DNA from: Calcarisporiella thermophila CBS 279.70
Lineage: Eukaryota; Fungi; Calcarisporiellomycota
Direction: 5' to 3'
Length of the DNA: 64,000 nt
Assembly: GCF_041956535.1 (NCBI RefSeq)
Contig: NW_027192194.1
Span: 217,444 to 281,443, forward strand
Shown: positions 1 to 64,000 of the stretch, piece by piece
How the letters are laid out: every line of letters begins with the position of its first letter
How positions within the stretch are numbered: position 1 is the first letter of the stretch
Position numbers and translations under genes: made by a program
The notes under the pieces: generated by a model
Databases searched by the model: none
Seen by the model: the letters and a program-made list of their open reading frames with translations, nothing else
What the model was told of the DNA's origin: nothing

Positions 1-497
1 TATTGACTATTAAAACATGGTTAGGTGAGCGGGCGAAGTACGAGAAACACCAATCCTTACGAAATGGTAACACCGTAGAAAATCGCTCCCTTTTCCCCTC
101 CAATAAACACACCCCTGGTTTGGTATATTAATCCGAGTTAGTCAATGGGAGTAGTGACTAGTACTACAAGATCCTCAGCGTCAAATAGAGCTAACTTCAT
201 ATGCTTCCATGATCCGTGTTCTGTTTATCTCTAATGACTCTCATCCGTTTCAATTTCTCAAAGCATTCACAACCATGAGTACATATTGGAAAAGGAATGA
301 AAAGAAATGACGATAAAAATTTTACAAAACTTGGGAAAGCAAAGGAAAAGAGGGAGAAAAAAAGAGAAGGGGAACAAACATAATATTCATAAAGGTTTTC
401 CATAACAAAAAAATCATGATTTTTTTTTTCCATTCCCGGGAAGAGTACCCATAGAACATATAGGTCAGAGGATGCAAAATACACAAGATAAAAAAAT

Positions 498-2213
498 CTA
501 AGCATTGTACGATGACGAGGCAACATTTCCTCCACGACCGGTCCAGTTGGTGTGGATCCAGTTGCCGGGCTGACCCTCCAGCTCATAGGTGTGGGCACCA
601 AAGTAGTCGCGCTGGGCCTGGAGCAGGTTGGCGGGCAGGCGGTCGTGCCTGTAGCCGTCGTAGAAGGCGAGGGCGCTCGACATAGCCGGTGTCGGGATGC
701 CAAGGAGCACGGCCTGAGCCACAACCTGGCGCCACGAGTCCTGGGCCTTCTCGGTGGCCTTCTTGAACCAGTCGTCGAAGAGCAGGTTCTCGAGGTTGGG
801 GTTGTTGGTGAAGGCATTCTTGATGTCGCCGAGGAAGGCACTGCGGATGATGCATCCACCGCGCCACATCAGGGCAATACCAGCGTAGTTCAGGTGCCAG
901 TTGTGCTCCTTGGCGGCCTCACGCATGAGCATGAAGCCTTGGGCGTAGGAGATGATCTTGGATGCGAACAACGCCTGTCCGAGCTGCTGGATGAACTTCT
1001 TCTTGTCGCCCGAGAACACGGTGTTGGGTCCGGCAAGGATCTTGCTTGCGCGCACGCGCTCATCCTTGAGGGCCGACAACGCACGAGCGAACACAGCCTC
1101 TCCAATCAGAGTCACGGGCACGCCATAGTCGAGAGAGGAGATGGCGGTCCACTTTCCGGTACCCTTCTGGCCGGCCGCGTCGCGGATCTTCTCCACCAGC
1201 GGCTTGCCGTCGGTATCCTTGAACTTGAGGATATCCTTGGTGATCTCGATCAAGAACGAGTCGAGTTCGCCCTTGTTCCACTCCTCGAACACCTCGCCAA
1301 TCTCCTCGGGCTGCATGTTGAGACCTTCCTTCATCAGGTGATATGCCTCCGCAATCAACTGCATGTCTCCGTACTCAATACCGTTGTGCACCATCTTCAC
1401 GTAGTGTCCGGCACCAGTCTCACCCACCCAGTCGCAGCAAGGCTCGCCGTTCGCCTTGGCGGCCACGGCCTGGAAGATGGGTTTGAGGTGAGGCCATGCC
1501 TCCTTCGAACCACCAGGCATGAGCGAGGGGCCGTAGCGCGCACCCTCTTCACCGCCCGATACACCACATCCTACGAACAGGAAGCCCTTCGCCTCGAGCT
1601 CCTTGGTTCTGCGGATGGTGTCGGGGAAATGAGAGTTTCCACCATCAATGATAATGTCTCCCTTCTCAAGGTAGGGCAAGAGCTGGGCAATGAAGTCATC
1701 GACAGCCGAGCCAGCCTTCACGAGAAGCATCACCTTGCGCGGGCGCTTGAGTTTCCGGCAGAGCTCTTCAATAGAATGAGCGCCGACGATTTTTGTGCCT
1801 AAGACAAGCATGGCATTTTAACGTGAGGAAAGGACGAAGGCGAGCTAAAGGAAGAGGGAAAAACTACCTTTGGCTTCATTCTCAAGGAAGTGATCAACTT
1901 TGGAGACTGTGCGATTGTACGCGCAGACAACATAACCGTGGTCATTAATGTTAAGGATCAGGTTCTGACCCTGTTACGAGAGGGGCAAGATAAGAGAAAG
2001 GTTAGGCACACACCATGGGCTACGACGGCAATGTCTCTGCCGCGATAAAACTTCAACGTACCATAACAGCCAAACCAATGAGGCCGAAATCAGCACTGCA
2101 TAGTTGGGTAAGGCAGTGTATAACAGACTCGTTAGTAATGATGGTAAGGATAACCAGAGCAGCCCCCCCCCCCGAGGGGTAGGGCAGGTAACTTACATAG
2201 CAGTGTCAGACAT
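498..2213 (-). CDS. GND1: 6-phosphogluconate dehydrogenase, decarboxylating (4 exons)
   Basis: Spliced N-terminus reads MSDTAIADFGLIGLAVMGQNLILN across GT-AG introns. The ORF has DGGNSHFPDT, GVSGGEEGAR, KMVHNGIEYGDMQL and QRDYFGAHTY. Confidence 0.97.
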
Positions 2214-2363
2214 TATGAAAGTAGTTTTGATTAGAGGAGAGAGAAAGTTTTAGGTGGAGAAGCCCGAGGCAACAACGAGAGAAAAAAGAGCAAGTCGAGG
2301 ACAGGGGTCTTATAAGAACACGTAGATAGGTTTGCGGATTTCTAATACCCCTCTCGAAGAAAG

Positions 2364-2389
2364 TGACGTCCCACGTTGCTAACGTGGGA
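2364..2389. promoter_or_regulatory. TGACGT element abutting a perfect 9-bp inverted repeat (TCCCACGTT-gct-AACGTGGGA) upstream of GND1
   Basis: Seen directly about 155 bp upstream of the GND1 ATG. A regulatory function is inferred only. Confidence 0.3.
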
Positions 2390-3856
2390 AAAAGGAATGG
2401 TGAATAATCCACGATTTATCAGGGAATTTCCAAGAAAGGCCGGGTGGACTCTCGGCTAGGAAATCGGCTCATGTTTGATCTGGGAGGCTGCGTCTGTGTG
2501 CGAAGGCGAGGGCGTTAAAGGGCTTGCTCGCCAGAGGACTCATGCGGGAGCCTTCTCTCGAGCTACCTTCGGGCAAAGCCGACCAACTTTCCGTTGGGGC
2601 GGATTATCCTGCATTGCTTACAAAGAACTGAATGATCTCATCTTACAAATATCTCTGCGGAATATGAAAGGCTGCTTGTCGAGAGATAGCGCGCGCAGGA
2701 GGCCTAGCGAAAGAGGCGCCTCGACTTCCTCTATCGCCGACGTGCATCCTTGTCGAGCCCGCCATATGCCAAGAGTTTTGTTATTGCTCCTAATTGGGAG
2801 GCATCGACCGAAGGGGTGGTGTCGCCCCCAACCTTTTCCCCCTCTTATCTCTGTCCTCCACCTTGTGCACAATCCATGGCTCATCTGCGCGCTCTTGCAC
2901 ATGCCCTACAGGAGGAAAGCCCTTTCAGGCCACTGTGCGATTCCAAGCCGCCATATGGTTGCATATTGGGGAAAACCGATCTTGGCCAAGAGTATGTTGG
3001 AAACAGATTGGCTTGATATCAGCTCCCATCTCTCTCTGCTCGAGGCGAGTAAATTTGCTAATCGGGTCAAGGCCAATCAGCAGAGAGCAGCCCTTTTTTG
3101 GAGAGTAGAGATAACAAATCTTCGCTGCACCATTTCTGATTTAATAGACGAGAGCCATATGACTTAAGCGCATGATGCTGACAGCCTAACCTGTTGAGAG
3201 GGGCTGCACCGAGATTCGGGCTGGTGGGTAGAGAATAACCACCCCAAATTCACTAGTATTAGTCGTAACCAAGCCAGATCAATATAGGAGGATACATACA
3301 ATGATTCATGCATAGATCTATACAAAATCTACGAATGCCTCAAAAGTGGATAGAAACCCACCCTCTAATCATAGCAAATAAATCTATCTCGGGTTACTAG
3401 TTTTCCGGCTAATCGTTGAAAAGAAAGCTAAACTAAAATTCAGCAGAAAGGCGGAGAGATCTAGAAGATAAGATACCAGAGCATGTTAAGTGCTCATCGT
3501 CATCGCAAGAAGAAAATGGCAGACATAACTCTTCCCAGAGGTGTATAAGTAATTTTGTGTATAATAAAAAAAAATCGCGCCACTTATACATTGATCCTTC
3601 TCAACTTTTCTATTGGCGTCTTAAGCATGTGTTTGTTATCCCTGCTAGATTTGTGCAGATTGTAAAAGAAATTGTTTCATATTTTTATTCACCATTATCT
3701 GCCTTGATAATCAGAAAAAAAAAAATAAAGTGTAATAATTAAAAAAAAAACACCTTGTATATCCCTCCAGGAAGAAAAGAGAGAGAGTAAAGAAGACATG
3801 AAGAGAGATCACAACAGATCAAACTATGGTAACAAGAAAAGTAAAAACAAAAGGCT

Positions 3857-6762
3857 TTAAGCACGATTTCGGCTTTGTTGCATCTTGCCCCTGACGCTCT
3901 TTCCTAATACCTTTCCGAACGCATTCCTTCCCCCGGTGCGCTGCTGAATCTTTCCTCCGCCTACGGTCTGGCGTGTCTGATGGCTCGGTGTCTGATGCTT
4001 GTGGTGTCGCTGCTGCCGCCCTCCCTCTTGCTGCTGTGTGGTCTGGTTCTTTTGCTCCAGCAGTCTCTCGTTCGACTCGACAAGGGTGGCCGCCTTTTCT
4101 GCCAGGGTGATGCTCAGGGTCTGCACCTTGGTGGGCTCGACGTGGTGGAGCATGATACAGCCGCTGACCTGGTCCAGGCTTGCGGACAGCTCCTCCCCAA
4201 AGATCATCTTGGACACAATGGCCGTCACTGCACTCGTGGACAGGCCGAACATCTTCGAGAGCTGCTCCACGCCGATGGAGTCGTAGAATGAGGAGTAGGT
4301 GAAGAGGTAGGTGCGGAGTCCTTCTTCTTGGATTTTTCTATTCAAGTTCAAGCAAAACGTTAGCACCGGGGCTTGACAAGCCAGCCCGAGCATCCCAACA
4401 CTTACTGTCCCAGCATCTCCTTGATTTTGGGGGCCTCTGGCAACAAGTCCCAGATCTTGATGCTTGTGATCAGATCCCGACTCTTCTCCCAGTCGCCCGA
4501 GGCAAGTGCCTTGGCCGCGCCCATGATGTGGTCGCGGGTGTTTTCCGGTGGCCCGCTGAAGACTTGTCTCTCGCTGAAGTCGAGCATTCTCCGGAAAGGC
4601 TTGCTTAGCACACGCTTCCGTGCCTCTGGATTCGAGCCGGCCGCGGCCATGCTTGGGATCTCGAGCAACATCGAGCAGGTGAGGTATACGCATTCGAGCA
4701 GTTCGAGATTAATATGCATGTGGAAGGGGAGTTGACGCTGGCGCTCCATTCTCTCCTGTTCGGGGGAGAGCTGTGCAAACTTCTGCATCTGTAGGCCTTG
4801 TGCGAGGAGTTCTCGGACGCGGCCAGTCCCGTTGATGTCTTGCAAACAGCTGTGTGCCTCGCGAATAAGCCCTTGCTTGAAGGCGCACAGGCCGACCTGC
4901 ACCATGGCGCGGTTGTGGAGTACCTGGGTGGCAATATCAGCCTGGTGGATGGTTTCCTGCAAGTGCGACATGAGAAGCATGTCACGCGCGACGTAGAAGC
5001 GGTTGTGGAGAGCGTGGTGGTAGATATGGCAGAGCATGGCACGGGTACGCATCATGGAGGGTCCGTTCTTATAAAGATAGACGCAGAGGCTGTGGATGAG
5101 CTCCACGGGGTCCTGGGACACGTGGGCGAAGCTGTCTTCGAGGTTGTCGGGAAGCATGCTACGTGCTGTCTTCTCAACGGTTGCGATGACCTGATCAGGC
5201 TATTGAAATAAGGGTAGAAGGTAGGTGGTGGTTAATGGATATGTATGGAAGGAGGGATAGAGAAACACAATCCAATTACCTTATAGTAGAGGTGCTCCAA
5301 CCGGCGCATCACAATGCGATGGATGCTCTCCTGCAGGTTATGGCGCTCAAAGTAGCACTGGCTGCGTACAATGAGGGAGTATAGGCTTGTCTCGTCTTTC
5401 AGCCGGTCGACATAGTCGGTTGTGTGTGGGTCAATGTTCTGCAGAGATTTGATGAATTCGTCATCTAAGCGGTCGATCAACGACACAATTGAACCGCGCA
5501 CGCCGACAGTAACGCCTTCCGCAGGGACAATGTCTTTGTCGTCATCAAGCTCCTGGTCGACCACCTCCTTCACGACGTATTCTGGGTGCTTCTCTAGGAT
5601 ATCAAGCAGCTGGCCCACTTCTTTCTCGGCAGCTTTCCAAATGTCCAGGTTCATGTAGCCACTCATGCTGGGGGTCACGTCGAATTGTGCGGCAATGAGG
5701 GTAAGCAAGACGCGAATTCGTTGGTAGGGGGTCTGTGCTACCTCCAACAGACGCTGAAGGATGCGAACTTGCTCCATCCGATCAGTGCTCTGGATGATGT
5801 ATGGGATCGCGTTAGATTGAAGAGTTCAATCCGGGAAACTATAGGCAAGGTTACCTTTTTGCCTCTGGCCTCTACCACCTCTCGCAGCTTCTTGAACAGG
5901 TTATCGATGGTGATTTCCATAACTTTTCCGCCGCTTGACACGGGGGTGAATCCCTCCTCGTCAGCCGCATCGCCATCGACCACAACGCTGCGTACCTGAG
6001 TTGGTCGCACAGTTGTGGGCACAACAACTTCTTCCTGTTCATCCTCGTCTTCCAGTGTGGGGTTCTAAAGAAGAGAAACAATATCAAGGTTAGGCAGGCG
6101 AGTTACAGCAGGGTCATGCACGGCAAGCTTCACACCTTTCTGAAGTTTTCAATATGAGTCTCGTAGTTTTTGTTGTTTTTCTTTAATTTCTGCTTCATAA
6201 CGTTCATGGCGCGCGAATTGACGGCGTTCATCTTGGGCTTCTTCTGCTGTACCTCTTGCATGTAATCCTCGAGATCAGCAAGAGCCTTGATGTAGGTGCG
6301 AGGTGGCTTTCCACCAAATACTCCACTCGCCTTCTGGATGGTTTTGTTCAATTTTTCGAATTCTGGCAAGAGCACAACAAACGGCATAGTTAGCGCACAT
6401 GAATAAAAAAATGCGATGGAACAAAAAGTTCCTCTGACGAAATTACCATTTTGTATCGCTACCCAGTCGTTGATCTTTTGTGCGTTCTCAATCACCTTAA
6501 TCGAGGCATCGATCTCCTCAAATCGCTTATCTTTAGCGGATTTGACCACGCGCCTTCCCTCCTCCTCTTCGCTCTCTTCATCCTCGTCATCTCCGCCGCG
6601 CAAAAAGCGTGAGCGACCGGTCTGTCTCTTGGGCTCATCTTCTTCCACTTCGGAGACCTCCTCCGACTCCTCCTCTTCGGACAGCTCTTCGTCCGAAATA
6701 TAGGACTCGTCAGATGAGGATTCGGTATCTGAGTCAGCGGCTGAGCGGAAAAAACGGGACAT
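3857..6762 (-). CDS. NIP1: Translation initiation factor eIF3 subunit c (multi-exon)
   Basis: MSRFF start with an acidic N-terminus, [42 protein letters not shown] and a C-terminal PCI domain ([13 protein letters not shown]). Confidence 0.96.
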
Positions 6763-7040
6763 AATGCTAATGAACTATGTGTCCTCTGTTAGCCGATCCT
6801 TTGTTGTTTTTTTTGGGTAGGGATGAAAAGATCAAGATGCAAAAAAACAACAGAGAAAAATTTTTGTTTACGCTCCTAGTGTTCGTCAGATCTGTGAAAG
6901 CCACATCAGAAAGCTTCTGAAATTTATGGTCACGATGAAAATGCCCGCTAATTCCCAGTTTTCATGTCTACTGTTCATATTCCCTTGGCAGGTCTTATTA
7001 AGCACCCAATGACAATCCGCCTCAATATATACTGCTAGTA

Positions 7041-10000
7041 ATGCACACGCCTTACTTTCACTGCCATTTGCCCATGCTTGTGTTTGTCTTTGTACTCCTT
7101 TCCCTCCTTTTTTGTTGTAATGCTCTTAATAGTCAGCCGCGGAACATCATCGATGCATCGGCACGGCCTGCCGACCCCTCCGCTCAGATCAAGTTCTCCA
7201 CAGACACTCGGAAGGATCTGATTAAAAGGGGGGACATTGGCCCTGCTCTGAGAACCACCGAGATTCGAAATAATCGTTATCTCAGGTCGACCGATATTGT
7301 ATTATTATCCACCCTCGATGGGGCCCTTCATGCGGTTCATCGCGGCTCAGGAGTGGTCCTCTGGACAGTGCCCTCTCAGACTGGTCCGATGGTGAGCATG
7401 TCTGTGAGTATGTCATGTCCTAACCCAAACCCTTCCTATTCGAGCGGGAAGCCTTTGAATGAGTCCAAACCTAACGAGGATCACGAATGGCATCCGCCCG
7501 AGGAGAACAGTCTCTCCACTATCGGAATGGATGAGGAGGAGGACAGAGAATGGTCAGACAGAGACATAAGCTACCTAGTAGAGCCTGTCGGTGAAGGAAA
7601 CCTTTACGCCCGCGATTCCAGCGGAAACATCCAGGTGAATCTGCCTGAATCTAGCAGAATGCGGCCGTCATTGTTCTAACCTTGTCTTTTGCTCTGTTGG
7701 CACAGAAATTCCCGCTTACGATTAAGCAGCTTCTTGGGATGCCGTCCCGATTCGATGATGGGAAGGTTTGCGTTGGATCGCTGAAGACAACGCACTACAC
7801 AATACACCCGAGAACAGGCGAAATCTTGCAATCCTATTCTAATGATTTTATTATGGAGCACGAAAAGCTGCACGATTCACTGCCACATGACGCCATTTTT
7901 ATTGGGAGAAATGGTAATCCATCTCTATCTCTGCCCCTCTATCTAGTTTCGGATGGCCTCGTCGGTTCTTACTCTTTGCTCTTGCTTTTTATTTCCATTT
8001 AGAATACAAACTATTGATTGTGGACGGTAGGCTCAAGCCTGAGTGTTCTCCTCTTTTGAACCTGTCATATAGCATGTATTCTCCCAATTTTGATATGGGC
8101 TATGCTTCACAGCTCTATCCCGGGGATATTCACATTTTCCAAATGTGGAAAAAAGCATATGCGGTGAATCTTTCCAATGGTATCCCAGTGTGGCATGTCG
8201 AGTTTGACTCCCCCGTCATCCAAGTGTTCAACGTCTACGCCACCTCGGAGCACTCTCCTCGTCTCATTGTCACCAGACAGCCTCCCGTCTCGAGCTCGGA
8301 TATTCGCGGCGAAACTCCTACCAGCAAACTTCTGCGAGAAGAGCTGGAGCGCAATACTAGAGGAATCCATCTTCACGTGGAGAATTTCGGGGGGACGAGT
8401 ATTGCTCGCTCAACCGAGCATTTCCCATTCGTGAATATAGATAAACCTCCGAATTCTCTGTCGGCTTCCCCACTTAAGGTCAAGCTGCTTCCTGCCCCAG
8501 GTGACGAAGAGACAGGGGAGTCTCCGCTCGAAGTGGACAAGGACGAGAAAAGATTGCCCGTCTCCCCTTCAACCTCGGGCTCCTGGCTCGACGAACTGGG
8601 GCGGTTTTGGAAAACAGTGGCGCTTCTCCTAGCTGGTCTGGGGTGGACCTTCCGTCGCCTAATCCAACATGCCTGGTGCAAGACCATCGAGAACAATGGG
8701 GTGCTGCGCACGTGGCTAAAGTGGGCAGTGAGTCCTCAGGAGGAGTCACAGCAAGGACTGCAGCACCAGGGAGCAGAAGCGGATGAGGTTGAGGCCCATT
8801 CAGAGAACGAGAAAAAGGACGAGGGAAAAAGAAGAAAGAAAGGGAAGAAGTTGAAAAATCACAAAGAAACCTCACCCAAGAACACGCATCCTCCCCAACC
8901 CTCTGGTCCAACAGGCGACCCTGTCTCTCCAGATTTGGCCCACCAAGGAGTGGAGCAGAAGGAGACGAGTAGAGAGAGCAATGCCCCCAGACCGATGACT
9001 ACAACAAGCAGCAATGGGTTCCCGCTTAAATTCAACTCTCTCACCGTTTCCGATACAATTCTAGGTAACGATCCCCTACGCTGCCCCTTCCCATTTCAGC
9101 CTCCTCTTGTCCAGTGCATTCCACTTACCTTGTTTTCTCTTTTCAGGATACGGGAGCCAGGGCACGGTCGTGTTCAAGGGCATGTTTGAGGGGAGAGAGG
9201 TGGCGGTGAAACGCCTGCTCCTCGACTTCTACGACATTGCTCATCAGGAGGTGATGCTGCTGCAGGAGAGCGACGACCACCCCAACGTCATCCGCTACTA
9301 TTGCAAGGAGCAGTGCGACCGGTTCCTTTACATTGCTCTCGAGCTGTGCCCGGCGTCGCTCTACGACCTGGTGGAGCGCAGCAACAGCGAGGCGATGGCG
9401 GAGCTGCTTGCGACGACGTCCCCCCCCAAGATCCTCCACCAGATCATCTCGGGCCTGCACCACCTGCACAAGCTCAAGATTGTGCACCGGGACATCAAGC
9501 CCCAGAACATCCTGATCTCGACGCCACGCAAGGGGGCCCGGGTGCTGATCTCCGACTTCGGGCTGTGCAAGCGGCTGGACGCCGACCAGAGCAGCTTCCA
9601 CAACACCACCCTCCACCCGGGCGGCACCATCGGGTGGCGGGCGCCCGAGCTGCTGAAGAACGAGAGGGGTGCGGCGGGGGAGGCGCTCGCGCGGGGCGAC
9701 GGGATCGAGGAGTGGGAGTGGGTCGGGGAGCGCGAGCAGCTGCGCATCACCAAGGCCGTCGACATCTTCTCGGCGGGGTGCGTGTTCTACTATGTGTTGT
9801 CGGGGGGCGAGCATCCGTTCGGGGACCGGTTCTCCCGCGAGGCCAACATCCTGCGCAACCAGTACTCGCTCGAGCGGCTCGAGGGCATGGGGGAGGAGGG
9901 CATCGAGGCGTGCGATCTGATCCGCCGCATGCTGGCCCCCAACCCCGCCGACCGCCCCGACACCGCCGAGGTGCTGCGGCACCCCTTCTTCTGGACGCCG

Positions 10001-10402
10001 ATGCAGCGGCTCGCGTTCCTGCAGGACGTGTCCGACCGCCTTGAGGTGGAGGAGCGCGACCCGCCCTCGCCGCTGCTGGAGGCGCTCGAGCGCAACGCGC
10101 GCGAGGTGGTCGGCCCCGACTGGCACCGCCGCGTGGACCGCGTGCTGGTGGAGGATCTGCAGCGGTACCGGCGCTACGACCGCGGCAGGATCCAGGACTT
10201 GCTGCGCGCGATGCGCAACAAGAAGCACCACTACCAGGACCTGGGGGAGAGCGCGAAGCGCATTCTGGGCCCGCTGCCCGACGGCTTCCTCACCTACTTC
10301 AACACCCGCTTTCCGCGGCTCTTCTTGCACGTGTACTACTTGGTGGCGGAGAGCGAGCTCCGCGATGAGGTCATGTTCCGGCACTATTTTGACATTTCCT
10401 GA
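7041..10402 (+). CDS. IRE1: ER stress sensor kinase/endoribonuclease Ire1 (about 4 exons)
   Basis: Signal peptide, luminal STLDGALHAV motif and a TM segment. Kinase motifs GYGSQGTVVF, HRDIKPQNIL, DFGLCKRL and GWRAPE. KEN RNase motif DLLRAMRNKKHHY. Confidence 0.96.
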
Positions 10403-11290
10403 CGTGGCCCTGTTCCCCCTCCCCTCCTCCCTGCTCCCATGTCTCCTCCACCACCTCCACCACCTCCTCCCTCCTCCCCCCTGCAGCTCTGATTCCAATC
10501 GGCTTCCAGCCGCTGCCCCTGGGGGAGCGAGCCTCTTATCTCTGCTTCGCCCCATCCTCTTGGCGCTAGATGCAATCGTGCATTTTATTTCCACTGTAAT
10601 TATTCTATTATTTTTATTGTGAGCCTCTTTTTCGCCCTCTTCTCTCCACCCTGCTTGTCTCTCACGATTTCCTCCCCCGCCTGTATTTATTGGTCCGAGG
10701 ATCTTAATATGCCCAATACATTCTTGCAAGAGCTTAATTGCATTAACAGCTGCTGACAGCCGCATCCGCTGATTGCATGCGTTTTATGTTATTGTCCATA
10801 TATTAATTCCAGCTCCGGGGGGGGGGGCGGTGGCGCAGGACCCCAGCGATCTCCCGCCGGCCCGCTGCGGCTGCACAAGCCGCAGCGCGATTTCTTGAAT
10901 TCTGCTGACAGAGCTGCAAGGCGCATTTTCCCCCGTCAGGCAACAAGGTTTAATAATCGAGGGGAATTTTACCGGAAGGCAAGCGCGCAGGGCTGCGGGC
11001 GGGGAAGCGCGCAAAAAGGAAACCGACCCCCAGGGGATGCGCGTCTGCAAAATGTCGCGCGCCCAATGGGCGGCCGCGTCTGCTTACGTGACACGCAATT
11101 ATTCCAAATCTACTGCTCAGATCCTAGGAAACTCTCTTTACCCCCCCCTCGTTGCTAAACTGACGACGGGACTAGGAATTTTTTAAACTTCTTCCTTCCC
11201 ACCCCCACCAACCACGCTCTTCTTTTTTCGCTCTTTTTCCCGTGCTCTCCCCTGCGCTTTCTCCCAACCCCACGCTTGCTGCCTCTGCCC

Positions 11291-11310
11291 GTCTGTCTGT
11301 CTGTCTGTCT
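11291..11310 (+). repeat. (GTCT)5 microsatellite in the putative 5' UTR of the cold-shock gene
   Basis: The run gtctgtctgtctgtctgtct is seen directly. Confidence 0.8.
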
Positions 11311-11342
11311 CTCTCTTCGCGCGCTCCCCCTTGCCTCCATCA

Positions 11343-12050
11343 ATGACATCCCGACGCACCGGCCGCGTAAAGTTCTTCAACTGCGCCAAGGGCTACGGCT
11401 TTATCATCCCCGCTGAGGGCAATGCCGAAGGTAGGTGCTCCCGCCGATCTGCATCGCCATCGCGCGCCATGCTCACGATTGCCCCCTCTGTAGTCTTTGT
11501 GCACCACTCCGCGATCGTCAACATGGGCGGGTACAAGACCCTAGCAGAGGTAATCCCTTCCCTGTTCATTGCCTAGCTGCGATGCTCATCCCCCTCCCCT
11601 CTCTCTCCCCTTCCCGTCTCTGTAGGGCCAGGAGGTATGTGCCAGCGCCACTGACATGGATGCTAAGTGTGTGTGATCTCTTCAACTCTAAATTATGCTA
11701 GGTGGAGTATGACTTGGTCGAAGGCCCAAAGGGCTGGCAGGCTGGCCGAGTAACTGGCCCTGGCGGCCAGCCAGTCGTTGGAGACCCTGCATTTGGTAAG
11801 CTCCCCCCCCCCCACAGCCCTGGCTGCCGCTCCCCAGCCCGACTAATTCTTCTGCTTTTGGTAAGCCTACGCCGGCCTCCCCGCGTATCCCTACGATTCC
11901 CCCTCGTCCACCTACGCGCAGGCCCCGCCGTTCGGTTACGTGTACGCGCCTTACACGCAGCCACAGCCCGTCATGATGGTGGTGCCACACCCTTCCCCAT
12001 ATACCCAGCCCGGCCAGCCACACCTGGGCAACTATGGCCAGCCATTCTAG
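11343..12050 (+). CDS. Cold-shock-domain (CSD) RNA-binding protein with a Tyr/Pro/Gln-rich tail (5 exons, including a 9-nt microexon at 11626-11634)
   Basis: Spliced protein reads TGRVKFFNCAKGYGFI..EVFVHHSAI..YKTLAE|GQE|VEYDLVEGPKGWQAGRVTGPGG, which contains RNP1/RNP2 of the CSD. All introns are GT-AG and in frame. Confidence 0.9.
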
Positions 12051-12908
12051 CCTCCTCTTCCCCCCCCCCCCCCGTCCGCCCCTCCCCCGCCTGCTTCCTT
12101 CCTTCTAGCTAATACCTTATCTTTGTTCAACGGACTTTTTTTTCATTATCTATTCTAGAGAAATTGGGTTCAACTCCATTTCCCTTCTCGTCGTGACAAT
12201 GGATCCCCCCGGATCCGCCCTTATCATCTTTAGGTTGTAACTTCTATATATATGTTTTTGAAGCGACGTGCCTAAGACCTGTCATCTCTATTATTTAATT
12301 AAAGACCTCATCTCTTCCATTGCACGTTGCTCCGACGCGCAAACCCAAAACCTTCTTGCCTCACCTCAGCTCGCTCAACCAGGGCATTCCCCATGGCCCT
12401 CGGGCGCTCCCCCTCCGCCACGTACCCCCCCGCGGGCGAGGGGCGCGCGTCCGGATTCGCGGGCGCTCTCCCCTCGAGGAGCGGCAGGGGTTGGACTCAC
12501 CGCGCCACCCTTTAGAATTTCGGCTCATACCTGAAGCCGATTCCACGCTGAAGCTTGACGCTTATTAAGCACCCGCCTCGGAAGAATGGGTGACGTTGAA
12601 AACGCGCTCTATCGGAGTGGGGGATGGATCCTGTACACACGCCACCTCAGGAGGGCCAGCCAGGATTTCTACTTTCATTGTTTTTCGGAACGCTGGGCCG
12701 CTATCACGGGCAAAAACATTCAGGATAATCCATTTTCCCCCTTGCGCAACGGACTATTAGTAAACTTCGCCCAATGATGTGTCGTTGCACAAGAGCTCTC
12801 TGCTTGATTGATGCAAATCAGATAAATACACTCCTTCCCGCGCCGACTCCATGCCCGAGTCTCGATTGACTTGATTCTCTTCATTCCATTCTTCATCCGC
12901 AGCACGTC

Positions 12909-14571
12909 ATGGGGTCCACGGCGAACACATCACAGCAGACCGCAGAGTCTCAACCCGCCGAGGAATGCCTCGAGGAAAAATCCGATGTGGCGGTGGCCGA
13001 GAAGGGCGAAGCCGCAATTCAGGAGTACCCCCCCGATGCACTCTATGGGTGGTTCGTCGTCGTGGCCGTGTTCTTTCTGGCCTTTTACCTGTTCGGTCTG
13101 GCCACCAGCTGGGGCATTTTCCAGGTAAGGCGGCGGGTGCGAGAAGCCTCTGGTTCCGGCCTTAGCTTAACGAACGCATTCTCTCTTTTTTTCTCTGTCG
13201 CTCCCTCTCCACAGGATCTCTACTCGAGGGACATCTTCCATGGCCAGGAGCCCCTCATCTCCATCTCCTATATCGGCAGTCTGGGCAATTCGCTTATGTA
13301 TTTGTTTGGCCCCATAAGCGGAGTGGTGGTGAGCCGCATTGGCAACCGCAGCCTGCTCTTGGTGGCCTCGCTCCTCCACCCATTGGGCATGATCCTGGCC
13401 AGCTTCTCCACCACCGTGTGGCAGCTCTACCTCACGCAGGGCTTGCTGGTCGGGCTGGGCAATGGCTGCGCCTTCTACGGCGGCGTCATCATGACGCCGC
13501 AGTGGTTCGAGCGGTACCGCGGCCTTGCGACCGGGATCGCGGTGTCGGGGTCGGGATTCGGGGGGCTGGCCCTCGCCCCGCTGACCCGAACCCTGATCGA
13601 TCGTTTGGGCCATCAATGGGCCCTCCGCATTCTCGGGCTCATTGGCTTCGTTATCATCTTCAGCAGCTCCTTCGTCCTGCGCCCGAGAATCCGGCGCCCT
13701 CCTTCCCGACGCCCGGGTCTCTTCCACTACGGCTTCTTCGACAAAAGATTCGTCCTGTTGATGCTCACCGGCTTTTTCGCCATGCTTGGTTACTGGCAAC
13801 CCTACTTCCTGTTGCCCAGCTACGCTGTCGCCACCACCGGCCTCACTCCACAACTTAGCGCCGTGTTCGTGGGCGTGATCTCCGGGGTGAACTCCGTGTT
13901 CCGGATCGTTTTGGGAGGGTGCGCGGATTGGCTGTAAGTAGCTGCTTGGCTGAGCGTCTCGGTCTCCCCCTGCTGACCCCCCCCCCCCTCTCTCTTTCTC
14001 CCCCCATCTAACTTGCTCGTATGCAGAGGTAATACCAACGTGCTTGTGTTCTCGCTACTGGTGACGGCCATCTCCATCCTCGTCTTCTGGATGCTTGCAA
14101 AGTCGTTCGCCTTCTTTGTTCTCTTTGTGATAGTGTATGGGACAAGTTCAGGTAATAGACCCTTTCCCCATTGCTTGATAGAGCTTGATGTCTCACCCGG
14201 CTTTTCTCCTTTTCTTCCTCTCAGGCGGATTCATCAGTCTATTCCCGGTGATCATTACTGAGCTTGTCAAGCCAGAGGACGCTCCCGCAGCCTTTGGTAT
14301 CGCCTTCTTCTCGTACGGAGTGGGCTCCTTACTAGGCCCGGGCTTCTCTGTGCTGCTGAAGGCTTCCAATGGGGGCGATCTCGGAAGTATTCTCTTTGCC
14401 GGACTGTAAGTACGCCAGCGGCGCGTGTTTGTATGTGATGCTTTTTCATGGACACACCCCTAATCTTCTCTCTTTCCTCTTCTTCCTCGTTCCAGTGTCT
14501 CGCTAATGGCGGCCTTCACCGCTTTAGGTTTACGGTGTATCAAGAGTCGTCGATTGTTTGTAAAAGTCTAG
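12909..14571 (+). CDS. MFS monocarboxylate-porter family transporter (Mch-like, 5 exons)
   Basis: PPDALYGWFVV, WQLYLTQGLLVG, QWFERYRGLATGIAVSGSGFGG and multiple TM helices. Ends LFVKV*. Confidence 0.9.
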
Positions 14572-14930
14572 AGCTGCATTGGGCTGTACATAATACTCAA
14601 TCGATATCGGTGTCCTCCCTCCCCATCCCCTCTGTATCATACACCATAGACCTCCATCTTCAACACATATACGCTTATTTATTTATTTATTTATTTTATT
14701 TTATTTTTCCTTCTCTCTATAATTCCTTTAACTCGACTCGATGGAAAAAAAAAGATAAAACTAGGCAACAATGGCAATATCATTACAAAACGGAGGAAAA
14801 AAAAAGTAGTGTGAAACAAAAAGGAGAATAATAATAAAAAAAAAGAAGAAAAAGTGGCATAAAAGAAAAGAAATGAAAAAAAAAAGCACGCGCATGCAGA
14901 GAGAGAGAAAAATGGTAAGCGCAGTTTTGT

Positions 14931-17900
14931 TTATAGCCCCGAAAGAGTTCCCGTGCCATAGATGGCCGGCACCGCCAGGCGCTTGTTCTTGTAGTCGGCC
15001 AGTCCGCGACAGGGCACCTTGCCTCCCACCGTGGCGATGGGCTTGCCGGCGGGAGGGTTTTGTGCGGCAAGTCGCATCGTGTTGAAGCCGGTTTGGTCGC
15101 GGGGCTGGACCCGAAACTCGCACAGCGGGCACTGATACTTGGCCTCCGCGTCCTCCACCAGCATCTCATACAGCTCAGGCGTAAGCTTCTCGTCGCACTT
15201 CAGATGCACCCAGCGGTCGCACTGGTCACAGCACACCATGTCGTCCTCCTCGCCCATGTCATCCTCCCCATGGTAGGTCTTCAGGCACACCGGGCAATAG
15301 CGGCCCTGCTCGAAATCGTCGGAGCACCGCTTGCAGTACGTCGCAAGATAGGTCGGGTAGCGGTTGTTGGAGGTCGGGGGGGCCACCGCGTGCTCGAACT
15401 GGTCTTCGGTCAGCGAGGCGTCGTCCAGCTCTTTATTTTCGCACGAATGGCACCGGGCACAGAGTCGGCACAGCCAGCGGCCTATGAAGCAAGATGAGCG
15501 ATGAAGATGGAGCTCACGGCAAGAGCGGGATCGTATCAGCAGACAAAAAAAAAGGGGCCGGAACTTTACCTTGTGGAACCTCCGTGACCACCGGGTCGCA
15601 GCAGTCCGTATGCCATCCGCGGTCACAGTCGTCGCAGATCATCAGCTTTGACTCGTCGCCCGAGGACTTGCACACGACGCAGATCTTGCAGTCGGTGCAT
15701 ATCCACGCAAAGCTCTCAATGGCCGAGACCACGCGTGGCGTTGTGAGGCCGAGGCAGAGCGGGTGGTACGACTGCTGACACTTGGCACATTTGACCATGT
15801 ACAGCATCGAGCAGGCCGGGGTCTCGTTCTCGGCGACCACCGTGGAGGGGGCCGTGAGATAGTGGCAACTTGCACACACGTTGCTGGCGTAGGCAGGGTT
15901 GACCGGACCAACCGGGGCGGATGTCTGACAGAGGGAGGGGCGGGTACACAAGACAGGGTTAGGTTTGCCGATATTCGGGAACGAGGGGGAGAGAATGAGG
16001 ACGTTACCTTTTTAACTTCGGAAGTAGGGGTGGAAGTGGCGGCGGGGGGGATGGATCGCATTGCGTGCATGATTTGCGACGGAGGTCCTTCGGGAAGATA
16101 CTTGTGGTTCATACATCGCTCTCCAGGGCGTGTCACCGGACGCCTGCACGGCTGTTTCTTATTGGTTGGGACCCCGCATTGATACTGGGACTGTCGGGTG
16201 GGGGTGTGCATCGACATCGGCGGCTAGAGATGCATCCAAGCATGAGAATGGGTACGGCCCCAACGAAAATGAGAGGGGAGATGTTACCGTATTTGAGAAT
16301 GTGTTTTGCTTGAAGGAATAGGGCGTCGGGGCCTGCTGCAGGGGGGGATTCGGGGGGGGCTGAGTGTTCGGGCGGCGGAGCATCTAGGCTGGGAACACGG
16401 GCATTTGGTTGCGGTGCGGGTGGTGCACGATTGAATCGTTCTCGGTGGCTTTTTTCAAATAATAGGAAATGAAAGGAAAAAAAAACAGAGAATTAAGACG
16501 GGAACTGGAGAATGTATTGAGAGCGATTCAGAAAGAAAGTAAAGTATTACATTGGAAAAACGGACTGGTATTGGCCCTTGAGGACGGCAATCGGATATCG
16601 GAATGGGTCGTCTTCCTCAACCGCGGAGTTGTAAATCAAGCCATTCACCTGGACGTGCTTGTGGATTTCCGGCGGCAGCACATCTTTCAACTCGGCCAGC
16701 TGGTCCTTGCTGAGCTGCAGTGGGGGGGCCGAGGGCTCAATGGCAACCGAAATGGGCTCCACCACCGCTGCACCCTTGGTAGATCCTGCGGGAGGGAGGC
16801 GCTCCACCCGAAACGAGGTCGGCTGAGTGGCTTGCGGCAGCTGTTCCACGTTCGTATGCACATCGTAGTACCTTGGCTTTTCCAAGCGCATATATCGAAG
16901 CCGAGTGTTGAATTCTCGAGCGGAAAGCGCGGTGTCGTAGATCCAGAATTCCGACCTCACCCCTCTGGTACCGCCGCCGAAAAGATTGTGCCGCCCCCCG
17001 CCCATACCAGCCTCTGCGGCGCCGGCCTCGGCCACCATCTCTCCCTCACGCACGAATCTGCGCTCTGTCCTCTTCTCCTTCTTCCGGTACATTTTTTTCC
17101 CAAAGTATTTATACAGCTTACGAGTGGGCACAATGGCGACCCCACGGCCACGCAGATTCGCCGCTATGTAGCCAGAGCTGATCAGATACTCTTTGTCCTC
17201 GGGTGTCGCTTGCGTGCGCTTGATCGTCGGGTTGTGCATAAAGAAGAGGTAACTGTCGCGGAAACCAAGAATTTTGGAGGCATCTATCGAGAGCATGTAC
17301 CAGCGGCTCCCCTTGCTTGGCACTTGGAAAACAGGCCCCTTCCAAACCCGTGCTACAAAGTCCAAGGAGAAAAAAGTCAGTCAGCCCATCCACCACTAGA
17401 ACAAAAGAGCGTTTTCGGTGCCCCCCTTACAGCCAAGCAGCTCTCCATCGCGCGTGATAATTTTTTCCCCCATCTCATCCACATCGCTCTCCTCCTCGCT
17501 CTCCTCCTCCGCTTCCTCATCCACCGACGCCTCCCCCGCCAGCGACTCTGCTCCTTGCTCCTCCATCTTCCCATTGGCGGTTCCTCGTCTTGGTCGCTTT
17601 CTTAAACTCGATTCCTTTGCCGAATCCTCCGCGGTGCTATTCTCCGGCTCCTCATCCACCACGGCACGCTTTCTCCCCCTGCGCGGCCGAGCCTCCTCCG
17701 ATTGCTGTTGCGCCTCTAGCCCCCTTCGTACCAGGCGAATGATTGGGCCTCGTTTCCGCGGTGTGCTCACTGCAGACGAGTTTCCGTCCGATGGTGGATC
17801 TGTGTAGGTGTCGGTGGCATGAGTATCATTCACATTATCATGTGAACCGCTCGCATAGGATGGGTCGTCCTCCTGGTCCATATAGCCGGATTTGCGGCTT

Positions 17901-18045
17901 CGCCTTTTCCGTGGAGAATTGAGGGGGGAAGGGGTACTCCTTCCTTTCGCTGGATCATATTAAAGCAAAGGAGTAAGAATAATATACAGTGGAATTAACC
18001 GCACCCATAGGGCAGAAAAAGATCAATCATACCAGATCGTGTCAT
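14931..18045 (-). CDS. Chromatin-remodelling subunit with an Rsc7/Swp82 (CRC) domain, PHF10/SAY-like motifs and tandem PHD fingers; frame discontinuity near 16160-16450
   Basis: CRC motif GEKIITRDGELLG..YMLSIDASKILGFRDSYLFF. PHF10-like AREFNTRLR..YYDVHTNVEQLP and YPIAVLKGQYQ. DPF motif HPLC..WICTDCKICVVC..CDDCDRGWHTDC. Extra PHD YCPVC..CDQCDRWVHLKC. The start exon is inferred at 18045. Confidence 0.75.
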
Positions 18046-18607
18046 TGACTAGTGCGATGTCTACGATCAAGGTGAGATAGGAGGTGGGCGATTTTATCTT
18101 GAATGTTAGTCTCGTTGTCAAAAGAGACGCGAATAAAACTTGTGACGTATCCGCATTTAGCAGTCACAAGTGCCAGATGAAATAGAGTGTGCATGTCGAG
18201 AAAAGCCTAGAGTGGTGGCAAGATAGTTAAATCCTGCTGAGAACGGAAATATTGAGATTTCGGAAAATAAACAACTAGGTATGAAAGACGGCTGGAACGG
18301 CTGTGAAAAGATCATAGAGACAAGGAATTTTATCTGACAAAATTGGGTGTTCACTCTTTTGGGCAAAAGATAAGCCAGAGTTTTAACTGTGATTGTCCCT
18401 GCCACAGTAAGTGGGCTGTCAGGGCACTAGAAGGTAGAGAGAACAAGCAGGAGGATCTGATGGCACTTCTCCAGAGACATTTCTCCTTTTTAACTAGAAT
18501 TCACGAAGTGTCCCAAAAAAATATTATCCTTTAATTTGAAAATCAAGCAAATAATCGACCCGGACGAAATAAATTTATAAAAAATATATAAGAGTGCGTT
18601 AGTGTGC

Positions 18608-20996
18608 TCAACTGTCTAGTTTGAGTTGTTGCAGCTCTTCTAGCAACTTGGCCTCGTTCTGGATCTTCTGAATCTGTGTGAGCTCTAGTTTCTCCCCATT
18701 GGCCTGTCGGGTCTTGAGATCCTGGATTTGCTGCAGTTTCTTGTTAATATTACGGATTTTCTTATCGGTTTCCGAGACACCGCCAGCGGGTTGGTTAGAA
18801 GAAACCGCATCTGCCGCCGAGGATTTCGCGAGAGTATTGTTCTCTAAAAAACACATACACCATAAAAATCAGTAAGTGGAAAAAATGCGACCGGGGTAGC
18901 TTAGGCGCAGATGGACAAGTGATCTCGTACCATTCTCTTTTCTGGCTTCCCTTCGCTTTTTGTTTTTCATGGCAGACTTGGAAAGTTTTTCTGCTACGAG
19001 TTGGGGTGTGTTTAGGTGAGCCTTCAACATGGAGCCGGGGTGACCAAGAGGGATTCCACTTACCTTCATCATTGGCGGCGGCTCCGGGGATGGTCGATCC
19101 TCGCGAATTAGCAATCTCGTCTTCTCGCTGATAGAGGAATGGAAGTCAGCGCAACCTCAACAGCTCAAAGGAGTGGCGTATAATTACCTTGAAAATGGTG
19201 GGTGTGCTGGTTCCGCGAGCGTGCGGCGGCCGATAGGCTCCCATTTTCTTGGGAGCCGGTTTTGCGGCCGTCAGCTCTGGGGCATTTTTCAGCACTGCTG
19301 CGGGAGGGGGTGATAATGAGGTTCGGATTGGGAAGAGGTCCACGGACGCCGGTCGCCATACAACCTCGTAGAGCTCTGCGAAATTTTCCGCAGCAACCAA
19401 CTTGCCGGAGTGATGCCAGACTTTAAAGCCATTGTCCACGCGGAGACGTGGGCTTAGGGTTGCGGTGAGGAGGTATCGGCCATCAGGCGACCATTCACAG
19501 GTGGTGGTGCCAGAGGCTTCAATGGTGGAAATTTTCTTGAAATCCTTCCGATCCCAAACGTCAATGGTTCCCGCGAGGTTGCCGAATCCAGCGAGGCAGA
19601 TAAGACGCCCATGGGGACTGAAGCGGATGTAGTTGCGCGGGGCCGCACCAAAATCATGTATGGGGTTGGCACGGTGATCAAACAGGGTTGCCTTGGCAGG
19701 CATATCTAATAATAAAGGAGTTTGAATTAATACCCGGACACATGTTAGGCATGGCCGCACTCACATCCATAGACTACAACAAATTCTTTTGAGGTCGGGC
19801 TCCAAGCGACATCATGAATTGGGCCCTCTTTGTCCAGCGTGACACGTGCATCATATTGACGCGGCACGGAAATAAAGTACAGGTTGGTTTCTGAAAAAGA
19901 AGACATCATGTATCCGGTTAGCAGGACAAGTGGGTTTTGTATAAAAGTGGCAATCGCCCACCTCCATAATACGATTTGCCCGTTTTATCCACTTCGGTCT
20001 GAGTGAGGATCAACAGATCCGTCCCCAATTGATTCCACAAAATCTGCACTTTGTCGGATTTGAAAAAGGTTTTCTGACAGAGTGGACCGCTGAAATTGGT
20101 AATGCTGTAGACTCGGACCATTGCTGGCGCGCCTTTCTTCTCCGGAACAAAGGTAGCCACCGAAGGGCTTCGGCCAGGAGAGAGTGAGAAAGCACTGATA
20201 TTCTCTAAACGGAGCTTCGAATGTGGGCCTTTAGCAATGGATTTGGGGTCGAAAAAGTGAACTTCATTTGTGACCATGCGAGCGCAATAAGACTCATCGT
20301 CGGTCCATTGCACGTTCCTAGCCAAAGAGGACCAGGTAAGAATCATGTGTTGATTTGAGCGAAATATTCGTTGGGTAAAGAGTAGCTTACCAGTTGTTCT
20401 GCAACTTCTGCGAAAAATCGGCCAGCTTGTTCCCCGTTGCTACTTCCCATATTATTAAGTTATGGACTGCTGAGCCGTCTTCTGCCTTTGCTGTCGTTGA
20501 GAATTAAAAAAAAAGTAAGGAATAAGAATGGAGAAAAAGTCTTTATACAGAGATAGCTTACAGGGACGCTCCCAGGTGGAAATGTACGTTCCTTTAGGAG
20601 AGAATTCAATCTCTACAACGTTGGACCTCGCGATTTCCGCCAATACCTTTCCACTTTCGGCATTCATTATTTTCACTCTAATAGAATGCACAGAATTAAT
20701 AAAAGTTAATCCATAAAATAGGCATCAGCATTACCCCTCTGGGAGCGCCCACGCGACATACAGACCATTCTTGCTATATCTCACCGAACGAACGGCACCT
20801 GTGACCTTCTCGAATGTATCGACTGGCCTGAAGGATGGACATCCATAGTAGAGGCCAATTTCGTTAGGTGTACGATCTGGTATAGGAATGGGAAAAAGGT
20901 TATTAACGGCAATATTCAATCGATGTCAGACATAAAAATGCAAGGAGAGAAGTGTATAGTCTTACAAGCAAACTGTGTTAATGGACTACTCGACAT
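18608..20996 (-). CDS. Translation initiation factor eIF2A (WD-propeller, multi-exon)
   Basis: FSPKGTYISTWER, TEVDKTGKSYYGETNLY, AGFGNLAG, TLSPRLRVDNG, AYRPPHAR and C-terminal KKIRNINKKL..GEKLELTQ. Confidence 0.95.
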
Positions 20997-21474
20997 CTCC
21001 TTTATTTCGCGGACGCGGGGTTAAGCGATTGCGGTTGCCGTTATTCGAGTTTTTCCTCGATTATGTTTACAGGTGGCTTATATCTACAAGAATCGCAATA
21101 AATTTGCAATTTATTAAATGTTAGTACATCAGCATCCAGAGTTACCCAACTCTACAGCAGCTATTAGACCAGCAAGTAAAAGCATTCGTCAATAGAAATG
21201 AGAACGAACTAAATAATTATAATATTGGGGCGATTTATATATATCACGATAGAAGCGAGAGTTGCCTATTAGAAGCAGAAGTGGGGCTGAAATAAATAGA
21301 GAGCGGTAGATATAACGAGATAAAATAGAGTAATAAGGTAGGCGGTGAATAATCAAAGGAAAGTAGAAATAAATAGATAGATAAATAAATAAATAGAAAT
21401 CGCAAAATGACCTCAGCGATAGATTCTATACCATTCAAACACGCAAAAAACAATAAATAAGGAAATGGAGCTAT

Positions 21475-22868
21475 TTACAGGAGCATAATGATTAATCCAA
21501 AAACGAAGCCTAGTGTAGTTGAGGAAATTTGGATGGAAATGTGTGCTGCCGAAATGACCGTGTTTCTTCGTACTTTGTATCCAATAGCCTCCAACAGATC
21601 TAATAGCTGTGGGCCGAGCGGACCCGTTCCAGACACACTCTTTACCAGCACGTCGAGGGGCTTTTGTTGGTCATTGACGTATCTCATCAAAAAATCTCGG
21701 GTATTGGAATAAATCTTGTGATCCATATGACTCAGCGAGCTCGAAGGAATGAAGGGCTTGAGAGCTGTCTCGAGGATCAGTGTATCGCCGTTGCCTGAGT
21801 TTTTCAATACAAGTCCCAGCGATTTCTCGGTGGTTGAGAGCTCATACATTCGTTGCGCCGAGTCTTTGAATTTCGATTCTTTGATCGCGGCATATACCTC
21901 GTTAACGTCCGAAAACTTATTAGCGATACTGTTGGGGAATCCGTTCAATTCTTTGGCGAGCTCCGTTACGCGCTTCTTGTCCTGGAGGGAAGTGAGGGTC
22001 CGGTCGAAGGCTGTCTCTAGGAACTCTACAACCCGAAATTTATCGCTCTCCTCTATCGGTTCATACCTGGGAATAGGGGTGAGGATCTTGGAGTCGGATT
22101 TGGTGTAGTCATTCCATCCACTTGCAAACCCTAAACCGTGAATCAATTCGTGGAGGATGGTCATAAGAAAATCCTGCTGGTTAGTTTGAATATCGCCATC
22201 GCCCTTAAATCAAGGAAAGGATGAGATAGTGCATAAACACGGAAATCCGACAAGGAAAATTACATCGAACCAGTACTTAACATCCGAATTAAAGATAGTC
22301 TCGATGTCGAAGGGTGTATACTCATATCTTGTCGAGGTATTAAGTTGCCTCACTAGAGCTTGCGGATACATACGCTTCGCCCCTTCTTCATCCTCTATAG
22401 GGATCAACGCGGAGGGCTTGGTGAAACCTGCACAATTTCCGATGTTATTAGTAGGTTGGAATCGAAAAAAACAAATGGCATGCCATTCTCACCTATCGGA
22501 ACTGTGTTGCCATTGCCGCATTGCTTAATATTAGAACAAAATCCAAAGAGCGAAGCATTCACCCTAATAGAAGCGCGTAGATCCAAGTAGGAACTCAATA
22601 TGCTTCCTGCCTTTTGGAATGCATTCTTGGCCTTGTCGCATAATTCTTTGGATGCCTTGCACTCGAATTCAATTTGAAAGTTCTTCGCGGAGAGTTCCCT
22701 CGGGTGAAGCTTGGAAACTCTAACAGACGGACATGCAATAGGAGTGAGCTGCGTTAGGTCAAAAATGGAAGGCTCAAGGCAAGGAGTGGATGATGAAATT
22801 TGCAGACTCCCAGATGTAAGCGGAATCAAGAGGGAAAGGAAAAATAAAAGGAGAGGCAAGGAATTCAT
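21475..22868 (-). CDS. Secreted, probably GPI-anchored HExxH zinc metalloprotease-like protein (3 exons)
   Basis: Signal peptide MNSLPLLLFFLSLLI, YPQALV motif, HELIHGLGF, distal SSLSH and a hydrophobic C-terminus. Confidence 0.7.
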
Positions 22869-23379
22869 CTTACAAATACGAATACAAGCGGCAGAGGGGA
22901 TATAGGAGAGGAGGGTAGTTATTAAAGGGGTAAAAGGGGAAGAGGGAAGGAAAGAAATGAGAAGTCAACGAGAAAGATTAATAGGCCATTAAGCGGATGC
23001 CATTGCTTCCTTGTGGTTAAGGGAGGAGCAACGAACAAAGCAAACATTATCCTGTAATGCAGCTAACCTTAATTTCGAGGTCTGAGCCACGACCTATAAA
23101 CCTTGGAGGTAACAACCGCGCCTTTTTTGGCGAATAAGTAAAACATCGCAATACAAACAGCCTCGGAACACTAAAGAATTTGGAAAGGAGTTTGATCTTA
23201 GCTTTCACTGGCGTTAGTCGGGATAAAGTATTTTTTTTGCAAAGAAGCTGGACAAAAAGGGCCTATGAATTTTTAGCAAGAGACGCTGGATAAATAAAGA
23301 AAATGAATATAATTGTTCTATTAAAAACAATAAAATAATTTTGTTCAAAATAACAAAAATAAAAAAAAATTATGTCCTC

Positions 23380-25935
23380 TTATGCTTTCACTCCATTCTC
23401 AGCTGGTGCTTCCATCCCGTTTCCATTTGCTTTCTCCACCCTGCCCTTGAGCTGTGCTTGAAGCTTGGCAATCTCGCCGTCTCTTGCCTTCAATCCCTCT
23501 TCACGCTCCACAAGTTGTTTTTTCAGCGCATCAATCACGTTGTTTGCCACCAGCAATTTCTTGGAATCGGTAGCACTTTTGTCGAGCTGATCCTTGAGTG
23601 AGACAATTTCCTCCTCTTTGGCCTTGAGCTCGGCCGCATGCCCGACAGCTGCTTCCTTTATGACTTCCGCATCCGCGAGTTTCTGTTTGAGCTCGTCAAT
23701 CTCCTTGGCCATTGATTCCAGCTCGCTAGTATCGTTGGCCATCTTGTCAAGCTGGGCCTTTGCATCTTGGATTTCTTGTTCACGCGCTGCCAAGAGCTCC
23801 TTGGTCGATTCAAAGTCGGCGAGCTTGCCTTCAAGCGTCTCAATCTCCTTTGCCATCGTCGAACATTTTGTTGTCGCATCTTTAAGCTCATCGAGTTTAG
23901 CCTTGATGGTGGAGACTTCATCGTGTTTGAGCTTGAGCTCACTTTCGCGAGCAGCAAGTGTTTCCTTAAGAGTCTCCAGCTCCGACAGGCTGGCCTTGAG
24001 GGCATCTAGCTCTTTTGCCGCCGCCGTTAGGGCCTCAATCTCTGCGTTTTTCCGTTCAATCTCGGTTTTGATGGAGGCGAGCTCGTCGTCCTTGGCCTTG
24101 TTCTCCTTCTCGAGCTTCACAACGGTGTCCCTGGCGGCATCGGAGGCAGCAAGCTGACTCTTGAGCGTATCGATTTCGGCTATTTTCTCATTAAGCTGGT
24201 CTTTCACAGTGGAGAGCTCGCCCTCCTTGCCCTCAAGCTCGCTTGCACGAGAGGCCAGCGACTCCTTTGCCACCTCCAACTCGGCTAGTTTTTCCTTGAG
24301 CCCATCCACCTCCGTAACCTTCTCGTCCAATTTGGATTTGTACATGGTCAATTCTCCGATTTGCGAGTTAAGCTTAGCAATCTTGGCATCCTGCTCCGCC
24401 AATCGCTCCTCAGATTTGCGCAGCAAATTCTCTTTCTCCTCGGTTCCTGCCCTCAGTGCCTCCGCCTGTTTCTTCGCATTTTCCAACTGGCGCTCAGCCT
24501 CCTCGATATGCTCGCGCGCCTTCTTCTCGAGTTGCTCTGTTTCACGCGCGCGCTCAACCAAATTGGCATTCTCGTCGCTCAGCGTGGTCATACGCTGCTC
24601 AAGCTCTGCAGCAACCTTCATGGATTCCTGCAGCTCGTTGTTCAAGTTCTCAACCTCGGCCTCTTTCTGCACAAGCTGTTGCAGGAGAAGGTCATTGTCC
24701 CGAGTCATACGCTCGGCACTGCGCAAAATGCGTTGGTTCTCGAGCAGTTGCCGAGAGAGCACCTCCTTTTCATTGTAAAGCGCGAGCTTCTGCTGCTGGA
24801 CTTGATCGAGCGCTTGCGCAAGTTGGGTCACTCGCGTCTCGAGCTCGGCTGCATCCAGCCGGGATTGCTCTTCCTGTTTAGCGAGTTCAACGCTTGCTGC
24901 AAGTTTCTTTGCATTTTCCTGCTCAGCAGAGAGTTGCTTGTAGAGTAGCTGGTTGCTGTACGTCAGAGTTGACACTGTGGACTCAAGCTCGCGGTACTTG
25001 GATTCGAGTGTCTGATAGGCACTCTGGGACGTTTTGTATTGCTCGGCAGCATGCTGGGCGCGGCTCTGGAGAAGAGATACCTCGCCACTAAGCTTCTCAT
25101 TATTCAGAGTAACTTGCTTAAGTGCCGCATCCCGCTCCTTCAGTTCGTGGCGGAGTTGCTTGAGTTCGCTTGAATTGATCGAGGGCTCGGGGGCAGTAAC
25201 AGCTGCAGCTTTGTTGTCGATTCCTTGGCTTTGCGCTGAGGATTCGGAGGAAGCAGCGGGGACCACCTTCGTATTCTCGGCCTTGCTCTTGGCTGTTTCC
25301 TCCTGTGGCTGAGTGGAAATCTCCTTGGGTACTGGTGTCTGTTTTTCAACCGCAGTTTCGACTTTTTTTACCGGTATGGGTTCGATATTTTTTGCAGTGT
25401 CAACCGTGGTATCACGCGCCTCCTTACTCTCTTCAACTGTCTCTGTTGTCAGAATTGATTTACTCAGAGCAACGGTCGTTTTCTTCGCGTTCGTACCGGC
25501 CTTCTTCTCCTTCTTCTTCTGCTTACCGTCTTTCTTCGCAGCCGCAAGGGGGATAGCTTTTTCCGCATTCTCCAACAATGCAAACAAGTTACCGCTGGCA
25601 ACCTTGGCATCCATTGTTTGCAATGGCACAGGAGCAGAACCCTCCGCAGAATTACTAGTCGATGTGCCCACTTCCTCTATTTTCCGTTTCTTGGTCACGT
25701 GGGTCGAAGGTTGTCGCTTCACCGCGGCCCGGTTGACAGGCAGAGCGTTCGATTTCTTCGGTGGGGCCTTCTTTGAACCCTTTGAGGATTCAGTTTTCAA
25801 GAGTTCGGCATAAGCGTCCTCGGCTTGCTTCTTGCGAAGAGCCTCTTGTTGTGGCTTCACGATATTGAGCCAGACGTAAAGAGCAAGAGGGACACCAAAG
25901 GCGAGAATAGAGACAATAAGCGTGTAGAGATCCAT
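23380..25935 (-). CDS. N-terminally membrane-anchored long coiled-coil protein (intronless, about 850 aa)
   Basis: TM segment MDLYTLIVSILAFGVPLALYVWL, a Lys-rich linker, then about 580 aa of E/K/L/A heptads with degenerate internal repeats. Confidence 0.85.
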   Translation of the reverse strand: MDLYTLIVSILAFGVPLALYVWLNIVKPQQEALRKKQAEDAYAELLKTESSKGSKKAPPKKSNALPVNRAAVKRQPSTHVTKKRKIEEVGTSTSNSAEGSAPVPLQTMDAKVASGNLFALLENAEKAIPLAAAKKDGKQKKKEKKAGTNAKKTTVALSKSILTTETVEESKEARDTTVDTAKNIEPIPVKKVETAVEKQTPVPKEISTQPQEETAKSKAENTKVVPAASSESSAQSQGIDNKAAAVTAPEPSINSSELKQLRHELKERDAALKQVTLNNEKLSGEVSLLQSRAQHAAEQYKTSQSAYQTLESKYRELESTVSTLTYSNQLLYKQLSAEQENAKKLAASVELAKQEEQSRLDAAELETRVTQLAQALDQVQQQKLALYNEKEVLSRQLLENQRILRSAERMTRDNDLLLQQLVQKEAEVENLNNELQESMKVAAELEQRMTTLSDENANLVERARETEQLEKKAREHIEEAERQLENAKKQAEALRAGTEEKENLLRKSEERLAEQDAKIAKLNSQIGELTMYKSKLDEKVTEVDGLKEKLAELEVAKESLASRASELEGKEGELSTVKDQLNEKIAEIDTLKSQLAASDAARDTVVKLEKENKAKDDELASIKTEIERKNAEIEALTAAAKELDALKASLSELETLKETLAARESELKLKHDEVSTIKAKLDELKDATTKCSTMAKEIETLEGKLADFESTKELLAAREQEIQDAKAQLDKMANDTSELESMAKEIDELKQKLADAEVIKEAAVGHAAELKAKEEEIVSLKDQLDKSATDSKKLLVANNVIDALKKQLVEREEGLKARDGEIAKLQAQLKGRVEKANGNGMEAPAENGVKA

Positions 25936-26247
25936 GAGGGGGGGAATAAAAAAAAGGAGGGGAGGAATGGAGTTAGAAAGAACGAGAAAATGAAATAAAA
26001 AAATTTGATGGGGTGGGCTCAATTGGGAAAAAGAAACAAAAAGTTAACGTTACGTGAAGTATATATAAAAAAATGCTAAAACGAAAACAAACTCCTGGAC
26101 AAATATCCCTTTAAAGATAGCCATGGATATTTTTTATTTAACTTAATTAGACTGCATTTTTTTATTGAATTATTTCAAGGGTGTTTGGCATTTTTTCTTC
26201 GGTACTAAGCGAAATTTTGTTTATTCATCACTTGGTTTCCTGAAAGG

Positions 26248-26959
26248 ATGCCCGATAAAATGCTACAAAAGTCACCCGAGACTATCCCCGATTCTTTTGG
26301 TGATATCATGAGTGCGCGCGAGACGCACCTCTCGCTGCCACCTGAATTTACTGGTCTTGAGCGTATTGTATTGACAGCTAATGGAAACTTACAAAGAATA
26401 CTGAGGTACGTCGTTCTATATTGCATCTCGTAAGCAAATGAAATAAACATTGCATGTCCTTGATAATAGTGCATACTACTGTGCGCCCGTTACTGTTCAG
26501 ATACTCTATAACCGCCCACTTATCCCCGATAATGCGGACACCCCGACTAGTATATCCTCCTCCGATGACGACAATGTAATACCCAAGAAAAATATTCTTC
26601 AGCGCTATCGCCGTGCTGTTAATCTTCTTGTTCGTCAAAAAATCGTTTGCCATGCGACAAGCTGCGTTACAATCACTTCCTCTCACATATTGCACCTGGT
26701 GCGAGATAGAGGAGTCGGGATTGGGCAACTTTTTCGGTACATGGACAAGCTACCCGAGTTTGAGCTTTTGAGGGCTGGAAAATCGATAAATGAGGGTCGA
26801 TTCTGGAGAGTATATAGGCTTTCTATGGATGGGGTCGAGTGTAAGATCAAGGAGAATTTTTCGAGCGACATGTTTGAAGAAGGATGGCTGAATAGACCTG
26901 GAATAGAGCTAATGGGGGGAGAAGAGGATGAAGAAATCAAGAACATTCTCTTCTCGTAA
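26248..26959 (+). CDS. Chorismate pyruvate-lyase-like protein (UbiC/Rv2949c/DUF98 fold); intron at 26406-26469
   Basis: LERIVLTANGNLQRILSAYYCAPVTV..RRAVNL..HATS..GIGQL..WRVYRL..IKENF follows the order of DUF98-type motifs as recalled. Confidence 0.6.
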
Positions 26960-27209
26960 TTTCCTATATACCTTGGCATTGAATCATTATTAAGCATGGT
27001 TGACTGTATAATAGAGTACTTTGTGCAACGTATGGAAAGATGGTTATTTGTTAACATGGGACAATTGGTCGACAATAATATGATAACTTAATGCAATCAA
27101 GACAGAAAGAATTGACAGTTGAGACAAAAAAAATGAGTGAAGAATTGAAGATCCAAACAATTAAATAATTACGAATCTACATAATGCAAATACTACGTGG
27201 TAAGAATAA

Positions 27210-28455
27210 TCAACGCGAAATTGCTGAAATCATCCATTTTTGGATCAGCAGTCTTCGATCCGCCAACCTTATCCTTGCAAATACTTTAAGCATCATTTGC
27301 CAGAGGAGGTCCAGGATTCGTCTTCTAAGAATCAGCATCAAAATTAGCCAGAAAATTCCGTGCCATCGTAATGATACTCGTATAATGCGCTGTACAGTAT
27401 TAATGGCCATATAATGGGCATGGGCGAAAGCGTTGGACACAGTCAGAGATTGAGAGAAAATAGGCACGCGACGACGCGGAAGAGTACCAACTCTTGTTGC
27501 AGTGGAGGATGAGCTTTGGTGGCCATCTACCAATATCTTGCTGTCCGGTTTCAAGGGCAACAGATTTCCAGTAGAATTAACTCTTGATTCTGATAAAGAT
27601 CTATTTATCTCTTGGTGGTGTTCTATTATATCTAGTGAACTATCCTCCCGCGTTGACTGAATCTGCTCCAAATAAGCGCCCCTTCTTTCAACCTGCTGCT
27701 GAATTTCGTGCGGTTTCTGGGTCACATTTAGAAGTGCAGGCCCTCTCCTATCTCCTACTGTACTTGTGGAATGGTTTTGTGATACTTCCGGCCTCGAGTC
27801 TATTACGATTGTTGGTAAGTTGCCTTGTTGATGCATAGGAGAGTTTATAGTCGGCTCCACCTCTTGGTTTTTTTCGGTGCGCTCAATGTCGCTGAGCGTA
27901 CCCAATTCCAATTTGTATGGTAATCTGCTCTGCTGCTGTGTTATTCGATCCGCCAAGAAGGCTGTAGTCCCGCCTCCTTTTACTTGAAACCGCGAAAAAG
28001 CAAGCGGATATAAAGGAGCAAGCGTGGATGGAATACCGGCAGTAGGTTTTGGGAAAATGCGGGCTAATGCTGTTGGACTGAATTTGGGTGAAAGCAGCGG
28101 AGACTGGGACGGAGTAAAATATGGACTGGATAAGGATGAGGAGGCGTCATGGAAGGTATCTTCACAGGAGACAGATGAATTGGAAGATGATCGACTGAGG
28201 GAAGGGGGATAGAGAAGGTGAGGGGGTTTAATGAATACGGATGGGGGTATGATTGCCGTGGGCTGATCTGTTTTTGCACTTGCTTTTCCTTCATCTTCAG
28301 TGTCAATGTCACCGAGAGCTATAAACGGTTTATCATAAGATTAGGTACAAGTAAATAGGATCGAAATAGAAAGATGAGAATCAACCTAATAGATCACCAT
28401 TGACATCTGGTAATGCTTGACGATGAGATTCTACAGAACCTCGCCCAGGGTTCAT
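27210..28455 (-). CDS. Hypothetical Ser/Pro-rich protein with a hydrophobic/basic C-terminus (possible tail anchor, 2 exons)
   Basis: The ATG exon at 28455 splices in frame into the long ORF ending at 27210. C-terminal WHGIFWLILMLILRRR. No family recognised. Confidence 0.6.
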
Positions 28456-28676
28456 CTTATTGATGCTCTATTTTGTTTGAAACAACGGAATGAAATATTT
28501 TGCATATAAGAAAAAGAAGCAAAAGTGCTTTATTTTTCAGGAGAGAGCGGCAAACTCGTTGGGTTCAAAAGTCGTGACAGGACGAAACCATGATTTGTGT
28601 CAGATGTCTGAAATTTTTTTGTTGCTAGATCATATCTATCGCGAATCATTTCTTGGTGAATTCAAGTGCAAAAAAA

Positions 28677-31600
28677 ATGTCAGATGGAAAACGAGAAGAA
28701 GACCGGCGCGAAGAAGATAGCCAGATAACTAGCAAATCAGATTCAGAAGGTTCGATTATTGTGGCAGCAGATGATAGCATAGACAAACCAAAATCGGATG
28801 AGGAAGATAAGGAGAGTGAAGAAATTTCAGAAGAAGAGGATGCGTCCGATGGTGAATATGAAGAAGACGAAGAGCCTAAATTTAAGTATCAGAGATTGAT
28901 GGGAAATGGTCTGCAAGAGTTGCTCAAAAAAGATGCGGCCAGTGTGTTGACAGTTACAGATCGATTTCTTGTAAGCCATTTACACTGCTGACTTTTGTCC
29001 TAGGTCAAATATAACTTCCTTACTAGGCGCTCGGAACTCACTGGGGCACCGTGTCCATTCTGGATTTCGAAGGAGACGAAATCAAGAAATTCGCATGTCA
29101 TTCTGCTACTGTTAATGATCTCTCTATTGACGCAGCCGGAGAGTATGTGGCAAGCGCGTCAGTAGACGGAAAAGTCGTAATTAACGCGTTGTATTCCGAC
29201 GAGCTGGCTACTTTCAATTTCCGGCGGCCCATGAAGAGTGTTGCATTGGATCCAGATTACAGGACGACAAAGCAATTTGTCTGCGGTGGAATGTCGGAGC
29301 AACTTATAATGAATGAAAAAAGTTTGTGACTAACATTTCATTCCAACGGGTGTGTGGTGTTGACATATTAATTAACTCTTTAAATCAGGCTGGCTCGGAC
29401 AAACCAAGGGCCGTGTTTTACATAGTGGCGAAGGACCTATTTATGCTATTGAATGGAGAAAACATTTTATAGCTTGGGCAAACGACCTTGTATGTCGCAA
29501 ATTCTTCTACTTATTTCCCGTTTCTAAATAGTAGTGCATTTGTGCATAGGGAGTGAAAATATTCGACACTCGTAGTAATCAACGCATTACTTACATCGAC
29601 AGGGCTCCTGATAGTCCTCGCCCGGACTTATACCGCTGTCATCTTAAATGGCGTGATGATTCAACATTGCTGATCGGATGGGCTAGCCATGTGAAGGTTG
29701 CGGTTATAAAAGTATTATCAGATATCGCAAAGTAGTTAAGCTTCAAGTATTCTCAAAGTGTACTTTGTTTCGCTTCAGGAAACACCAAAGGGTATGCAAG
29801 CTCAAGGGATGCCATCACATTATGCAGAAATCGTAATGATGTAGATATTTCGTTTCATCGCTATATTTTTGCAAAATTACCCTCAAACCCATTTTAATCT
29901 CGCTCATGGTATATAGGTTCCAAACCGACTTTATTATTTGTGGGCTCGCTCCTTTTAATGATATGCTTGTGGTACTTGCTTATGTCATTGAGGAAGAGGA
30001 GTCAACAGACATTGACCCGCATGGTCGAAGGGTATTCATTATATTTAATTTTATCGAAACATTTCGATAGATCAATTTTGATTTTATTAGCCTGCACAGC
30101 GCCCTGAACTTCGAATTATTAACAAAGACAATGAGGAAATTTCAAGCGATGCTCTTTCAGTGCATAATTATGCGCTTTATCAGGTTAACAAGCCTACTTT
30201 AAATGTATTAGAATTAAAGCATAAACTAACGATGCTGATTAGGCCAACGATTATTTGCTTAATTTTGTTTCTTCTGAGGATATGTTCTATGTCTTGTCTC
30301 CTAAGGATGTCGTGGTAGTGCGCCCGTGCGACCTTGATGACCATATTACATGGCTACTTGATAAGGAGGAGTATGAGGAGGCACTCGTAGCGTTACAAGA
30401 TGCCCACGTAACTGGTGGAAGTAAAAGGTTTACTGTGAAAGAGATTGGGCAAAAATATCTAGAGTGGTTAATTGAAAATGGTATGTGAATGAAATAGGTT
30501 TTTTGGTTTTTTTGTAAACTTATTTTTTTTTTCCGAGCAGGTGAATTCGATAAGGCTGCAGAGGTTTGCTCAAAGGTTTTAGGCTCGGATAAGCAGTTAT
30601 GGGAACAATGGATATTTACATTCGGCGAAATGAAACAGTTGAAGGTACTATTACTTCCTGAACCTATATCGGGAGCCCAATGCTCTAACGCAGGGAAAAA
30701 TAGGCTATTGCACCATACATCCCGATTGAAAATCCACAATTGACTAGTACTGTTTACGAGATGGTGCTCGCATTCTTTTTAAACCATGATCATCAAGTAT
30801 GATAGTATTTGAATATAAAAATTATTTCATTTTATGCTAAATCTTCCAATTACCTTTCCCTCCTTTAGGCACTATATAATACAATCGAAAACTGGCCCGC
30901 TTCGCTCTATAACCTAGACAGTGTTATCGTTGCAGTTCGAGATGTGCTTGCCCGCGATCGAAATAATAAATTGTTGATGCAATCCTTAGCAGAACTGTGA
31001 GATTATGCAATACCGTTAAAAGTAAAAATATGGAGTATTTCATTTTTCTTGCTTTTTTAGGTATACCCTTAGCAATCAACTTGATAAAGCGTTGGAATAC
31101 AACCTGCGCTTACGGCGTCCTCAATCATTTGATCTAATACGAAAATATAACATGTATCCTGCTATTCGCGACAAAGCCATGCTTCTCATGGATTTTGACG
31201 CCTATGTATTTGAAGCCGAAGAAAGCCCCAACGAGGATGGTGTGACAGATGAGCGACCGAAAAGGCGGGAGATTGATATGCCAGCTGTGCAGTTATTAGT
31301 ACAAAACACAGATGCAATTCCACCGAAACGAGTGGTGGAGCAACTTCGAAACAATTCCAGATATCTTCACACCTATCTTGACGCGTTATTTGAACGTGAT
31401 CCACATCTTGGATTGGAATTCCACGACGAACAAGTTGAATTATATGCAGAATATGACTATACAAAACTGCTTCCTTTTTTGAGACGCAGCAATTTCTACA
31501 ATTTGGAAAAGGCCTATTTAGTCTGTGAAACTAGGGACTTAGTGCCAGAGATGGTATTTTTACTAGGCCGAATGGGCAATAACAAAAAGGCGCTGGGACT

Positions 31601-32696
31601 GATTATTGAACGCTTAGGAGATGTTCAAAGGGTAAGGGCCTGTTTTTAAAGTCTTTTGCGCGCAGGATATATCACAATTTATTTTTTTAAGGCAATTGAT
31701 TTTGCAAAAGAGCAAAATGACGAGGATTTGTGGGAAGATTTGGTACGATATTCTCTAGATAAACCATGTAAGCACACATTATCACTGAAACATTTCCGAT
31801 CATATTTAATAATACGATTACTATTCGGCACGTAGTATTCATTAAAGGACTATTGCTAAGCGTCGGGACAGAGATTGATCGCATTCAACTAATTCGACGG
31901 ATTCCTGATGGGCTCGAAATACCCGATTTGATAGATACACTCACTAAGGTGCTACAGGACTACAATCTACAGGTTAGTCCATAACCATGTGCGATTCTGA
32001 GACCTCCCTTAACATTAATTTATTCCTAACAGGTCTCACTGCGCAAGGATTGCGAGCGCATCTTGGTTTCAGATAGCGTCACGTTAGCGAACCGTCTTCA
32101 CAAATATCAACGGAGAGGATTTGCTGTAAACGGTACAAGAAAATTAAGCTCCTAGCGTTTATATTAGTGATATTGATAAAATTCGTTTGATTCACCCATA
32201 TAGTGGAGGATATGAAGTGCGAAACCTGTCAAGATTATCTCAATACCAGCAGTAAGCCTTCGCCTTTCGTAGCCGTAAATATGTGGAGCATCTCATTAAC
32301 TATTTAATTTGGTTAGTGACAGATTCTCGACCGATTATCAAATTTTTCTGTCAGCACATTTATCATGAAAGTTGTCTACTTGAAGATACTTCCCGGCATA
32401 CATTTCCTGAACACCAGCCCTCTCGTGCTATTTTCTCCCACGCCAACAAAATTAATCACGCAACAATGGTTCGCACCCGTCGCCGCCTGCGATGTCCTCT
32501 TTGCGATGCTCAGGATCAGGCGCAAGGGAAAAAGCCACTAGATAAACCGGGTCCAACACGCTCTCTGGTTTCGCCCTCTATAGGAACAAGAAAGCCCGAA
32601 AGTTTTATGAGCGCAAGTAGTCGAGGAAGTGGTGCAGGAAGTGCAACACGAGAAGATGCATATTCATCTAGAATTTCACTAAATTTTACACGATAG
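28677..32696 (+). CDS. VPS41: HOPS complex subunit Vps41 (many short GT-AG introns)
   Basis: EEEPKFKYQRL, ALGTHWG, IAWAND|GVKIFD, LSPKDVVVVRP.DLDDHI.WL, clathrin-repeat HTYLDALF..VELYAEYD and a C-terminal RING-H2-like region. Confidence 0.95.
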
Positions 32697-33184
32697 GGCT
32701 AGAGCTGTTTTTATGAATTTTTTTTTATCCTTCACCTAATATATTCGTTTGGCTGTTTTGTTCTTTGTCTGGACCAATGTTGTAAAGGCTAATTTGTGCG
32801 AAGCTGAAGTGTTGTATGGTGGCAAAATGTGACTGCCGACAACTATTTCATAATTGTTCCAAAACTGACGATTGTCTTATTAAGGAAATGAAATATATAG
32901 CTTAATTTTTACACAAAATAAACAAAACTGCAGTTAGGATATTTGTTTTCCACTCGTTATAACGAATGTTATACAAAGGAAAATCCACTGAGAGTTTCAC
33001 TTTTCGTTGCATTGCAATTCAGTGGTCCATCTTCTGGGTGTATATGACTCCAATCTTTGACTCTCTGATTTAATGATTGTTCCTTTTTTTTATTGAGATT
33101 TACAAGAGATATCTATTTTCATAATTTATCGCCTTATAAAATCGACTTTCTTTAATCTTTTGACATTAAGATTGAGTAGGTATT

Positions 33185-34291
33185 ATGAGCTCTACCTTTT
33201 CCTTTGCTTTATTTATCCTACTATTACTGTTCTGGCTGGACCAGAGTACTAGTGCCATTATATTTTCGATGAGGGGTAAATATAACCATAGTAGTGCAAT
33301 TTTCACTACAAGAGTATAGTTGCTAAAAGCCTCGACTATGTGTAGGATATATCAAAAATGTCAAAATTTTGCTTCCACGATCTGAATCTACGATCTCTCG
33401 TTTGCTATCCTCAACTTATGCGCCTCTGTCGTTGATAGCTAATTCTACCCAACAAGGCTGCATTGTAGATTGCCCCATACCTTTATGCCCTTCCAACTGT
33501 CCAGCAGGTCAAACCTGTATATTTGTCACTCGTACCTGTGATACATGCTCGAAAGCTATCTGCCTTGCCACAGAATCCGGAGGAAATGAGGGGAGGGACT
33601 CTAACTTATTACCCGGGGTGATTGGAGGTGGGGTAGGTCTGGTTGTGGTGGCAATAGCTGTGTATGTATGGAAAAGATATAGTGGTCAAAAGGAAAAGGG
33701 TGTTAGCAATTCAGCGTGGTGGAGCAAAAAGACAGATCGCAAAATTTATAAAGGAAATATTACAAATGGAAAGGTAATAGGAAATATATTTATCAAGAAA
33801 CTGCTTTAGAAATTCGATGTTAATTTACGCGTTCTTAACTATATCTATAGACCTCCTCTTCGTCCGCTATAGTTACCATAGGATATACTCCATCTTCCTC
33901 TCCTCACTTCTCTTTATCTTCTTTGCATAATCAAGAGCATTTTCCACCCTTTCCTCCCAACCAACAGGCTTTATGCACAGATACAATCCTTATGAGAAAT
34001 CATACAGTTAATCTTCATAGTTTGCCGCCGATTTCAAACATAGAGCATGTGGAAAACGATCAAACACAGCCGAGGAAAGAGACTAGTGAAAATTCAATGT
34101 TGGATTCTGTTATCGGAGTGGATGAGTTGAAGTATTGGAAGATGTTAGGAACTAGTATGTTTTGTGACGAAAGCAACACAAAAGAGATAAACCTCGTGCC
34201 AACAAATACAGTGCACACGATAAGTATCCCCTCAGAAGAATGCAGTGGAATAAGACCGCGTACAACGAAAGATATACCAAACGGTATTTGA
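33185..34291 (+). CDS. Opy2-like single-pass membrane protein (3 exons)
   Basis: Signal peptide, 8-Cys motif CIVDCPIPLCPSNCPAGQTCIFVTRTCDTCSKAIC, TM GVIGGGVGLVVVAIAVYVW, and cytosolic IVTIGYTP resembling the Opy2 IPIAYIP motif. Confidence 0.7.
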
Positions 34292-34605
34292 TAGTTGCAG
34301 ACTAATTCCTAACACCATATTCTCATTTTCATCTATTATATATTTTTTTCTTCTATCTCTTTCGGTATATTATCGATCCCTATTCTCTCCTTATTATCGC
34401 TTTATTCCTTAACGCATAGCAAATAAAAAATTCTCTTGTACATCATTGACTATCCAATATATTTATATATAAAGCATTAAAAGGAAAAATTAGATGAAGT
34501 ATATACAAATTTTTTGTCTTTTGCTTATTAAACCCACAAATGCAAAATCCCAAAATAGAAACGCAAACCCAAGTGAATCAGAAATAAATAACACATGAAG
34601 AAGTG

Positions 34606-35796
34606 CTACAAAATGAAATCATTCTCAAAACAATCTACATTTTCTTCACCTTCTTCTTCATCAGTTTCATTTTCACCCATCTCCAATTCATCCCTCTCCA
34701 TGTTCAATGATAATTCCGGATTTTCATCCTTCCTATCTTCTTTAAGTGACTCTGCTACCTGCACTGAGTACTCGCTCTTTGCAATTTTAGTATACTTTGG
34801 GTCGCGAGGCCCATCACATGTCACCCTTAGATCCCGTCGTTCTACAACTCTACTGGCAAAAACAACACGTAACTGTTTGTGCAAATAAATTCTTCGACGA
34901 TCTGTGCAGCAAAATTGAGCATGAAGGGCATAGCATACTCCACCGGTGGGGGTCGCCGTGGTTTGCCGCAAGAAAGTCTTAGTTCCAGCGGGCATATCCG
35001 AAAAATCATAGGGCAATAAAAACACTTTCAACGCTGTTTTGTTTGGATTTTTGATCACTATCTGGAGTTGCCCACGGGGAGGCAGCTGATACCCAATATT
35101 TTGCCGAGGAATATGCGTTCCAAGATCCACGTGGCCAACGTATGGCGACTGGTCCTCATTACCAAGGGAGTAAAAATACGCGGGGAATAGGACAGTTATA
35201 TGGCCAGGACAGCGAAGATCATGTTTACATTTCCCATGACCTATGACTCCAATCTGGGCGATGAATGGGATGGAAGGAGAAGAGGGATGCATCGACATAC
35301 GACCGCTAAGCAGAGATTCCTAAAATAGACCAAATGTGATTGAGTACCCTAAATGAAAATGTAATTGCAAAGGTATATTAACCTCATAGCTCCCGACTAA
35401 GTTTCCAACCAATAACTCTCCGCTTCCCATCGAAGCACGTCTAAATCCTCGTACTCCCTGGCTATTCTTTTTGCAATCATCTTTTTTCAGATTGGTGAAT
35501 GGCGATACACTAAACCGTTGATTCCGCCTTTCCACAGTACTATCGCAAGCATTCTCATTTTTGATCCTGCGAATTGGGGTTTCGTATGGTGTCGAATCGG
35601 AATTTATCAGTCTGTGTGGGCCGGTATGGATGCAATATGGGTGATAGCCATTTGTAGAGTAGGTGTTGATAGTAGAATATGATTTTAGCTTAGGGGACCG
35701 CGAGCGGGATACCGTAAATTTGAAACTATCCGCGGATTTATTTGTCGGAGGTGGGGCGCAATCCAGAGGAATGGAATCAAAGGTGGGGGCCGGCAT
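34606..35796 (-). CDS. FAM214/Atos-like protein (DUF4210 + Chromosome_seg domains, 2 exons)
   Basis: LVGSYE|ESLLSGRMS, GQLQIVIKNPNKTALKVFLLPYDFSDMPAGTKTFLRQ and RIYLHKQLRVVF. Confidence 0.88.
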
Positions 35797-36383
35797 AATT
35801 TCAGAGAGGAGAGCAAAATACTAAAAGAAGTTAAGACACTGAGATTAGGACATGCTCCGGATATAGTGTGGTGGAAAAGAAATTGTATGTTCCCCATTTC
35901 TAATTTACTCACACAGAATTAAGATCTCTCAACTACCTCCTTAATTACAATTTCCCCACAACGACATAAATATTCTCCAATGACAAAAGTCACGAAGAAT
36001 AACTGTAGACTATGTTCCAGCACACACACTTTCTAAAACTTTTTCCTCGCTGTTTTATTGATCCCTTGTTGTTTGTAGAGGAGAGAATAATGTATCGGAA
36101 ATTGAAGAAAATTTTTATCGACGATAGGAACAGTCACACCCTAGCCATTTCATTCATTAAAGATAACATATATTGATGTTAATAGGAAATTATTTGTTAC
36201 TCAAGATAAAAAAAAGCAAAAAGGGATCGAGGTGATATATTCTTACACATATATAAAGAGGACAATAACAAAAGAGATTTATCTACATTGAAAAAGAAAT
36301 AAGAAAACAGTTAAAATTATCAAAAGGAGGCAAAAGAGAAAGCAAAATATAAAATAAAAAAATCTTCCGACAGCTCCAAAAGA

Positions 36384-37485
<1,102 letters not shown>

Positions 37486-37639
37486 GGTAAAGAGTGCAAA
37501 TTTCAAAAGATTTCAAAAGAAAAAAAAAAATACATATATATGAAATTAATGGTAACCTAACCTCTTTAAAGTCACGCTTTCTTTATTCTCAAACTCATTC
37601 GCGTCTAATATAAAGGTACCTTTGCCTGAATTTCGACTG

Positions 37640-39354
37640 ATGTCAAATTACGAAACTTCATTTGCTCGACCTACTTCTTCGGCAACTTCCTACGCTACTA
37701 GCGAGCTTCCTTTAGATCTTCCTATAGTGCTTACTAGGCAAGATCTCTGTGCTACTCAAGATGCTTATGCTGAATTACTCCGCTCTGCTAGAGCTTATCG
37801 CACTCAGATGACAATGCTCGCCCAGACCGCTGCAGATTTTGGTAATGCACTAGAGAATATGGCTAGAAATAAGGGTGCATTAGACTACGGTAAAATAAGA
37901 GCATTCATATAATTCTACCCAAAATGATGAATTAAAAATTATTTTTGATATCGATAGGCTCAGGTCTTCATGCGGCCGCAGGATTTCACTTCTTGATTTC
38001 CAATCACTATCAAATTCTGGTAAATGTTAAACCGGAGCTGTGATAAGATGATAAAAAACTATTTTTTATAGCCTGGAGACTAATTAATGTTCTAAATGTT
38101 TTGTAGAGCGATGCTTTTAACCAATATTTCGAGACACCTTTAACTGAGAGATTCGAAATCTATAAGACAGAAGTGAAGGTATACAACACTGAAAAATTCA
38201 GAAACGCTTGGGACGCTAAGACAAGTTTTTTTTTTTTTGAAATGTAGCAAAACCAAAATAACTATGATAAGACAATGCGAGAAATGAGCGAAAAAATTAA
38301 AAAAACGGAAGCTAAAAATTTCAAGAGTGGGAGAAAGAAACAGCGAGGTATAATATTGCTCACTTATTTATTTTGCTCGGATTATAATGGATTTGATTCC
38401 GATAGATCTTGTACAGTTTCGCCGTGCCTTACAAGAGCTCACTCAGCAAGTTGACGAATTAGAGCAGTTTAAACATGATCATTATTTCCAGGTACTAAGT
38501 ATTGAACAAAAAAACTTCGACATGATTCTCTCGAAGACTGCTGCAATAATCCGGGGAGAGGTCGATATATACGAGCGGATCGCCAACAAAGGTTTGGCAG
38601 ATCAACAGTTAGAAATGGTATATATACTCCGTATTGTCATATAACACCGCTCTCGATTTTGAAATTTTTTAATATTCCATCCTCTTACAATTAGATGATT
38701 ACCACCGGATTCAACCCCTTTAACACTTATCAAACCTCAGATGAATACCATCAAATCTTTAGCGTTCTTCCTCCAGTTCCAATACTCTCCAATCCTCCGG
38801 CTGAATCATCACAAGCACAACACAAATACCGAAACCCAATTGGGGGTTTGGTAGATTTAGAAGAGAGCTCTAGTGATATACATTTCCATCATCAGCACCA
38901 GCGAAATCTTTCAACTGATGCAACTCAAAGGAGTCCTCGTGTTGAATCAAAAAGAAAATGCGATCAGGAACCACTTGAAACAAGATCGGATGAATTCGAT
39001 TTATTCCAGGCACAAAAAAGTCGCATATCAACCGGCCCATCCTTACAGCAATTTTCGGTAGATAAGGAAGAACAAAGTCAGCCGGCATTACCATCATCTC
39101 ATCCGAAAGACTCAGCAATCGAGGCAGTTACGCAGAGATCACCAAAACAGAGCAATCAATCTAATTGCTCGTTAGGAATGGAATCAGAAAGCAAAGAGCA
39201 AGATGAGGACGAACCTGTCAGTAGTATCTCTCACATTCATATTGGTGACGACTCGGAATTACTCCGCAATCAAGAGTTCAATTACTCGTTTCAACGAGAG
39301 ACAAGTCAAGATATTAATGAAATAGATAAACAGGACCTTGCTAATATGCAATAA
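37640..39354 (+). CDS. Ivy1-like I-BAR/IMD domain protein (multi-exon)
   Basis: AYAELLRSARAYR..AADFGNALENMARNKGA..GLHAAAGFHFLISNHYQIL..RDLVQFRRALQELT. Confidence 0.75.
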
Positions 39355-39688
39355 CTACCTATGTTAAGAATATCATGTTAAATATTCTCTTTAATTATTC
39401 CTTGCTCTATATTTTAATTGTAAAAACCCTTGCTCCTCCCTTTTTCCTATCTACCAGCAGTCATTTTTATTTTCTCATTTTTTTTAGTGCTAAATCAACT
39501 GAGTATTATGTTTTCTTATTTTAAGCAGCTGTGCTTTAGTGTTTGTTAAATTTTATGTTTTTGTTACCCCCCCCCCCCATTAATGTACAGTGCGTAGAAG
39601 ATGTATTTAGAATTTTTTCACGCTAAAATAAAGCACAGAGTTAGAAAAGTATAGTCTTTCTATTACTTCTTTCGATATATAATAAAAT

Positions 39689-40547
39689 TCAAACTCTCTC
39701 AGCGACCCAAATCGCAGCTTTGCATCCCTGGCTGATGACTCCAGATAGAAGTGTATGGAGAGGTGCCTAGCATGTAAAAGTAGTTATATATTTTGACAAT
39801 GAATTAACAAGGATAGCCAAGAAGAGTGTACTTTTTGTGCATCATGGTCAACAGCTGTATCTAGGTGCTCAAGCTCTTCATCGCGAAACTTTGCAATAAT
39901 CTATATCGAAAAAATGGACAGTAAGTCTGAATTACAACAGGCACTATTTTATATGATCTACCTTACGAAGTTCAGCGATATCTGGATGGTCAATCTTCAA
40001 TAACTCTCTCAATTGGCTATAAAGGTAAGAAGGTTCGTTATTTTATATTAATTGATTTGAAAATATATTTTGAAATATACTCATTATAATGTCCTCCTAT
40101 AACTGTCTCTACGGCCTCTGTACAAGCCATTGCTGCTTCTTTCCCTAATAATGCCGTTCCTGCTCCTAAAACAAATCCAGCTGCTTCCCACAATGGTCTT
40201 AATGCTGACGGCCTAGCTCGATATTTCCCAATTAATTCGTCAAAAACTCTCAAATGATTCTTTTCTTGCTCCCACATGTGCTCTAGTATAGGTTTAAGCT
40301 TTTTATCACGCCCAAGAACAAAGATTTGCCCTTGATATATATAATTTGCGCCAACTTCACCAGCCTGATCGACACGCAACATTTGTGATAAAAGTGCACG
40401 TTGTGAAGGAGTGAGATTTAGAGGTACTTCGGATTTTGAGTTAGAATCGGGTAGAGATGCATCTGAGGCGGGAGGCGAGGATGTAGTAGAAGTTGTGGCA
40501 AGGGTGCGCATTGGCACTGCAAGTTGAAACGTAGCACGTCTGAGCAT
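39689..40547 (-). CDS. COQ7: 5-demethoxyubiquinone hydroxylase, mitochondrial (4 exons)
   Basis: Presequence, [39 protein letters not shown] and [11 protein letters not shown]. Confidence 0.96.
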
Positions 40548-40845
40548 TCTTGATTAGTTATTCCTCCAAACTCTCTAAAATAAAATAAAAATCTCTAAAT
40601 AGTTGCCGCAATCATACGATATTTATGGGCCTAAATTTTGGTGATGACTGCGTATTGATTGACAAGTTCATTACAAATACCGAAATTAAAGAGAGTTATG
40701 AGAATAAAAAGCCTATTAAGATATTGGAAGGATGTTCACAAAAATTAGACGAAATAGAGGGATTTAATAAGCTTCAGTTAAGCTACAATGGCTCTGTATT
40801 TGCTAATTTTCCAAGCTATAAAGTGTTTATTAAATATAGTATTTA

Positions 40846-42658
40846 TTACATGATTCTACAATAACTTCCTCCTTTGCTATCACCATTATCCTTGGTGTTA
40901 TTATTTTCCTTTTCAAGTGTCTCCAGCACTTTGAGGGACTTCAATGCACCTTTACCGATCGGCCCACCACGCGTAATAGCCGCTTCAAACAAACGGCGTG
41001 CTTGAATAAGATCGCGGGAAATACCTCGTCCTTCAAGATACATATTCCCCAAGTTAATCTAAAATATACAGGAAATATACAATAAGTTAAAATAAAGGGA
41101 TATCGTTAACACGCATATGCTGGGCTCTAACCTGAGCAAGTTGGAAGCCCTGCGCAGAAGCCATTTTCCAATATTCTACTGCCATTTTATAGTCCTGCTG
41201 AACACCATCTCCGGTAAAATAGCGAAAACCGACATTGTATTGAGCCTCAGCAAGACCTTAATATAATAATTCTAAGAATTCGTGTCATCCTATTTCTTTC
41301 GGTAAGAACATTTTACCTTTCATTGCAGCTTTCTCAAAGTAAGAGAACGCTTTTTGACTATCAGGGTTCGGAAAATATTCATTGGAGCCATAATATACAC
41401 CAAGCATGAACGTACACTGGGCATTTCCTTTGTAAATTTTTAATAAACAATATTAATACTTTACACACTTTGCTATCAGAAAAATCCCAAAGAAATTTAA
41501 TCACTTGAAATTGTGACATACCAGCATCGTGGCCTCGTTGGAAATAATGAAGAGCCTTCTCATGGCTCTTTTCAATTTCACCCTTACCATATCTATATAT
41601 TCGTCCAAGCTCTGCCCAAGCCGAGTTGGCACCTCCACGTCCAGCTAGCTCATACAATTCTAAAGCTTGTTTACTTTGTTTAGCCTCACGCATATATATT
41701 GATGCCAAATTGAGTTGAGCATGAGGATGACCCTTTCTTGCGAGATTAGTTAATATTTCAACACCTTTCGCTTCATCTTTAACAATCCCTGGGCGACCTT
41801 TTGCATTAAATGATATATGAAATAAGGTATTAATATGTGATTTATCAAACTGTGAGAAAAATGACCATATATAAAAACCTCTATAGAGCATAGTGCCATA
41901 TCCAAATGCTGCTGTATCATCTCCTCCTGCCATTGCTATACGAAAGAGCTCTAGCGCAACCGGCGCACCTGATAAATTATTGAAAATTTTTGTAAACAAA
42001 GAGTAATCAATATATCCACTAAAGGGCAATAAATTAAAATACCATATGGTTCTGTAACGATCGTTTGGGCTAGTGTAGTAAGTTCGGTTGGCTTTGATTT
42101 CGCCACTGGAAAGGTCATATGAATTGGATAACTGATGGCTGTTAAGGAATACAAGCAAACTTACTTCTAAGTATATGATCTTCTGGAACAGTACCATCCT
42201 TTAGTCGTTCCAACACTAGTTCTATAATTCTCTTTTGTTCGTCAACAGATAAAGATGTAAGCTTATGCTGAGTCCGAGCTTTCAATTTGTCGTCTGAGGC
42301 TAGTACATCTGCAGAAAACTCCAAAATTGAGCTATACAATTACCATAATAACGTACCAAAGACATACCCTTCAAAAACAATTTCTTTACATTAACAGTAG
42401 CCCCTTCATTATCCTTAGCTTGTTCTTCGATAGTATTTCCCTTATTCCGCCTATTGCATAACCCATTTATTAATTTAGTGATTAAATTGCTTTTAAAATA
42501 TAGACTAACGCATTCTGCTCGAGAAATGGCTCAAAAATTCCGCCTATTCGATGAGGATTAACTGTAGAAACTCCACGAAGAGGATATGAGTTCTGGTGAT
42601 ATGATACCCGCCACGTTGCGCGTGCGAATGCGCGAGTTGTTGACCGTAATGGTATCAT
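40846..42658 (-). CDS. Sel1-repeat protein with an Arg-rich presequence-like N-terminus and C-terminal CaaX (CRIM)
   Basis: Repeats AQLNLASIY, AWAELGRIYRYG, AQYNVGFRYFTGDG and AQINLGNMYLEGRG. Inferred first exon MIPLRSTTRAFARATWRV. Confidence 0.8.
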
Positions 42659-42746
42659 TAATATCGAAATAAAAATATCAATGGATAAGTGACGGTGAAT
42701 CCCAATTTTTTATAATCTGAGCAACTTAGTCACAATCGTCTTTGAA

Positions 42747-44010
42747 ATGGAATCGATTCATTCAGCCGAAATGTCTGCAGAGGAAGAATGGGGAGAAACT
42801 ACTTTAGAAAAGGGATTGGAAGGAGGGGATGATTTCGGCGACTTTGACGATTTTAACAATGGAACTGCAGGTGGAGATGATTTTGACGATTTCACCGATT
42901 TTGTTGCAACAGCACAAGAGACAAACTTTGATTCGACACCTGAGCAGGTGTCCACCGATACTATTACTCAGGACACAAGGCCTTCAATCTTAAAAGTGAT
43001 TAAATCTACCTATTATAAACCGAATTTGTTGTAACCTGTATTATATATGCTAGCAACTTAATTTCCAACTTGATGCGCGCGAGTTAGCTACAGAATTTAC
43101 CGAAACATTAAATGCATTCTATCCGATGGACATGTTGCCTCTGGATGACTTTTCTCACCTGCCCTCCGGCTCACGCGACCGGATGTTATATTTGGAATCA
43201 AGGTAATAAACTCATACCGTTGATTTGCTTGATCTTCAAAAGCTCATATTGTTATTGTAGTATGAAAATGTGGAAAAAATACTCAACCGATAGGGTGTTC
43301 TATAATCCGTTCTCTAAAACAAAAGGGCAATTCAGATGGCGCCAATCTCATATACAGAAAGCATATTTAGAAGCTCTAGGAGTTGATGTTAATTGTTATA
43401 CGGTAAGGCCATATTCTTATTTATAATTATGCGTCGTATTTTTACTTTTATTTTATTGTAGGACAATAAGCCAGTTAATAGCCCAACTCAATTAAAAACT
43501 AATTCATCTACCAAAAGAAAAGAATCTCCTCCTCCCGAAATTTACAAAGATGTTGACATTGATATCGCCAAACAACTTTGCGCTATTCCTGCAGATGAAC
43601 TTACTAAGAAATCTCCCTCCGAACTTAACGCACTTCGTGCTGAGCTTCTTGACTGGACACGCAGAATATCTGGCGCTCTAACATACTGGCTTGATCAGCG
43701 TGAACAGGCTGCCATGGATTCTGAGACTTACAATCATCTAATAGGCCATCTGCTTGGGCATGCTCAACGCAATAGGGTACAAAATAGACGGAGTGGCGAA
43801 AGCTGGAATAACGGAATGGCAAGTGCATGGAGGAAAAAAAATTCTTCTTCTCTGGGTTTCCCAGGTTTGAAGGGAAGAAAAGCAACATCTGGACAGTCAA
43901 CACCATCATTAGCAGCCGCCTCAAATCCATCTGCGTCTGCGTCAACCATCTCGATATCTCTTAGAGAAGAAACTGATGTATCTTCAGCATCTCGACGGTT
44001 ATCAATGTGA
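42747..44010 (+). CDS. DUF5102-like / aftiphilin-like AP-1 accessory protein (4 exons)
   Basis: DDFGDFDDF and DDFDDF motifs, FRWRQSHIQKAYLEALGVDVN and LTYWLDQRE..LLGHAQR. Confidence 0.6.
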
Positions 44011-44134
44011 ATAGCTAATGTATAGATGTCTTATGGACATTTTTCAATGAATCGTTTTGTAACATACTTTTATAACATATAAATAATTAGATGTTTAAAA
44101 TAACATCACAATATAAAGATTACTTCGAGATGAG

Positions 44135-44975
44135 TCATTTTCTCGGAAATGGTATAAACTGCTTCAAGCCTCCTCGCTTTAAGGTCAACATAGCTATAAA
44201 TGTGATTGTCGCAAAAAGGGTTATGTGCTGCATCTTTCCCAATGCGTGTTTTTTACGAATAATCGCTAGATCTTTCTCCACTTCAACAGTAGTAGAATCG
44301 GTTGGAAAACTTTTAGAAGGAATAGGTTGCTCTAGAAATTGACAAAGTTGCTCCCAGCCCTCTTTTATATTATAAATTAAGAGGCGATCCTGGGGAATGC
44401 AGCGCTTAACTTCCTCGATATGCTCTAAATATATGCCATAAGCATATTTGGGGTCATCTAATTGACCGTGAAATAGACCCTGAACCACCAATGTGTCCCA
44501 CAGTTTATTCGCAGTATATGAAGAATAAAATGGCCAAGAGCTAGGGGAGGATCGTTGAAGACACCGCGAATTATTGTACCTAGTGTAAATATAACACTTT
44601 TAATAAAATATAATTTTATATAAATGGAAAAGGTAAATTTACCATTGAGAAGGAGAATCGCTCACAGTTAATATTACCTTCGCATCAGGATATTGATCTA
44701 GTAGCTCGCGATAAAATGCCACCCCAATCCAATCCACTATTGCATCACTTCCATCTAAAAGCTTTTCCCAGTCTACGCGTTTTCCTTGCCACGCGTCAAG
44801 CCATGGTCGCTCTTGCACCTTAGTGGTATGCAATACTTTATATCCGAGGCTAGTTAGAGCTTGATCGAGAGTTGAGGTTCCCGTTCCACCAAATCTATAA
44901 TATAACATTTAGATCCACTCTGGGGGTTAAGGCTAATAAAAACATTTACCCCACTCCAATAATTTTTAGAGGCAT
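44135..44975 (-). CDS. P-loop sulfotransferase-like protein (Sulfotransfer_4 type) with a C-terminal TM segment (3 exons)
   Basis: MPLKIIGVGFGGTGTSTL..ALTSLGY, YRELLDQYPDAKVILTV and DRLLIYNIKEGWEQLCQFL..P...FP. Confidence 0.8.
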
Positions 44976-45113
44976 AATGATTTATTCTTTTGTCTTTTAA
45001 AAATGAAAAATATTTGTCAATAAACTTGATATAAATGATAGCAAAATTGGCAACCAATTTCCTAGAGAACAAATATATGAAAAACTAGACTATAAAAAAA
45101 ATTAGATAATATG

Positions 45114-45149
45114 TAATCGAGCAAAATAAATATTTAATTTGCTCGATTA
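45114..45149. repeat. 36-bp near-perfect palindrome
   Basis: TAATCGAGCAAA-A-TAAATATTTA-A-TTTGCTCGATTA, with a single A/A mismatch. Confidence 0.85.
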
Positions 45150-45379
45150 TCTTTTAATTTTAAATATTCAATTATAATTACAAAAGATTAATGGAGAGTT
45201 ACCACTAGTGCTAGTTATTAGTAGTCTGACATAATAAATTGATCTCGAGATATTATGATTATTGAATAAATTAAAAATTTGTAATTCATGTGGAAATAGT
45301 TATGGAAATATATTTACAACTTAAATACACAGAAGCCAACCTCAGCCTATCTTTTTTTTTTTTCAAACTTGCTCATATA

Positions 45380-46838
45380 TTAACTGTGGGCTTTTCGTAG
45401 GTGTTTCATCAGGAATAAATGATTATGAAATCGTTTATGGCACTGTGGACATCGTGGGTATGGATACATGAGCTCCATTTGCTTTTGTTCGCGAACGCTT
45501 TTCAGTATTGGGATATGATAGTGTTTCGAACTTTCTCCGCATTTCTTGTTAAGATCTAGATGAAAAAAGCTTTGGGAGCTGTTCTACACATTCGAAATTT
45601 TACCTAATTTCTATAAGCTCACCTCTTAAAATTGAAGTTAGGTCTTCGGAATTATCCTTTTCAACATAGGCTTCAATCCGTTTCAAGTCAGATGCGACCT
45701 TAGATCTATTAACAGGAAGGGCTTAATTCAAACAAAGTAAGCGTAGGCATTAATGTATATGGTTATTAGTTATTTATACTCGGTTTTACCATTTAACTCA
45801 TCCTCTTCAAGTGATTTTGTCGATAAGCATCGAGCAGCAGATACAACGCTAATTGATAAATACATTTATTAAATGTAAATCCAAAGAAAATTGCACACAA
45901 GTGGTCATACTTAAAAGGTATCCCGATGTTCTCGGCAGCATTCAACACCGTTTTCCAGTCGACATGCTTAGTTCGATAGTAATGTTTAGCCCTTGTGATT
46001 ATAAAAATATCAATCTGCTACAATGATTATAATAGGAGCGATAGTAAATCAGACTCACCCCAAGTGCCTTTCTATATGTGCATTGTATACTGCTGTCTCA
46101 TTTAAAATATCCCCCATCATTTTTATCATACGATTCTTAATGAGCTCTTTATGCTCTTGTAAGAGTGATTTTCCTTGTGATCTTACTGTACGTTCAATTA
46201 TGATATCGAGCTCTTTACCAAAATCATCGTCCATCGCACTACTGTCTGAACTTTGTGGCATAGAGCTAAGAGCAGTGGAGGGCCAGATATCCTGCTCAAT
46301 TCGTGATCGCTTATTGGGAAAATCTTCAGGTTCTTTAAAGAATTCACATTCATCAATGTAGCTCGGTCGAGATTTTCTAATAATACATGGTATAAAGATT
46401 ATTCACCGAAAGTTATTAATAAAAAAAACTCAACACTTACGGTCCTCCTAAATTCTCTGGTAATGGCCAAGTTAACCATAGGTTTAAAGCTGATCTGGGA
46501 TTAGAGTAACTATTTGAAGATTATTATTAGAAGAGGCAAAAATATATAAACTTTTCAATACTCAACCACAATTCATCCTCTTTCTTTCGCCGATGAGTTA
46601 GTTTGATATGCCTGGCATAGTCACGCTCATAATCTGCTTGCAGTTGTCTAAGAATTTCACCAAACTGCTCACGACGCTGTTGAGCTGACCGCTGCCTTTT
46701 ATCCTTCTTTGTCTCACTTTTGATTTCGTCAAAGAGTCTAACATATTCATGATCGGTGAGATCAATATTCTCATATAGATCGGAGGTTGTATTTTCTACA
46801 TAGCAGTGTTCTCGAAGTTGTTTATCTGTGTCTGCCAT
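45380..46838 (-). CDS. Rrn9-like RNA polymerase I upstream activation factor subunit with a C-terminal C2H2 finger (about 7 exons)
   Basis: WLTWPL motif, DWKTVLNAA..G and terminal CPQC..F..L..H.RKAH. Exons splice in frame. The family call is from recalled motifs. Confidence 0.5.
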
Positions 46839-47302
46839 GATAAACTTCCATCAGTTAATGAGGCTATACAATATTTAACGGCTATTGAAAAATTATATAT
46901 GTTGTGACCGCTTTTTTCGTGATACTTTTTCACAACCAGATACAGTTTGATACATTAACTATGAGAATTTATATAGATTTACTCTTCGCTTTTTATCTAA
47001 CTGCTGCCAGAAAAAATCCCCTATTTTACAATATCTAGTATTTAAGTCATGTAATTGCAAAAACAAGTTGTCACGACGAATTTATGAAGCTTTTAATTGT
47101 TGCCGGAAACGAAATTTTAGGATGGATACAATTGAATGTATGTTTAGAATGGTAAAGGATAGTATAAGTTCTATATGCTGCATCTACTCTACTCAATGGC
47201 ATCGTCTTGAATAGGACACAGATATGTCAAAGCAAATTAAATATTCAACAATGAAAGCAAAAAAGACAAAATTACAAATTGTTCCAACCAAAATAAAACA
47301 TC

Positions 47303-47602
47303 TTAATTATTCACTCGCCCAACCACAACATACCCCCGGTCCGGTCGCTTCTTATCATTTCCAATTTGATCTACATTTTCCACTCGTACTAGCTCCTTAA
47401 TCTTCAGAATCATACCCGCATAAGTAGGAGTTTGAGGTTTATAAACAGTTTGTTTGAGTCGGTAAAATCCAAGAGCTCTGGTAACATTGCGAGTTTTTTC
47501 GGGGAGACCGATTGGCGATCGTATTAATGTTATTTTGTAGAGATGGTTTTTGCTGGGTGTTGTTGAAGTTGCAAGAGCACGAATCTGATTGATGAGAACC
47601 AT
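47303..47602 (-). CDS. MRPL33: Mitochondrial ribosomal protein uL30m
   Basis: YKITLIRSPIGLP..ALGF.R..QTV..GMILKIKELVRVE..GYVV. Confidence 0.9.
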   Translation of the reverse strand: MVLINQIRALATSTTPSKNHLYKITLIRSPIGLPEKTRNVTRALGFYRLKQTVYKPQTPTYAGMILKIKELVRVENVDQIGNDKKRPDRGYVVVGRVNN

Positions 47603-47780
47603 TGTTAATTTATATTTTGGAAATTCGCAAGATGTTTGACGAAGGCAGATATATGAGGAGTAAACAAAAATAGCGGCGCAGTTTTTCATTTAACAAATTA
47701 GGATATTCAAAATTGTTACGCGATTTTTTTTTTTTCACGCTCCAACTCAAACACTATCACTTATATTTAAGCAATCTACA

Positions 47781-50700
47781 ATGAAAAGGAAGCACGAAGA
47801 AGATATAATACATGGCAACAATGATATTAATATTAACGGAAGAAAATCGCTGTTCAAAATACGGATCGTCAACATTGATTTTTACATGGCTCAACCAAAT
47901 GTACTTGACCGTTCCGTGTGTCCTTTCGCGACCCAAGGGTTAAAACAGGTCCCCATCTTACGCATATTCGGTTCTACAGAATATGGACAAAAATGCTGCT
48001 TGCATGTGCACCAGGTAATTTTTTTATTTAGATTCATCTCTGAAATCAATTGATTTATTATTTTTTAGGCATTTCCATACTTTTATGTGCCATATAAAGG
48101 ACCTCTCGAGCCAGAAAAAGGTAATAGCGTCTGCTCATTTTTGAATATTGGCAAGACATTCTCATATATGTAACTATTATAGCTCAGCAGTACATTTATC
48201 AACTCGGAAATAGTATTAATCATGCTACTGCTCTTGCGCTCAAACTGCAGCCTACTAAGCACCCGCAATTCATCGCAGCTATTGTACTAGTAAAAGGCAC
48301 TCCATTTTATGGATATCACATAGGATTTAAATACTTCCTTAAGATCTATTGATATCCTTTTTTTATTTTGAGCCTTATTTTCTTGATTAACTAATATTTA
48401 TTATTTTTCTTAACTCAATGACCCATTTGTTTTTACCATCCAGCCTCATATGGTATCCAAAATTGCTGATCTTTTGCTCAGCGGCGCAGTTATGGGTATA
48501 TCGTTGCAACCGCATGAGTCCCATGTTCCTTTTTTATTACAATTTCTCGCGGATTATAACCTGTTTGGAATGAATTATATCCATTTGAATGGGGTTTTAT
48601 TTCGACCTCCATTTCCAGGTACAATTAGCTATTGATTTTATCATAAAATGAACTTATCTCTCTATTAATATGTAATTTTTTCAGAGGTTCGACCAGAAAC
48701 TGTTAATTCTGAGTATATCTGGAGCACCAATACAATTCCTGATTACCACATATGGCCTCCCGAATATAATATAAAGCGCCAGAGCCACTGCGAACTCGAA
48801 GCAGACTGCACTATTTGGGATATTATCAATCGCGACTGGGTAGCAGAGCGCCTTATACACACAGATATCTTCTCGGCTCCCTCTCTTCAAACGAAGCTCG
48901 TACACTCCCTTAGATCAATTTGGGATAGTGAAATGGAGCGCCGAAGAAAAAAAGGAATTAATTCGGTTATCTCGTCATTCTCAGGCCACGAGACTCGGTT
49001 CACACCAGAACCATGGCAACAAGAAATTAACTTAAGAGAGATGGTTGAGAGAATTATCCGTGAAGACGCTAGTAATAGGACTTCACATCAACACCCTAGA
49101 AATAGCGAACCAATTTCATCTGAGCCGTCAAGCAACCGAGATATTAAAGATATTCTGTCACAATATTTACAACCAGACGACTATTCAGACCAGATCATGA
49201 CTACGTATGAAAGTATAAACGTGTTATGTGAGCAAGGCGTTCATTCAATAGTAAAGTCAAAAAACCTACCTCTCCGATCACGAAATGTAGGGAAACAAAG
49301 CTGCCTAGACATGGATGAGCCAAGGACACCAAAACGCAGCAAGTTGCAATTGTCTAACACTCCACCTAGCGTCAAAACCTATATTTTGGCTGAGAGTCCA
49401 AGTAGATACAATAGATTTCGGACATGGGAAGAGGTGAAGGTGAATGAAGAGCGAATCCAAGAAAGTCAAAATGGTTCATTTTTTGAAAAAGCGGAAAGCG
49501 ATTTTGAGGAAGATTTTATCGAACTTGGAAACGCAGAAGAGGCAGCAATGCAGGACGAGGATGATGAAATTTTAAGGACTCTCATAACTCAGAAAATCAA
49601 CAATCAATATGAATTGAGTGTTCGAGAAACGATACTGCAACATGACTTAGAGGAAGAAGATATATTCATTAGTAGCGGCAAGAGCTCTTTTTACGATGAA
49701 TTTGAGCCAGATATATGGGAGCAGCTGGCAGATATTGAGTATTGGATTGATTCAATAGGAGATACTATCCCACATTTTCTAATTTAATTAACTATTTTAT
49801 TTTAGAGATTTCATCGATGACGAGCAGAGCTCCAAGGCTCGTTCGGAAATTAAGAGTGTGAGAAATGAATTAACAACATATTCACAACGCACTACTTCTG
49901 CCCCTCTCCACTCATCCCGACGTCGGATTCCACAATATGATGGTTCGATGGACTGTGTACTTTCGTCAGACCCAGAAGAAAACAACATCCCTCTGATAGA
50001 ATTTGAACCCAATCCGGTAGATATAAAGATACGAACCGAAAGTGCGATAGTCATGCACAAAGATCGAGAGAGAAGTGGAATGAAAAAAGGAGTTGATAAG
50101 AAGCCTCCCCAATCAAACCAGGTGATTCGTGGAAATATTTTTTAAGAATTTTTTATCTAATTGATATTTTTGTTAGACTATATCACGTTCATTGAGCCGA
50201 TCAGAGATCTCTTCTAATCCTCGATATAAATCCCATGTTGATAATGAAGCAAGAGATGAAGGGAGATGGCTTAGGCAAATAGTAACAGATGATGAAATGA
50301 ATTCAAATGCTTTGTCTCTAGAAGCTTCTATGCAAAAGAGGCCAATTGACAGATCTGCGTCATTACCAAAGCAAGAGATGCTACTACGCTTAAGCGGGAC
50401 GCCCCCCCCATATAGGAAGGTAATATCTATACTAATTATTAAAAAGTAATGATCTTTCATAGGTGTATTTTGGTTTAGAGGGAACCTGAAGACATGAATT
50501 CGACAACCTCGCAAGTTTTGGAAACCACAGAGTCGTCAACAAGTTTGAAATCCTCTCAACCACAATTTTCACCATCTTCGCTCTATTCACGAAGCTCAAA
50601 GAATATGTCTGATAACGAAACTGACGCTAAATTTACTCACAAACTTACAGCGATGTGGTCACCACTCAACACTTCTCCCGAAAAGTCCCACTCATTCTTT

Positions 50701-53700
50701 CACAGTCCTCCAGAAATATGGTCGCCCTCATCTATATCTCGAGTAAATAATAATAGCTTTAAGCGTGGCTTTGGTGATCAAGGCGAAACATCAGATCTAG
50801 AAAATACTGAGCAAGCCGTTCCGAATTGTAAGCAATAATAAGTATTTTTTAAAGAGCGATATATTCCTATTTACCTTGCTATTCTACAGTGATATTCGAT
50901 AAACCACCTTCACCCATTCCTATTTCAACGCATTTTTCATTTTATATACTTCCTCCACCTCCTTCTGCCCGAGAGCTCTTTAACACGCTAATTGATTTCG
51001 AGATTCCGTGCGTAATTTACAAAGAACCGTACTACAGCAGCGAACAGGATGCGCCTAAACGCAAGCAGCAACAAGGAAGGATCAAATCAGAAAATACTCG
51101 ATCGCTAGACGAGTTTGATTCTGGATTCAAAACGCGAGCTCTAATGAATAGTAGTAGCATCGCCGGGACGTCAAGGATAAAAGCTTGGACAATCACCGCT
51201 TTACCCCCTACAAAAAAAGAAATCGATAAATGGCTGGAAGAAGAGAATTACAGAAAGAAACAGGATATATACAACGAAAAGTCTGCGCAATGGGTGTCAC
51301 AAATTGAGGCTCCTACACAAGCAAATACCTTTGGCTTTAATCGCACCATGAACAAGTCTTCCGAAATGGAGCATGAACAGCAATATGTGGACATAATGAG
51401 CCTTGAGCTTCATGGTAATTTTATCATCAATTTTACTTGGCAAAAATGTTGATGGCAATATTCCATTTTCTCAATAGTGAATACACGTGGAGGGCTATTA
51501 CCGGATCCGAAGCAAGACTCTATAGCTGTTGCCACATTCTGTTTCAAGTCAGAGAGATGGAATAATTTCTCAAATGGAAATTGTGTTGGGTATATAATTA
51601 AATACTATCAAATTGGTCACTTTTAACGTATTATTTAATAATATGATATGATTCTAAGGTATCGAACGGGTTTCATTGCGATAAAGGACCAGATTGATCC
51701 AGCAAAACTTGGTCTTCTTGGATATGAAGTTTATCTAGTAGATGATGAACGAGCACTAATTGAACAGATAGTAGAACGTGTTCGCTTGTTTGATCCGGAC
51801 ATGTTAGCCGGCTATGAAATACACAAAACGTCTTGGGGATATCTTGTGGAAAGAGGAAAAGCAGCTTTTGGTTTCTATCTATACATCTTTATTGAATAGA
51901 GTCAAAAATATTGATTCTAGATATCTTCACTTGTAGATATGAATTTGCTCGAGGATTTATCACGAATCGCTACTTTTCCGAATACTACAATACACAAGGA
52001 TGAATCCTGGGGTTACAAGAAAGGTTCAGCAATTCATATTACAGGACGCCACATGCTTAATATCTGGAGGTTGCTACGACATGAGATCAGTTTACAAAGC
52101 TACACCTTTGAGAATATAGTATTTCACTTTTTGCACCAGCGGTAATTTAATATTATCAATAGTCAAAAAAGAACGAAAGCTGAAAAATGGTCTGTTTGCG
52201 ATAGTTTGCCTTGGTTCAGCCATCAGGTTCTGACACGTTGGTATAAAATGGGTCCACCAGTATTAAAGTCTCGAGTAATCAAATATTATCTTGAGAGGGT
52301 CGAAAAAGACTTAGCACTTCTTGAAGAATCAGAAATTATACACCATACTTGGTGAGTACAGTTTTTTGAATTAACCTTGAGATTGTGTTAGTTAATTATT
52401 TCTATGATCATAGCGAATTTGCTCGAGTTATTGGAATCGATTTCTACTCAGTTCTTACTCGTGGTTCCCAGTTCAAGGTCGAATCACTGATGATCCGTAT
52501 AGCAAAGCCAGAGAATTTCATATTTATTTCTCCAACTCGGAAGCAAGTAGGAGAGCAGCGCGCAGCTGAATGTCTCCCACTGGTTATGGAGCCGCAGTCT
52601 GACCTATACACAAGCCCAGTGCTTGTTCTCGACTTCCAGTCATTGTATCCCTCTATTATGATTGCATATAACTACTGTTATTCTACCTTTTTGGGCAAGA
52701 TAGTTGCTCCAGGTGGCAGCAACAAGTTCGGAGTATCAGATCTCGAATTGCCAGTGGGATTTTTATCGGATATGAGGCAATATATAACCATATCGCCCAA
52801 CGGGATGATGTTCTTAAAAGCAGAGGTGAGAAAAGGACTGCTCGGACGAATGCTGACAGAAGTACTAGAGACACGGTTCATGCTCAAGCAAGTAATGAAA
52901 AATGAAACGGAAAATAAGGTATCCCTTTCACTATTAACACCCAGTCAATCGAGCAATTTTAATTCATTACTTGCTTTGAATATCCTTAGACTCTCTTTCG
53001 ATATTTAAATGGCAGTCAACTCGGATTAAAACTGATTGCTAACGTGATTTACGGCTACACAGCAGCGAGCTATTCAGGGCGAATGCCTGCTGTTGAGATC
53101 GCCGATAGCATAGTTCAAACAGGACGCCAAACGTTGGAACGCGCAATAGACGTCATCAATACAACTAGTAAGTGGGGAGCAAATGTCGTCTATGGCGACA
53201 CAGATAGTATGTTTGTTCACTTGCCAGGTGCCTCACTCGAACGGGCCTTTGCCATTGGACATGAGATTGCTGACACGATCACACGTATGAACCCGCATCC
53301 AGTTAAGCTCAAATTCGAGAAAGTGTACCATCCATGCATCCTTCAAACTAAGAAGCGGTATGTCGGATTTAAATATGAGAAACCGACGGATGTGGCCGAA
53401 TACGAAGCAAAGGGTACCGAAACCATTAGGAGAGATACTGTGCCTGCCGTCCAGAAGATGATGGAAAAATGCCTGAAAATGCTGTTTCGAAGAAAGAATT
53501 TGACGGAAATAAAGCAATATTTAACGCGTCAGTGGACTAAGATTTTACAGGGGCGTGTCTCATTACAAGATTTTATATTCGCGAAGGAGGTGCGGTTGGG
53601 GACTTACAGGTACTTGGGTTCTCTATAATATGCCATTCTGGTTTTGTTTGCTTCTATTATCTATTTCCTAATTCGGAGATAATTTTAGTGATAAGCATAA

Positions 53701-54388
53701 CGGCGCATTTCTCCCTCCTGGAGCTGTCGTTAGTAACCGGCGTTTAGCTACAGATCCAAATGCCGTGCCCGAATATGCAGAACGAGTGCCTTATGTGGTT
53801 GTTTATGGGGGGGTAGGCGCTCGACTCATCGACCAAGTTGTTTCACCAGAGGAATTTATCGCAAACAAAAGAAACCTTCGGCTTAATGGGCACTATTATA
53901 TTACGAAGCAGATTATTCCCAGTTTGGACCGCGTGTTCAGTTTAATTGGGGTGGATATAGCGAGCTGGTTCGAGGAAATGCCGCGGACTATCCGAGCACC
54001 CAATTCTGTTCTGGCGAGAAATAGTATCAAGAATAGCGCAATTGCCCGGACATTAGATCAGTATCTTACTGGCAGTCGCTGCCTTAGCTGTGCCGCACTT
54101 GTTGACGTAGCTGATCAACTGTGCGCATATTGCACAGGACCTAACAAGTCTGAGGCAATTTATCAGCTTGAGCGACGAATCCAATTAGTAGAAGAGCGCT
54201 ACAGTCGACTAGTCGAATTATGCTCGAGATGTTCAGGCGAACCAGCATTTATTGGTGCGAGAGGTGGATCACAAATGTCGTGCGAGAGTTTAGATTGTGG
54301 TATTTACTTTGAAAGAATGCGTATTTTGAAGAAAAAAGAAGAAATAGAGCATTTACGAGAGATAATAGAGCAGATTTCGCAAGGATAG
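47781..54388 (+). CDS. REV3: DNA polymerase zeta catalytic subunit (multi-exon, one AT-AC intron)
   Basis: RIFGSTEYGQKCCLHVHQ, QPHESHVPFLLQFLADYNLFGM, TRGSQFKVES, DFQSLYPS, YGDTDS, ERVPYVV and C-terminal CysA/CysB motifs. Confidence 0.96.
48352..48436 (+). other. U12-type (minor spliceosome) AT-AC intron in REV3
   Basis: 5' site ATATCCTTT, branch-like TTTTTCTTAAC (48404-48414) and 3' AC. Removing it restores FLKIYC|IQPHMVSK in frame. Confidence 0.9.
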
Positions 54389-55147
54389 GCTTATATGTGT
54401 TATTGTATTTATTTTATTTGTGCTATTTGTTTTTATTAGTGTTATTGTGCTTAGCTACTATAATATTTTTTTTAATGATTTCTGTCCCCCTTTTTTCTTG
54501 TACTCGTTTCCTTATCGTCTTTGTGATATCTAGTAAAATTGCCACCTGTATTCAAGTAAATTAAGAAATGTTTGAATATAGTTTGAAGTTTTTTAACAAA
54601 ACTATTTTCCTTAAGCACCAAACCCTCGTTTCCTCTTGCAAAACGCCAACGTATGCTCTCGGTTCATGCTTAATTGCTCCGCTACTGGGCCTCTAAGTAA
54701 ATACGTCCAAAAAAATATGGATGAATTACTTTTTTAAGGAATGCGAAAAAATGCTTTGAACACTATGCTTGGGCATATCTTTTTCATTTATCATTCATCC
54801 GAAAACTGGTGTTGCATGGATTGGTACTCTATCATGTTGTTAAATCCCCTATAAGAAAGGCAACAATTGTTTCTTTTTTTGCTATTTCGAAGTCTGGCAG
54901 CAACCTTGTTGTGGCTATTGCATTTGCATTCTATTTTGAAACACGGAGAACTTTAAATTATATTTCGATGGAATAGGTGCCTTGTTAGCATTAGATTTCA
55001 TGACTTGCTAATATCTAAATCTATACCACGATTGACAACGACACTGGTGTTAAATGGGTGCTAAGATCTCTCCCGAAAACCTTAGAGTTGCATGCAGTTT
55101 TGTAATTTCTTCGTAGCGAGTTATTTTTTCATTAAAATTAGCGGCTA

Positions 55148-55839
55148 ATGGAGAATAATCGAGAAGTTGACGAGACATCTCTAATGGCGCCCGTACTATA
55201 CACCACTACCATTTCTATCATGGTTCCCAAGTACTTCCATGAATGTGACATATCTTATCTAATACATATGATGGGTAGCATAGAATATGTTTAACTCTCT
55301 ATTAGCACCAAATCTAACTTATTGAACTTTTTTTAGCAGATATGCTTGGTAGACTGACTACACACAATGATTTGATCCCTTTTTCTGCTTCCACGCTCAC
55401 TCATTTTCATTCAAGCGAGCCTCCTTCTATATCCATATATGACTATCTTCGTCGAATCGTCGAATATACCGCCTTGGAAAATGCTTGTCTACTTCTTATC
55501 ATTGTCTACATCGACCGTGTCTGCATCTCCAATCCAGTCTTTGCTATATCCTCTCTCACCGTGCACCGTTTTCTTATAACTGCTGCAACTGTAGGATCTA
55601 AAATGGTTTGCGATTCATACTGTACCAATAAACACTATGCCAGAGTAGGAGGGATCGAATTGCTAGAGTTAAATCGATTGGAATTGGATTTTGTGGAGAT
55701 GATTCAATGGGAACTCAGCTGTACAGGTGATATACTGCAACGATATTATGAAAGTTTGATAGCACAATGCCCAATATACTGGCAAGAAAGAGGACTGGAC
55801 GAAAGGCTTCAAGACATAATGGATATTGGGACGACTTGA
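55148..55839 (+). CDS. PHO80/PCL-family cyclin (2 exons)
   Basis: LTHFHSSEPPSISIYDYLRRI, YIDR, SSLTVHRFLITAATVGSK..DSYCTNKHYARVGG..ELNRLE. Confidence 0.9.
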
Positions 55840-56334
55840 AAGTGAACAGACCGAGGCTGTATATATATAAATAGAATTTAATTTTACACTTACCAACTAG
55901 TGTTAATTGTTTTGAATATAATATCCCTATATATCTCTATTTAATTCGCATAGTATGTAAAAATACTGTTACTAAATGTTGATGATCTTTACTATGGCAA
56001 TATTTTGGTTAAATAAAAATATTGACTAGCTAAAAACTTGAATATATATATGTATAGAAGACAAATCGCTACTGAGCTGGAAAGAGTAAACATTACAGTA
56101 ATATTAGTAAGTAGGAGTATTTTATGATATATGTATTTTATTAAATGCGTAATGGATCCTAGTAAAATGTAAATTCCCATCAATACCACACTGAATTAAA
56201 AATTTCACACCTGTGCTGTAGTCTAATCCAGAATTTTATCCACAAATTCAAGTAAAAATTGTCTGAAATTTTATAGGATTGTATATCTGGCATTTTACAT
56301 CTCATTAATCAGCTTAAAATATAAATGCATTGAA

Positions 56335-58252
56335 ATGTTCAAAAAGGCATTTTCCACTCTTTTGCATCATTTGTTACCATATACATCCCTTTCACGGAGC
56401 GACGATGGCGCCGATCTGACCTTATCAAAGAGATTATACACCCCTTCGGTTTTCCACTTCTTCGTCTCACGGTATTTTATTCTTGTCATATTCACGGTAA
56501 GATTAGAGCGAAAAAGCAAAAGAAAACCAATATTAATACAAACGTTAAGTGAGAAGAGAAGCACATAGATCTCACTCTTGTTATGATTTTTATTTTGTCA
56601 TTTAGTCGATTTTTGTCCATGGTATTCTTCACACGGTAATTCTGCGCCGGCCAATTTCTTCGACTCTCCGTACCAAGCTCCTTCTACGTTTTCCTACAAT
56701 TCTTTATCTCTATATCACTACGGTTACGCTTTTATATCATTTCTCAAACCATTACTCATTACCTTTGGCACGCACTGGTAAATCCGAGGCGGATACACTT
56801 TGGTCGGCGTTTAAAGCTATTTCTCTCTCTTGCATTGTGGATGTATTTTCAGATTGTATCGAGAATCGTGATCGGTCTGAACCACAATCCATGACACTAC
56901 TCGAGTGGGCCATTACTCTCTACTTTACAGCCTCCTCCAGTAATCGCGAACACAGCCAGATAAACCACGGCATCGTGGTTGCCATCCTCCACCTCTCTCA
57001 GCTCTTGACCTTTCATATCATGAAGTTTATTAACCCTGCTCTTGACCGCTATCGCTTAATACCATCGTCGATATTTGGTGCTATTGGCCTTCTGCACTTT
57101 CTTTTTGCGATGTCTCGTGCAGAAGATTACCCGCTCATTCCATTTACTATTCGAATACTTGAGCTGCTCGTTCTGACTGTGATAGCTATTTTTACATTGG
57201 TGCGCCTAGTCACCTTATTAATTGTGGGGGGTGCCGGGTGTCCACATCCTCTCTTCGATCGTCGAAGCTTACCTCGCTGGCATGAAGACTATGGACTTGC
57301 AGTGTTTCGGCTTGGGAACGCATGCGTAGAAAGTGGCTCAGGGACATATTCGAATGAGCTGACTGCGGTGGTAATGCCTGTATCTAGAGCCGAAACAGGT
57401 CGTCATACAGGCAGGAGTGGCAAGGGGCCCTTTGCGACGTTGGTCCCAGATAGAGTGCCAACTGGAAGACAGCGGATGCAAATGAGAAAAAGAGCGCGGT
57501 ATGTGACTATCAAGATGTTCTTGTTCAACTGTATGAAGGCTTTTATGCGCTCCATGGAGTGGTTGTGGTACAGAGCCAGAAGGAGACGACGAAGCGGAGA
57601 AATGGAGAGGTATGTGGATATGCCATTGACAGCGGAGAACAAAAGCGTGGACGAAGATGGAGAAGAGTTGTATATGCGATTTTTGGGTGGAGATTTGAGC
57701 GAGACAGAGATGGAGGATTCCGAGGAATATTTCCCGCCGTCCCCTTCTATTTCAGACAGTGAAGAAGAGGTAGAAGGAGAGGAGGAGGAGGAGCGCGAGG
57801 AAGCTGGCTGCAATAGTAATTGTGAAGGAACGGAGTTAGAAAATAACGCAATATTAATGTCGAGTGAGGCTGCGGGGCTAATGGAAGACATGGTGCAGTT
57901 CGACCGAGACAGAGATATTCCTGTACTGCTGCCTCTCCCGCTGTTCTTTCTAACGCACTATCTTACATTTGGAACCTTAACACGTAGGCGTTTTAATCGC
58001 TTGCTTTCTACGGATGCTCCTCTAACAAACAGTGACGAAAGTCAAGAAAATGGAAAAAATAGCAATGAGAAAGATGATACAGACTGGCGTTGTGTAGTGT
58101 GTCAGAGCGCGGAGCGATGCATTCTTTTGCGGCCATGTTTTTGTTTAGCTTTATGTGATGAGTGTAGGGAGAGGATGGCAAGGAGGAAATATAAATCTTG
58201 TCCCACTTGCCGTCGGGAAGTGGAGGGATATTCGCGTGTATATGTGCCGTAA
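56335..58252 (+). CDS. Asi1/Asi3-like multi-TM RING E3 ubiquitin ligase (2 exons)
   Basis: N-terminal TM helices, an acidic linker and terminal CVVCQ..R.ILLRPCFCLALCDECR..CPTCRREVEGYSRVYVP. Confidence 0.8.
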
Positions 58253-58601
58253 AGTTTATGAACACTTTCAAACCCCTTCTACTGTATTATTATATTATCT
58301 TGTATAATCTAGCCATTAGATATTGCTTTAACAGGACTTTTTTACCAGCGAATATCTCTTTTTTTTTTCCTAAACAGAGTATATTTATTTATGATACTAT
58401 ATTTGTTATATTTCTTTTTTAAGATTTATGTTCAAAACTGTCAATCGTCATTCAGAGGTCAAAATAATAATATTAGAGGCCAAATTGTTACCTGTTTCAG
58501 GTCCATATTTGTATTTTTAATAGTTTGCCACCGTCTTTTATTCCCAAAATGCTAGACTCATTACTCTGCTCCTCTCTTTCCAATCGGGTCTTGCATTCAC
58601 A

Positions 58602-59120
58602 ATGTGGTTGTTATCAGTTCTAAATGGGATGAATATTATATTAGCTTTCCTCTTGAAAATCGAGTCAGCTCCGACTATGGAAATTAGTTCGTTCCGCGTA
58701 TGTTCTAGCCCTGTCCTCGTCCCACTAATTTACTGAAATATTTTCTACGCTAATTAGCCACAATTTGAAGTTTCGCTATATAATGTCGCCTCTCAATCAT
58801 ACATTGCATCTTTGTGTGACTGCTCACTTCCTCAATGCTTACAACAACCTATGCTTACTCTCCAAGATCCCAAGACTTGGTTTGCCTACCGCATGGAGCC
58901 GACTGCAGTAGCAGGAGATTGCAATGTCTTGATCGAACAAGGCGAAAGTATATGGGGACAGATTAGCCTACCTGGATGTACGTTGGGAGATGCAACTACT
59001 CGCGCGACCATGCCAGTTGTTTTAAGGGGATGCTCGGGATGTCTGATAAGATTTGGATGGAACGGAAAAGAAGGGATGAGAGTCGAACAGTGCGTGAGAT
59101 TGAAAATAGATGAAGTATAG
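58602..59120 (+). CDS. Small, probably secreted Cys-rich protein (152 aa; intron at 58698-58757)
   Basis: Hydrophobic MWLLSVLNGMNIILAFLL start. A phase-0 intron GTATGT..GCTAAT.TAG joins it in frame to an 8-Cys exon. Confidence 0.6.
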
Positions 59121-59339
59121 CCGCTGAAGGTCATATTAATTTATTCCTTTGAAAACACTACAATAATAGCGGTGACATAATAAACTTCTGTTGTGCGTGG
59201 AAGAAAAAATAAAGTTCATTAATGATCCAATGGGAAACTTTACTTGTCAACATGCTTCCTAGTGTATTCATTAAAGGTTACTTTTGCAATAGCTCCCTAT
59301 CTGTGAATCTCCTTCCTCTCCTTCCCTACTCTTCTCCCT

Positions 59340-60776
59340 ATGTACTTCTTTGTCTCCTTCCTGCTCCTACTCTCAGGAGTTATAGCCGTAACCAATGAAG
59401 ATTATCGTCATCAGCATAATGATAAATCGCCTGCTGAATTCAATTTTAGACTCTCGACAAAATCACCGTATCCGTGGGAGAGTGCGAACCCTAGACCAGG
59501 AATGTTGTTTCTGAAGAAGTGCAAGTTGGAGCAGGTGCAAGTCATTTCGCGTCATGGTACATTTGTATATAAAAACTACACTGTGCTTTGGATCGATAAC
59601 TCTTTATTTGAATAGGGACTCGCTATCCTGGTAAGAAGGATATCAAGGAATTCGACGCACTTCCGTCTCACTTCAATAAATCAGAGCTGACTGGCAAATA
59701 TGGCTGGATTCAGATATGGGTATGTGTTGCGCGAGTTGACTGAAAGTTTCTGCTGTTGCTCAAAACTAACAATACACCAGAAAAATCCTTTTCCTATTGA
59801 GAAAGAAGATATCCTCGACAAACAAGGTGAACGAGATCTCTATCTCCTCGGAAAGCGTCTTGCGAAACATTATGATCACTTTCTTTCTACTTTTCGGTAT
59901 GATGAAACTACCGTCGAGTTCCGTAGCTCAAGTGAATCGCGCTCCGGCCAGTCGGGAAGCGCATTCGCTATTGGTCTCTTCGAGGGTCGTGGTACACTTA
60001 CCCGCTCACATATCCAACCAGTATATATCCCAACCTTGCCTAAAGGCCAAGACACACAGCTGGCTCCAAAATACGCCTGCCAAAAATGGCAGAATGAGGT
60101 GAAAAATGACAAGAAGGGTGCGAGAGAGCAAGCCAAATTCGAATCTGAACAGTTGGCTGGTATCGCATCACGACTCAGCGGCCTATTCAGTATTAAAGTG
60201 GACACTCAGCTCGTCAAAACCATTTATAAAGCATGTGCATTCGAGTGGGCAATCTTTAGGAGAAAGGAGACATGGTGCTCTCTTCTTAACCTTGACGATT
60301 TCAAGTTGTTGGAGTACTATGAGGATATAGAGGATTATTATAAGCACTCATATGGTAATCCACTAAATGAATATGTGGGATGTGATCTAGCGACTAGCCT
60401 GGTTAAAGATATGGAAGCGGGATTAAAGAAAGGTGTATTCAAATTTGGACATTCAGAAACAGTCAACTTTCTGTATAGTGCACTTGGCTTCTTCAAGGAT
60501 GAGCGGGAACTTGACGCAAATTGGACCAAAGAGGACCGTGAAAGGCGGAAGTTTCGCGGATCTATCATCAGTCCCTTCGCAGCTAATCTGATATTCGAAT
60601 TGTATAACTGTGCAAATGATGGAAAAGTGATACAGGCGTATGTAAATGAGCAAAGGGTGGAGATTCCTAACTGCAAGGGAGTATGCAAAATCGATAATTT
60701 TAAGCAAATACTTGGGGACAAATTTGAGTGCAATTTCAACAAAATATGTGAAAACAAGGATGCAATGAGCAATTGA
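59340..60776 (+). CDS. Histidine acid phosphatase/phytase, MINPP1-like (3 exons)
   Basis: Signal peptide, STKSPY, spliced RHGTRYP, FGHSET and PFAANL. Confidence 0.92.
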
Positions 60777-60930
60777 GTGTACCGAGACTAACCTAAGCAT
60801 CACTCTCTAGAAAATTCGTTTTCTTGTCGTTATGGTATAATAAAAGTAAAAGGTACGACAAGATATTTATTATGGTTGATCAAATAAATAGTGCTCGCAC
60901 CGAAAAAAACAAACAAATATTGTATATCAA

Positions 60931-61481
60931 TCATGCATCGGAGTTATCAGCAGCAAGAAGTTTGTCTAGAGTTCCGTCAGATTTGGCTTTGGTTAGGTCA
61001 TCGCACCCCCCAACATGCTTCTGTCCGATAAAGATATTTGGCACCTATAAAAATTTCGTGCAAATATGAAATACTCATATTTTGATGATAAAACATTAAT
61101 TCATGTAAATCCTTACGGTTCGTTGCCCGGTTTTTTGCAACAAGTATTCCTGAATCGCTTGTCCGTTTTCTAGTATTGAATTTCCAGTGATTATCATCAT
61201 TTAGCATCGTTAATTTTCCCACATACCCATTTGATCCAGTTCGTACACCTTCGCTTTCTTGCCTGTATCTGCAAGGATTTTTTTTGCCCTGGTGCAATAC
61301 GGACAATACGACTTACTGAATACTACAATAAACTAATGAAGCAATAAAGTGATACATTTCAGATAAATTTGAATTTCACAATAAAAAACAAAAAGAATGT
61401 GCGTACGTTGGAAGCTATGGCATCCTCTACGAACCGTTTGATTTCTTCGAAATCGATATTAGCTGATGATGAGCCGCCCAT
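60931..61481 (-). CDS. Dithiol glutaredoxin (CPYC), 4 exons; absent from the ORF track
   Basis: Spliced MGGSSSANIDF..VVFSKSYCPYC..YELD..GQRT|VPNIFIGQKHVGGCDDL. Confidence 0.92.
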
Positions 61482-61943
61482 TGCTATTTATAAGCAAAAA
61501 TTTATCACTACTCAAAAATAGGATTGAATAGTTTTATCAAGGGTACCAGATTCTCCCACATTTTATACCTTGGTGGCTAATCTTGAATGTTAATGACATC
61601 ATTCGGTAGTATGAGAAGATACTATCAATTTGGGCCTTGAATTGTATAATGTTTATATAAACTCAATGGTTTTTAGACAGGTTTCCTCAGAGAGAATGTG
61701 ATCGAAACTATTAATAAAATGAATCGGTATCTGCTTTACCATCAAGCTATAGTGCTTCACTATTTTTTATCCTATATGGTTCGTTAGGCTTGAAACGGGT
61801 AGACCATTAACAGGCAAATCGAGTATTGTATGTGACTGTTTAATTAATTTCAAATAGTAACCCTACTCCATTCTCGATAAAAACTACGTTATCAAATGTC
61901 ATTTAGTATCATTTGTAGCTCACCTTTTTGATTCTCAATTTCT

Positions 61944-62778
61944 ATGTCCAAATTCTGGTCACATCCGGTTACAATTACTGTCGCAAAAACATTAAAATGG
62001 CTACCAGTTGCTTTCTTTTTTGTTGAGCACGGTTACAGCATTGCCACCGTTAATGGAAGGAGTATGCAAGTATGCTTTTTAGCAAAATGATCTTATATTC
62101 CTTGAGATCATAAAAGAGCTGACTTAATTTATGATATCTTAATTTTCATTTATAGCCTACCTTTAATCCTGACACGAGTCTTCTAAAGCGAGACATAGTG
62201 CTTTTAGACAAATTTAGTGTTATGCGTCGAAAGATTGAAGTTGGAGATGTTGTCACATTAGCGTATGTATTCATTATACTCATATGATTATTAGAATTTT
62301 ACCTTTTTCTTTTGCCCAATAGATCACCAAACGATCCAAAACGTTATATTACTAAACGCGTAATTGCAGATGAAGGCGATTTAGTACGGACATTACCCCC
62401 TTATCCAGAAAGCATCGGTAAAGGTCAATTATTCTTCTATACATTATTCTTGGTCTAAACCTTTAATTTATCGATAATGCTAGTTAGGATACCAAAAGGG
62501 CATTGCTGGGTGGAAGGGGACGAGACGTTTCATAGTAGAGACAGCAATACTTTTGGACCAGTATGGTTTATTATTTTGGCATCATGTATCGAATCAATAT
62601 CCTAAAAAAATTCTAATGAATAAAATAGGTACCACAAGGTCTTATAAATGCCAAAGTGACATGGATTCTCTGGCCACTCTCTCGCTTTGGTCCTGTCCCT
62701 TCACGCACAAAATCTGATCGCATTGTGTCAAGAGGACCGCCGGTTCAGTTTGTAGAAGACAACGATTCCTGGCTATAA
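61944..62778 (+). CDS. IMP2: Mitochondrial inner membrane peptidase subunit 2 (5 exons); absent from the ORF track
   Basis: VNGRSMQ|PTFNP, SPNDP..TKRVIA.EGD, IPKGHCWVEGD..HSRDSNTFGPV and ILWP..RFG. Confidence 0.9.
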
Positions 62779-63212
62779 TTAAGATATTCGTGATTTGGGC
62801 TGACTTACTCAACCCAATATCTGCTTTTATGGCTAGAATGATTTATTAGAACCTTTATTAAGTTTCTACATTGTGTATCTGCTTTTATAAGCATTTTGGA
62901 TTCCCCCTCAAAACATTTATTTAATTAACAAAGAGCAACTAATATTACCTAAATACATTGAAGGCGCAAAGAAATGGGGTGTGAAAAACTGGAGACTAAT
63001 AGTTGTAGGAGTTGGAAAATGCAAAACTAGGGTTTATATTTAAACCCAAATAATAATATAAAAAAAAAAATAGACCAACAAGCAAATAAACGAGTAGAAA
63101 TTTGCATCATGCTAATTTATGAATGATTGTAAAGTTGGGTGGAGTAAAAAAAGGAGTGGAATGAGATAGAGAATAAAAAGATGCAATAATGTAAAAGCAC
63201 AAAGAAGAAACA

Positions 63213-64000
63213 TCACTCCCTTTCTTCAGATCTGACTGTTTCTTCTACCTTAGTTTTTGTTGAAGATGCTGATATGTGGGAAACCGACGAAAGTCTTGAA
63301 GGTGAACGACACATATCAATTGGTAACTGGCCACGCAAAGTCTTCTTTGTATTAATATAAGCGATAGCTTCAGCATCCAAATCGGTTGTATCAAGGGAGT
63401 CAAGGTCTGCGCCGTTAAGGATGAGCAGTTCGGCTAATGAAAATTGAGTCAGTCCACATACTGTATTGTCTTGATTGATCTCTGACTGGCCGAAAGCGAT
63501 TACATTCGAATTATTGCCTGAATTTTCCTCTGTAGTTTGTGTCTCAAGCTGCGTTCCGAGATTAGCGATGAGTGGCACAGGTATGGTGGTGATATCTGAA
63601 GTTGACTGAGTGAGAGCAACTTGAAGTGGAGAGGAAGACACTACATTTTCGGGTAATAATTTCTCATCCATTATGACAGGTTCGCACACCGAATCGATAG
63701 GGTTAGCTTCCTCTGACGAGTTGGATTTCCCCAACTCATTCCGGAATAGAGTCGCATTGAGCTCTGCACCGTGAGCTATAGCCTTTGAGGCTAAGGGGAT
63801 ATCCTTAGCTCTTATCGCACGGTATAGCATATCTGTTGGCGACTCCGCAAAGTCTTCAAATTTGCTTACGTACGCTTTTTCCACATATTTGGCCACAATG
63901 AAATTATGCTTAATCTTTCGCTCATCGAACGGCCCTGGCTTTGGAGTAGATGAATTTCCATTGATGCACGCTTCCCAAATTTGATTTGCTTGCTCGTTCC
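63213..64000 (-). CDS. 3' end of an ArfGAP protein with ankyrin-like repeats (runs off the window)
   Basis: ANQIWEA..P.P..ERKIK.NFIVAKYVEKAYV (end of the ArfGAP domain), LYRAIRAKD..AIAHGA and AELLILNGA. Confidence 0.8.
   Translation of the reverse strand, partial: NEQANQIWEACINGNSSTPKPGPFDERKIKHNFIVAKYVEKAYVSKFEDFAESPTDMLYRAIRAKDIPLASKAIAHGAELNATLFRNELGKSNSSEEANPIDSVCEPVIMDEKLLPENVVSSSPLQVALTQSTSDITTIPVPLIANLGTQLETQTTEENSGNNSNVIAFGQSEINQDNTVCGLTQFSLAELLILNGADLDSLDTTDLDAEAIAYINTKKTLRGQLPIDMCRSPSRLSSVSHISASSTKTKVEETVRSEERE

Follow-up and report, generated by a model that had tools for sequence, protein, structure and literature searches.

A probable SMARCG locus of Calcarisporiella thermophila carrying a CRC domain, a Req/eReq-like anchor and three PHD fingers

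Previous studies united yeast Swp82/Rsc7, the animal DPF/PHF10 proteins and plant TPF by common ancestry in one family of remodeler subunits, SMARCG, in which the Dikarya, budding yeast among them, lack tandem PHD fingers (Commun Biol 2022, PMC9170682); a review table likewise pairs Swp82/Rsc7 with DPF/PHF10 (PMC7445562). Structural work has since described the CRC domain as a winged helix like the PHF10 SAY region, a Req/eReq anchor common to Rsc7 and PHF10, and the Req helix as a structural anchor in all SMARCG members (Sci Adv 2026, PMC13580576). The link between Rsc7 and PHF10, the absence of PHD fingers from Dikarya, the finding that CRC and SAY are winged helices and the common Req/eReq anchor are therefore already published. 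Here, we describe a locus on the minus strand of a 64,000-nucleotide window from contig NW_027192194.1 of Calcarisporiella thermophila CBS 279.70, which is very probably the gene of a SMARCG subunit of SWI/SNF-family chromatin remodelers; its product would be part of such a complex. The first-pass annotation had proposed a PBAF-like histone-reading subunit that joins features of Rsc7/Swp82 and PHF10, with the PHD fingers having been lost in yeasts. Our results support this proposal, with the subunit being of the PBAF/RSC type and the PHD-less yeast proteins derived, but earlier work had reached it already: the locus is an unremarkable member of the known SMARCG family and carries little weight as a discovery, since its main links are published.

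Gene structure and the one-base frame break

The gene extends from an ATG at 17881 to 14931 on the minus strand and consists of six exons, as judged from open reading frames and sequence, with a predicted product of approximately 844 residues; the range 14931-18045, as first described, covers the stop codon through the 5' flank. Exon 1 (17431-17881, ending in phase 1) encodes an N-terminus of low complexity, acidic/basic in composition, and the initial CRC residues (…GEKIITRDGELLG), and is identical to residues 1-150 of the database protein P0001; in homologs, the junction between exons 1 and 2 reads …KITKDGELLGGR…. Intron 1 (17353-17430, 78 nt, GTAAGG…TAG) was read from the sequence, and its splice is used in P0001, which is 100% identical to the product of exons 1 and 2. 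Exon 2 carries LGFRDSYLFF, the SAREFNTRL...HTNVEQLP stretch (16817-16945) and YPIAVLKGQYQ (16565-16597). It is followed by intron 2 (16449-16550, 102 nt, GTAATA…AAG), a linker exon (16288-16448, 161 nt) and intron 3 (16224-16287, 64 nt, GTAACA…TAG), whose splice is used in P0159 (C. thermophila VTP21DRAFT_8357). A TAG at 16224-16226 closes the zinc-finger frame on its upstream side. Exon 3 (16008-16223) contains the CCCH zinc finger, and exon 4 (15570-15924) the double PHD finger (DPF); they are separated by intron 4 (15925-16007, 83 nt, GTAACG…CAG; P0159 junction …EVKK/TSAPVG…). Intron 5 (15482-15569, 88 nt, GTAAAG…TAG; P0159 junction …VPQG/RWLC…) precedes exon 5 (14934-15481; stop codon at 14931-14933), which encodes CARCHSC...CDQCDRWVHLKC and comprises the end of PHD2, a Cys4 knuckle (C-x2-C-x2-C … C-x2-C), a third PHD finger and a conserved C-terminal tail (GGK-x3-RG-x3-YK … VP-x-I). 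P0159 is 100% identical to exon 5, and its sequence covers the exon 3-5 junctions. Searches were run exon by exon or with P0001 and P0159. All of the motifs listed by the first-pass annotation proved to be present on the minus strand, and their Pfam and solved-structure scores show that none is a chance match.

In the public annotation, the locus is split into two 'uncharacterized' proteins of 418 aa and 405 aa, because the CRC half and the PHD half lie one base out of frame within the linker exon. The 418-aa protein terminates at an in-frame TAA (16547-16549) inside intron 2, and the annotated start of P0159, the PHD half, is an ATG at 16383. Splicing from 16551 to 16448 yields …SVFP-I-HRERF…, in agreement with the FP[IV]H-x2-RF consensus of the family, which occurs in 13 fused homologs; the family motif FP-I-H-x2-RF thus lies beyond the annotated stop once intron 2 is spliced, and many database fragments of SMARCG homologs end at this same intron 2 point. 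The 5' part of the linker exon is open solely in the frame that continues exon 2, and its 3' part needs the next frame to reach the donor GTAACA at 16287 in phase 0. We enumerated GT/GC-AG splice-site combinations locally, across 16150-16620, and checked their reading frames. In the sequence as it stands, the phase of the consensus donor at 16287 is off by one base, and the two halves are joined solely by weak or non-consensus sites. The linker region was found once in the assembly, without a haplotig or other copy. The linker exon contains homopolymers (C8 at 16352-16359 and C7 at 16341-16347), and the frame break is probably an assembly error in the length of such a C run and not a real split, because the orthologs are fused and the splice-junction motif is conserved.

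If the sequence is correct, a one-base change would have produced a PHD-less Rsc7-like protein (exons 1-2 and the linker exon, then a short out-of-frame tail) and a triple-PHD protein that is either expressed separately or decaying. Such a split agrees with the assembly as it is, with the two public gene models and with the second frame opened by the ATG at 16383; PHD-less Rsc7/Swp82 are functional in Dikarya (PMC9170682), and Tetrahymena SMARCG may be partitioned into SAF2, with the Req helix, and SAF5, with the triple PHD (PMC13580576). However, we consider a real split unlikely: the break falls in a 161-nt exon with C8 and C7 runs, a classic assembly-indel site; the second start is found 65 nt into an exon that encodes protein in a different frame, which leaves no room for a promoter; and the PHD half is undecayed, with every zinc ligand and invariant residue retained. 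Moreover, all other early-diverging fungal orthologs with a full model are fused, and the contig of the nearest relative has CRC and PHD open reading frames on the same strand, approximately 1.1 kb apart. Still less probable is a correct sequence that is spliced unconventionally, for example, through a weak donor GTTGGG at 16264 that gives a 41-nt intron and keeps the frame, or through an isoform switch that yields a short and a long protein. The in-frame paths that we enumerated do retain the conserved I-H-R-E-R-F junction, and isoforms that contain the DPF and isoforms that lack it are known for PHF10 (PMC8538644), but the other donors of the gene are all GTAA, with which GTAACA at 16287 agrees, a 41-nt intron is far below the 64-102 nt of the other introns, and the added residues have no counterpart in homologs. 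With a homopolymer error as the favored cause of the break, one gene is recorded as two 'uncharacterized' proteins, and we flag this probable mis-annotation here, along with the many SMARCG database entries that are cut at the same intron.

Whereas the genome holds two SNF5 paralogs, it has a single CRC locus, a single Req-like locus and a single triple-PHD locus, and only one SMARCG gene was detectable; the genome scan gave no detection of the Req domain PF14051. A weak INI1_DNA-bd match on contig 38 was considered as a second SMARCG and rejected, as the protein is Mbp1/Swi6-like with ankyrin. Because two SNF5 paralogs exist, the one SMARCG gene may serve both SWI/SNF and RSC complexes.

CRC winged helix and the PHF10-like middle region

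The CRC domain (PF08624; 17078-17347, minus strand; Pfam E 6.6e-20) scored 72.3 bits against a gathering cut-off of 25, and 74.3 bits in the genome scan; as a single sequence it matched Rsc7 among solved structures at E 3e-16. Its AlphaFold2 model (pLDDT >95) takes the form of an INI1/DHD-type winged helix, though an atypical one. The top structural match of the model is the N-terminal winged helix of human SMARCB1 (6lth_M; Z 10.6, rmsd 2.6 A, 80 residues), followed by 5aj1 (Z 8.7), Dachshund, SKI-like and BCOR structures, and in the ESM Atlas a PHF10 cluster is the second nearest structure; a search of the Atlas by features gave no usable match. The SMARCB1 match came from an exhaustive aligner, and Foldseek with the N-terminal model returned nothing at E <=0.001. 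PF21459 (INI1_DNA-bd) was found below threshold in 27 of 87 CRC domains (best E 4.6e-4). A CRC-only profile of 87 sequences retrieved neither PHF10 nor SMARCB1 from the solved chains, only DNTTIP1 (E 1.3), so the link of CRC to PHF10 and SMARCB1 rests on structure and on the sub-threshold Pfam matches.

Downstream of the CRC lies the Req/eReq-like anchor (16817-16945, minus strand), a helix W-x2-x-A-x4-FN-x2-L-x3-R followed by YYDVHTNVEQLPQATQPT, which aligns with PHF10 198-237 and with Rsc7. AlphaFold2 predicts the Req helix at model residues 135-156, and PF14051 (DPF1-3_N) was detected below threshold in 5 of 23 relatives. The motif YPIAVLKGQYQ (16565-16597, minus strand), in which P, Q and Q are invariant in 23 homologs, is the counterpart of PHF10 YPVALIPGQFQ. 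The first-pass annotation had equated both motifs with PHF10 and had set the absence of a profile match to this region as grounds for abandoning the idea. With a single sequence, the match to human PHF10 was weak (E 0.14); with profiles of fungal homologs that were free of PHD fingers, it was found at E 1.5e-6 and E 8.7e-6, which bears the equation out. In the latter, two colinear stretches match PHF10, the second being YPIAVLKGQYQ on PHF10 250-266, and PHF10 ranks above S. cerevisiae Rsc7 (8e-5). The fungal middle-region profiles did not match DPF2, which agrees with the eReq (RSC/PBAF) type of PMC13580576. A middle-region search with the chytrid protein P0066 returned two proteins and the A2 profile search four, which were fungal; the search with the PHD-cassette profile A4 returned 29, and all of those with a named source were fungal.

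The likeness of the middle region to PHF10 could also reflect convergence or chance, with fungal Rsc7 having gained its PHD fingers by domain shuffling. The single-sequence E of only 0.14 would fit this explanation, as would the fact that PHF10 is out of reach of the CRC-only profile. We regard it as highly improbable, given that the profile values of 1.5e-6 and 8.7e-6 come with two colinear stretches in the order and spacing class of PHF10, that both proteins have the same fold class upstream and a DPF downstream, and that independent structural work arrived at the same match between the Req/eReq segments (PMC13580576).

The CCCH finger and the triple-PHD module

The CCCH zinc finger (C-x9-C-x10-C-x2-H; 16104-16178, minus strand, within exon 3) is conserved across 39 instances that share invariant C, C, V, G, C and H. 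Of 32 relatives, 17 had a PF09329 (zf-primase) match at E <=1 (best E 2.5e-6), and one relative, P0063, exceeded the gathering score (30.5 bits vs 28.8); the C. thermophila finger itself had no PF09329 match, and a zinc-finger profile found no relative among solved structures. An assignment of the motif as an SCA7 domain was rejected, as the match spans only 18 residues (E 0.005-0.014).

Pfam gave three PHD matches in the C-terminal half, with E 4.6e-13 (in exon 4) and 4.2e-6 among the scores. The DPF-type nature of the double PHD finger, recognized in the first reading of the sequence, holds at the level of solved chains (DPF3, E 8e-19; PHF10, E 1e-14) and of structure: its model matches DPF2 (5vdc) at Z 14.1 and rmsd 2.4 A over 108 residues with 38% identity, and Foldseek gave E 2e-9 to DPF3b bound to H3K14ac and an integrated double-PHD fold with TM 0.75-0.80 (by target) to DPF3b, DPF2, MOZ and MORF. 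The last cassette had been likened to KMT2A PHD3, and MLL1 PHD3 is indeed its best solved chain (E 1.4e-9), with 41-43% identity and Z 4.2. The four-residue cage of MLL1 PHD3 consists of Tyr1576, Tyr1581, Met1585 and Trp1594 (PMC8022399); identical residues occur at three of the four aligned positions of the third PHD finger (Tyr1576, Met1585 and Trp1594), and Tyr1581 aligns to Glu. The zinc ligands, the Met and the Trp are invariant in 25 homologs, and C. thermophila retains each of the 26 residues that are invariant in the PHD cassette. A model of the double PHD, knuckle, third PHD and tail formed one compact unit (pTM 0.84, tail pLDDT >90), and these parts are predicted to fold as one rigid unit. 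No bromodomain, such as makes up the PHD3-Bromo cassette of MLL1, was found beside the third PHD finger in exon 5 or in homologs, where a short conserved tail is present instead. The first-pass annotation had also held that this locus adds an MLL/Trithorax-type PHD finger. A PHD3-like finger is present, but it is no addition here, for it is conserved in early-diverging fungal homologs; the idea that it is special to C. thermophila was rejected because the knuckle-plus-PHD3 cassette occurs in at least 19 early-diverging fungal cluster representatives.

Proposed role and comparison with known systems

As solved structures of RSC, PBAF and BAF suggest, the Req/eReq segment would have two docking sites within the nucleosome-binding lobe, namely the SNF5-type subunit, through its RPT1/2 repeats, and the SWI3-type subunit, through its SWIRM domain, and the winged helix would adjoin the nucleosome. 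By analogy of fold and residue conservation, the PHD module may read histone H3 tails, with the DPF reading acylated H3K14 and PHD3 methylated H3K4, and such reading could keep the remodeler at the nucleosomes of active promoters. Throughout early-diverging fungi, the family has the CCCH finger, the MLL1-PHD3-like finger and the tail, which bears on the reader module of ancestral SWI/SNF. As a tentative proposal, which we hold somewhat less probable than its alternatives, the ancestral opisthokont and perhaps eukaryotic SMARCG had a winged helix, Req/eReq, a CCCH finger of DNA type and a rigid triple-PHD reader that ended in a finger of the KMT2A PHD3 kind; PHF10 would then have lost the CCCH finger and PHD3, DPF1-3 the winged helix, and Dikarya all fingers. 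If this is true, PHD triplets are not an invention of animal KMT2, contrary to PMC9813062, and a remodeler and a Trithorax-type methyltransferase share one inherited H3K4me3/H3K14ac reading cassette. The thermophilic source could also suit structural work on a full-length PHD-bearing SMARCG.

Early-diverging fungal SMARCG proteins, of which Rhizophagus irregularis and Rhizoclosmatium globosum 'Rsc7' are examples (Hernandez-Garcia et al. 2022), are built in the same order: the CRC is followed by the Req-like motif, YP-x-AL-GQ-x-Q, the CCCH finger, the DPF, the knuckle, PHD3 and the C-terminal tail. The fused architecture was found in homologs from Rhizopus, Mucor, Phycomyces, Gigaspora, Racocetra, Basidiobolus, Anaeromyces and Chytriomyces, and identities to early-diverging fungal homologs range from 31% to 39% over the N-terminal half (A1) and from 32% to 50% over the PHD cassette (A6). 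C. thermophila differs from them in its split models and in the one-base frame break of its assembly, and its nearest relative, on a metagenome contig, is only 42% identical. UniRef names the Rhizopus homologs 'PHD finger protein 10'.

Human PHF10/BAF45a (Drosophila SAYP), of PBAF, has the INI1-type winged helix, a homolog of the N-terminal domain of INI1 (Allen 2015), and Req/eReq, YP-x-AL-PGQFQ and DPF in the same order (PMC4509781, PMC13580576), but lacks the CCCH finger, the third PHD finger and the conserved tail; its winged helix has neither the N-terminal nor the C-terminal extension seen in the CRC form (PMC13580576), and outside the motifs its sequence identity to the C. thermophila product is undetectable. 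S. cerevisiae Rsc7/Npl6 and Swp82, and also C. thermophilum Rsc7/Snf59, share the CRC (E 3e-16 with a single sequence, 5.6e-49 with a profile) and Req/eReq, whereas yeast Rsc7/Swp82 end without a zinc finger or PHD finger; the claim that the budding-yeast proteins lack PHD fingers accords with the report that Dikarya lack them (PMC9170682). Yeasts have two paralogs, one per complex, compared to one detectable gene in C. thermophila.

The double PHD finger of human DPF1-3 (BAF45b-d) is the closest solved structure to that of C. thermophila, and DPF1-3 likewise have a zinc finger between anchor and DPF and a weakly detectable Req helix; however, they lack the winged helix and the third PHD finger, and their central finger is Kruppel C2H2, not CCCH. 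KMT2A/MLL1 PHD3 shares the Tyr, Met and Trp of its H3K4me3 cage with the C. thermophila finger, in which Tyr1581 is replaced, and in MLL1, too, PHD2 and PHD3 are presumably separated by a Cys-rich knuckle. Unlike KMT2A/MLL1, the C. thermophila locus has neither a following bromodomain nor a SET domain. Plant SMARCG, named 'TRIPLE PHD FINGERS', adds a Tudor-like domain and lacks the CRC; by their descriptions, plant TPF1/TPF2 and Tetrahymena SAF5 are comparable to the C. thermophila product as SMARCG-class proteins with three PHD fingers (PMC9561266, PMC13580576).

Gene structure and the annotated split

By sequence reading, the gene runs on the minus strand from an ATG at 17881 through exon 1 (17881–17431), intron 1 (78 nt, between 17431 and 17352), exon 2 (17352–16551), intron 2 (16550–16449), a 161 nt linker exon (16448–16288), intron 3 (16287–16224), exon 3 (16223–16008), intron 4 (83 nt, between 16008 and 15924), exon 4 (15924–15570), intron 5 (88 nt, between 15570 and 15481), and exon 5 (15481–14934) to a stop codon at 14933–14931, with GTAA at the donors of all five introns. 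The 3′ flank (14500–14930) is AT-rich (GC 0.39 vs. 0.55–0.63 in the gene), contains long T and A runs, and has the appearance of unremarkable intergenic or UTR sequence. The first-pass annotation read this locus as one gene, whereas the public annotation of C. thermophila (phylum Calcarisporiellomycota) has two. We ran searches on single exons or on the two database proteins. An exhaustive protein search with exon 2 recovered P0001, the annotated CRC half (418 aa), with 100% identity over exon 2; its printed sequence opens with the exon 1 ORF. The PHD half, P0159 (405 aa; VTP21DRAFT_8357, “uncharacterized protein, Calcarisporiella thermophila” at NCBI), was found by a PHD-cassette profile search. 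By BLASTP, exon 5 is 100% identical to P0159, whose printed sequence spans the junctions of exons 3/4 and 4/5 as well as the latter half of the linker exon.

Whichever candidate donor is used, exon 2 ends in phase 2. Joining 16551 to 16448 gives …GQYQSVFP-I-HRERF…, which fits the consensus FP-[IV]-H-x2-RF of 13 fused homologs; because this splice restores the consensus, coding runs past the TAA that ends P0001, which falls within intron 2. Many database fragments of the family stop at the same point, in what looks like systematic truncation at a conserved intron. P0001 and the homologs P0002, P0004, P0009, P0030, and others terminate with …P-M or a comparable residue immediately beyond GQ-x-Q, where the conserved intron starts AT/GTAA and gives an in-frame stop (16547–16552); since the intron itself supplies this stop, ORF-based or intron-blind calls are systematically truncated.

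The frame breaks further downstream. The zinc-finger exon (exon 3) starts in phase 0 and is bounded at 16223 because an upstream TAG closes its frame. Phase 0 at the consensus donor (16287) requires the P0159 frame, which is used from an ATG at 16383; a TAG immediately before this ATG closes the frame. Given the donor phase and the TAGs, the 5′ end of the linker exon codes in one frame and its 3′ end in the next, and the switch must lie between 16383 and 16288, an interval containing a C8 run (16352–16359) and a C7 run (16341–16347). The break is probably an assembly error in the length of a homopolymer run. The assembly holds no second copy of this region. A real split of the gene in two, as the public models have it, appears unlikely; the PHD half is free of decay in a 25-sequence alignment, all full-length orthologs are fused, and the CRC and PHD ORFs share one strand on the nearest relative's contig. 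Enumeration of GT/GC-AG combinations that join the halves with the conserved junction kept yielded weak donors only (GTTGGG at 16264, which implies a 41-nt intron; GTACCC at 16255; and GC donors), and unconventional splicing is an improbable account.

The CRC domain and its relation to PHF10

All motifs listed in the first-pass annotation were found in place on the minus strand. Exon 2 contains PF08624 CRC_subunit (E 6.6e-20) and matched Rsc7 of solved RSC complexes (E 3e-16); the C-x9-C-x10-C-x2-H motif is in exon 3; the double PHD in exon 4 has DPF3 and DPF2 as best solved relatives (E about 1e-18; PHF10, 1e-14); and the third PHD in exon 5 has MLL1 PHD3 (E 1.4e-9). These exon-by-exon tests bear out the relatives named in the first-pass annotation (Rsc7, a DPF-type double PHD, and MLL1 PHD3).

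No match between the CRC part and PHF10 was obtained by sequence. An AlphaFold2 model of the CRC domain (pLDDT above 95) found its best structural match in the N-terminal winged helix of human SMARCB1 (Z 10.6, rmsd 2.6 Å, 80 residues), and also matched 5aj1 (Z 8.7), followed by Dachshund, SKI-like, and BCOR, with DNTTIP1 lower down (Z 3.6). This is the very set of folds described for the INI1 domain, which is homologous to the N-terminal portion of the SAY domain in PHF10 (Allen et al., 2015; PMC4509781). In agreement with this relation, PF21459 INI1_DNA-bd was detected below threshold in 27 of 87 CRC domains, and in the ESM Atlas (query residues 153–244) the nearest structure was fungal RSC7 and the second a vertebrate PHF10 cluster.

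The first-pass annotation had also proposed a PHF10 match for the middle motifs, which our profiles confirmed. A single-sequence query reached PHF10 at only E 0.14, yet in three colinear pieces, whereas a PHD-free alignment of 23 homologs, from the CRC domain through the GQ-x-Q motif, gave E 1.5e-6 against human PHF10; a second profile, limited to the middle region, ranked PHF10 (E 8.7e-6) above S. cerevisiae Rsc7 (8e-5). The matched stretches are an FN helix followed by …D-x-HT-x-V-x-QVP (PHF10 198–237) and the YP-x-AL-x-GQ-x-Q motif (PHF10 250–266). The FN helix also gave sub-threshold matches to the N-terminal (Requiem) family of DPF1-3 in 5 of 23 relatives. The wording closest to PHF10 (AAEFNS-x-L, FPVAL-x-PGQFQ) occurs in two chytrid paralogs of Irineochytrium annulatum, P0054 and P0066, whose models have no PHD finger; that of P0066 may be truncated, as it ends in a CCCH-like motif.

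Family standing and genome context

The interpretation linking Rsc7 to PHF10 is thus supported, and it is already published. Swp82/Rsc7 were paired with DPF/PHF10 in a 2020 review table (PMC7445562), and these proteins and plant TPF were assigned a common origin as SMARCG, with tandem PHD fingers kept by most non-Dikarya fungal homologs and Req plus CRC in some (Hernandez-Garcia et al., 2022; PMC9170682). In 2026, cryo-EM work on Chaetomium SWI/SNF and RSC described an extended Req (eReq) common to Rsc7 and PHF10, the CRC domain as an atypical winged helix, and the SAY domain as a winged helix (PMC13580576). Rhizopus and Mortierella homologs are already called “PHD finger protein 10” in UniRef and NCBI. 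Because these links are in the literature, our structural and profile results re-derive known relations, and the locus is an additional, probably mis-annotated member of the SMARCG family.

The 28.2 Mb genome (116 contigs) contains one CRC locus, one Req-like locus, and one triple-PHD cassette, and thus one detectable SMARCG gene, against two SNF5-family genes (C2:902564–903239 and C18:210687–211610; loci L003–L007), presumably of Snf5 and Sfh1 type; the genome scan gave no Requiem Pfam match. A single gene fits the state without duplication into Swp82 and Rsc7 noted for some fungi (PMC9170682). Two remodeler complexes may share a single reader subunit, or a further SMARCG gene may be so divergent that it escapes detection. 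A weak INI1_DNA-bd match (E 0.002–0.009) was seen at locus L002 (C38:32231–35395; minus-strand ORFs 1036–1923 and 2132–2836) in a DUF7593 protein, adjoining ankyrin repeats; the protein is probably an Mbp1/Swi6-type factor, and the match is consistent with the structural relationship already known between the INI1 winged helix and Mbp1.

Zinc motif, PHD module, and proposed mechanism

The motif C-G-x7-8-C-[RK]-R-x-V-x3-G-[ED]-x-C-x2-H was kept in 39 instances. PF09329 (primase/Mcm10 zinc finger) matched 17 of 32 relatives at E up to 1 (best 2.5e-6), one of which passed the curated cut-off, and the copy studied here gave a short SCA7 match only (E 0.005–0.014). A zinc-finger profile found no relative among solved structures. 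A role in DNA binding is putative; DPF1-3 have a Krüppel finger at this place.

The knuckle and third PHD are kept in at least 19 cluster representatives. The 25-sequence alignment shows no variation at any zinc ligand or at the Met and Trp that match Met1585 and Trp1594 of the MLL1 PHD3 cage (residue list in PMC8022399); MLL1 Tyr1576 aligns with Tyr, and Tyr1581 with Glu. Identity to MLL1 PHD3 is 41–43%. A model of P0159 residues 100–405 was confident (mean pLDDT 87.7, pTM 0.84), including the conserved C-terminal tail (above 90), so a single rigid unit made up of the DPF, knuckle, PHD3, and tail is predicted. Its DPF part matched DPF2 (Z 14.1) and H3K14ac-bound DPF3b (Foldseek E 2e-9). The tail (GGK-x3-RG-x3-YK-x4-VP-x-I; 14934–15100, exon 5) is conserved in most homologs, and its modeled beta strands pack on the PHD cluster with pLDDT above 90.

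The domain set and its relatives are established here; the mechanism is a proposal. By analogy with solved complexes, the Req/eReq segment would anchor the protein within the nucleosome-binding lobe, on the subunits of SNF5 and SWI3 type, with the winged helix beside the nucleosome. Judged by fold and residues, the DPF would read acylated H3K14 and PHD3 methylated H3K4, and the CCCH finger may touch DNA. Combined, these contacts would keep an RSC/PBAF-like remodeler at the nucleosomes of active promoters.

The third PHD had been taken as added at this locus; instead, it is a family feature of early-diverging fungal homologs. Plant SMARCG proteins are likewise triple-PHD, with a Tudor-like domain at the position of the fungal tail, and Tetrahymena SAF5 has three PHDs (PMC13580576). 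PHD triplets were described in 2023 as exclusive to the animal KMT2 proteins, KMT2A-D (PMC9813062); the DPF-knuckle-PHD3 cassette of fungal SMARCG and the plant TPF proteins are counter-examples.
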